Assembly: GCA_030390025.1 (NCBI GenBank)
Contig: CM059432.1
Span: 47,556,001 to 47,620,000, forward strand
Reading direction: 5' to 3'
Length of the DNA: 64,000 nucleotides
From: Squalus acanthias
Taxonomy: Eukaryota
How positions within the stretch are numbered: the first letter of the stretch is position 1; each line of letters begins with the position of its first letter. Under the pieces are notes generated by a model. It did no database searches, was not told the origin of the DNA, and saw nothing but the letters and a program-made list of their open reading frames with translations. This document shows, piece after piece, positions 1-64,000 of the stretch. The translations under genes were made by a program, and so were the position numbers.

Positions 1-404
1 ATCTGAATATTTGTGTCTTTCGCACATGCACTTCTTCAAACTCTTTGGGCGGATCAAACTAACAGCTGGGTGATACAAAGCCAGATACAAATTGAAAACT
101 GCTTTATTTCACACTAAAGCAAACAAACAAAATAGCATTTATGATCAGATTCACTTAACTCAATCACTTTTGAATACCACTGATCATTGAGAGTAGGCTG
201 ATTAGACGGTAACTGGCAAGCAGCCGATCACCACTCGTATAGCACTGGGAGATCACCAATTTTATTTTAATGAGGCCCAACCACAAAAATGGCTCAGACC
301 TTCGGTGAACTTCATTGGACGGACGGTGATTTCACTCTGCTCACACCTGTCCGATGAAAGGGTCACTTGAAAAATGGAACCATTGCTCTTCTCAAAATAT
401 ATAT

Positions 405-3400
405 ATGATCTGGACTTGGATACAGGGTGTACAAATCAAAATTTCCAGATGACACAAAATACGGAGCATGGTTAATAGTGAAGAAGACTAAGTAAATGTA
501 GGAAAACATAGACTGGTTAGTAGATTGGGCAGATAGATAGATGAAGAATAATGCAGAGAAATGTGAGGTAATATATTGGGGGGGGGGAGCATAAAGAGGG
601 GAAGAATATATGGTAAAACCTTAAAAGGAATAGAGGAGCAAAGAGATTCAGGGATTCAGATGCACAAACCTTAAAAGGGTAGTTTAAATTGATCAAGTTA
701 TAAAACAAGCAGGGATCTTGGGTTTTGTAAGTAGGGATATAGAGTACAAAAGCAAAGAAGTAATGCTAAACCTATATAAATCATTTGTTAAGCTATCGTT
801 AGAACATTGTTAAGCTATCGTTAGAACATTGTGTCAGGTTTTGGTCACCTTACTTTAAGAAGGATGTGAAGGTCATGAAGAAGATTCAGAAGAGATTCAC
901 TAAGAAGATACCAGTGATGAGAGGCCTTAGCTATGAGGTACTTAAAGAAACTGGGAGTCATGTCACTAGAAGAATGAAAGTTAAGAGATTTCACAGTGGT
1001 ATTCAAAATTGAGAGGTTTTGACAAGATAAATCAGGAAAAATTATTTCATTGGTCAATGAGTTGGTAACTAGAGAGCATAAATTTAAGATAATCACTAAA
1101 AGAATCAAAAGGACAGGTTGCAACATTTTTTTTATGTAGAGGATTGTTAGATCATGGAATGCTCTACCAAAAGTGGTGAAGGTAAATCCATAATAGCTTC
1201 TAAGAGAGTGGAATATATGAAATAGAAAAAATTAAGAGAGTATAGGGAAAGGGCAGGAGAATAGGGCTAAGTGGATAACTCTTTCAGAGAGCAAAAGTGT
1301 GAGGGGGTGATTGGCCTCCTTCTATATTGTAAAATCCTATGATTCTATTCTGTATATATAAAATAATTAAATTGCATACATAACATGAACCTAGAATATT
1401 ACTTTAAAGTGAATTAAGATCAATAGAACTTATGGACATAAATTTATATTAGTAAATTGCAAATTTAAACAGATCTTAGGAAAAACTTAGTTACTCAAAA
1501 AAATTACACACATTTGGAATTATATACTAGGTAAAGTAATGGAATCAAAGACATCCAGGATGTTCAAGATGCAGTTGGATGCTCGGCTCGGTGAGTTGAA
1601 ACACTAGAGGAACATCTTCAATGGGCCAAATGGCTTTTTCTTGTCCTTTACTTTTTCTTGGATTTTAAACTTTATTTGGTTTATTTTTCTTGATTATGGA
1701 TTTGAACACTGTCAACGTAGATGTAGATATAATCCTGGAAATAATAAGGAATCTCAAAACAGATTGGACTGCAGGTTCCGATCGCATTACCCAAGGGTAA
1801 TTAAAGAGAGGGAAGCTGTGCTCTGTGAGCCCCTTGATTATATATTTAGCAGATCACTAGGGTCAAGGATTGTTGCCATGGACTGGAGGGAGGCTCATGT
1901 TATCCCAATATTCAAAAAGTAAGAAGCGAGAAATTATAGGCCATTAGCTCGATTTACAGGCAAGTTGCTAGAAGGAATCATTAGAAATACTGTGTATGAC
2001 CACCTGTGATGTGGACTGGGGTGGACAAATGTGAGAAGTCGCACAACACCAGGTTATAGTCCAACAGTTTTATTTGAAATCACAAGCTTTCGGAGCGCTG
2101 CTCCTTCGTCAGGTGAAGTCCACCTGGACAGAGATGGGGTTATAAGAGATTCTCAACATGGCTTCTGGAAAAGGTGGTCATGTCTTACCACCCTGATTGA
2201 AAATTTTGAGGAAGTTACGCATTGGTGGATGAAGGCCACTTGACATCATATACTTGGATTTTCAAAAATCTTTCGATAAGGTGCCACACAATATGCTACA
2301 TGATATCATAAGAGTCCAGTGGGACTCGAGGACAGACCTTAAGTTGGATAAGAAATTGGCTACATTCTCATAGGCTGATGGTTGTTATTAATGGTAGTGA
2401 TTCTGCGTGGAGATCAATTATTAGTGATGTTCCGCAGGGCTCAGTATTAGGACTGTAGCTCTTCACAATTTGTACTAATGATGTGGATGAAAGCGTTAAG
2501 GGAAACTGTCCACAAATTTGCGTATCATGCAAAGACGTGTGTGTGTTGAGCGGGAAAAAGATGAGATGTTATATTACATGAATCCCTAAATCCCCATCGA
2601 GTTGAATGGGCCTATATTCTCTGAACTTTAGAAGAAAGAGGTGTGATCTCATTGAAACGTCTAAAATTCTTAGAGGGCTTGACAGGTAGATGCTGAGAGG
2701 CTGTTTCCCCTGGCTGGAGAGTCTAGAACTAGGGTCATAGTCTAAGGATAAGGGATCAGCCATTTAGGACTGAGATGAGGAGAAATATCTTCACTCAGAG
2801 GGTTGTGAATCTTTGGAATTCTCTATCCCAGATGGCTGTGGGTGCTCAGTCGTTGAGTATATTCAAGACTGAGATTGTTAGATTCTTGGACACTAAGGGA
2901 ATCAAAGGATATTGGGATAGAGTGGGAAAGTAGGGTTGATGTAGAATTTCAGCCATGATCTTACTGAATGGCGGAACAGGCTCGAGGGGCCGTAGGGCCT
3001 ACTCCTGCTCCTATTTCTTATGTTATGTTCACTACCAGTAGCGAGAGGCTATTGCAAAAGCAAATAGAGTACTAGAATCTATTGCTAGGTAGATCCAATA
3101 TAAAACAAAAACCACTATATTGTCCTCGTGTAAGGCCTCATCTAAAGACTGTGTTCAGTTCTAGTCCCATCACATGGTGGAAGATACAGAGGCTTTAGAA
3201 AAAGTTCAGAGGAGGCCATTACATTGATACCTAGCATAAGAATTCTTTTCTTTCCACAAAGGGTCATCAATCTTTGGAACAAGTTGCCAGCTTGCGTAGT
3301 GAGTGCAGATTCACTGCAAGCATTCAAAAGGTAGTTGGATGAGTTCCTGACCTTGGCAGATATTGCAGCATATAAAAAGCAGGTGGATTATTGAGCGATG

Positions 3401-3635
3401 TGTCTCATGGTCACTGTGGTCTCCTGGAATTCATTTTGATCGCCTTCGGGATTGGAAAGGAACTTTTCAGAGTTATTTTTTTCCTAAATTGATCTAGGGT
3501 TATTCTCAATCTGGTTTTTTTAACCACTCCCAGGAGATTACATAGCTGCGGGTGGGTGGGGCACATTGGGGAGCCATATGAGGCAGGCTCGATGGACCAG
3601 CTGCTTTTTCTTGCCTGTCATTTTTGTATGTTCGT
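405..3635 (+). mobile_element. Cluster of degenerate or nested CR1 fragments
   Basis: DWREAHVIPIFKK, SQHGF, LDFQKSFDKVPH remnants; younger CR1 3' end at about 2605-3030. Confidence 0.75.
2007..2119 (-). mobile_element. 113-bp PLE 3'-terminal fragment carrying a hammerhead motif (2080-2116)
   Basis: Nearly identical to 29630-29756; flanked by 7-bp TSD CCACCTG (2000-06, 2120-26); interrupts a CR1 RT frame. Confidence 0.9.
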
Positions 3636-4388
3636 ATTTATATATTGAATATTTTTATTCGAACAGTGACTACTGTTGACACTAAAGCAACTGGCTTTGA
3701 GTTCATGATAAATTCAGTGCGAGGGACTGAACATATACAGAAAGAATTATTGAACCAACGAAGTACCCTGGATCATAGAAATACAAAGATGTTACCACAT
3801 GGAAACAAGCCATTCGTCCACAAACCAGTCTGCATCAGTGTTTACCTTCCACACAGGCATATCATCCTAATCGCATTCACCCACTGTTGCATATCCCTTT
3901 ATCTTCTTTTCCTTCATCTACCTTTCCAATCCATTATTTGCAAATATTAATTTAGCTCTCTCTTTTGGGTTTAGAAACTCTTCTTAACTAGTTCCAAAGA
4001 TAATTCCATTAGCACTCAATTTTTCAACTAAAAAAAATCACCAATATAAAAATGAAGAAAAACAAAACAAAAAAAGTCAAAATTAATTATAATTGTAAAT
4101 TATTCTAAGATACTGATTGCAAGGCATTTAATAAAATAAAGATACAACCAAAAATGAAACCCTTTGGAGGTTTAAAATACATAGATACATGTAAACTATT
4201 TGTAAGTCAGAGAGATCCCTAGTTTAGTGCTGATCATGTAGAACATAGAAATTGGGTTAAAACTGTCCAAAATCATCTCACTTTAGACCTTTAATGTTGA
4301 AAGAGACTAGAGACATTCATCCCATTTGTCTGAGCTGATTTCAATTCCTGTTGCAAAACAGAAAGCAAATCTCCCACAACACATCCAG

Positions 4389-5079
4389 GGGTAGAGTTTC
4401 AGCTTTGGGCACAATCGGGCGCAAATTGTGCTGGTTAGGTTACATTTCTGCTCAATCCATTTACAGAATCACAAATGTAAAATCTTCCATGAACCAGCGC
4501 AATCGATCAGCTTAATAGTGCGTAATTGTTTATTTATTTTTCTTTGCATTAAAAAAATATTTATTGATGTATTGAAGAGTGGTAACCTGGTGCAGTTTTA
4601 TTAATACAGCCAAAATGGGGTTATCACAAAAAGCATTTTAAATAAGGGTGTCTAGTCCTCCACCTGTGAGTAACCTGATTTTAAATCTCTAAAAATGACT
4701 TAAAAAAAACTATACTGAACCATTTACTAGTTTCATTGGTGTACACTAATTAGATTTTTAGTAAATTAAGTATGTTTTAATATATAAAAACTTTTAAAAC
4801 ATGCCTACTAGTGGCTGTGCGCCTAAGAAAACAAGCTCAATTTGAAGACTCTCCTCAAACCATCGCAATGGGCAGAAACTCGCCATCCTCATTATTTTGA
4901 ACGAGGTGTGGCCAGCTTCGGGCACAATGATTTTTAAACCAGCGTTAAAGATCACAGAAACTCGATTTACGCTTGACGTAACTTATGCTCGAGTTTCCAT
5001 GATGTTTTGTGCTGGTTCAGCCGATTTCACCCGGATTGCGCTGATAAAACCAGCGCAAACTAGTAGAAACTCTAGACCC
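4389..5079. mobile_element. MITE-like element
   Basis: Ends GGGTAGAGTTTC / GAAACTCTAGACCC; CAG on both flanks. Confidence 0.62.
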
Positions 5080-5522
5080 CAGGTTTTTTTTTTAAAAATT
5101 GAGCAGTTTACTCAGAATCGTAATTTTCTGAGGAAAAAGCTGTCGTTTTTAACCTACTGGCAAAGTATGCTTGTGCAGTGCAGATTCTCATCCATGATTC
5201 CCCCAAATGGCTAGTTCCCAAACTCATCTTTGTCCCCAAGGTGAGATAATATTAGAAGCCTATTAGTTGCATATGGAAGAATAGAAAAGAAGAAATCAGG
5301 CCACTCTTGCGCACTCCCCAGCAAATGGTTATACTGTAACATTGGCAGAAGCTTGGAGAATCTCACCTGATCAGAATTTCACATGGGGATTTTATTTTCC
5401 ACTTCAATTCAAAGATTTAAAACCCACAGGTAACCTGTCTTCAGGTTGTTAAACTCTACCTAAAACAAACTTATGAATTCAAATTCAGCTGAGGTGACTG
5501 ATCTACATTTAGCCATTTATTA

Positions 5523-5693
<171 letters not shown>

Positions 5694-5753
5694 CTACAAA
5701 AAACACAATTTTACTTCAAGTTGCTTGATAAAGAACAAAAGTTCTGACATATT

Positions 5754-6411
5754 GGGAGGAATTTATAGGTGAGCGAGTGGGTGTGGGGTTAAATGGGGGA
5801 AAATTGGAAGTGTGTCAGGAAGCTGGCTCCAACCCGCCAACTTCTGGCTTTTACTCAGGTGAGACAAGGGGTGGGCAGCCAACCCGCTTCCAGGAGGTGG
5901 GTTGGCACTTTAAATATGATAATGAGGCTGGAAGCCTCAGATTTAACCAGCTGCAGCGAGGCGAGAACATGTGGGACAGGAGGAGCAGGTGTGCTTCCTC
6001 CCAGCCCCCGCCCACCCCGGATCAGCCCCCCTGCCCCAGGGTCAGGGATTGGACCCCCCCCCCCACCCCCGGGTCGGGGATCGGACCTACCTGGTCTTGT
6101 GACCTCCTCTAGAGCATTCCCCACCCGACTGGAAGCCAAGCCTGTCAATCAGGCTGACTTCCGGGCGGGGAACCTGTCAATCACGTCAGATGTGGAGTTA
6201 AATCTCCGCCGTGTGCAGGGAAACCCAGACTTCCGGGTTTCCCGCGAACTTCGGACCCCACCCCACACGAGTCTGAAGGTAAAAATTCTAGCCATCATTC
6301 TGGAACAATTAAAATGTAGAATTGCAAGTGATCATGCTAATCAGACTGGGATTGCCGGGTTCTTCGGCCGTTTTCGGCCTCCCCCGCACCCTCCACCCAA
6401 ATATCGGGGTC
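5754..6411. mobile_element. GC-rich MITE-like repeat, same family as 34461-35122
   Basis: Shared CCAACCCGC..CAGGAGG..AATCAGGCTG..GGCGGG(G)AAC blocks and AAATATCGGGG(T/C)C end. Confidence 0.6.
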
Positions 6412-7454
6412 TATATTTTATTCCGCAAAGTATTGACCAGAGCTTTGTCTATTTCTTGCTCATTTTCTTGGGGATTCTAAAATGGATCTCATCTCAATCA
6501 GATACTGCACAGACATTTAATTCCTGAGTTTCCCGATAACAAATGCTTTACTGATTCCTGCAAGCATTACAGCTGAGCCAAAATGACACTCTCTGGATTC
6601 TGTCCAGAGTCTTCCTTCATTAATAAAGAATCCATTTAACATGTTTCCATATTGCTGAACCGCTGCCCAACTTTTTCCACAAGGAACCTGTCTAGACTTT
6701 CATTGTGCAAATCAATTAGATTCATATTTTTTTTTTTTAAACAGATCAATTACAACAGAAAATAGAAACATCTAAACAAAACACCTTTTCTAGCAGTTGA
6801 AAAGAAACTTGTAGGATTTTGGTTTTGATTATCTGTAAAATCTGTTTTATATGTATAAAATACAAGTATATACAAATATGGTCAAACTTCAATTATCAAC
6901 CATGATGGAGAGGGGGGTTTCCACCCCGATGGATACCAGAAATTGACAGATAATGAAGAGCCCTCAAATTATTGTTCACTGCTTCTTGCTCTGCCTCTCT
7001 CCACCCAGCAGCACTCATCGCCATTACGCCTGTTGGCCAGAGCAGTTAACGCTACAAAGTGATCAATCAGCTGATTTGCAGTATCCAGCTTCTTCCATTT
7101 ACTCACTCATGATGCTGCCCCAGACTGGAAAGAGCCAAACAAAAAAAACCCTCTGGTGCCAGCTACTGCCCGCATCCCCCCACCCCCACTACAGAAGTGA
7201 TTGTTAAAGAAAGCGTTCCCTCACCTTCAGGGATTCCATCAATAGTCTCCACAACAGTGTTCTCAGTGGAGCTACTGACATTAAAATAAAAAAAAGCCTG
7301 CCTGTTTAAATATGCTCTTGTGAGGAGTCGTCAGCTCTGCTGAGAAGACTGCCACAGGAATCCCTACAAGTGCCGACATACTGCTTTACAGTGCTCACCT
7401 CTGTAGCTTAGGGAGAAGTGGGAGGAGACAATTATCATTAGGAAAGTATTTTGA

Positions 7455-7830
7455 TTCCCCAAAGTGTTTTGCAGCCCGTGAAGTACTTTTGAAGTATAAT
7501 CACTGTTGTAATATAGAGAAACACAGCAGCCAATTTGCACACAGCAAGATCCCATAAACAGCAATGAGTTAAATGACACGATAATCTGTTTTAGTAATGT
7601 TGGTTGAGGAAGAAATGTTGGCCAGGACGCTGTGAGAACTCCCTGCTCTTCTTCAAATAGTGCCACGGGATCTTTTCTGTCCACCTGACAGGGCAGACAA
7701 AGCCTCAGTTTAACGTCTCATCTGTAAGACGGCACCTCCAACAATGCAGGACTCCTTCAATACTGCAATGAAGTGTCATCTTACATTATGTGCTCAAGTC
7801 TCTGGAGTGGGGCTTGAACCCACGACCATA
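7455..7830 (-). mobile_element. tRNA-derived Deu-domain SINE (SacSINE1/AmnSINE1-like); partial copies near 13283, 28255, 33570, 42120
   Basis: B-box GGTTCAAGCCC on minus; central GGGATCTTTT..CCACCTGA..GTTTAACGTCTCATC..AAGACGGCACCTCC; family named from recall, not from a search. Confidence 0.72.
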
Positions 7831-8981
7831 TGCAGTGTCGGCTCTCTTGGCTGGAGTCATGAGCAGGCACATAGAGGAGCAGTGAGCGGGACAATCATCC
7901 ATTGTGGCACGAGCTCATCATGCCATAGAAGAAACGTTCTCAAACAAATAAGCTGATGTTAGCTCCAACTCCCACTGCAAAAATTCTCAGATAATCAACA
8001 AAAACTAATAATGAGGTCTCAGAGAATTGAAGAACTGCTGTAAGAAAAATCTCTCAATATTAGCATAAGTCAGCCTATTTTTATTAATTTAAATGGTATT
8101 TGTAAAATGTCAAAAAGTGCATCATTATAATTAAACAAATTACAAATCCAAATAGGGTGAGTCAATCATTTATTAATTGCAGTCTGGTACCTAAATTAAT
8201 ATATTGCATCACATTGCATTAAATTTTACATTTTTTAATTTTTTTTATTTTTGTAAGTTACTTTTCACTGTAAGCAGTTCAAACGGTGCAGCATAGAAAT
8301 CGTCAAGTGGCAAGTTGCTGATTTTACCAGCATAACATGAGGTGAAACCAAACATTGGTCAGGGAGTCCCACAAAGAAGAAAGACTGGAGGGAAAATTAC
8401 TTGTGGGATTACTTTATGCCCTCCCAGTGACTAGTTTCATAACAGTGTTAAATGGTACATGCTCTGGGACCACCTATTTGGAAAAGCGAAGAAAATAACT
8501 GAAGAGTGAATGTTCCCATTTCCTGAGCTGTTCGGTCTTATATTCCATTTCCCAAGCAAGCTATTGCACAGGCATCCTACTATCCTGCCTCTGCTGATAT
8601 CACTCAAGCTAACCACTAGATGGCGTACAAAACTGTTGTTTATAGATTGGCTTACAGATTTTCTAAAAACATAACTCACTTTTGATCATCAACTTCTGCA
8701 GACAGCCAATTTGAGATTAGAAACTCACTGCATAGGGAATCACATTCTACAACTGTGCTAATATTTCAATTTGTCCAACTAAATGGGCTTCGATACCATT
8801 TCCTCATATAGTATAATGTAGAAAAGTAAAGATTTGGATTTAGATTTTATTTGTTTAGTGGCAAATGGTGCAGTGTGAATTACAGTATCTCATTTTAGAT
8901 TTATTCTTATAACAAAAGGAAGGCTCCCAAGGATCTGAAGCGAGTACATTACTCATAAACCCTTTTGAACTTTACAACTTA

Positions 8982-9188
<207 letters not shown>

Positions 9189-9320
9189 TTAAACATCACT
9201 TTTAAAATGTAATATTCATCACTTAACAATTAAAAAAAAATATTTTGTCAATATTCTAATCCCATCTTTGCTGACAAATGGAATCTCCCACTCTACAAGG
9301 CTGGAGGGTGATAGATTTAA

Positions 9321-12270
9321 CTGCCCTCTGAAATGGCCTAGCAAGCCACTCAGTTGTACAAAACCACTACGAAAAACAAGAAGAATAATAAAACCGGATG
9401 GATCACCCGGCATCAACCTTGGCACCGGCTTCGGACATGACAAAGACCCACCCAGCCCACTCGACCCGGCAAAGTTCTCCTCACTAACATCTGGGGACTT
9501 GTGCCAAAAACGGGAAAGCTGTCCCACAGACCAGTCAAGCAACAGTCTGACATAGTCATACTCACAGAATCATACCTTTCAGCCAATGTCCCAGACTCCT
9601 CCACCACCATCCCTGGGTATGTCCTGTCCCACTGGCAGCACAGTGGTATACAGTCGGGAGGGAGTGGCCCAAGGAGTCTTCAACATTGACCCCGGACCCC
9701 ATGAAGTCTCATGGCTTCAGGTCAAGCATGGGCAAGGAAACCTCCTGCTGATTACCACCTACCGCCCTCCCTCAGCTGATGAATCAGTACTCCTCCATGT
9801 TGAACACCACTTGGAAGAAGCACTGAGAGTAGCAAGGGCACAGATTGTATTCTGGGTGGGGACTTCAATGTCCATCACCAAGAGTGGTTCGATAGCACCA
9901 CTACTGACCGAGCTGGCTGAGTCCTGAAGGATATAGCTGCCAGTCTGGGCCTGCGACAGGTGATGATAGAACCAACACGAGGGAAAAACCTACTTGACCT
10001 CGTCCTCACCAATCTACCTGTCGCAGATGCATCTGTCCATGACAGTATTGGTAGCAGTGACCACCGCACAGTCATTGTGGAGACGAAGTCCTGTCTTCAC
10101 ACTGAGGACACCCTCCATCGTGTTGTGTGGCACTACCACCGTGCTAAATGGGATAGATTCAGAACAGATCTAGCAGCTCAAAACTGGGCATCCATGAGGT
10201 GCTGTGGGCCATCAGCAGCAGAATTGCATTCCACCACAATCTGTAACCTCATGGCCCGGCATATCCCTCACTCTACCATTACCATCAAGCTAGGGGACCA
10301 ACCCTGGTTCAATGAGGAGTGCAGAAGAGCATGCCAGGAGCAGCACCAGGCGTACCTAAAAATGAGGTGCCAACTTGTGGAAGCTGCAACACAGGACGAC
10401 ATGCATGCTAAACAGCGGAAGCAGCATACTATAGATAGGGCTAAGCAATCCCACAATCAAACGATCAGATCAAAGCCCTGCAGTCCTGCCACATCCAGTC
10501 GTGAATGGTTGTGGACAATTAAACAACTATCGGGGGGAGGAGGCTCCATGAATATCCCCAACCTCAATAATGGCGGAGCACTGCACAGGAGTGCAAAAGA
10601 CAAGGCTGAAGCGTTTGCAACCATCCTCAGCCATAAGTGCCAAGTGAATGATCTGTCTTGGCCTCCTCCTGAGGTCGCCACCATCACAGAAGCCAGTCTT
10701 CAGCCAATTCAATTCACTCCACGTGATATCAAGAAACAGCTCAGCGCACCAGATACAGCAAAGGCTGTGGGCCCCAACAACATCCTGGCTATCATGCTGA
10801 AGACTTGTGCTCCAGAACTAGCCATGCCTCTAGCCAAGCTGTTCCAGTACAGCTACAACACTGGCATCTACTTGACAATGTGAAAAACTGCCCAGGTATG
10901 TCCTGTCCACACAAAGCAGAACAAATCCAATCTGGCCAATTACCGCCCCATCAGTCTACTCTCAATCATCAGCAAAGTGATGGAAGGTGTGGTCGACAGT
11001 GCTATCAAGCGGCACTTACTCACCGATGCTTAGTTTGGGTTCCGCCAGGACTACTCGGCTCCTGACCTCATTACAGCCTTGGTCCAAACATGGAAAAAGG
11101 AGCTGAATTCCAGAGGTGAGCTGAGAGTGACTGCCCTTGACATCAAGGCAGCATTTGACAGAGTGTGGCATCAAGGAGCCCTAGTAAAATTGAAGTCAAT
11201 GGGAATCAGGGGGACAACTCTCCACTGGCTGGAGTCATACCTAGCACAAAGGACGGTGGTTGTGGTTATTGGAGTTCAATCATCTCAGCCCCAGAACATC
11301 GCTGCAGGAGTTCCTCAGGGCAGTGTTCCAAAGCCCAACCATCTTTAGCTGCTTCATCAATGACCTTCCCTCCATCATAAGGTCAGAAATGGGGATGTTC
11401 GTTGATGATTGCACAGTGTTCAGTTCCATTTGCAACTCCTCAGATAATGAAGCAGTCCATGCCCACATACAGTAAGACCTGGCCGACATTCAGGCTTGGG
11501 CTGATAAATGGCAAGTAACATTTGAGCCACACAAGTGCCAGGCAATGACTATCTCCAACAAGCGAGAGTCTAATCACCGCCCCTTAACATTTAAAGGCAT
11601 AACCATCGGCGAGTCCCCCACCATCAACATCCTGGGGGGGTCACCATTGACCAGAAACTTAACTGGACCAGCCACATAAATACTGTGGCAACAATAGCAG
11701 GTCAGAGGCTAGGCATTCTGCAGCAAGTGTCTCACCTCCTGACTCCCAAAGCCTTTCCACCATCTACAAGGCACAAGTCAGGAGTGTGATGGAATACTCT
11801 CCACTTGCCTGGATGAGTGCAGCTCCAACAATACTCAAGAAGCTCGACAGCATCCAGGACAAAGCAGCCCGCTTGATTGGCAACCCATCTACCACCTTAA
11901 ACATTCACTCCCTCCACCACCGGCGCACCATGGCTGCAGTGTGTACCATCTACAAGATGCACTGCAGCAACTCGCCACGGCTTCTTCGACAGCACCTCCT
12001 AAATCCGCGACGTCGATCACCTAGAAGGACAAGGGCAGCAGGCGAACACCACCACCTCCAAGTCACACACCATCCTGACTTGGAAATATATCACCGTTCC
12101 TTCATCGTTGCTGGGTCAAAATCCTGGAACTCCCTCCCTAACAGCACTATGGGAGTACCTTCACCGCGGTTCAAGAAGGCGGCTCACCACCACCTTCTCA
12201 AGGGCAATTAGGGATGGGCAATAAATGCTGGCCTTGCCAGCAACGCTCACATCCCAGGAATTAATTTTTT
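9321..12270 (+). mobile_element. Near full-length degenerate non-LTR retrotransposon (APE + RT), CR1-group, tentatively Zenon-like
   Basis: Frameshifted APE motifs (DIVILTESYL, TTYRPP, LDLVLTN, SDH) and RT motifs (ALDIKAAFDRVWH, GVPQGSV, FVDD); AATAAA near the 3' end. Confidence 0.88.
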
Positions 12271-12389
12271 TTAAATTCTCAAGTTGCAAGATCAGTAACA
12301 ACCTGTTTCGTCTTTAAACGTGCTTGGTGCATCTATTGCAATTAAAGCTGCAACATAAGCAAAGCTAAATGTTCATTCAAAATAAATGT

Positions 12390-13665
12390 TTTTGGGATAG
12401 TTTTGTTTAAGGCAAATAGTGTTTGATTAACCTGATTGAGTTCTTTGATGAAGTAACAGAGAGGGTTGATGAAGGTAGTGCAGTAGCTGTTGTATATATG
12501 GACTTTTAAAAAGCATTTGATAAAGTACCTCATAACAGACTTATTCGGAAAATAGAAGCACATGGTAATAAAGAGACAGTGGTAACTTAGGTACGAAATT
12601 GGCTAAGGGATAGGAGGCAGAGAGTAGTGGTGAGCGGATGTTTTTCTGACTGGAGCGAAGTATGCAATGAGGTCCCTCAGGGGTCGGTATTAAGACCACT
12701 GCTTTTCTTGTTATAGATAAATGACCTGAACTTGGGTTTAGGGAGTACAATTTTGAAGTTTGCAGATGATATAAAACTTGGCAACATAGTAAATAGTGAG
12801 CATGATAGCAGACGTCAGGATACTTTGCTTTGTAAATCGGGTATTCAATACAGAAACAAGGAAGTCATGCTACACCTTTATAAATCTCTGGTTATCCTCA
12901 GCTGGAGTATTGTGTACAATTATGGGCACAACATTTTAGGAAGGATGTCAAGGTCCTGGAAAGTGTACAGAGTAAGTTTACCAGGATGATACCAGGGATA
13001 AGGGAGTTCAGTTTTGTGAAGAGATTAGAGAAGCTGGGATTGTTCTCCTTCGAGGTATTCAAAATTATAAGGGGTTTTGATAAAGCAAGTAGGGAGAAAC
13101 TATTTCATCTGGCAAGTGGGTCGGTAACCAGAGATCATAGATTTAAAACAATTGGCAAAAGAACTAGAGGGGAAAAGGAGACATTTCTTCACACAGAGGG
13201 TTGTTAAGATCTGGAATGCACTGCCTGAAAGGATGGTGGAATCAAATTCCATAGGAACTTTTAAAAGGCAACTGGACATGTAAAGAGAGAAAGACTTGCA
13301 TTTATATAGCGCCTTTAACAACCACCGGATGTCCCAAAGCGCTTTACAGCCAATTAAGTACTTTTTGAAGTGTAGTCACTGTTGTAATGTAGGAAATGCG
13401 GCAGCCAATTTTGCGCTCAGCAAGCTCCCACAAACAGCAATGTGATAATGACCAGATAATCTGTTTTAGTGATGTTGATTGAGGGATAAATATTGGCCAG
13501 GACACCAGGAAGAACTCCCCAGCTCTTCTTGTACTTGAAGAGGACTAATTTGCAGGGTTATAGGGAAAAAGCTGAGGTGTAGGACTAAATCGGACAGCTC
13601 TTTCAAAGAGCCAGCACAGGTGTGACAAGCCAACTAGCCCCCTGCTGCACTGTAAGATACTATTT
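12390..13665 (+). mobile_element. Degenerate CR1 with a Deu-SINE 3' part inserted at about 13283-13530
   Basis: KFADDIKLG and LYKSLV remnants. Confidence 0.8.
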
Positions 13666-13867
13666 CTTTTTTTCCAACCATTTTTCGTACAAATAATAAA
13701 TTAATTTTATTCTAAGTTTAGTACAAATATATATTCTAAATATAACCTGACACATTAGGATCTTCACATGCACACAGCATCATCTAAAGTTTCTTACTAG
13801 TTATCGTATTTTGTTAAATCTTACTGGAATTAGATCTTTATTTGCAAATCCTTGTGATAGTGCTTTA

Positions 13868-13972
<105 letters not shown>

Positions 13973-14904
13973 TTAATTTTTATGAAGGTTTTCTTTTGCA
14001 CACATCAGGAAAAGTAAAAGTAGGCAGCTTAAAAAAGCACACTTGTATAGGGAACAACTGGTCAAGTATAGTATAATAGAAATATTGGACCAGAAATTCC
14101 ACAGCCCTTCCGATGCACCCCCATTGTAACTTTGGCAGGTGTGTCGGCAGAGCTAGAAAATAAGCTGGGACTTGGATATGTTGGTAGGGTCAGCACTGGA
14201 GGTCCCCGGTAGCACGCAATTCTAATATAATTGGCAAGATTTCTGCTCAAGGATTTTCAGGGCCATAATTAATAACTGAATAGATACCCATTGTTGATGG
14301 ACATAGTAGACTTGAGATTTAAATTCTTCTTAAATATATTGGATAGTTAACACCTTTGTAATTGATTAAATAATACAAAACACTAGCCCTTCATTAATTA
14401 CAGGCCTCTACATTTCTCACTGTAAGCTGCTAGCAGTACAATTACAATCATTTTACTACCCACATAGGAATTGCTAGACGGAAAAAGACCACGGTCCATC
14501 TAGTTTGCCTTCTAGCATCCTGGTAATCAGCTGACACAATGATTATGGAGTTGTTGACTAATCATAGTAATCAATCTCCATCAATTATGCTACAACAGAC
14601 TCAGACATGACTCGAGTAAAATCTCAGTGGTAGAGAGCTTTGAGAATCCCAACATGTTGTGACATACTTTATTGTACAGACTTGTCACAACAACAGTAAT
14701 CTTTACACATCAAAGCACTACCACAGAAGTTGCGGGATTCCATGGTTCTCCATGTTTGCAGTTGACTTAAAAATGAGATATATACATATACACATACATA
14801 TTTCGAGGGTTTTCAAATATAAACTACAAAAACTGTTGTGGTCAAGGCACACAAACAGTACTTGATGTTTTCCATTTTTTTTTATTAGGAGAGTTAGCTC
14901 CTTT

Positions 14905-15197
14905 ACAGTCTCAGAATAAGGGGTCGGCCATTTAGGATTGAGATGAGGAGAAATTTCTTCATTCAGAGGGTGGTGAATGTTGGAATTCTCTACCCCAGAG
15001 GGCTGTGGAGGCTCAGTCGTTGAGTATATTCAAGACAGAGATCGATAGATTTTTGGATATTAAGGGAATCAAGGGATACGGGGATAGTGCAGGAAAGTGG
15101 AGATGAGGTAGAAGATCAGCCATGATCTTATTGAATGGCGGAGCAGGCTCAAAGGGCCAAATGGCCTACCCCTGCTCCTATTTCTTATGTTATGTTA
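14905..15197 (+). mobile_element. CR1 3' end (similar copies at 57305-57670 and 61045-61460)
   Basis: Conserved GAATGGCGGAGCAGGCTC...CCTGCTCCTATTTCTTATG terminus. Confidence 0.85.
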
Positions 15198-15867
15198 CAA
15201 CAGTTTAAAAATCTCTCCACTCACAAAATCATCACCTTGCAGCTGCCCAATGTCAGCATTATGACATTCGCCAATAGTACCTGCAGAGCAGGAATATTCA
15301 ACACACCAACAACTTACACATTGCCATATGCATCAAATGTTGCAGTGTATTCTACTGAAGGCAGATAAATTTGGTTGCACCAATGTTGCTGTATATTCTC
15401 ATTTATATAATTATTGAACAGTAGGCACACATTCTTATACCAAAATAAGATGACAAGCATTCCAAAATGATGTTTGACAAAAGTATTGGCAGTCAGTTGT
15501 AACAGCTTTTGCAATTTGTGCGCTCTGGATGCACACTGCTCCTACTTATTTGATTTTCTTGTATAAATAAACCAAATATAAATTCAATGTAAACTGTTAA
15601 GTCACATTTTCGAACAATCATAAACCATTCACTAAGATGCTATCAGACCTCTTGACTAATTCCATCCAAACATCAATTATTCCAGCATGCGTACATCATT
15701 AAATTGAAAGCATAGTGACTGTCTAACACATAAAAAGGACTTTCCTACGTTGCTCATTACCAACATTTAATGAGCTTCAGTCTTTTCCATATCAGCAACT
15801 CTTAACCAGAAATGTCATGCTAACATTCAATACTGTACTAGTTTCTATATACAATCAATCATACCTC

Positions 15868-17168
15868 TCCCTAGAAATTGGAGGTGTTAGCGCTGGCCGT
15901 TAAGGCCCATTTTGTTGAAAAAATGGCGGCCGCCTCACTTCCGGCGGGTCCCGTGAGGGCCGCCTTTTCAGCAGGTCGGCAGCAATGCCAAATTGACACA
16001 CGGTCATCCATTTTGGAGCTCGCCGCTCCTCTTACCGCCCTCTCCAAAGCACGCCCGTGCATGCAGCCATTGGCAGCGCAGAGAGGCGGGAGAAAGTGGT
16101 GGTGAGCTAGAACCCATACAGCAAGCAGCTGCTGAGATAACGGTTAACTATGGAGAGCTATTGGAGTGAAAACTGCTTCCAATTAGATGCATCAAATCTC
16201 CTCCCCGGTCAGTCAAACAGTACAGGAGGTAAATACTTTTAAAATAAACTGTACTCTATGTACTACAGTTGTAATCTCAGGAAAAATCAATGCTGCATCG
16301 CCTTAAAATTTATACATTGTGGTTTTCTAGTTTAAGAACTGATAAAATAACGTGCACATTTTGGAAGTCTGCTTTTAAAAGGCTTGACAGCATATTCTCA
16401 CCAAGAGTTCTTCAAAAGTCTGCTGTTGTTAAAAATGTAATTGAATCTTCTGCACCAGTAAACTCTTGACCAAGAGTTCATATTCCCCGCTTTTTAAAAA
16501 AAATTTCTTTCCATTGATGTCTTCTGCAACGGTTTAAGGACATTTGTGCCACAGTCCCTCCAGATCTGAGCCTGTGCTTTAAGAGCCACTCACCAGGGAG
16601 TGAATCCCCAATGTGATATGCAGGCTAGTGCACGGTCACTGCTAGCTGCAAGACGGTGCGTCCCCATCCCCCTCCCCCCTCTAGCACCATGGTGGAACAC
16701 AGACCTTCACACAACAAACATCGGAGTCAAAGATCTGTGGAGCTACAGCAGCCAGTGAAGGTGGGAGTACCAGGCAGTCTGGCACTCAGTTGTGGACCCC
16801 ACACAAGACCCAGAGAAATGTTCGCAAAAGTAAGAGGGGAGCCATTGCCAAACAAATGCGTCGTGATGTGCCACAATGCTCCAACCCTACAGGGGCCATC
16901 AGTGGATTCGATATCAAAACCCAGGAGCCGTCACCAAATGATCAGATCAACCGAGAACGCTGCACCGATCACCCAGACGCTACCTTTGGACTCCCGCGGA
17001 GGTTAGCGCCAGAATGAGCACGTTACACAACAGATTCTCCATTCCGCTCACGGAAATTACCAGCCAGCACCAAAATACCGGTGTTGACTGTGCTTTTACT
17101 GCAGGCGGTCGTTAGCCTTGACCCGCGGTTACCAGCAGGCTTCCGGCCTACTCGAATTTTCTAGGCCC
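15868..17168. mobile_element. MITE-like element; left end related to 54412-54985
   Basis: CCTAGAAATT / AATTTTCTAGGCCC ends; shared AAAATGGCGGC..CACTTCCGGCGGG block. Confidence 0.5.
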
Positions 17169-17319
17169 TTGTAAATTATTTTGTTTTCAAATTTTTTCTC
17201 TATTCATTTCCATAAAGCTCTTAATTATGATTGGGTTGCAGAGGGACAAACAGTTGCTACTGAAGCTTTGCACCTCCAAATGGTAGAACCGGTATTTGAT
17301 GGGGTGTGGTGTGAAAACC

Positions 17320-18615
17320 TTTCCAATCAGGTTTCCGCCCCTCCATAGCACTGAAACGGCCCTTATCAAAGTCACAAATAACATCCTATGGGACTGTGAC
17401 CCCGGTGCACTATCCCTCCTCATTCCTCTCACTCAATCTGTCTGTAGCCTTTGACACAGTTGACCACACCATCCTCCTCATATGCCTCTCTTCCGTTGTC
17501 CAGCTGGGTGGGAGTGTCCTCACCTGGTTCCATTCCTATCTGTCCAGTCGCAGCCAGAGAATCGCCGACAATTGCTTCTCTTCTTGCTCATGCAGTTACC
17601 TCTGGAGTCGCCCAAGGATCTATCTTTGGCCCCCTCCTATTTCTCATCTACATGCTGCCTCTTGGCACCTTCATCCGAAAACACAATGTCAGATTCCACA
17701 TGTATGCTGACAACACCCAACTCTGCCTCACCACCAACTCTCTCCACCCCTCCACTGCCTCCGATTTGTCATGCTGCTTGTCCAACATCCAGTAATGGAA
17801 GAGCAGAAATTTTCTTCAATTAAATATTGGGAAGACCAAAGCCATTCTCTTTGGTTCCCACCACATACACCGTTTCCTAGCCACTGGCTCCATCCCCCTC
17901 CCTGGCCACTGTCTGAGGCTGAACCAGACTGTTCACAACCTCGAGGTCCATCTTGACCCAGAGCTAAGCTACCGACCCCATATTCTCTCAATCAGCAATA
18001 CCACCTACTTCCACCTCCATAATATCACCCATTTCCGCCCCTGCCTCAGCCTATTGGCTGCTGAAACCCTCATCCATGCCTGTTACCTCCAGACACGACT
18101 ATTCCAATGCTCTCTTGGCTGGCGTCCCACCTTCCACTCTCTGTAAACTTAAGCTCATCCAAAACTCTGCTGCTTGTATCCTAATCCGCACCAAGTCCTG
18201 TTCACCCATCACCTCTCTGCCTGCTGACCTATATTGGCTCCCGGTCTGACAATGCCTCAAATTAAAAATTCTCATTCTTGTGTTCAAATCCCTCCACAGC
18301 CTCACCCCTCCCTATTTCATTTACCTCCTCCAGCCATACAACCCTCCGAGATCGCTGCGCTCATCCAATGCTGGCCTCTTGCGCATCCACAATTTCTATC
18401 CTCACCATTAGTGGTCGTGCCTTCAGCTGCCTAGGTCCTAAGTTCTGGAATTTCCTCCATAAACCTCTCCGCCTCATTTAAAATGTTCCTTAAAACCTAC
18501 CTCTTCTCTTATCTCTTTGTGGCTCGATGTCAAATTGTGTTTGATAACTCTCCTGTGAAGCGTCTTAGGGCATGTAACTACATTAAAGATGCTATATAAA
18601 TGCAAGCTGTTGTTG
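17320..18615 (+). mobile_element. L2-type LINE fragment
   Basis: Same RT motifs (AFDTVDH, YADNTQL) and (TTG)n tail. Confidence 0.87.
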
Positions 18616-19470
18616 TCCAAGCTGTGGTCAGAAGGATGGTGGCAATGCACTTCAACCTGAGTTGTGCTGTTCACCAGCCTGCTCGTAAGGAGCTAATGGC
18701 ATCTGCCCAAAGAGGGCTCAAATCCAAGTTTGGTACCTGTCTAATGGCCAACTACAGACTATCCTCTATGGGAGGGTGGCAGAGAGGTAAGTGGATCTCC
18801 TTTGCTCCAACTTGGCACACCTGGCAATGGAAAAGAATGGAATTGAATCAAAACTCCATGGCAGATTTGGTAATCTGAAATCCAAGCCAAGCAGGTTAGC
18901 AGTACTCCAGGACACCTTCGGTGATTGGTCAGCCACTGTGGCTCATTAATGACTCCTGGAGGGGTAGACCTGTTAACGGAGGTTGGGATTTTTCTTATTA
19001 GGGTAGACCAAGTTGAACAAGCAGCAGGAAGGTTACAGTGCCAATAAGCTGCATATTTTTAGCCAATTAAACTCCATCGGCAACAGTGCATGCCTTGGAT
19101 CTTTCCATCCTCTACCTAAACTCTCTGGATTTAGGCAAGTGAGATGTGCCCCAACACAAAGAGTGTGTGCACCCCCATATTGGGCAAACATATAATGTGG
19201 AATTATCAGTCACTTGATTTTTCCCTCTCCCAGGTAGTAGAGGAAGAGGATTGTTGGCGCACAGGAAGCAAATCAACTGAAAGACTGGCACGTGGCCTTT
19301 TCTCATCCTAGATACATAAACATAAAACTATATATGCCGAAGGGTTTTTGTGTAAAATTGGTTGCATGCTTATAAAAAGAGTGTGCTCTATTTTCCTTAA
19401 TATCATGTGAAATTTCAGCTAAAAGTGATAATCTTAAACCTTTGTTTCAAGTTTTTAAATAAGTAAACTA

Positions 19471-19593
<123 letters not shown>

Positions 19594-19766
19594 TCATATC
19601 AACCAACAGCATCTTATAGCACATTTTAAACTGACACCTCAATTTTTCCCAAGTACAAAAATTAACATTAACTCCATTTTAAATTACAGTCTAATAATAA
19701 AATATTTTTGTAAAGATTTAGGATTAAGAGTAAGTTAGATGTGGAGGGAAAAAAATATTGATTTAC

Positions 19767-19839
19767 CTGACACAAATACCGGAAATGTGCTAACTTCCAC
19801 CGAAAGCTACGTTCGTATGCAATTTGTGGGCCTTTTGCA
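19767..19839 (-). CDS. WWP1: WWP1 exon, pre-HECT (73 nt)
   Basis: AKGPQIAYERSFRWKLAHFRYLCQ; CAG/GTAAA. Confidence 0.95.
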
Positions 19840-20144
19840 CTGTGAAAATAAGTTACATTTTACCTTTAAGCAACAGCAGAAGTTAAGTTGGTAATGATGG
19901 AATTTTGTAATATTCTGAGATACTTTTAAAAAATGAAATATGTGTGTGTGGATTTTGAATACTGAACCCTTAAGAAAGAACACACAGCACTTAGTATGCA
20001 AGTAGCTCCAAGGAATCCTGTGCTTCCTGGGCTAGTCAATTTTTGATGATTTCAGCTAAAACACCACGGTGTAGAAACAAATCCTAATATTACACTAAAC
20101 AGGCTATTTATATCAAGACAGAATGTATTTTACTAAAAATCTGA

Positions 20145-22620
20145 ATAGAATCACAGATTCTTACAGCACAGAAGGAGGCCTTTCGGCCTGTAGCACCTGT
20201 GGCAGCTCTCTGAAAGAGCTGTCCAATTTAGTCCCACACCCCATCTTTTTCCCCACATACCTGCAAACTAGTCCTCTTCAAGTACATGTCAAATTGCCTT
20301 TTGAAAGTTCCTATGGGATCTGATTCCACCACCCTTTCAGGTAGTGCGTCCCAGATCTTAATATCCCTCTGTGAAAAAATCTCTGATTTCCCCTCTAGTT
20401 CTCTTGCCAATTATTTTAAATCTGTAGTTTAAACCGACCCACTTACCAGAGGAAATTGTTTTACCCTTCTTGCTCTATCAAAACCCCTCATAATTTTGAC
20501 TACCTCTATTAGGTCTCTCTTAACCTCCTCTGCTCTAAGGAGAACAATCCCAGCTTCTCCAATCTCTTCACATAACTGAAGTCTCTCATCCTGGTAAACC
20601 TCCTCTGTACCCTCTCCAAGGCTTTGACATCTTTCCTAAAGTGTGGTGCCCAGAATTGTTCACAATAGTCCAGCTCAGAGATTGTTTTCCCTGGCTGGAG
20701 AGTCTAGAACTAGGGGGCATAGTCTCAGAATAAGGGGTTGGCCATTTAAGACTGAGATGAGGAGGAATTTCTTCATAAGAACATAAGAAACAGGAGCAGG
20801 AGTAGGTCAATCGGCCCCTCGAGCCTGCTCCGCCATTCAATAAGATCATGGCTGATCCAATCTTGGCCTCAACACCACTTTCCCGCTCTCTCCCCATACC
20901 CCTCGACTCCCTTGTAGTTCAAATGTCTGTCAATCTCTGCCTTGAATATATTCAATGACTCCACCTCCACAGCTCTCCGGGGTAGAGAATTCCAAAGATT
21001 CACGACCCTCAGAAGAAATTCCTCCTCATCTCCGTCTTAAATGGGCGACCCCTTATTCTGAAACTATGCCCCCTAGTTCTAGACACCCCCTCTAGGGGAA
21101 ACATCCTCTCAGCATCCACCCTGTCAATCCCTCTCAGAATCTTATATGTTTCAATAAGATCACCTCTCATTCTTCTAAACTCCAATGAGTATAGGTCCAA
21201 CCTGCTCAACCTTTCGTCATAAGTCACTCAGAGGGTTGTGAATCTTTGGAATTCTCTACCCCAAAGGGCTGTGGATGCTGAATCGCTGAGTATATTCAAG
21301 GCTGAGATCGATAGATTTTTGGATTAGAGAGAAATCAAGGGATATGGAGATCGGGTGGGAAAGTGGAGTTGAGTTCAAAGATCAGCCATGATCTTATTGA
21401 ATGGCGGAGCAGGCTTGTGGTGCCGTATGGCCTACTCCTGCTCAAAATTCTTATGTTATTATGTAGCTGAGGCCTAACCAGTGATTTTTAAAATTTTAGC
21501 AGGACTTCCCTGCTTTTGTATCAACCACCTTCAAAGATTTGTGAATATCAAAGTCCAAGGTTCCTCTGCTCTTGCAACCACCTCAAAATAGTACCATTTA
21601 GATTATACTGCCTCTGTTGTTCCTCCCAAAGTGCATCACTTCACACTTAGCTGCGTTAAATTGCATTTGCCATGTGTCTGCACATTTCAACAGTCTGTCT
21701 ATGTTCTCCTGAAGTCTGCTACTATCCTGTTCACTATTTACTACATCGCCAAGTTTTGTTATCATCCACAAACTTCAAAAATTTTACTCCCTATACCCAA
21801 GTCCAGGCCACTTATATGTAACAAGAAAAGCAATGGTCTTAATACTCCTGGGGGACCTCTCTGCATACTTCTCTCCAGTCAGAACAAAATCCATCCACCA
21901 CACTCTGCCTCCTATCCCTTAGCCAATTACATACTCAAGTTACTACCGTCCCTTTAATACCATGTGCTTCTATTTTCTAAATAAGTCTGTTACGTGGTAC
22001 TTTATCAAATTACTTTTTTGTCCACATATATATCTACTGCACTACATTCCTCTCTGTTACTACATCAAGGAACTCAATCAGGTTAGTCAGACATGATTTG
22101 CTTTAACAATTCTGTGCTGGCTGTCCCTTATTAACCCATATTTCTCCCAAGTAAGAATTAATTTGGTCCTTTACAATGGTCACGAGTAATTTTCCACCAC
22201 TGATGTGAGATTGATTGGCCTGTAGTTACCAGGTTTATCCCTCTCCCCTTTTTTGAACAGGGGTGTAACATTTACAATCCTCCAGTCCTCTGGCACCACT
22301 CACATATCCAAGGAGGATTGAAAGATTGTGGTCATTGCTTCTGCTATCTCCACCCTAGTTTCCCTCAGCAACCTAGGATGCATTCCATCTGGACTTGTTA
22401 ACTTTGACTGACGCCCACCTATTTAGTACCTCTTTTCTATCTATTTTTATGCTATCCAATATCTCCACTCGCCCATCCTTTACTGCAACATTAACTTCAT
22501 CCTCATCTTTTGTGAAGACAGATGCAAAGTACTCATTCAGTACCTCAGTCAATCCCTCTGCTTCCACAAGATGATTTCCTTTGTCGCTAATCCAGCCCAT
22601 CATTCCTTTAACTATCCTTT
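20145..22620 (-). mobile_element. Old CR1 fragment hosting two nested CR1 3' ends (20676-21464)
   Basis: CR1 C-terminal and RT remnants on minus; AGCT duplicated at 20672-75 and 21465-68. Confidence 0.82.
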
Positions 22621-23084
22621 TACTTTTTATATGTTTGTTTATAAGAGTTTTTATTTATTTTTTTAAATTGCTTGTGCTTCCTATTTTATTGCTTCTATTT
22701 AAGCTTTACTTTTCCATTTTTAATTTATCCCCATTTTTCTCCTACTCTCCTGAAGACACTTGGGTGCAATTTTGAGGCCTGTAGGCATCCTCTAGTAACT
22801 TGCTCAAATGGCCATTCTTCCTAAAGTGTCAGGCAAAAATGGCTTAATGAAGTGGTGAGCGAAGGATGTGTAATATGTAGGCAAGGGTAATATTTCTTCC
22901 CCTGTACCTAGTGACTTTCCCCTCTGCTACACCTCAAACAATAATAAGTGTGAGGTCAGGGAGTACTGTGTGAAGCACTTAAAATCTTAACAAATATAAC
23001 CAACTTGGATCAACATTAAAAGGCACATTACATTATTGAAAAAAACTTTCTTTAGAAGAATAAATGGGATGGTATGAGCTACCC

Positions 23085-23400
23085 CACTGGCTCGATGAAC
23101 CTCGGCTGCAAATTAGTGAGGGATGCAGACCAGGAAGGTCATTGGTTAGCTGCTTAATCTGTGCTGAATTAGTTGACTTGAGCTGGGGTGGCAGTAGGGT
23201 TGCTATAATAGCTTCAGCATCTCTGGGTTAAGATGGAGAAAATCAGCCATGGTTTCCACTCCTGATCACTATCCGTTAATCCTACTTGGAGTGCATTTGT
23301 TTGGACATTGCATGAGGACAAATGTGATCAGGATCAGTCCCCTTGTAATGGGAAGTGATTGAATTAGTCTGGTGACATTCACTGTCAAGGATCACGCAAG
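23085..23400 (+). repeat. Old SINE-like dispersed repeat (copies at about 31860-32200 +, 35590-35900 -, 46590-46750 +)
   Basis: Shared CCAGGAAGGT..TGTGCTGA(G/A)TTAG(C/T)TGA..GCCAGGGTTCC blocks. Confidence 0.6.
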
Positions 23401-23779
23401 CATAATGGCTATTTGAGCAAGACAATACAAGAGTTTAAACCCACGGAACAACACCTCAGTGGGGAGATGAGCGGAGAAAAAGTGGTGCAGGAAACAGTCA
23501 CGGAAAAAAAAATTGGGTAGAATAAGAGTCCACGAAAGAGTGGATTGTACATGGTCTGTGGAACCAGTCTTTTCTCAATCTGTACTTTATGTTTTAAAGA
23601 ATTCACCATCATTCATGCTGGTAATACCCAAGAAATTATATTCAGCAGCATACTTAAATATTAACTCAATTAAAAAATTTTTTTTGGAAAAATCTAAGTT
23701 ATTTTGCTAACATGCAAAATTGCCAGCTGCAATACACAAAGCTATTAATTCCTTCCAGTTTGTTCAAGAATACAACTTA

Positions 23780-23941
<162 letters not shown>

Positions 23942-24479
23942 TTAAAATGACAAACCATCAAGGTGTAGAATGGTTAAAGTGGAAGTTTGCAATCATTCAC
24001 AATATAAAATAAAAACACAAGCCAAACTGCACTTTAAAAAACACAAAAGTGTAATGAAAGATGTAGAAAAGTGCTTTTTTAAATATTGCTTCATAAATTA
24101 TATATGAAGTTGAAGATTTTGGGACAGCTACTTTGTCCCACCTAAAGAAATCATAAGAAATCTAGAATGTAAAACAAGTAGAGTTTGGACATCAGAATGA
24201 AGATTCTGATCATTGATATACAGTGCAAAAGCTGGAAGGTATGCATCAAAGACAGAACTGTGGTCGCAAAACTGAGTTTAATTTTAATAGAGAGCTATCT
24301 TAAAAATCCTGAGAACAATTTAATTTAGAATTTTTGCTGAACTTACTTACATTACCACCAATTTCAATACAATTGCAAAATTATTTAGCTTCAGAAGTAG
24401 TTATCCAGTGCTAGCACTTATACCAACCAGCTACGTGCTATAATGCTACATTTCACAAGATAAATATTAGTTTCGTTTT

Positions 24480-24980
24480 AAATAAAAACAGAAAATGCTG
24501 GAAATACTCAGCAGGTCAGGCAGCATCTGTGGAGAAAGAAACGGAGGTAACGTTTCAGGTGGATGACCTTTCATTAGAATGGGGAAAATGTTAGAGATGT
24601 AATGCCTCACCCCTTCCCCTCCCTCCCAGAACCATGATAGGGTTCCCCTTGTCCTCACCTTCCACCCCACCAGCCTCCACATTCAACAAATCATCCTCCG
24701 CCATCTCCAGCGTGATCCCATCGCCAAACACATCTTCCCTTCCCCTCCCCTTTCAGCATTCCAAAGGGACCGTTCCCTCCACGACACCTTGGTTCTGGAA
24801 CGGAGGGGAAGGGGTAAAGGGTTACATCTCTAACAGTTTCCAGTTCTGATGAAAGGTAATCGATTTGAAATTTTAATTCTGTTTCTCTCTCTCCACAGAT
24901 GCTGCCTGACCTGCTGAGTATTTCCAGCATTTTCTGTTTTTATTTCAGATTGCCAGCATCCGCAATATTTTGCTTTTGTT
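24480..24980. mobile_element. Second-family PLE-derived fold-back element with decayed hammerheads
   Basis: Inverted arms about 24480-24634 and 24790-24945; centre encodes the PLE linker DRVPLVLTFHPTSLHIQQIILRHLQRDPIAKHIFPSPPLSAFQRDRSLHDTL. Confidence 0.82.
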
Positions 24981-25357
24981 TTAGTTCATCCATCCAAAAA
25001 AGAAAAATCTACGCTCCCTCCTCACACTTAATAAGCTCTTGAATGGCTAAGATTTTCACTACACTTTCTGGAATCAATTCCAAATGTTGATCAGCCTTTG
25101 TGAAGAAATACTTGCCAGCATCAATACCAAATTTCTCTTCATCAGTTTGAAACTGTGTCCCCTTGATCCAGTCATCAGTTATCTTGAGGGAACACTCCAA
25201 ATTTCCCTTTTCTGTACAATTTAATATCTAGGTCTATTTCAGGCATGTTCTTTTGAGGATAAAATGACCAAAATTGGACAGTACTCAAGCTGTGGCCTGA
25301 TCAGAACATCACAGTTTTAGCATAACCTCCTCTAATTTGTACGGATTGTCAATATAG

Positions 25358-26630
25358 ACACACGAATCTCTAACAAAGACGGACACCTCAGCACTTCACT
25401 CTACCGCAAGCCCACGGACAACCTCACGATGCTCCACTTCTCCAGCTTCCACCCTAACCACGTTAAAGAAGCCATCCCCTATGGACAAGCCCTGCGAATA
25501 CACAGGATCTGCTCAGACGAGGAGGAACGCGATGGACACCTACGGACGCTGAAAGACGCCCTCGTAAGAACGGGATATGAAGCTCGACTCATCGATCGAC
25601 AGTTCCGACGGGCCACAGCGAAAAATCGCATAGACCTCCTCAGAAGGCGAACACGGGACACAACCAACAGAGTACCCTACGTCGTCCAGTACTTCCCCGG
25701 AGCGGAGAAACTACGCCATGTTCTTCGCAGCCTTCAACATGTCATCGATGACGACGAACAACTTGCTAAGGCCATCCCCACGCCTCCACTACTCGCCTTC
25801 AAGCAGCCGCCTAACCTCAAAAGTACCATCGTTCACAGCAAATTACCCAGCTGTCAGGAGAACAGCGACCACGACACCACACAACCCTGCCACGGCAACC
25901 TCCGCAAGACATGCCAGATCATCAACACAGATACCATCATCACACGTGAGGACACTACCCACCAGGTACATGGTACATACTCATGTGATTCGGCCAACGT
26001 TGTCTACCTCATACGTTGCAGGAAAGAATGCCCCGCGGCATGGTACATCGGCGAGACCATGCAGACACTGAGACAACGTATGAACGGACACCGCGCAACA
26101 ATCGCCAGGCAGGATTGTTACCTCCCAGTCGGGGAACACTTCAGCAGTCAAGGACATTCAGCCTCGGATCTGCGGGTTAGCGTTCTCCAAGGCGGCCTTC
26201 GAGACACACGACAACGCAAAATCATCGAGCAGAAACTGATAGCCAAGTTCCGCACCCATGAGGACGGCCTCAACCGGGATCTTGGGTTCATGTCACGCTA
26301 CAGGACGTGACTCAACGTCGTTGTCTGGTTCACAGACAGATGCGATTTCCAGTTTTTTTTTTAAAAGTAAAAAGCTTAACTGCAGACTACAGCATTTGAC
26401 ACGTTGGACCCCCTGTGGCCCCACCTCATTGTCTTAGTTGTACTCTGCTGTGTCTTTGATGTAATGCCTCCCTGACGGATTGTATCTCTGCAGAAACATT
26501 GTTCTCTGTCTATATATACTTTGTAACTGATTTGTATTCCCTCACTGTACCTGACGAAGGAGCAGAGCTCCGAAAGCTCGTAATTTCAAATAAAACTGTT
26601 GGACTATAACCTGGTGTTGTGCGACTTCTC
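25358..26630 (+). mobile_element. 5'-truncated Penelope-like retroelement (RT thumb + GIY-YIG endonuclease + 3' pseudo-LTR)
   Basis: Open frame from about 25357 to 26310 with LYRKPTD..LHFSSFHP, then NVVYLIRC..C..WYIGET...LRQRMNGHR...GLN. Flanked by TCAATATAG at 25349-57 and 26629-37. Confidence 0.93.
26548..26582 (+). ncRNA. Minimal type-I hammerhead ribozyme motif in PLE 3' end
   Basis: TAC-CTGACGA-A-GGAGC aga GCTCC-GAA-AGCT-C-GTA. Confidence 0.8.
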
Positions 26631-28485
26631 AATATAGTTCAGCATTCTGTTTGCTTTATTATTTGCTGCTCCATTATACCTCGACATACCAGCATCCCCA
26701 GATTTCTTTCAACCTCAGCTTGAGCTATTTCTACAGTTCATATTGTAATTATGTTGTCGACTTTTTCATTCAATATGTAGTACCCTACACCTGTATTAAA
26801 TTTCATCTGTCAATAGTTCTGCCCATTTACAAATTTTATTGGAACTCTTTTTTGCAGGTACCTTGTTGCTTAACCCCATTTTCATCCTTTCACTAGTTTG
26901 GTATCACCTGCAAACCTATCCACTTTTCATCAGGTTTCTTGAGTGTCCTTCCCCAAAGCACCCACTTATTAGTATTCAATGCTTCCTTTCCATTACCAGC
27001 CTTCTTAAACCCATCTCCCCAGTATGAGGAGCTCATGGAATTGAGTCATTAAAATTGAGACCATTCATTCAGTTCTGCCCCTTCCCCTTGCTCACCAAGC
27101 GAAACTTCCCCTCAGGCTCATCCCTGCTCTAGCCCTGATCTGATGTCTTGCACTAATTTTTCTCCTATCTTCCCTCTTTCCCTCTCTGAGCTCAACTGTG
27201 TCCACGAGACCCACCTCCTGCTCCTGTGACCCCATTCCCAATAAACCGCTGACCACATGGCCCCCATGTTGGCTGACGTTGTAAATGGTTCCCACTCTTC
27301 AGGCACTGTCCCTCACCCTTTCAAAACTGCCACCATCATCCTCCTCAGAAAAACACTATAGACTCCTCTACCCTTGCAAACTACAATCCCACTTCAACCT
27401 CTCTTTCCTCTCCAAAATTCATACCCAACTTTACTGCAACTCCTGGTTTGAATCTCTCCAATCAGATTTACATTCCTGCCCCACAAAATGATACACAGAA
27501 GCAAAAGGAAAAAAAAAGAGAAGCAAGAAACAGAAACAGAGAGGTCACTTTTGGTCACCCCTCCCTCCTAATATCTCCTTCTTTGGCTTGGTATTTATTT
27601 ATTTATGATTCGGATGCTGTTGTTTCTTTCAGCTAGCTCTTTTTCTATTTCCAGATTTCATCTTGAATTCCCACAAAGCATATACATTAACCTTTCATGA
27701 AAAAAGTTGCCAAAGTCTTTTTGGAAGTCTAAATACTTCATGTAATAAGGTTTACCATGGTCTATTTGATATGCCACCTCCTCAAAAAAAGTAAATGGGC
27801 TGAATCTTGACCGGGGCAGGCTGCTTAGGTGGTGGGGGGTGAGTTTCTGTCAGGAAACCTGAATGTCTACTACTATTTACTAGGTTATGATAGATAATCC
27901 TCAGATTTGCTGCTGATAATTGATTCCATGATTTCTTCTGTTACTGACAACACAAAGAAGTCTATAGTTTTCCAGATTTTGGATTACTTCAGTGATTAAC
28001 ACTGCCTATCACAACATAAGTGAATTCACTTATCCATCCCCACAAATCATCCCTGAACAACCATGAGAAATCAGCTAATTATCTACTGCTTTTGTCAATA
28101 TAAGTTGGTTTTGTGTGATATATTAATTCCGAAATTGACAAGCTGCTGTAATTATTGGACATTCTTTACTATTTTAGATATTCACTTCAATAACAATTTA
28201 AAGAACACAGCACATGACTATTACTCTTGAATAATTCAAATGATGTGCCAAAAGCCTCTGTTTCCTACATTATAACAGTGACTACACTTCAAAAGTACTT
28301 CATTGGCTGTAAAGCACTTTGGGACGTCCGGTGGTTGTGAAAGGCGCTATAGAAATGCAAGTCATTCTTTCTTTATGGAAGCATACAGTGAAATATATAG
28401 CAATTAATTGAGTGTATTTTTGCTTCCATTGGACTTAAGGGATCCACATATTTACTTGACAATGGGTTTCCTTACTGGACACTTA

Positions 28486-28599
<114 letters not shown>

Positions 28600-29193
28600 T
28601 TAGATATTTTTATCATTATTTACTTCTATATATTCTCTTTCCATGTAGACTGAGGGTGGTGGCGGGGGGGGGGGGAGGGGGTCCCAAAGTTGCATTCTGT
28701 ATAATTTGACCAATTCTGTTGCTCTTACATCTCTCCCTCTCCCAGTAAACCAAGTATCACAACGGAGAACTTGTTTATCACATGGTAACCAGATTAAAAT
28801 CTTCAAAATGCAGGATTTGAATCTGCTTTAATTCTGTTACCATGCGTTCATCAACCTAAAGCTGTAAAAAGATTTTCTGCACGCATTTCAAATAATTTTG
28901 CATTAATGTGTGAAAAGAGTAAGAGGTGCTTTAGTCATGCCCGCCAAACTAAATGCCAATTTTGTTATTTATCCAGTTAAAGTTTGACATAACATACCCA
29001 CCTTTATACCCAATATATACCTTTACTAATTTTAGTGAAGTGTCATGTATAGTATCTTTTTAAGCAAATAAAGTGATACAAATCACAGCTTCTCCAATTT
29101 AGGAGCTGGACTAATGCCCTGAATAATTTACTCAATGTATAGTATTTCTTAAACAGTGTGGCATGACCTCTACAAAAATGATGACAAACGTAC

Positions 29194-29248
29194 CCCAGCC
29201 AGGTGGTAAAGGGCCAAGAGGATCATTTTCTGCTGATAACATTGAAGC
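29194..29248 (-). CDS. WWP1: WWP1 exon, WW2-3 linker and start of WW3 (55 nt)
   Basis: ASMLSAENDPLGPLPPGW; CAG/GTACG. Confidence 0.94.
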
Positions 29249-29716
29249 CTGTTGAAAATAATATTCACTTTAGTACTTTGCTATCAAAACAACATACATT
29301 ACAATGCGTAGACTGAAGCATCAGCATCACTAACCTCCCGTTCAAGTGCTCCCTGTTTTTCAGCCTAGGCTAAAATTGCTTTGTAACCGTCTACCATGAT
29401 TGGCACAAAGGAAACCCACACTGAGTCACCCTCTAATTCTCCTTGTAGGGAAGCATGTTGCTTGTAATCACCTGGTCGTGATGCAGAATTCATTGCACGG
29501 GCAATGGCAGGTGTGAATCTGACTTCTACTAGTAAGCAGCACAGTGTAAAAAACACTCTTTGACAACTCCATCACGTTGCAAATTTAAGCTTCTAACTAG
29601 AAAAAAAACTTGCTGCTATTATTATTTATGATGCGGAGATGCCGGTGTTGGACTGGGGTGGACAAATGTGAGAAGTCACACAACACCAGGTTATAGTCCA
29701 ACAGCTTTATTTGAAA

Positions 29717-29753
29717 TCACAAGCTTTCGGAGCGCTGCTCCTTCGTCAGGTGA
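29717..29753 (-). ncRNA. Minimal hammerhead ribozyme motif (sense to WWP1 pre-mRNA)
   Basis: Reverse complement TCAC-CTGACGA-A-GGAGC agc GCTCC-GAA-AGCT-T-GTGA. Confidence 0.78.
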
Positions 29754-30297
29754 AGTGAAGAGATACATATCGGCACAGCATATATAGTCAGAGAGCACTG
29801 CCAGATGATTACAGTTAATCTTTCTAACTGCCCTTTATCACACCTTGGCAGAGAGATAATCACGGCAATCAAAGGTGTGGATGGTGTCCAAACAGGTCAG
29901 TCAGGAAAACATTACATCAAAGACAATGAGGTGGGGTCACAAGGGGTCAAATGTGGCAGATGCTGGGGTCTGTATGGAAAACAAAAAACTTTTTTTTGCT
30001 GGAAATCACAGCAGGTCCGGCCGCATCTGTGTAGAGAGAACAAGCCAACGACGACTCAAGTCTGGAGGACTCTACGTCAGGTGGGGTTACATGTAGCGTG
30101 ACATGAACCTAAGATCCCACCTCATTGTCTTTGAGGTAATGTTTTCCTGACTGACCTGTTTGGACACCATCCACACCTTTGATTGCCGTGATTATCTCTC
30201 TGCCGAGGTGTGGTAAAGGGCAGTTAGAAAGATTAACTGTAATCATCTGGCAGTGTTCTCTGACTATATATGCTGTGCCGATATGTATCTCTTCACT

Positions 30298-30334
30298 TCA
30301 CCTGACGAAGGAGCAGCGCTCCGAAAGCTTGTGA
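30298..30334 (+). ncRNA. Minimal hammerhead ribozyme motif (inverted arm copy)
   Basis: TCAC-CTGACGA-A-GGAGC agc GCTCC-GAA-AGCT-T-GTGA. Confidence 0.78.
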
Positions 30335-30515
30335 TTTCAAATAAAGCTGTTGGACTATAACCTGGTGTTGTGCGACTTCTCACATTATTATTTATATTCT
30401 TTGGTATGGTGGGAATGAAGCAAACAAGTCTGGCTATAGGACAGAACCAGTTACTAAACCAGAATATAATTACTATAGAGTATCAATAATTAGCAGGAAA
30501 TGTTTGTGTAAATTA

Positions 30516-30782
<267 letters not shown>

Positions 30783-30835
30783 TCAGAAGCTCTCACAAAC
30801 AGGGACATATAAACAATTCAATCCAATATCACTCA

Positions 30836-30952
<117 letters not shown>

Positions 30953-32658
30953 TTAGGAAAGGTTTTATTCAACTAGTTTACAAATACACAAACTGTACAC
31001 AACTAGGAGATAGAAAGGGGAGTGGAATGTGTGTTTTAGTGAACAGTAACAGGACTAAACAGATAGCTCTTTCAGAGAGCCAGACGCAATGGGCTCTTAT
31101 ATTCTATAAAATTCCACAAGTATCTGTACAGTATATTTTTTATATTTCCTCTCCTCTTCCCGTTTTTAAGTCTCCTGCACCAGTATTTTCCAGTCATTTG
31201 CCAGATGACTTACTCCCAAGACTCTGCCAGTATTAATGTTCATTAAAGGGACAAAAAAAGCTGAAGTGGATTCCTCCCTTTGCTTTTAGGAAAACAACCA
31301 GCCTTCACTCAGTAATTCTCCCAGTGACAAAATTAAGATCAAGGATGTGGGCCCAAACTCACATCTTCCTTCAACAATGTAACCATCAACTTCGTTGGAA
31401 TAAATTATAAAATGTATTTCACATTTAGATAACTTGCCAGCTTTGTGTTCTTTAAAGCAATAGTACTGCAACAATACTACTTCAAATTTCTACAAACTTT
31501 TATAAATTCACAGTTCTCAATACTCATCTTTGATTTAACAGCAAAATACTTACTAGTACAAATTAAGTTTACAACAATAATTTACACTTATGCAGTGCCT
31601 TTAACATAGTAAAATATCCCAAGGTGCATCATGAGCAGATAGAGGGAAATAGATACTGAGCATAAGAGTTAGAGCTTTCAATCCAGATTATCAAACCACA
31701 CACATTACTAGTCTTCAACATTGTAGTACAAATTAAGCTAAATATACTGTGACAATTTTGGTACTGAGTTAAAAACAAATTGGGAGCAGGTAGAGGTTTT
31801 TCATATTTAAGATTTATGCACATATATGGATATAGTTTTAAATAAAGTAGACCCAAACCTCAGATTATTGGTTAAATGCAACCCTAGATGTGAGTGAACC
31901 ACATACCAGGAAGGTTCCAGATTCCATTCCTGGTACCTGCTGAGTTTGCCAAATTCAATCAAATGGCAGTTGGAGTAGCACAGCCGGTCGCATGGTTCTC
32001 AGACAGGTGGAAGGTGGGAGAAGACAGGGGAAACAAACACAAACCGCCAGGGTTCCTATTTTAACTGCTATCCAGTGAGCCCTACAGGAAGTGCACATGT
32101 AGATACAAACTGTGGATGCTGAATACTCACTCTCCAGACTAACAAATAAATACCATTCAAACCATACCCTTGCATGAATCACCACCTTAAGAGAGGCATA
32201 AGGGGAAGTGGTGGGAATCAGAGAAAATATAAAATACAAGAGCCCTTATTACAATACTCAAGCATTGCTAAGGCCCAAAAACACACTGAACCAAAAATTA
32301 TGGAGAATCTACAACCATTACAAAATAGTAAAAATTCTGCAGGTGCATAAGTACAATTTTTTTTTTTAATTAATGTATCTTGAGAGCACCGTGTTCAAAT
32401 TATTTACAGCTCTGTGAATCTAATTTTTTTAAATAATTTTGTACATCATACACTATTTATTTTGGAAAATATGATGCACACATTTTAAAAGCAATGGATA
32501 ATTCAGAAGTGTCAACTGACTCACGTTACTGTTTAATAAAACTAATTTTAAGACAGAAGTATCAAATTTGGATAGGTTCTTTCCATTAGACTCCAATCCT
32601 GTAACAATACTTCTAATGCTAATAGAGAAACAAAGTCAGTCAGTGTTCATGTACTTAC

Positions 32659-33085
32659 CCAGCTGGCAATGGTTCTGTGCTAATGCTGTCTGGCTGCTGT
32701 CTAACAGGCCCAGCAGATGCATCTGAAGTTGAATGCCTAGGTTTTCCACTGTCTGCCCCTGTATTGCTTCTGGCATTAGAGTCCGTAGCTGTGGCTGCTA
32801 AAGGAGCGTCAGCAGTTGCGCTTGTTGCTGAAGTTGTGCTATTGCCTGCAGCAGCTGTAGTTGTTTCTGTTGAACTTGCTGCAGATATGGAAGGTAAAGT
32901 AGTACTAGTAGTAGTAGTAGTAGTAGCAGTAGTAGTAGTGCAAACCATGGGAGTGGAAGTCTCTGCAGATTCTGTTATAACTCCACTGGCAGATGTCACA
33001 GTCACAGTTATCGTTGGTGAGGATGATGATGATGTTGATGGAGGTGTTGGAGGTGTTGGCGGTGATGGTGGTGGTTCTCCATTTA
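32659..33085 (-). CDS. WWP1: WWP1 exon, Pro/Ser/Thr-rich linker up to start of WW1 (427 nt)
   Basis: Within ORF 32655-33218: (V)NGEPPPSPP...RQQPDSISTEPLPA(G); TAG/GTAAG. Confidence 0.9.
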
Positions 33086-33837
33086 CTAGAACAAAATAAG
33101 TAAAATGTTTACAGATTAGACAACTACCTATGCATAATCCTGAATTAATTGTGTGCGAAACCCCGAGCTGAGCTTCTGACCCCATATGCTCTCTGTCGGA
33201 AAGACAGTCTACTTGCACCTGCTTAACAAATACTTGCCTTCGCCCCTACCTGAGCCCATCTGCCGCTGCAACCCTCATCCACGCCTTTGTATCATCTACG
33301 CCTTTGTCATATCCAGATCAACTATTCCAATGCGCTCCTGACCAGCCTCCCATCTTTCACCCATGTAAACTTCAGCTCATCCAAAATTCTGCTGCGCATT
33401 TCGTATCACGCACTAGGTCCCACTCACCTCTCACCCCTGCCCTTGGTGACATACATTAGCCTTCAGTTCCCCAACACGTCAATTTAAAAATCTGATCTTG
33501 TGTTTAAATCCCTTCACGGTCTTGCCCCTCCCTAAGATATCATCCTTGTATCTGAAGTAGTACTCTCGTCTGCTCTTCTTCGAATCGTTCCGTGGGATCT
33601 TTTACATCCACCAGAGAGGACTCAGTTTAACATCTCATCAGAAATATGGCACTTATGATAATGCAGCATTCCCTTATTACTGCACTGGAGTGTCACCCGA
33701 GATTGAGATTATGTATTCAAGTTTCTGGAGTGGGACTTGAACCCACGACCTTCAGGCTCAGAAGTGAGAGTGCTACCATTGAGCCAAAGCTGACAAATAT
33801 GATTTGCTATGTCCAGGGATCAAAACTTGACACGATA

Positions 33838-34419
33838 GGGTCGGTTTTAACTCCCTTCATCTGTGGGATTGAGGTGGTAGCACCCTGAAGATTGCAGGGA
33901 TACATTACTGCCTGCTGCCATTTTACCAAGGGACTCTGGATGGGCAGCCCAGGCATCTGCCTGTTTCAGATGGAAGCCTAATTCTATTATACAAATAGAC
34001 CTCTGACGTGAATAGGACCCCAACGAAATTTTGAGGTACCAATGAGCAGACCGTTTTATGCGCATGCTCCATCCACTAGCACTAGGTTTTGAAAGACCTA
34101 ACCAATGGTCCTTAAAGGGACTGATGAAGGCTGCTCCAAAACCAATTAAGTTTCTAGTTTTTGAAAGATTATTTGTGGGGCCAGGAGGATCATGAATGCT
34201 TCTCCTATCAGCCCCCACCCAGTGACACCCATCCCTCCCCCCCCAATGCAAATAAAACTATCAACTCAACTCTGCAGAGGTGCTGCCAGATTTACTGCAC
34301 ACCCCTATCAGCAAGCTGTCCGTGAGCGCTGGCTCAGCACTCGCATTTCACCGATCAAATGTCAATGGGGCCTGGCCCTCACACTGATTGCATCGTTTAC
34401 CCAGGGTTAAAATAGACCC
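33838..34419. mobile_element. MITE-like element
   Basis: TIR GGGTCGGTTTTAAC / GTTAAAATAGACCC (12/14). Confidence 0.62.
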
Positions 34420-35282
34420 AGATACTTCGAGTGCAAATATATAAAAGCCTCCTACACTCTGGGGGCAATTTTAACCCCCAAGGACGGTGGATTGGGAAGT
34501 AAAACATTGTAAAATCTCAAATCCGACCCCAACCCGCACACTTCAAGTTTTAATGGAGGCGGGTCAGGAGCCAGGCAACCAATCCCTTCTCAGGAGGCAG
34601 GGTCAGTCAGTAAAAGCTTTAAAAGGAGGTTGCTTGCCTCCATTTTAACAGGTTTTAAATTTTAAACCCAGGGCTCAAGAAACCCAGCAGGTAAAAGGCG
34701 GTGGGAAGTTCATTTACAACACTGCTGGAGTGCTTCCCCCAGGCTCAACAAGCTAACCTCTTTACAGACCTCACAATCGGCTGACCCTCACCCCTCAACC
34801 ACCCCATCACCACCACCCCCCCCACTCCCGACTCCACCCACCCCTCCCCCGATCTCGATCCGAAGAGCCCGACCGGCGATTCCTCCCCCCCACGCCAAAT
34901 TATCTTTTCTCTCCCCCCCCCCCCACCTCTCTACTCCCCAGTTGCATCCTTGTGCTGCAGGCCTTCCTGCCAGACAGGCAATCAGGCTGGCTGTCAGGCG
35001 GGAAACCTGTTGAAAATTTTTAAGTAATTCTGCTGTTAATTTCAGGATATCTGGGAATTCCGGGTTTCCTGTCCGGAAATCTTCACCCACTCTCTTCACA
35101 GCCCCAAGTAAATATCGGGGCCTTTAAGTATAGTGCCCAAGACTACTCGATGGTCTTAGTATTAAAAACCTAAAGTCCATTTACCTTCCTAAAAGCCACC
35201 TCACACTGCTTGCGCATCCTTAATAACCATGCAAGTTTCTCTCTCTCTCTCGACACTCATCAAACCACCTACAAATTCTTAC

Positions 35283-35461
35283 CAGTACTGCAGGCAGCTT
35301 GAGTGGCAGAGCTTTTTGGCGCCGTTGTACTTTTAGGCCTGGCAGCTACATGACAGGGAGAATGATTGCTCTCTCCATTCATTACCGGAGAACTGGTTGC
35401 AGACTGCCGTGAAGAACTTGTTGATGGACTATCTGCACAGTTGGAGGTTTCTGTGTTGGAT
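35283..35461 (-). CDS. WWP1: WWP1 exon, linker (179 nt)
   Basis: SNTETSNCADSPSTSSSRQSATSSPVMNGESNHSPCHVAARPKSTTAPKSSATQAACST; poly-T+AAG acceptor, GTAAG donor. Confidence 0.87.
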
Positions 35462-36193
35462 CTTTAAAAAAATGATATTTCAAGTTAACTCACTAGAAGC
35501 AACCACAAATCACACCGCTATTCAATAAAATTCCTGTTCAAATTATAATTCAGACATCATTCTTTTCAGTGAATAGTAAAACCTGTATACACTCTACTTT
35601 TTTTCTCCCTTCCTGAAGGTGTTACTCTGTGTACAGTTCCATTATATGTGCTATCCATCCAAGGGAAGTGACCATAGCCAAGTCCAATCCAGTCCTCATC
35701 CAACATCCACATGTATGCACTTCCAGCAGGGTGCTCAATACCGACCAACATTGGGAACTATAGCCAATTTTCCCCTTCCTAATACAGGAAGCTGTAACCA
35801 ATTGTAGTGCCACCATGGCTGTGGTCAGCTAACTCAGCACAGAGTGTGGATCAGTCCTGCAACCTTCCTGGTCTGCTTGGCTCACCAACCAGAGCCAGAG
35901 GCACCTCTATACATTAATTCAATATTCCCATAATGCCTGAGAAAAAGGAATACATTATCCACTAACAGATATTCCATGGTATTGATCATTGTGAGCTGGT
36001 GGATACACTTTAAAAAAAAAAATCGGTAGCAGTGGGTATGCCATGTAAAGTAAACATGAGGACCAACTGATTTACAGTGACTGAATGTCTAATTCAATTT
36101 TTATTAAATATAATTTTTAGGATTTCTCCAGGTACTTTGGGCACTGAATTACACAACTCTTGGCCATTATTTTGTGAAAATCATAAATGTGTC

Positions 36194-36227
<34 letters not shown>

Positions 36228-36242
36228 AAATAATTATAATTG

Positions 36243-36316
36243 AGCGAGTCTTTGGCTTAGCAGCAGCATTCCTGCCTCTGAGCCAGAAGGTGCAGGGGTT
36301 CGAGCCCTGCTCCAGA
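36243..36316 (+). mobile_element. tRNA-like SINE head
   Basis: A-box-like TGGCTTAGCAG and B-box GGTTCGAGCCC; no complete cloverleaf. Confidence 0.55.
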
Positions 36317-37843
36317 CAGTCCTGGCATCCAGCGGGACTCTCACGTTGGCTATGGGAGTCCATAAAACCCTCCCACCCTACAGAACTAACCACTCAAGGC
36401 TGGTTACAGCCACGAAAGGAGCATTCACATCGCAGCCTGTTAGAATGTTAATCAGCCTATCTCACTATTCTGCTAGGGAAGCACGTGAAGTTACAAAACA
36501 ACATTGTATATGTATTCCTTTACTTTTGTATTTAAATTTTGTTCGTTACCAATTTTAAAGCAAAGAATACACAGAAAGATGGTAAGTAAAATGCACCAAT
36601 TTGAGGTAGATATCGGATATTTAGCAGTACTGGGGAGGGGGAATGGAGTTAGCTGCACTTCAAGACAGTGCTGGAGTTTGACAGACTAGGGTGGGGGTCC
36701 TGCAGTTTAATAATTAAACTGAGCACATATAGTAAAAACTTACAGCACCAACAGAGCCAATAGTTTCACTGCTTATGAGTATCTTTGCTCGTGAACAAAC
36801 TCTGCATTCATGCCGACACGTTCTGTTATTCTATATGGATTCTCCATGAGCTGACAGCAGAATATGCACTAGAATAAACCTGTAATTTATTTTGACCATA
36901 TTTAGATTATCAAGTCCAATTCCCTAATTTTAATATGACTGTGACATGGTATAATTAATCCCAACTTAAAGCTTGATCTCAATTAGGAAATCATGTGCTA
37001 AACAGTTGTGATTAGAGAATTATTCAGCCAGAAATGCAGGAACTTCATTTAAAAATAAGCTAAGAGGTAATAGATAGAGAGACCCAAGACAAATACGGCT
37101 TTGAAACACCATTTTATAGGAATAAGTCAAGACAGAACAAGCTAGATAGCAACATCTTTTCATCTTATTTTTCTCTTATGCTATTTATCTAAGGTTAACA
37201 GCAATGAACCATCTGTTCACCTAAGTTGGCTATTATCTGTGTTGGAATGTCAACCTTCGTTGAAAAAAGTACTTTTATTAAATATTATGCTGCATAATAA
37301 AATAAAAACAATATTGTTCAAAGTTAAAATATAATTTTCAGTTAAAGGACTTGTATATAAAGCTTACAAGCCTCTCCCTCCCTAGCCCCTCCAAGCTCAG
37401 TCCTACCATTTCTGTTCCAAAAACAACCCACAGCCCACCTGGTGCTAGTCATGTCTTCCTTCCTCACTCACCTGTGATTACTATTGATCAAAAAGTCAGC
37501 TGTCCTTAGCCCGTCCTTCTGGGAAACTGGCATTCTGCTTTTAAAGCATAGGGTAGGCTTAGGGCCAGTAATAGCATATTTAAAAACATATTGCCAGTTT
37601 CCCAGTGATAACAGAACTGGCATGGGATAAGCTGTGAGCCAATGATTTTTGAAGTGCGACTGGGTGAGGGAGGGAGACTTTCCTCAGACTGCTGTGGGTG
37701 ATAGGGAGTGTTATGGTGCAGGACTGGACACTGGTTGGCAAGGGAGCGAAGATATGCGGACGGTGATAGCCCTGAGGCTTTTATTTCAGGCTCCTGGTGA
37801 TCAGGAAGCATCAGGGGAGCAAGGAGTTCATTACATAGTTCAA

Positions 37844-39548
37844 TCCCCACCGAGGCACTAAAGCATGGTGGAGAAGCACTACTGGCGCGAATTCATGAAC
37901 TCATTTCTCATTTCTGGAAGGAGGAGAGCATGCCAGGGGATCTCAGAGACACCATAATTGTGACCATCTTCAAGAAAGGTGACAAGTCCGATTGCGGTAA
38001 TTACAGAGGAATTTCCCTGCTGTCTGCCACAGGGAAAGTCATCGCAAGAATCCTCCTCAATCGCCTTCTCCCAGTGGCCGTAGAGCTCCTCCCAGAGTCG
38101 CAATGCGGATTCCGCCCACTAAGGGGCACAATGGACATGATCTTCACCGCACGTCAATTACAAGAGAAATGCAGGGAACAGCACCAACCGCTGTACATGG
38201 CCTTCTTTGACCTCACAAAGACCTTCGACACTGTCAACCGTGAGGGTTTATGGAGTGTCGTCCTCAAATTCGACTGCCCTCTAAAGTTTTTCACCATCCT
38301 CCACCTGCTTCACGACGACATGCAAACCGTGATCCTGACCAACAGTTCCACCACAGACCCAATTCACGTACGAACCGGGGTCAAGCAAGGCTGTGTCATC
38401 GCACCAACGCTCTTCTCGATCTTCCTTGCTGCAATGCTCAATCTCACCCTCAGTAAGCTCCCCACTGGAGTGGAGCTAATTTACAGAACAAACGGGAAAC
38501 TGTTCAACCTCCGTCGCCTCCAGTCCAGATCCAAGGTCGTCCCATCCTCTGTCGTGGAATTACAGTATGCAGACGACGCTTGCGTCTGCGCTTACTCGGA
38601 GGTCGAACTCCAAACCATCGCCAACACCTTCACCGAAGCGTACGAGAGCATGGGCCTTACACTAAACATCTGTAAGACAAAAGTCCTCTACCAACCTGCC
38701 CCCACCACACAGTACTGCTCCCCGATTATCAAAATCAACGACAAGGCCTTGGACAACGTGGACCACTTTCCATACCTCGGGAGCCTCAACAAGGGCAGAC
38801 GTCGATGACGAAGTCCAACACCGCCTTCAGTGTGCCAGTGCAGCCTTCGGTCGCCTGAGGAAGAGAGTGTTTGAAGACCAGGACCTCAAACCTGGCACTC
38901 AGCTCATGGTCTACAGAGCAGCAGTGATACTCGCCCTGCTGTATGCCTCAGAGACATGGACCATGTACAGCAGCCACCGCAAAGCACTGGAGAGGTACCA
39001 CCAACGCTGCCTCCGCAAGATCCTGCAAATCTATTGGCAGGATAGGCGCACCGACGTCAGTGTTCTCGCTCAGGCCAACATCCCCAGCATCGAAGCTTTG
39101 ACCACGCTCGATCAGTTCCGATGGACGGGTCACATTGTCCGCATGCCCGATACAAGACTCCCAAAATAAACGCTCTACTCGGAGCTCCGGCATGGCAAGA
39201 GAGCCCCAGGTGGGCAGAGGAAATGCTTCAAGAACACCCTCAAAGCCTCCTTGAAAAAGTGTAACATCCCCACCGACACCTGGGAATCCCTGGCCCAAGA
39301 CCGCACAAAGTGGAGGAGAAGCATCCGGAAAGGCGCCGAACACCTCGAGTCTCTTCGCCGGGAGCAAGCAGAAGCCAAGCGCAGGCAGCGCACGTCAACC
39401 CAAGCACCCCACCCGCCCCTTCAACCACTGTCTGCCCCACCTGTGACAGAGACTGTAGGTCCCGCATTGGACTCATCAGTCACCTGAGAACTCATTTTTA
39501 ATATGGAAGCAAGTCATCCTCGGTTCCGAGGGACTGCCTAAGAAGACG
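37844..39548 (+). mobile_element. 5'-truncated RTE-clade LINE (RT + C-terminal zinc finger)
   Basis: ORF 37930-38808 NYRGISLLS..GVKQGC..YADD; C-terminal CPTCDRDCRSRIGLISHLRTH; 11-bp TSD ACATAGTTCAA at 37833-43 and 39549-59. Confidence 0.93.
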
Positions 39549-41007
39549 ACATAGTTCAAAGGGGTAGGGAATGCAATTAAGTGGGTGGGATGGGGTACTG
39601 GTAACGTGAAAGGTTATCAGACATGGTGGGTTCAAGGGAGAATGAAGAAGCGAGCAGCTGAGGATTACAAGCTGAATTTTCCCTGCATCCACCACTGCAA
39701 AACATGGTCTTCAGCCCTTAAGTGCTCCCTTTTACATCACCTACCCCAAAAGAAAAGAAAACAGTGAAAGAAGCAGAATGGCACAGAGACAGAACCAAAA
39801 AGAGAGTTAGCAAGAGTGAAGCAAAAGAGAAAAGTAAGAAAAGGTAAAAGAGAGAAACAGCGGCAGGAAGATGACAGAGATAGGTAAGAAACTACAGGAA
39901 ATTGGCTATTACTTTTTAAGTTTGTTTTTCCCATTCTGCTCCCCAATTTATTAATTCATTTTTGACTGCTGCCATATTAATTTAATATTTTTCTCCCCAT
40001 TCTTGCTCGCAGCCTACTCCCCAATTTTGTTTGCATTAAAGCTTTTTTCCATGTTCGTTTGCTGTGTTCTTTATTTGATCTAATGTACGCCAATATTTTT
40101 ATTTGAAATAGGTAGGTGGTGCTACAGAAAATTTACCTCCTGATTTACTGTATAACTAGAAGTGTGACAGTTTTTCAATAGTGTATTATTGTGGCGTGCT
40201 TATTATTAGTATGACAGGGTCTGATTGTTGGTGTGTGCTTTGGATAAGCTGTGCTGTAATATTCATCATAACCTTTCATTTTTGCAGTGGTCAAGCATTT
40301 GGTTTGTGTTGGTTTAGTTTTCTTATTGCAAATGCATGGTGTCTAACAAAAACAATAACACATTTTGCTGTAATTTAAGGTCTCCAGTTTAGTCTATTAA
40401 TTTGTAATCTCCAGGTCATTATAAGATCATTATTCTGTTGTCATTGTTTTAAGGATTGCTGTCATCACTTTCTTTGGGAACACTGAGAGAAGACTTTATA
40501 GATCTTGAAACCCCACGTACAATGCAACTGTTTACATCTAACTCAGGGTTGTATATATTTATTGCTTTGTTGGATTTTTGTTCTGTTCAAAAGAAAATAT
40601 TCAATAAAAATAGTTGTCACCAAAAGCAAATGATTAGTATGAGCATTCTTTAAAAAAGGCCAAGTATGCAAAATTCAAACCTTATTGGCAGGCATACTCC
40701 ATGAGAATTCTCCCTGCTTAACATCAGTGCAGAATTACTGCTCCATTTCCCTTGAATTATTTCTTCAGCACTTATGGAAAAACTCTTCAACTAAAAGATT
40801 GTTAGAAGTTAAGGATGTGGAACAACATGGTGGCCAAGTACTTTAGACCAATAATATTTTACACCATAGTTGTTCTCACTTTTAACTCCAACCATGAATA
40901 AACATGACCCTTCATGTATATACAGTACCAGCCTAAAAAAACACTGCAATGCAATTTTGCAATAGCTGCCAGACTATGAACAATTTAACATGAAACAAAG
41001 ATAATTG

Positions 41008-43040
41008 GAACATAGGAACAGGAGTAGCATATTTAACCCCTCAAGCCTATTCCGCCATTCAATGAGATCATGGCTAATCTGCAACCTAACTCCATATACC
41101 CGCCTTTGGCCCATATCATTTAATAACTTTGGTTAACAAAAAGCTATCAATCTCCGATTAAAAATTAACAACTGATCGAGCATCAATTGCCGTTTGCGGA
41201 AGAGTTTCAAACTTCTACCACCCCTTGTGTGTAAAAGTGTTTCCTAATTTCACTCCTGAAAGGTTTAGCTCTAACTTTTAGGCAATAGCCCCTAGTTCTT
41301 GACTCCCAGCCAGCGAAAATATTTTCTCTCTATCTACCCTATCTGATCCCCTTAATATCTTGAAAACCGATCAAATCACCCCTTAACCTTCTAAATTCCA
41401 GGGAATACAACCCTAGTTTGTGTAATCTCGCCTCATAATTTAACCTCTGGAGTCCGGGTATCATTCTGGTAAACCTACGCTGCACGCCCTCCAAGGCCAC
41501 TATATCCTTCCTAAGATGTGGTGCCCAGAACTGCTCACAGTAGTCCATGTGTGGTCTAACCAGGGTTTTGTATAGCTGTAGCATAACTTTTACCCACTTG
41601 TATTGTAGCCCTCTAGATATAAAGGCCAGCATTCCATTAGCCTTTTTGATTATTTTCTGTACCTGTTCATGACATTTTAATGATCTATGTACCTGGACCC
41701 CCAAGTCTCTTTGAACCTCCACTGTTTTTAGCCTTTCAGCATTTAGAAAGTACCCTGTTCTATCCTTTTTAGGTCCAAAGTGGATGACCTCACATTTGCC
41801 TACACTGAAATCTATTTGCCACAGTTTTGCCCATTCACTTAATCTATCAACATCTCTGTAATGTTATGCTTTCATCTACACTGCCTGCAATGCTGCCTAT
41901 CTTTGTATCATCGGCAAACTTGGATATGTGGCTTTCTAGCCCATCATCAAAGTCGGTAATAAATACTGTGAATAGTTGAGGCTCCAACACAGATCCTTGC
42001 GGGACACCACTAGTCACATCCTGTCAATTAGAGTACCTGCCCATTATTAATTCCATGGGCTTCAACCTTAGTTAACAGTCTCTCATGGGACTCTATCAAA
42101 TGCCTTCTGGAAGTCCATATAGAAAGACAGACTTGCATTAATATAGCGCCTTTCACGACCACCGGACGTCTCAAAGCTCTTTCCAGCCAATGAAGTACTT
42201 TTGAAGTGGAGTCACTGTTGTAATGTGGGAAAATAACATCCACAGACATTCCCCTGTCCACTACTTTAGTCACCTCTTCAAAACATTCAATCAATCAGAT
42301 TCGTCAGGCCTGTCCTACCTTTTACAAATCCATGCTGGCTCTCTTTGATCAGCTGAAAATTTTCACGGTCACCCTATCCTTAATTATAGGATCTAGCAAT
42401 TTCCCAACAACAGATGTTAGGCTAACTGGTCTATAATTCTCTGATTTCCCCCTCTCACCATTCTTAAATAGCGGAGTGACATACGCAATTTTCCAATCTA
42501 AAGGAATGGTTCCTGAATCCGAGAACTTTGGAAGATTATAGTTAGGGCATCTGCAATGTGCTCACCTACTTCCTTTAAAACCCTGGGATGGAAACCATCT
42601 GGGCCTGGGAATGTGTCACTCTTTAGTGCCGTTATTTTATTCATTACTGTTATTTTACTTACATTAATTTTATTGAGTCCTTATCCCTGATTCAATATTA
42701 GTTTCCTTGGGATTTCCAGCATGCTCTTCCTCGAACTGTAAATACTGACGCAAAGTAATTATTCAACATGTCCGCCATTTTCCTTATTATTATTGACAAT
42801 ATCAGTTATCAGTTTTCAAGGGGCCAGCATTGCTCTTGACCACCCTCTTTTTCCAAATATAATTGTATAAATTTTTGTATTGACTTTGATATCCCTTGCA
42901 AGTTTCTTTTCAGACTCTCTTTTTGTAGCTCTATCTGTTTTGTCACCCTTTACTGTTCTTTGTATCTTTCCCATTCGCCAGGATCTGTTTTGCATTTTTG
43001 CATGCTTTTTTTGGTCTTTTACCCCTTTAGTCGTCTATGG
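41008..43040 (-). mobile_element. CR1 LINE fragment with a Deu-SINE tail inserted at about 42120-42232
   Basis: QRDLGVQVHRSLK..YKTLVRPH; RT region degenerate. Confidence 0.85.
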
Positions 43041-43194
43041 CTGTTTTTTTTGGCAAGTAATCCTATACATGTTCTCAGCAACTGAAAAACCATCATAAAT
43101 GTGCATTCCTAACATCATCTTCACCAATTCTGAAGTCTAGTGCTCAAAATGTGAGGAAAACTGAAATGCTTCACCCTTACGCTTTCATTAATTT

Positions 43195-45360
43195 TCCAGC
43201 CTTTGGCCCTCCATTCACCATGACATTTCTGCAGCTACTGATCTGCTCAACCAGACCCTCACCACCACCTTTGATGCCCTAGTCCAGATTAAAACAATTA
43301 CTGTCTCTCACCCTGGCCGCTCCCCCGGTACGGCCCTCATCTTCTCCCTCAAGTCCAAGGGACGCAGACTTGAACGGATATGGCGGACAACTGGTTTAGC
43401 CATTCACTGCCAGATCTGGCTGGACCACATAAAGCATTATCGGGTCCTGCTCTCATCTGCCAAAATTGCTCACTATTCCAGAATCATTCTGGAATGCAAA
43501 GTTAAACCCCGGCTTCTATTCTCCACTGCTAACTGTCTTCTTAAACCCCTCTCCCTGTCTCCTCCACCCTCACCTCCGACAACAAGTGTCAGGAACTCAT
43601 GGACTTCTTTGTCTCTAAGATTGAGACCATCCGTTCAGCTGCCTCTGCCACTTCCCTTCCTTCCCCTAGCCAACCGGGCCAAACTTCCTCTAAGGTCCCC
43701 CCTGCCCTAGCCCTGAACTCACATCTTTCGCCAGTTTCTCTCCGATCTCCCCTCATGACCTCTCTGCGCTCATCTTGTCCATGAGATCCTGCTCCCTCGA
43801 CCCTATTCCCACCAAACTGTTGACCACCCAACTTCCTTAACTGGTTCCCATCTTAGCTGACATTGTTAACGGTTCTCTCTCCTCAGGTACTGGCCCCCTC
43901 GCCCTCAAATCTGCCATCATCACCTCTCTCCTCAAAAAAACTCTTGACCCCTCTGTCTTTGCAAACTACTGCCCCATCTCCAACCTCCCTTTCCTCTCCA
44001 AAGTCCCTGAACGTGTTGTCGCCTCCCAAATCCGTGCCTATCTTTCCTGCAATTCCATGTTTAAATCCCTCTAATCAAGTTTCTGCCTTTGCCACAGTAC
44101 CGAAGCGGCTCTCAGCAAAGTCACAAATGATATCCTTTGTGACTGTGACAAAGGTAAACTATCCCTCCTCGTCCTTCTTGACTTGTCTGTAGCCTTTGAC
44201 ACAGTTGACCACTCCATCCTCCTCCAACGCCTTTCCACTGTCGTCCAGCTGGGTGGGATTGCACTCGCCTGGTTCCATTCTTATCTATCTAATCGTAACC
44301 AGAGAATCACCTGCAACGGCTTCTCTTCCCGCTCCCGCATCGTTACCTCTGGTGTCCCCCAAGGATCTATCCTTGGCCCCCTCCTATTTCTCATCTATAT
44401 GCTGCCCCTTGGCGACATCATCCGAAAACACAGTGTCAGTTTCCAAATGTACGCGGACGACACCCAGCTCTACCTCACTACCACTTCTCTCGACCCCTCC
44501 ACGGTCTCTAAATTGTCAGACTGCTTGTCCGACATCCAGTTCTGGATGAGCAGAAATTTTCTCCAATTAAATATTGGGAAGACCGAAGCCATTGTTTTCG
44601 GTCCCCACCACAAACTCCGTTCCCTAGCCACTGACTCCATCCCTCTCCTAACATCTGTCTGAGGCTGAACCACACTGTTCGCAACCTTGGGGTCATATTT
44701 GACCCTGAAATGAGCTTCCGACCACATATCTGCAGCATAACTAAGACCGCCTATTTCCACCTCCGTAACATCACCTGTCTCCGCTCTTGCCTCAGCTCAT
44801 CCATGCCTTGTTACCTCTAGACTTGACTATTCCAACGCACTCCTGGCTGGCCTCCCACATTCTACCCTGTTAACTTGAGGTGATCCAAAACTCGGCTGCC
44901 CGTGTCCTAATTCGTACCAAGTCCCGTTCACCCATCACCCCTGTGCTCATTGACCAATATTGGATTCCGGTTAAGCAACGCCTCGATTTCAAAATTCACA
45001 TCCTTGTTTTCAAATCCCTCCATGGCCTCGGCCCCCCCCCGCCGAGATATTTGCGCTCCTCTAATTCTGCCCTCTTGAGCATCCCTGATTATAATCGCTC
45101 AACCATTGGTGCCCGTGCCTTCTGTTGCTTAGGCCCTAAGCTCTGGGATTCCCTGCCTCTCCGCCAGCTACCAGTCTTTCCTCATTTAAGACGCTCCTTA
45201 AAACCTACCTCTTTGACCAAGCTTTTGGTCACCTGCCCTAATTTCTCCTTATGTGGCTCGGTGTCAAATTTTTTCATCTTATAATACTCCTGTGCAGCGC
45301 CTTGGGATGTTTTACTATGTTAAAGGTGCTATATAAATACAAGTTGTTGTTGCTGTTATT
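43195..45360 (+). mobile_element. L2-type LINE, 5'-truncated
   Basis: AFDTVDHSILL, GVPQGSILGPLLF, YADDTQLY, IQNSAAR; tail GCTATATAAATACAAGTTGTTG. Confidence 0.9.
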
Positions 45361-47321
45361 ATTAATAGAAAAAGTTCTTAAGGGGATTTTTTTACATATA
45401 ATTTTCAAATATTTTGTAGTAAAAATCAGAAAATTTTCCCCACTGTATATTTTACAGTGATCTCGACCACTGCGCAACAAAATAAACCCATTCCATCATC
45501 ACCGCAGCTGCAATGTACAACAGCTAACAATATGTGGCTTTCGATTGCTACAATAGGCATTCCTAATTTAAACAGCACATTTGATCATGCAACTGGCTAC
45601 AGCAAGTTGTTTTGTTGTTCTATCCATGTTCAAATTAAAACAAAACTTGTTTCTCTAGTTCACAGCACAGGCTTTTCTAGTGTTCCAAATTACATGGAGT
45701 GGTCCAGTTACAATGCTATTAAAAATAAGTTTTTCAAACTAGGGTACACAGACCCTTGGGAACCCCCGAGATCACAAGATTTCTGTTTTTTTCCCCCTGT
45801 ATTTGTTGACTTACTAGCACATCATTTCCGTTGCTGCACGAAAGCTGCAATGATAAGACTGTTTTCCCATGAGTAGGTGACACTGTCTTTTGGTTTGTGC
45901 AGAGGTTCTCTAGGAATGAGTCAATTTTTGCTGAACAGTGTGTTATTATTTGCAAGGAGTTGTCACACATAAAAATTCAAAATCCACTATTTTAAAAATA
46001 AAAACCAAAAAAAAGTGTCCTTCTTGCTGCCTGCACTGTAAAAAAAAAATATTGAAATTGAATTACTGGCTATTTACTGAGCTGTATTTCCGTAGACGGT
46101 CCTTTGTGTATGCTAGTTCTCAGCCTTGTTGCCACTCCCATGAAGCTCATTCCATGATCTGCCCTGCTCTCACACCTGTTCCAGGATGAGGAAAAGTTAG
46201 TTTCAAGCTACTGGAGGTAGAGTTTACCAAAATTCTTAACAAAGAGTGAAATCACTATGTAAATTTTAATAAGAAATAAATGATGAAATGGGAGCAGAAA
46301 AAAACCATCTGTACAGAAACAGCTAAACAATGTCAGAAGCAGAATAATAAAGAAGCAAAGGTATAGACAGACACAAATCAGTTGAAAGATGTTGAGGAAG
46401 ATCAACGGTTCAATAAAAACCAAAACTGGAGAAAATAAAATAAATACACTTAATAGGGAAACACAGATATTTTTTATATGGAGAAAACCTACAGGCAAAT
46501 AAACATGTTAATGATACAAACAGTAAGATAAAAAGGAAACAAGGACACAGAAGAAAATTAAAATGACCAAGTTAAACGGTAAATAAAAAGGGCTCCCCTT
46601 GTATAGCCAAACCATACAGGCCGGGAAGGTCCCAGGGTTGATTTTCAGTCTCGGGTGAATTATATAGAATTACATGGAGTTCGCTGATCTCAGTTAGATA
46701 GGGTTAGGGAGGCTAGAACTGCCCTGAGTGCCCCAGGGTTAGGTAGAGGAGCATTACTAATGGACCGCTACATCAGTAAGAAATCAATTATTTTAGGAGA
46801 GGAAGATTATGGTCAATCTCCCACCTTCACTTCTCAACTGGTATAACAGGTACCTCTGCGGTCTTAAATCCACTGGCTGTAAAACTAAACACACATGGCT
46901 TTCAACTACCCGGTTGCCAAGTGCCATATTTGCCTGAAACACTTCAAACTGCACCACTACTCCCTGTCAAAAACTGCTTACTATTCCAAGGTCATCACAG
47001 AGGCCAGGCAGAGCTCCAGCATCTTCACCACCACAAACTAACTATTCAGTTTCCCCTCCTTCACTTACAGAAACACACACACTCATCCTAATCTCAGGTT
47101 CTAAATGGGAGAAAATCATGGACTTCATGACCAAAGTCAAAGCCATCTGAACAGCCTCCACTGATTTTCAACTTCCCCTACAACCTCAACTACTCTCCAA
47201 CCAAGTTCTCACCTACTCGGTTCTCTACTGTTTCTCCATCTCCCCCTGAACAGACATCTCATTCATGAAGCCTGCTGCTTTGATTCTCTCACATGGGAGC
47301 TACTGACTACCAAATTAACCC

Positions 47322-48685
47322 CATAAGAACATAAGAAATAGGAGCAGGAGTAGGCCATTCAGCCCCTCGAGGCCTGCTCCGCCATTCAATATCATGGCTG
47401 ATCTTCTACCTCAACTCCACTTCCCTGCACTATCTCCATATCCCTTGATTCCCTTAATATCCAAAAATCTATCGATGTCTGACTTGAATATACTCAATCA
47501 CTGAGCCGCCACAGCCCTCTGGGGTAGAAAATTCCAAAGATTCACCACCCTCTGAGTGAAGAAATTTCTCCTCATCTCAGTCCTAAATGGCTGACCCCTT
47601 ATTCTGAGACTGTGACCCCTGGTTCTAGAATCCCCAGCCAGGGGAAACATCTTCTCTGCATCTACCTTGTCAAGCCCTGTAAGAATTTTGTTTGTTTCAA
47701 TGACATCACCTCTCATTCTTCTAAACTCTCGAGAATATAGGCCTAGTCTACTCAATCTCTCCTCATAGGACAATCCCCCCATCCCGGGAATCAGTCTGGT
47801 GAACCTTCGTTGCACACCCTCTATGGCAAGTATATCCTTCCTTAGGTAAGGAGACCAAAACTGTACACAATACTCCAGGGTGTGGTCTCACCAGGGCCCT
47901 ATATAATTGCAGCAAGACGTCTTTACTCTTGTGCTCAAATCCTCTTGTTATAAAGGCCAACATACCATTTGCTTTCTTAATTACTTGCTGTACCTGCATG
48001 TTAACTTTCAGTGATTCGTGTACAAGGACACCCAGGTCCCTCTGAACACCAACATTTCCCAATCGCTCACCATTTAAAAAATACTCTGCTTTTTTTATAT
48101 TACCTACCAAAGTGGATAACTTCACATTTCTCCACATTATATTCCATTTGCCATGTTCTTGCCCACTCACTTAGCCTGTCTATATCTCCTTAAAGCCTCT
48201 TTACATCCTCCTCACAACTTACATCCCCACCCAGCTTTGTATCATCAGTAAACTTGGATATCTTACATTTGGTCCCCTCATCCAAAACATTGATATAGAT
48301 TGTGAATAGCAGAGGCCTAAGCAGTAATCCTTGTGGTACCCCACTAGTTACAGCCTGCCAACCCACAAGTGACCCGTTTATTCCTACTCTCTGTTTTCTG
48401 TCCGTTAACCAATCCTCAATCCATGCCAATATATTACCCCCACTCCCATGAGCCCTAATTTTATTTAATACCCTCTTGTGTGGCACCTTATCGAATGCCT
48501 TCTGAAAATCCAAATACACCACATCCACTGGTTCCCCCTTATCTATTCTGCTAGTTATAACCTCTAAAAACTCTAACAGGTACGTCAAACACGATTTCCC
48601 TTTCATAAATCCGTGTTGACTCTGCCCAATCTTATTTTTTAAGTGCCCTGTTACCACGTCTTTAATAATAGATTCTAGCATTTTC
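47322..48685 (-). mobile_element. CR1 LINE, 5'-truncated
   Basis: SQHGFMKGKSCLT, VYLDFQKAFDKVPH, FTDDTKL, RRMRGD; (TTCTTATG) tail. Confidence 0.92.
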
Positions 48686-48929
48686 CCTGTTTGCTGACAT
48701 TATCAATCTTTCTCTATACTAGGGAACTTTACCCACCTTCCTTAAGAAACATACCATTAACCCTTCCAATCTCTCCAACTACCACCGGATCTCCAACTTT
48801 TCCTTTGTCTCCAAAGACCTGGAGTGTGTCTTTTTCTTGCAACTAAAATCCCACCACTCTTAGTGTAAAACCCTCCTTATTCGTAAACTCTCCAATCTGG
48901 TTTCTACCCCTCTAACAGTACTAACTGTG

Positions 48930-50315
48930 CCATCTTCAGCCAGAAGTGCCAAGTAGATGATCCATATCGGCCTCCTCCTGAGATCCCCACCATCATAGAA
49001 GCCAGTCTTCAGCCAATTCGATTTACTCCATGTGATATCAAGAAACGGCTGAGCGCACTGGATACAGTAAAGGCTATGCAAAGGCTATGGGCGCCAACAA
49101 CATCCCGGCTGTGGTGCTGAAGACTTGTGCTCCAGAACTAGCCGCGCCTCTAGGTAAGCTGTTCCAGTACAGCTACAACACTGGCATCTACCTGACAATG
49201 TGGAAAACTGCCCAGGTATGCTCTGTCCACAAAAAGCAGGACAAATCCAATCCGGCCAATTACCGCCCCATCAGTTTACTCTCAATCATCAGCAAAGTGA
49301 TGGAAGGTGTGGTCGACAGTGCTATCAAGCCCCTGGACAGCACTTCAGGAGTTCCTCAGGGCAGCGTCCTAGGCCCAACCATCTTCAGCTGCTTCATCAA
49401 TGACCTTCCCTCCATCATAAGGTCAGAAGTGGGGACGTTCGCTGATGATTGCACAGTGTTCAGTTCCATTTGCAACTCCTCAGATAATGTTGCATGCAGC
49501 AAGACCTGGACGACATTCAGGCTTGGGCTGAGAAGTAGCAAATAACATTCGCGCCACACAAGTGTCAGGCAATGACTATCTCCAACAAGTGAAAGTCTAA
49601 CCACCTTGACATTCAATGGCATTACCGTCGCCGTATCCCCCACCATCAACATCCTGGGGGTAACCATTGACCAGATACTTAACTGGACCAGCCACATAAA
49701 TACTGTGGCAACAAGAGCAGGCTAGAGGCTGGGTATTCTGCAGTGAGTGTCTCACCTCCTTACTCCCCAAAGCCTCTCCACCATCTACAAGGCACAAGTC
49801 AGGAGTGTGATGGAATACTATCCACTTGCCTGGATGAGTGCAGCTCCAACAACACTCAAGAAGCTTGACACCATCCAGGACAAACCAGCCCGCTTGACTG
49901 GTACCCCATCCACCACCTTAAACATTCACTCTCTCTACCACCGGCGCACCATGGCTGCAGTGTGTACCATCTACAAGATGCACTGCAGCAACTCACCAAG
50001 GCTTCTTCGGCAGCACCTCCTAAACCCGCGACTTCTACCACCTAGGAGGACAAGGGCAGCAGGCGCATGGGAACATCATCACCTGCAAGTCCCCCTCCAA
50101 GTTACACACCATCCTGACTTGGAAATATATCGCTGATCCTTCATCGTTGCTGGGTCAAAATCCTGGAACTCCCTCCCTAACAGCACTGTGGGAGTACCTT
50201 CACCACACGGACTGCAGCGGCGGCTCATCACCACCTTCTCATGGGCAATTAGGGATGCGCAATAAATGCTGGCCTTGCCAGCGACACCCACATCCCATGA
50301 TCGAATAAAAAAAAA
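48930..50315 (+). mobile_element. 5'-truncated, internally deleted copy of the same LINE family
   Basis: High identity to 10620-12255; LKTCAPELAAPL...FADD; A-rich tail. Confidence 0.88.
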
Positions 50316-50964
50316 TGATTACATTAGTCAAAGTCACCAACAACATCTTGTTCGACTGCAGCCCTGGCTCTCTGTCTCTACTCATCCTCCTCAACCTCTT
50401 GGCCATCTTGAACACTGTTGGCCATTCCATTGCAGCTCAGACATTGGGACGTGTGAATCAAGACAGTGAGTTAGAGGGGTTGGCACGTGGTGAAACATCG
50501 AGCATGTTGCTAGGCAGAATTGAAAGGGGCTTTGAAAGACTCACTCATCTACTACAGTCTTCTCTCCTGCAGATAGTGGAATTGCTGCCTCTCAGCCCAC
50601 GGGAGTGTCAGTGACTCGATGGGAGCGACACGTACTGGCCTCTCTCAGAATGTGGTTCCTCCTTCGCCAGCTCCTCTGCAATACCCACCATCGTGCCAGA
50701 AAGTCAGCTGGGCCAGACTACCCTGGCAGCAGCCGAGGAGCAGCAGTCTGAAACCAATATGACAGTGCTCACAGTAACGTAAAGCTAATCAAAAGATTTT
50801 TCAAGGTCCTCATGCGGTTTTTCATATTCTGGTAACTTCCAATGCCATGATTTGTCACGTTGAATTCCTGGCTCCCTCCATCACATTCCACAATGTTGTA
50901 CTGTGCATCCTGAAACTGCAGCTACAGTGAAATTAAACCCTTTTCTAATCGAGTACATTTATCC

Positions 50965-51695
50965 AACAACAACAACAACTTGTATTTATATAGCACCTTT
51001 AATGTAGTAAAGCGTCCCAAGGCGCTTCACAGGAGTATTAGAAGACAACAAATTTGACACCGAGCCACATAAGGAGAAATTAGGGCAGGTGACCAAAAGC
51101 TTGGTCAAAGAGATAGGTTTTAAGGAGCGTCTTAAATGAGGAAAGACTGGTAGCTGGCGGAGGCAGGGAATCCCAGAGCTTAGGGCCTAAGCAACAGAAG
51201 GCACGGCCACCAATGGTTGAGTGATTTTAATCAGGGATGCTCAAGAGGCCAGAATTTGAGGAGCACAGATATCTCTGGGGGTTGTGGGGCTGAAGGAGAT
51301 TACAGAGATAGGGAGGGGCGAGGCCATGGAGGGATTTGAAAACAAAGATGAGAATTTTGAAATCGAGGCGTTGCTTAACCAGGAGCCAATGTAGATCAGC
51401 GAGCACAGGGGTGATGGGCGAACGGGACTTGGTGCGAGTTAGGACACGGGCAGCCGAGTTTTGGATCACCTCAAGTTTACGTAGGGCAGAATGTGGGAGG
51501 CCAACCAGGAGTGCGTTGGAATAGGCAAGTCTAGAGGTAACAAAGGCATGGATGAGGGTTTCAGCAGCAGATGAACTGAGGCAAGGGCGGAGACGGGCGA
51601 TGTTCGGACTTGGAAATAGGCTGTCTTAGTTATGCTGCGGCTATGTGGTCGGAAGCTCATTTCAGGGTCAAATATGACACCAAGGTGGCGAACAT
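50965..51695 (-). mobile_element. L2 3' fragment
   Basis: Reverse complement of 44690-45355; (CAA)n tail at left. Confidence 0.88.
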
Positions 51696-51992
51696 CCAGA
51701 CATCAAATCCCCTATTTTTCTACATAGCTATATTGCTGCCATGCTGAGTTCAGGTGATTTAGCTGTGTGAAAAAGTAGAAGAAACATCTAAGTCGTTCAA
51801 TAGAAATGATTTCATTTAAAACTAATAAACACTATTCTCATTGAAACACAATCGCACCGCTCCTGTATGGCAGCAGGTTTCACTGCTGTCTCTGAAACTC
51901 AGCACAACCCGCCTTAAAATTGCATGGGGTCATAACTGCGTAGTAGGACTCTGACTTTTGACTATTTATAGGCTCTCGCCTACTTGTCTGCG

Positions 51993-52560
51993 GCAACGCA
52001 CTCCTGATTGGCCTCCCACATTCCACCCTACGTAAACTTGAGGACATCCAAAACTCGGCTGCCCGTGTCCTAACTCGCACCAAGTCCTGTTCACCCATCA
52101 CCCCTGTGCTCGCTGACCTACATTGGCTCCCGGTTAAGCAGCGCCTCGATTTCAAAATTCTCATCCTTGTTTTCAAATTCCTCCATGGCCTCGCCCCTTC
52201 CTATCTCTGTAACCTCCTTCAGGCCGCCCCACCCCACCGCCGAGATGTCTGCGCTCCTCTAATTCTGCCCTCTTGAGGATCCCTGATTATAATCGCTCAA
52301 CCTTTGGTGGCCGTGCCTTCTGTTGCCTAGGCCCTAAGCTCTGGAATTCCCTGCCTAAACCTGTCCGCCTCGCTACCTCTCTTTCCTCCTTTAAGACGCT
52401 CCTTAAAACCTACCTCTTTGACCAAGTTTTTGGTCACCTGCCCTAATTTATCCTTATGTGGATTGGTGTCAAATTTTTTGTCTTAAAATACTCCCGTGCA
52501 GCGCCTTGGGATGTTTTACTACGTTAAAGACGCTATATAAATACAAGTTGTTGTTGTTGA
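51993..52560 (+). mobile_element. L2 3' fragment
   Basis: Same family, (TTG)n tail. Confidence 0.88.
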
Positions 52561-53594
52561 GTACCTCCGATGCCTCACGAAACACGGGAGCACATCACAA
52601 ACATGAAGGTAAGGACACGGCAGTGCTATGGTCCTACTCCAAACACTGTGCACCTTGGACTTTTGTGGGCTGTATCCTTGACTGGCCAATTCAGAAATTG
52701 AGAGGTCTGCAAGTGTAGCTTCTCAAACTAGGGTTTTTTTCAGCATAGCAAATGTGTTGACATAGAAGGGAAAAAGAAAAGGAACAGAGAGTGTCAGCAT
52801 GGTGGTGGGCGGCAGCTTCTGATTTTAATATCACTAATTAAAGGCAGTTTAATAGGTAGAACCTAATTAAGAAACTCCATAAAATAACTTGCACATATAT
52901 AGCACCTTTACCATAATAAAACACCTCAAGGCACTTTACATAGCACAGTGCGGAACCAGGAAGATTCCAAAAGGTTATGAGAGATAACTGAATATACAGT
53001 CAAAAAGATTTTGAGGAGGCTTTAAAAAGGTGTAGAGAGAAGTAGCCATGCAATGTGGTTTGGGGAGAGAGCTCCTAAAAGTAGAAGCAAGATTGCTGAA
53101 GGCTCTGTCACTAAAAGAGCTGCAGCGGGAAAGAAGTGCACACCAGAGTCAGAGGTCATGGGGAATTGCCTGGGAGCTGGGGTTAAAGGAGCTTGTAGAA
53201 GCAGGGAGAGGTAAAGCTATGGAAGGAACCGTAAAAGATTTTGAATTTAGTGCACTAGGGAACAGGGAGCCATCGGACGTTTACGGGGGCAAGAGCGACC
53301 AGCCAGCGGGAGGTCCAATGCAAGCAGTGGAGTTCTGGATGGGCTGAAGTTTGTTTACTATGGCACTGGGAAGGCAAGTAAGAAGCAAACTGAAGAAGTT
53401 GAGTCTTAAAGCAACTGCACTTAGGCTTCAAGGAGTGTCCCGCAGGGAAGGTGGCTAAGAACTAGAGTATTCCCTACCATGACAGAGGGAGGGAAATCTT
53501 CAAGATCCATTTCCACAACTCTCTGGGGATCAGACTGCCATTCTCATCAAGGAGAATATGAGGGTAATAAATTAGGTAAAAATTACAAAACATA

Positions 53595-54361
53595 GGGGCA
53601 GAAATTAGGCTCGCCACGGGTGAGTACGTGCTGTGTACTCACCCGTGGACGTAACGAAAGTGCCGGTTTCTTGCATGCGCGGGAAACCGGCACTTCCGTT
53701 CCCCTGAAGGAAGGGATTCAGAGGTCGAACACGCACGCCGGAGGGCCAGCGCGTTCGCCTCGCACTTCGGGTTTGTTGTGTTTTTTTTTTTTACAGGTTC
53801 CTCCGTGAAGGTAAGCACGGAGAAGATGCACATTGAAAAAGGAGGCGCAAGGCCTTCTTTTAACAAGGTAAGTGTTGATTTTATTAAAATTTAAACATTT
53901 TTTTCAGATTTATCTTTTTTAATTACTTTAAAGAAAGGTAAGTTTAGTTTTAGCCCTGTTAAAAAGTGGAATTAATTTTTTCAAAAATTTAAATTTTTGT
54001 TTAAAATAGTTAATTAATGTAATCTATAGTTATTTTAAAAATGTGATGTTTTATAAAAAAATTATTTGTAGTTTTAGGGATGTTTTGGGGCCGATCTGTA
54101 TTCATAGATTTGACAGGTCTTCCTGTCAAATCTATGAATGAAAGATGGTCTGCTGCCATTGGCTCTCCATGGCCCACGTGATCCCAGGGGACTCATCGCA
54201 ATAACTACGCCCCTGGGATACACAAGCACTGTGTGCCGGCAGTTGGAGGAGGCCCAGGATCCGAATCCCCCGCGGGCCCAGGGGTCAACGGCAGGCGCGG
54301 TAGGTAGGTGCGTGCGCGATCCTTGCACCCGCGGGAAGCCAGGGAGCCGAATTTCTGGCCC
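53595..54361. mobile_element. MITE, probably PIF/Harbinger-type
   Basis: TIR GGGGCAGAAATTAGGCTCGC vs rc GGGCCAGAAATTCGGCTCCC (17/20); 3-bp TSD ATA. Confidence 0.8.
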
Positions 54362-56209
54362 ATAATCTTTTGCCCAAAAGAAGCCTTAGTTGTGCTGAGT
54401 GTAAATAAAATGGCTGTGAAATTCGGCACCTTAGCACTGGCTGATAAGGCCGGTTTCAGCATAAAAATGGCGGCTGCCTCGCTTCTGGCCACTTCCGGCG
54501 GGGCCCACAGCAGCCGCCATTTTGGGCAGGTCAGCAGCGCAGCCATTGCCTGCATTTGCCAGAAAAATGTTGATCAGTCAGATCGTGACGTCAATGAGTG
54601 TGCAACGCTGATTTGATGCACGACCTGCCATTTTGGACGTCGCCGTTCCATTCAATGCCCTCTCCAAAACACGAATAGCTGAACGTGACATCAGCTACAC
54701 GAGTCACCCCCCGACCAGCGGTATTTAAAGAGATCATCAACAACTTGCAGGTGACTTGCTGTTTGATTTCTACTGGTACTGTGTAGACTGCACTCGATAT
54801 TGGCCCCCCTGCTGAGTGCTGAGCCAACCAGCAGCACGTTTGGCACGCACCTCAGTGCTCCAATCTCAATAATGAGCATGCAGCACGAATTTTGCGTGCT
54901 GCCTGCACCACTTTGAATGGGCGCTGGCAGATCGCGCTTCGTGCTCCCCACGCCCGTTTTCGGGCCCAATCCCATTTCACCCCGCACGAGTTCAAAAAAA
55001 ACTGCAAGCTGCATTCATAGGTAAGAAAATTCTTTTTGAATCATGCTGCCAACACACACCACGGAGGCAATTTTTACTTTAGGTGATAATGTAAAATGGG
55101 TGATAGTGATTCAACCGCTCATTATACATCTCTCAAGATTTTCATCGACTTCAATGGAAATGACAATCGGAAGAGTGTCCAGTGAGCGCACAAATTCCCA
55201 AATGCCGAATTACAGAACTGTAATGGAACGAAGCAAATTTGAATGTTGAGCTTACAGTGGAATTAGGATGATGTCCTCAGATCCTTATCCAGTATTACAA
55301 AGTCTATACATTAGGAATTGCAAACCAGAAATTCAGATATCCATACAGCTCAAACCACAAAGCTGCCTTGCAGCCATATCCACTATAAAAACAGGCTATC
55401 AATGGAGAGTGGACAATAGAATGCTCCATCAAGCAACTGTCTTAAAAATTATTTCATGCAGATTATGCAGATCTAAAAGTCAAGCGTGAAATCATTGTCG
55501 TAAAGCTGCACCCCTGAACTACCAAGGTCATTAGTTTCCATTGCATAACATGCATACTGAGCAAATGATAACATTTCATCTCTTGCCTACATATTAAACA
55601 ATTTTTCCCTTCATTTTTCTATCCATCCATAGTTCTCTGACCATATTTTGTCTATCCATTTACTAAACAATTCTTGCAACAATTTAGTTTAACTTTAGGC
55701 AGTAGTGTTATTGAAAAATTCTAGTTTAATCTTGCTTACATTTTGACTATTTTTTCCATGAAGTAGATAAACTCTTACCCACACACCTGCTCACAATTTA
55801 ACTAACTATACAAATCATTCAAAAATCTATTTCTAGTTTTGAGCCATGAAAGTTAACACTCATTTTGAAGGCATTTCTTTCTAAAACTTTTAAAGCTGCC
55901 AGTTACAAACATTTGAGACAAGTTGTGTTGTTTTTAGAAAACTTTAGTATGCATCGACTTTCCAGTAAATGGCACACTATACTAATTACTCCGTACAAAT
56001 GGCCACAGTAATTTTTGTGCATTTTCACAGTAACATCAGCGATTTCTTGTTTCCTGTTCAGTTACATTAAACAGTGCGTATATTTTTTCCAATTTTCCAG
56101 ACAGATGTTTCTGGAGTGATTTATTTTTACTGCCCTAAATCACATTTAAAGAGGCCATGTCTCATTCAGGAATTTATCTGGCTACATTTCAAGCAAAGTC
56201 TTTACACAC

Positions 56210-56276
56210 CTTGTTCTAGCCCTTGTAGAAGTTTCACCTCCATTTACGTGAATGGCGTCTCCATTCTGCTGAACTT
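56210..56276 (-). CDS. WWP1: WWP1 exon, linker (67 nt)
   Basis: (K)VQQNGDAIHVNGGETSTRART(R); CAG acceptor, GTGTGT donor; phase 2 end fits next exon. Confidence 0.85.
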
Positions 56277-56409
56277 CTGTGCAAAAGAATTTCAGTTAAA
56301 TGGATATACTTTTAACAGGCTCTAGAAAACTATTTTAAAGTAACTGGTAGTAGAAATATACAATATGTTTATTATACTGGCCATCAGGCTATGCATGACA
56401 TTTACTCAC

Positions 56410-56547
56410 TGGTTGTTGATGCAGTGCCATTAGGTACAGATTCCTGATCCACTGTCATACCATCGAGGAAAACAGTCAGGTCACCCGTTTGTACTACCCC
56501 ATTCTTATTTTCCAATGTGAGTTTCAATACTTCTTTAACATTCTCCA
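56410..56547 (-). CDS. WWP1: WWP1 exon, C2 domain end (138 nt)
   Basis: (L)ENVKEVLKLTLENKNGVVQTGDLTVFLDGMTVDQESVPNGTASTT; TAG/GTGAG. Confidence 0.93.
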
Positions 56548-56784
56548 CTATTGAAAAACAAAGTGGGGATATTACAATAACATTTTGGTTGTTTATAAAT
56601 CTACAGCAACAATAACTTCACTGTGTAATCAGAACGATAAAATGTTTTATTTCTTGTTGTAGAAAACTATGATGTTATAATGTACATTCAAAAGGTAACA
56701 TCTAAATTCTAGCTTTTAGTTAGAAATAATCATAATCAAAACGATGACAAACCAAGTTATTACTACTGACAATAACTTGCATAT

Positions 56785-56790
<6 letters not shown>

Positions 56791-56840
<50 letters not shown>
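56791..56840. repeat. (TA)n microsatellite
   Basis: About 25 perfect TA units; a shorter array at 36194-36227. Confidence 0.95.
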
Positions 56841-56842
<2 letters not shown>

Positions 56843-57752
56843 TATATAGTCTTTAATATAGAAAAATACCCTAAGGCATTTCAAAGAGAAGCAAGAAAGA
56901 AAAAAGGACGTTGAGCCAAAGGAGGAGATATTAGGAGGGGTGACCAAAACCTATGGTCAAAGAGGTCGGTTTTAAGGAAAGTCTTAAAGGAGGAAAGAGA
57001 GGTGGAGAGAGGCAGAGATGTTTAGAAAGGAATTCCTGAATGGGGGGGGTTAAGGCAGCTCAAGGCAGAACCACCAATGAAGGGCCAATGGAGGAGAATG
57101 CAAAAGAGGCCAGTGTCAGAGGAAGAGAGAGTTTGAAGAAGGAGGAACTGTAGCTGATGCCGGACTGCACATTTCCCCAACAAGCTCAGCTTCTGGTGCT
57201 AACAGCACCTATGATACAAATAGCATTCAATTTATTAGACCTGGATAATAAGTATTCACATTCATGCTCAGATCAGATCACACGTACCACGATGAGGATA
57301 ATGCGCCTATACTCTCTGGAGTTTAGAAGAATGAGACGTGATCTCATTGAAACATAAAAGATTCTGAGGGGGTTGGAGGTCTAGAATTAGGGGGCACTGT
57401 CTCAGGATAAAGGGTTGGCCAATTAAGACTGTGAGAAGGAGGAATTTTTTCCACTCAGAGGGTTGTGAATCTTTGGAATTCTCTACCCCAGAGGGCTGTG
57501 GATTCAAGGCTGAGATAGATAGATTTTTGGACTCTAAGGGAATCAAGGAGTATGGGGATCGGGCAGGAAAGTGGAGTTGAGGTCGAAGATCAGCCATGAT
57601 CTTATTGAATGGCGGAGCAGGCTTGAGGGGCCATATGGCCTACTCCTGCTCCTATTTCTTATGTTCTTGTGCTTACATTACAGGATTGCCTCCTACAATA
57701 CCCTTGCTGTTGCAGGCAACCCTGCAAGGTAAATGGGTCTTGTGGTAAATCA

Positions 57753-57941
<189 letters not shown>

Positions 57942-58830
57942 TTATAACTTATATGTTTGTGTGACACAATTAAGTGAAATAATAGAAGCAATATACTCAA
58001 TCATATCTTAATTCATGGTTATTCTGAAAGATCATATGCATGCCCTATGGCTGCATTAAACATTTTAAGATAACAAATTAAAGACTCCTGTAGTACATAA
58101 AGGGCGCTCTGTCGCTGGAAATTTTCTGACGTGACATTTTAACGATGAAGATGTAGCTGGTGAAGACTGCTTAAAGGGGACAGTTCGATACTTTTGATCA
58201 TTACAAATAAGTGAGGTTAAAAGTGAACTTATTTTTTGATACTTGATAACCCAGAAATTAACTTTCTTCTACTCAATGGTATTCCATTTACTGCAGAAAA
58301 CCAAAAAAGCCACACTGAAAACTAGGAAATCTGCATAAAAGCTTAAAGCTCGGAGTGAGTAAGGGGCATTCAGCCCATCAAGCTCACTTGATTGGCCATG
58401 TATGATTATTCTATCGTGGACTTCCCCCACTCTATCCCTAGCCAGTACGGTAGTTTCCTGGGTTGGGCAGTTGAGGATTGGCTCAGCAAAGGTGAAGCCA
58501 CAATCCCTGCTGTTTCTAACAAAGCTGCTCGGGGAAACACCCGTATGCTGCCTGCCAGTGAAGTCACTGAAGCAGCTTAGCAGGAAGAGAGACTCAACTC
58601 AATGCCAGCAAAAAATTATTCCTCCTGGATTTTCTTCCCTTTAAGCATAATTTTGGTATTGTGCCTACGCACAATTCCAAAAAACTCAATTTCACCAGTT
58701 GTACAGAGCAATTCACTGTGTAATTTTGCGATAGGTTAGGAACATATCCTCAAGGAGGTATATATTAACATGTTATACATTGAAAATAACGTCATAGAAG
58801 GTTAATTATTCATTTTATAATTGTGCTTAC

Positions 58831-58969
58831 ATTGTTAAATGCTCATCCCATTTTGGATTGGAAGAACTATTTGATTTTGCAGATTTCTTTAGTTCTCCGT
58901 CTGCTGATAATTCCACATAGATTGCAGTTCCAAACCAATTCTTTCTTCTTTTTAGTTTTGCAGAAGCAA
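58831..58969 (-). CDS. WWP1: WWP1 exon, C2 domain part 1 (139 nt)
   Basis: (V)ASAKLKRRKNWFGTAIYVELSADGELKKSAKSNSSSNPKWDEHLT; acceptor AG 58970-71, donor GTAAG. Confidence 0.95.
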
Positions 58970-59692
58970 CTATTAAGTAAAATTGTGGTACAAATTTAAG
59001 TAAATGCATATGGTAAATCTCTTACAAGCCCAGTTGATGGAATAGAAGCTGTATTACACAAATTCTATTTAGACTGTATCATGCTGAACTGTATTACCAA
59101 ATACTCAGCAATGAAAATGTCTTTTTCTTAAAAACTTCATGCCATATTTAAATTCAGGACAATAAACGGTTCCACATTTCATCATTCCCCATTTCACCTT
59201 AAAATATATATCTTTGCAAAGCCACTATTTTCACCCCACATACATGAATATCTTCTATTGCAATTTATACTTAAATAATGATATACATGATTCAAATTTT
59301 TAAGATTTTTCTATTAATAGCAATAAATGTAAATATTTAGAGACATCATCAGTATTTCATTGTCAGCTGAAAAGAATCTGGATTAGCAGGATTCTGTTTA
59401 AACATATTATGAAAGTTCTGATGATCTCGCCTGACGCGAGATAGCCAAGTAAGTGTAAGAACACAAGAAAAGCCAAGGATAAGAAAAGGTCTAAATCTCT
59501 CATTATGGTATTAACTGTATTTTGACCACTAGTGTTTTTGCTTATAGTCCCCAAATCGGCAGATTATTCCAATCATTTATCGCACTGGCTAAAACCGATT
59601 TTTACTGATTTTTTTTTGTTTACTTTTCATTAATTTAAATGCATGTCCTCGAGTCCTACTTTCTTGTCTTACTTTGAATAATATTCTGGGTT

Positions 59693-60490
59693 TTGGGAAG
59701 CCGCTGTCTTCGGTCCCCACCACAAGCTCCGTGCCCAAGCCATCAACTCCGTCCCTCTCTCTGGCAACTGTCTGAGGCTGAACCAGACTGTTTACAATCT
59801 TGGTGTCGTATTTGACCCGGAGAGGAGCTTCCAACCATATATCCACGCCATTACTAAAAGTGCCTATTTCCAGCTCCATAACAGCATCCGTCTCCGCCCC
59901 TGCCTCAGCTCATCTGCTGCTAAAACCCTCATCATGCCTTTGTTACCTCTAGACTTGACTATTGCAAAGTACTCCTGCCCGGCCTCAATTCTTCCACCCT
60001 TCATAAACTTAAGCTCATCCAAAACTCTACTGCCCGTATCCTAACTTGCACCAAGTCCCATTCAGCTATCACCTCTGGGCTCGCCGACCTCCCGAAGCAA
60101 CGCCATGATTTTAAAATTCTCATCTTTGTTTTCAAATCCCTCCATGGCCTCGCCCCTCCCTATCTCTCTAACCTCCTCCAGCTGTACAACCCTCCACGAT
60201 ATCTGCGCTCCTCAAATTCTGGCCTCTTGCGCATCCCCGATTTTAATCGCTCTACGATTGGCGGCCGTGCCTTCAGCTGCCGAGGCCCTAAGCTCTGGAA
60301 TTCCCTCCCTAAACCTCCACCTCTCTTTCCTCCTTTAAGATGTTCCTTAAAACCTACCTCTTTGACCAATTCTGCTCTAATATCTCCCCATGTGGTGTGA
60401 TGTCAAATTTTGTTTGATAATGCTCCTGTGATGTGCTTTCGGACATTTTACTACGTTAAAGGCGCTATATAAATGCAAGTTCTTGTTGTT
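59693..60490 (+). mobile_element. L2 3' fragment
   Basis: Same family; older fragments also at about 27060-27480, 33230-33535, 46850-47320, 52885-53420 (-), 56840-57150 (-). Confidence 0.82.
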
Positions 60491-61459
60491 TTTCAGTTCT
60501 AGATACCACACTACAAAACAAGTGTGGTCCAACCAATGCATTGTGAAACCTTAGCACAACTTCAGTCAATTTGTATTCTGCTATTCTGGGTATGTAACTT
60601 AGCATTTCTATTAGTTTTTTTTTAATTGCTTTGCTACATTGTATACACATTAAAAGTGATAAGCCTACTATTACAGAGAGATCTATTTCCAATTCTCCTG
60701 AACTCATTTAATGGATTTTTTGTCAATTTTTAAAATCTTATAATATAGTCCTGTGTAGCACCTTGGGACGCTTTACAACAACTTGTATTTATATAGCGCC
60801 TTTAACATAGTAAAATGTCCCAAGGCGCTACACAGGAGTATTTTAAGATAAAAAATTACATTAAATGTGCTATATAAATACAAGTTGTTGTTGGTGTTGG
60901 ATAATTTAGCAACACAAGGTTCCTGGCAATATCACGGTTCAGAAGATAGATTATAGCTGATTGCACCCTGTGCTCCCCTCTCGGGTGGCTCCATGCTAGG
61001 ATTAGGAACTTTCAAAGTGAAGCCCTCAATTACCTTCACTGTATAATCCAGAAGCTGGGGTTGTTCTCCTTGGGGCAGAGAAGGCCAAGAGGAGATTTGA
61101 GAGAGGTGTTTAAAATCATAAAGGGTTTAGATAGAGTAAATACAGAGAAACTGTGTCCAATGGCTGAAGGGTTGATAACAAGAGGGCACAGATTTAAGGT
61201 GACTGGCAAAAGAACCAGAGGCGACATGAGGAAAATCTTTTTTATGCAACAAGTGGTTTGGATTTGGAATGCACTGTGATAGGGTGGTGGATATAGATTC
61301 AATAGTAGCCTTCAAAGTGGAAATGGATAAATACTTGAAGGAGAAATAAAATTGCAGGGATATGGGGAAAGAGCAGGGGATTGCTGGATTGCTCTTCGAA
61401 AGAGTCGGCGCAGACTCGATGGGCCGAATGGCCTCCTTCTGTGCTGTACTATTCTATGA

Positions 61460-62020
61460 TTCACTGACTTATTTATGTTTCTAACTGCACGCCCACATAG
61501 ATCAATTTGCAAGTAAATGGAGTTGAAAGTTTCAAAATATGTCAACATTTCCATTTCACCCTTCTCCATCATGAATTCTTTCATTTACTGAATCACATTG
61601 TTTAAGTCTGCATAGGCAGCAGGTGACTGCTCTCTATTTGGCAACAGGTATCCATCCACTGATATCACTGACAGTCTCCTTCCAATTCGCTGTTACTGTA
61701 CTCTACATCAACAGACCATGGACAAATCTATTGACAGTGTTAATGACTGATAGCACGCAAAGTTTTGCTCACCAATTCCAAACCTTGCGATTGTCATCTG
61801 TTAAATCATGAAAGTACTCAATGATAGTGCCAAATTCGAGACAGTCTCATGTTTGCTTAATCCAATAAATGGCATTAGGGACAGTAACGCACTTCAACAC
61901 ATCTGAAGCACTGTCACTTGTGTCAATGTTGGAAAGCAATGGCCTGCACAGAAATTTTCTGTAGATAGCCTTCATACACTTTTTAATACCTTCACCCAAC
62001 AGCTGGAGTTTAGATTTATG
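61460..62020 (-). pseudogene. Decayed pogo/Tigger DDD transposase fragment
   Basis: Hand translation KSKLQLLGEGIKKCMKAIYRKFLCRPLLSNIDTSDSASDVLKCVTVPNAIYWIKQT*DCLEFGTIIEYF resembles the pogo motif TSKLQPLDQGII..LK..YR..DAI.W...W..V...TI..CF. Confidence 0.72.
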
Positions 62021-64000
62021 CTTGCACCTATTTAACTTCCATACTTCTGTTTAGGTGGAAGTTATCCTCAATAGTACATTCCTATCAGTATTTGGGGGTT
62101 GTAGGGGATATCAGCTTTAGTTTGGACACTTCTTGAAGACAGCATTGGGCAGGGGGTTACTTTGGTCTTTCTCCAATGACAGAAAGCCCCAATGTAGGTT
62201 AAACTTGTAATATACAAGACATGAATGAAAATAGTGCCCTGAAGCACTGGAGACCTACCTACCTCTGGTACCAAATTACAAAATCTACTATGGAGGGCTG
62301 AATTGTTCCAATCTTACTCAAAGTGCATAATTTATTTGATGGAATATAATGGGAAGCATGCCTACAATTTCCTGATATGCACTCCTGGTGAGTGAGGTTC
62401 CATGCCAGCAGCATGTATTCATAACATTTATCCCATGGTGCCCCCGAGGGAAAGGAGCCCAAATTTGGACTTCAAACTTTGATTGCCATTGCTCGAGGGC
62501 CCATTATCCAATTCCATTACCCACCACTGATATTAGGAAAATAAGAGACCTTAAATCACAAAACAAAGTGGTATCATCATGCTAAAATGCAGTACAACTG
62601 TTATTGAAGCAGCAGCCTGGTCTTCAAGGACAAGGTTTAGAGAAGCAAAGTGGACACACACAGGTGTGAACGAGCTTGCTTCCGAAAAGAACTCAGGAGA
62701 CCCTGGACAGGAAAAAGATCAATTTGGTAAAAAACAGAACAGTGGTTTTAGGTCACAGATGTAATGTTTCAGAATTTACAGATACGCATAGAAGGCTCCC
62801 AACATTCCTGTTTAAAAAGAGTATCTGATCACTTCAGTTTGGTGGTGATCTGACTAAAAGTATCCAAAATAATATAGGAATACAGGTTATTGTTCAGAGA
62901 CAAACTAATATTGTACAACAATATAAATCACTTTTATTGCACAGGAGAACCACAATTTAAGAAAACTGCACTTCAGTAAACTCAACCCAGCTTTATGTTT
63001 CAGTAGGATAACAGTGCAAATCAGATTAAGATAACTGTGTCCCCTCTAGGCTCCCAAATGAAAAAAGGAAAGATAAACAAGAGTTTCCATACATGCCGAC
63101 CGAGAAAAGTGGCAAAGAGCTTGCCAACAGCTTCAAAAAACTTGAGAGTCTTCAAACAGCTAACATAAGAATGGCTCTGATTATAAGCTTATAACAAGTG
63201 AGAACAAGTAGTTGCATAGGATTTGTAACCTCAGCTATAAGTATACCCAATACTACTTCATTTGTATTGGAGGATATAAAATATTTGTGCAAGAAATCAT
63301 GATGGTAGAAATATAAATGTTGCAGACATAAAATTGGTAGTGGATTTCAATGTGTGGCCGGGGGCGGAGGGGGGAGACAGACACGCCCTTCACAAAAAAT
63401 TTAAATTTTTGCATTAATCACTGTGCATTCTGTTTAATTTTAAGTACTTTTCTACTTCACAATTGATACATTTTTAATCTAAAAAAAGTTAAATTTTGAT
63501 TTCAACAAACCAAGACAGACCTAAAAATTGCCTTAAAATGACCGTAACAATCACTCTTGCACGTTCCCAGGACTTTTACCCCTTTGGACTGAGCTCACAG
63601 AGACACCCAATTACCCACCATTTCACCATCCCACCCAGTTCATACTATCACTCCCATGATTCATCACTCACTCACGTGCAATACACACAATGTATCAGCA
63701 CAGCCAGTGAAACTTTCATCTCAAAGTTCAGGTTCCACTCAGAACGGCAGGTTTATTTGGGGAAATCTACTCAGATGTGCCACCCAGCATCCCGCCACCC
63801 CCCCCCCCCCCCCCCCGCCGCCCCCACTTACCCAGTTCACAATGACAATCTTCCACCCTCCAATTCAAGCTGGTTCTCTTTTCCACTCCAGTTTATGCTG
63901 GCATTCTTTCTCTCTTTCCTCCACCCAGTTCAAATGGGCACTCTCCTTCATCCCACACCCCAAAGCAGCACTCACAGCTTCTCCCCTTATCCCCTCGCAA

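Follow-up and report, generated by a model that had tools for sequence, protein, structure and literature searches.

The fold-back found in an intron of WWP1 in Squalus acanthias is almost certainly the inverted insertion unit of a Penelope-like element (PLE). It was analysed within a stretch of 64 kb, referred to here as the window, in which WWP1 is the host gene on the minus strand, with exons placed by tblastn from 58985 down to 5559. The insertion is oriented along the same strand and consists of the last nine codons of the element's ORF, followed by its 3' region and a tail of 35 nt; on the 5' side, the element's end is present a second time, inverted and lacking the tail (Table 1). It is a well-preserved, ordinary unit, as this layout has already been described for PLEs. 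A PLE with an inverted partial pLTR had been proposed in the original prediction, and this holds, since the spacer between the arms ends in the ORF's C-terminus and the layout agrees with published PLE units.

Anatomy and identity of the insertion

The two arms are reverse complements of each other with five mismatches in 271 bp (blastn E = 5e-134), at the paired positions 29678/30373, 29795/30256, 29838/30213, 29846/30205 and 29916/30135. Two of these five differences are CpG transitions. A repeat search extends the match to 29665-29938 and 30113-30386, which gives 274 nt at 98% complementarity and a sixth mismatch at 29936/30115. The spacer between the arms measures 180 nt (29936-30115). The flanking duplication of 12 bp is exact, and its sequence occurs just twice in the window; a shared 12-mer within ±5 nt at the same spacing was found at 36 of 200,000 random window positions. 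Arms, spacer and duplication are thus as originally predicted, while that account had overlooked the tail on the left side alone, the end of the ORF inside the spacer and the further copies elsewhere in the window.

The host intron (29249-30575) is 1,327 nt long, of which 766 nt derive from the insertion. The upstream exon is identical to human WWP1 (PDB 6J1X) at 57 of 58 residues. The distance between its donor (30575) and the right arm is 189 nt, against an earlier estimate of about 190 nt, and 369 nt separate the acceptor (29249) from the left duplication. The insertion does not disturb the frame in which the flanking exons are read. The same intron carries a 12-nt insertion at 30470 in a relative of this organism (relative B, run X6), ~75 nt from the right end of the element.

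Table 1. Features of the insertion and of the neighbouring WWP1 exons, in window coordinates
Feature	Position	Strand	Basis
Downstream host exon of WWP1	29194..29248	-	
Left target-site duplication (TSD), 12 bp, AT-only, begins ATT	29618..29629		
35-nt PLE tail, 3' end of the main copy, missing from the inverted arm	29630..29664	-	
Left arm, formed by the pLTR / 3' region of the 5'-truncated main PLE copy; same sense as the WWP1 pre-mRNA	29665..29935	-	
Minimal type-I hammerhead, sense in pre-mRNA	29717..29753	-	descriptor scan and fold
Spacer: PLE 3' UTR with degenerate hammerhead relic and a stretch like the second family's pLTR	29936..30086	-	
End of the PLE RT/GIY-YIG ORF with its final 9 codons plus stop (DLRFMSRYM*); 5' truncation point of the main copy	30087..30118	-	
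Inversion junction, with CCC/GGG microhomology of 3 bp; 30113-30118 gives 6 bp, including one G-T pair	30116..30118		
Right arm: inverted, 5'-truncated, tail-less pLTR copy; last 3 nt (ATT) common to the duplication	30116..30386	+	
Second, identical minimal hammerhead, antisense in WWP1 pre-mRNA	30298..30334	+	descriptor
Right target-site duplication	30384..30395		
Upstream host exon, WWP1 WW2 domain, donor GTAGCT	30576..30750	-	

An artefact of the assembly or of chimeric reads is extremely unlikely. Inverted units of PLEs are known to trouble assemblers (PMC8557442), and the inversion junction is unbridged among the 32 contig pieces listed, with 32,878 further ones unlisted. However, an assembly fold-back would not combine an exact TSD and a tail on one side only with arms whose five differences include CpG-type decay. 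Moreover, single-copy contigs of runs X1 and X5 (two samples of the same organism, from two studies) span 30363-30990 with 0-1 differences, which indicates that the inverted arm abuts the right flank. These contigs carry 21 arm letters past the duplication, below the 31-letter bridging rule, and one of the two samples may be the source of the assembly itself. The contig comparison covered four of 24 sequencing runs and the region 29939-30990, with one arm only.

The assignment to a PLE family is based on the ORF end and on a sister copy at 25358-26628. The latter has a 324-aa open frame with 91% protein identity to P0001, a protein of Heptranchias perlo with an RT domain (PF00078), and P0001 terminates in DLGFMSHYM, compared with DLRFMSRYM* at the ORF end of the fold-back. 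Searched against Pfam, this 324-aa fragment returned no family. Judged from the last nine codons and from the likeness of the sister copy to P0001, the parent ORF would encode an RT and, C-terminally, a GIY-YIG endonuclease. P0001 contains a C-x4-C-x2-C linker and a C-x3-C..H..H motif, matching the CX2-5CxxC linker and the CCHH motif of the Neptune and Nematis clades, whereas the sister copy in the window has lost one linker cysteine. Neptune is the likely name of the parent family, as this is the linker-bearing clade reported in vertebrates.

The remaining hallmarks of a PLE are also present. The main copy is 5'-truncated, leaving the ORF at 30118, and loose ends of family contigs are found behind 30118. 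An inverted, 5'-truncated copy (30116-30386) adjoins its 5' end, a tail of 35 nt (29630-29664) is present at one end only, and the TSDs are short and of variable length, with 12 bp in the fold-back and 7 and 9 bp in two sister copies. The family is abundant, with 10,897 contigs of run X1 on 1 kb. Exact-motif scans of metagenome contigs gave 0 loci.

Two other classes of elements were considered and rejected. In MITEs and foldback DNA transposons, terminal inverted repeats abut the TSD at both ends, without retroelement sequence. Here, the left arm and the TSD are kept apart by the 35-nt tail, and the end of a PLE ORF with its 3' UTR makes up the spacer. A non-LTR retrozyme needs at least two tandem direct units, each with a hammerhead; the copies are inverted instead.

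The closest relatives in layout are Pen2a_Av and its kin, as portrayed in Arkhipova 2013 (PMC3846280), which reports PLE units of this layout with 8-10 bp TSDs, and in Craig 2021 (PMC8557442). The inverted truncated copy is located directly at the 5' end in both cases, with microhomology joins, the tail of 30-40 bp (35 here, 31 in Pen2a_Av) is present at one end only, and the TSD is short (12 bp, compared with 8-10 bp there). In contrast, the main copy of the shark unit is cut to 489 nt with nine ORF codons, and at its junction a spacer of 180 nt takes the place of an overlap or palindrome. The host, a shark, and the Neptune/Nematis-type linker of the parent family differ as well.

Formation of the inverted unit

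How inverted pLTRs form is described as undefined in Craig 2021 (PMC8557442). For the shark unit, we give a little better than an even chance to an origin in which reverse transcription was primed from the two ends of a single staggered cut and the resulting cDNAs were joined at CCC/GGG. The GIY-YIG endonuclease would place its nicks in an ATT-rich site, one per strand and 12 nt apart. From the 3' end of the top strand, a cDNA would then be primed at a distal start, including the tail, and would run for ~489 nt, just into the end of the ORF. The 3' end of the bottom strand would prime at a proximal start, without the tail and with AAT common to the template, and would be extended for ~268 nt. 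The joining of the two cDNAs at CCC/GGG and the filling of the gaps would complete the unit.

The junctions are organized as follows. On the left, the TSD continues at its top-strand end into the tail end in complementary form; on the right, its bottom-strand end leads to the pLTR, again as the complement, at the boundary of the tail and with AAT common to the template. Contigs of the PLE family in the sequencing runs depart from the stretch ahead of 30116 and past 30118, which the joined-cDNA reading predicts. Both ends are found elsewhere in the window: a solo copy at 2007-2119, flanked by a TSD, has the tail end, and the solo, TSD-flanked copy at 25358-26628 has the tail-less one, whose end at 26628 is ~4 nt from the end position of the fold-back arm. 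Loose ends were also seen behind 30382, 30383 and 30386 (51, 42 and 67 contigs in X1), with an agreement of ~0.4 and some of them continuing into the tail; they are mixed and are therefore not counted as proof of the tail-less end.

Both arms carry two letters that are in the minority in the family (30280 and 30286), the other letter making up 77% and 81% of the X1 depth, respectively. These common minority letters point to one source lineage and argue against two separate insertions, but fit either two-ended priming or a snap-back of a single cDNA. Two independent PLE insertions back to back are, for this reason, very unlikely, even in a very abundant family with a preference for AT-rich targets. 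In addition, a single TSD encloses both copies, and the inner junction shows microhomology without a second duplication.

The snap-back is a possible origin, but a doubtful one. Here, the first cDNA would have folded at GATCCC/GGGGTC and been copied backwards for ~270 nt, after which ATT homology (3 nt) joined it to the other target end, perhaps following endonuclease cleavage where the tail begins or ends; the masking of the ribozyme would still be a by-product. The self-complementarity of 6 bp (one G-T) within the first cDNA and the minority letters common to both arms agree with this course. Self-priming has also been proposed for PLE inverted repeats in PMC3846280, and the tail is ascribed to endonuclease resolution in PMC8557442. 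By itself, however, the snap-back leaves unexplained why the arm ends at the end of a solo, non-inverted, TSD-flanked copy (26628), and the 180-nt spacer is not the palindromic junction behind the self-priming idea. Two-ended priming and snap-back are inseparable at one locus, as the junction homology and the one-source arms are common to both.

Priming from both target ends is familiar from another group of retroelements. In the 5' inversions of L1 attributed to twin-priming, the 3' ends of both target strands prime, one TSD is formed and microhomology occurs at the inversion point. Unlike the shark unit, which duplicates the 3' end and has no poly(A), L1 inverts upstream sequence and primes at the poly(A).

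A PLE with suitable biochemistry is PAc, the Poseidon element of Anolis carolinensis (Frangieh 2024, PMC11167929). Its protein, a predicted dimer, cuts and extends both strands in vitro with a preference for ATT, and its reverse transcription starts at two sites that bound the tail. PAc resembles the shark family in its ATT-rich target, in the hammerhead upstream of two ends and in the AC-rich tail, in a predicted stem-loop, that these ends bound. It belongs to the Poseidon clade, whereas the shark family has a Neptune/Nematis-type linker, and inverted units are not derived from two-strand priming in that study (PMC11167929); this link is our own inference.

If the preferred two-ended priming applies more widely, PLE fold-backs may be fossils of double target-primed reverse transcription by a dimeric complex. 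That this is both true and not yet in print is offered tentatively. Double priming would explain the inverted pLTR, the one-sided tail and the TSD in one step. In our literature search, such an origin of PLE fold-backs was not found stated; older papers by Evgen'ev and Arkhipova were outside its scope, and the idea may be in print. The fold-back and the two solo copies in WWP1 provide a clean example of both PLE ends and of all three junctions, and the formation of inverted pLTRs thereby becomes testable by junction counts across a shark genome. The single insertion is of little import, being one of very many PLE remnants with no effect on WWP1 shown.

Hammerhead motifs and their masking

A custom-built descriptor of the minimal hammerhead matched five times in the 64-kb window, with two of the matches in the arms (core C3 at 29749 on the minus strand and at 30302 on the plus strand). 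The motif at 29717-29753 has a helix I of 4 bp, a helix II of 5 bp, a palindromic AGCU helix III and a U at position 17. The core, the extra base after A9, G10.1-C11.1, the palindromic 15.2-16.2 and a helix I of 4-5 bp are those of minimal hammerheads. The Rfam models are silent: no hammerhead reached the gathering score in the whole window (0 matches), and at E ≤ 10 the region 29600-30420 gave two chance matches, neither of them a hammerhead. The claim of a hammerhead core in each arm is thus supported by one minimal motif per arm. An identical, complete sense motif is present at 2112, in the intron after the WWP1 exon 5559-5693, and has no nearby partner.

Minimal hammerheads in pairs on opposite strands, 100-700 bp apart, have been described by Cervera and De la Pena 2014 (PMC4209133), and the pair in the shark arms, 553 bp apart, falls within this range. 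The core, the extra base after A9, G10.1-C11.1, the palindromic 15.2-16.2 and the 4-bp helix I are common to both, while helix II is 7-8 bp long in the Schistosoma families of that study and 5 bp in the putative shark motif. Cleavage by a lone minimal hammerhead was undetectable there, and dimers had low activity only. In the anole PLE, the hammerhead needed the protein of the element, and no RNA-seq ends were located at its cut site (PMC11167929). As cleavage by the lone minimal motif went undetected and the anole motif is protein-dependent, the duplex probably has little to mask.

For the two arms, a duplex of 271 bp with -567 kcal/mol is predicted. Over the hammerhead, the predicted pair probability exceeds 0.997 (mean 0.9995), and ~93 kcal/mol would be required to free the motif. 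In the minus-strand pre-mRNA, the antisense arm is transcribed first and, as had been anticipated, could pair with the sense ribozyme; the duplex is predicted to zip up during synthesis. In the plus-strand transcript, 45 of 45 hammerhead nucleotides are predicted to be paired too. Both 3' ends face outward, so that transcription of either strand reaches the antisense arm before the sense one; masking is equal on both, and the orientation consequently bears no mark of selection. The left arm could also pair across an exon with the copy at 26497-26631, but this was discarded as the main structure (-195 kcal/mol, compared with -262 kcal/mol for its own right arm).

It had been suggested that the fold-back neutralises cleavage or affects splicing. 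Such a functional self-masking, in which the hammerhead would cut the WWP1 pre-mRNA and the fold-back would be favoured or tolerated as a neutraliser, or would tune splicing or editing, is improbable. The whole motif does lie inside a predicted duplex formed as the RNA grows, the intron is short with the donor 189 nt away, and heavy editing of dsRNA in sharks is suggested by the elephant shark row in PMC5625713. Yet the duplex masks equally on either strand, and the identical sense motif at 2112 is tolerated unmasked. The arms have drifted like neutral DNA, with CpG transitions among their differences. The U at position 17, furthermore, makes a weak cleavage triplet. For splicing, the donor and acceptor regions show no predicted pairing with the element (p < 1e-6), and no exon is located between the arms. 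The lack of cleavage by a single minimal motif (PMC4209133) and the behaviour of the anole motif (PMC11167929) likewise count against the idea. Neither suggested effect is supported.

From the strand symmetry, the unmasked motif at 2112 and the non-cleavage of single motifs, the masking is most likely a by-product. We are highly confident that it has no function for the host and merely accompanies the fold-back. Selection for self-masking ribozymes in introns is correspondingly hard to credit. If true, it would be the first sign of minimal PLE hammerheads cutting host pre-mRNA in vivo; the evidence opposes this.

The arm duplex is a plausible candidate for ADAR editing, by analogy with other intronic inverted repeats. 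The arms in the WWP1 pre-mRNA would form a 271-bp duplex, a likely ADAR substrate that would be removed with the intron. The long, nearly perfect duplex within one pre-mRNA, obtained here by computation alone, resembles the edited intronic inverted repeats that Porath 2017 (PMC5625713) describes; the shark fold-back differs in being known as a predicted duplex. It is one of six close inverted pairs (<3 kb apart) in this gene region. For Dicer, which the original prediction also named, the analysis yielded no support. None of the 24 sequencing runs is recorded as RNA. In run X14, guessed to be RNA, the WWP1 exons and the flank are uncovered, and the kinds of changes listed equal those of the DNA runs. 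The arm itself attracts contigs that stem from thousands of copies.

Age and other repeats in the window

The arms diverge by 1.9% (5/268; 95% interval 0.6-4.4%). With the rate of the epaulette shark, 7e-10 per site per generation (PMC10587355), the insertion would be about 13 million generations old, an estimate with a borrowed rate and a wide interval that assumes arms identical at the start. The WWP1 intron of this organism differs from that of relative B by 3.4% (9/265), which is not significantly different from the arm divergence (P = 0.11). The contig of relative B aligns from 30397 only, leaving 43 letters unaligned. No empty allele was seen in the contigs of X1 or X5, which drop variants. 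The element had been called young; this is right relative to older repeats of the window but not in absolute terms, given the 1.9% divergence and the outer junction present in two samples. The insertion is younger than most repeats of the window, yet probably not recent.

Further PLE copies are present in the window. The 113-bp solo copy at 2007-2119 (minus strand), inserted in a LINE-like fragment, has a 7-bp TSD and a tail with a 15-nt deletion; its hammerhead is intact, unmasked and sense to WWP1. The tail-less, 5'-truncated copy at 25358-26628 (plus strand) has a 9-bp TSD and an open RT-thumb/GIY-YIG frame of 324 codons, and the middle of its pLTR is unlike that of the fold-back. WWP1 also contains, at 24480-24945 within the interval 24480-24980, an older fold-back from a second PLE family. 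Its arms of 155 bp match at 85%, its hammerhead cores are decayed, the right side has an extension resembling a tail, and there is no clear TSD.

In the spacer of the main fold-back (29949-30085, minus strand), a degenerate hammerhead relic (about 30035-30085) directly follows the ORF stop and is itself followed by a stretch with ~74% likeness to the pLTR end of the second family (24886-24970). The 3' UTR of the fold-back family looks like a composite of two pLTRs, as far as its sequence tells.

Pieces of the ORF of the fold-back's PLE family, 75-88% identical, were also found in the annotated shark host proteins P0005, P0010, P0012 and P0014 (NOXP20-like, septin 5a, XRCC5 and PPP1R12A-like isoforms). 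These are either exonised fragments or annotation artefacts. Within the WWP1 introns, inverted pairs at 50967-52559, 20673-21466 and 60400-60861, apparently of LINE type and the largest with 566 bp at 89%, represent potential dsRNA.
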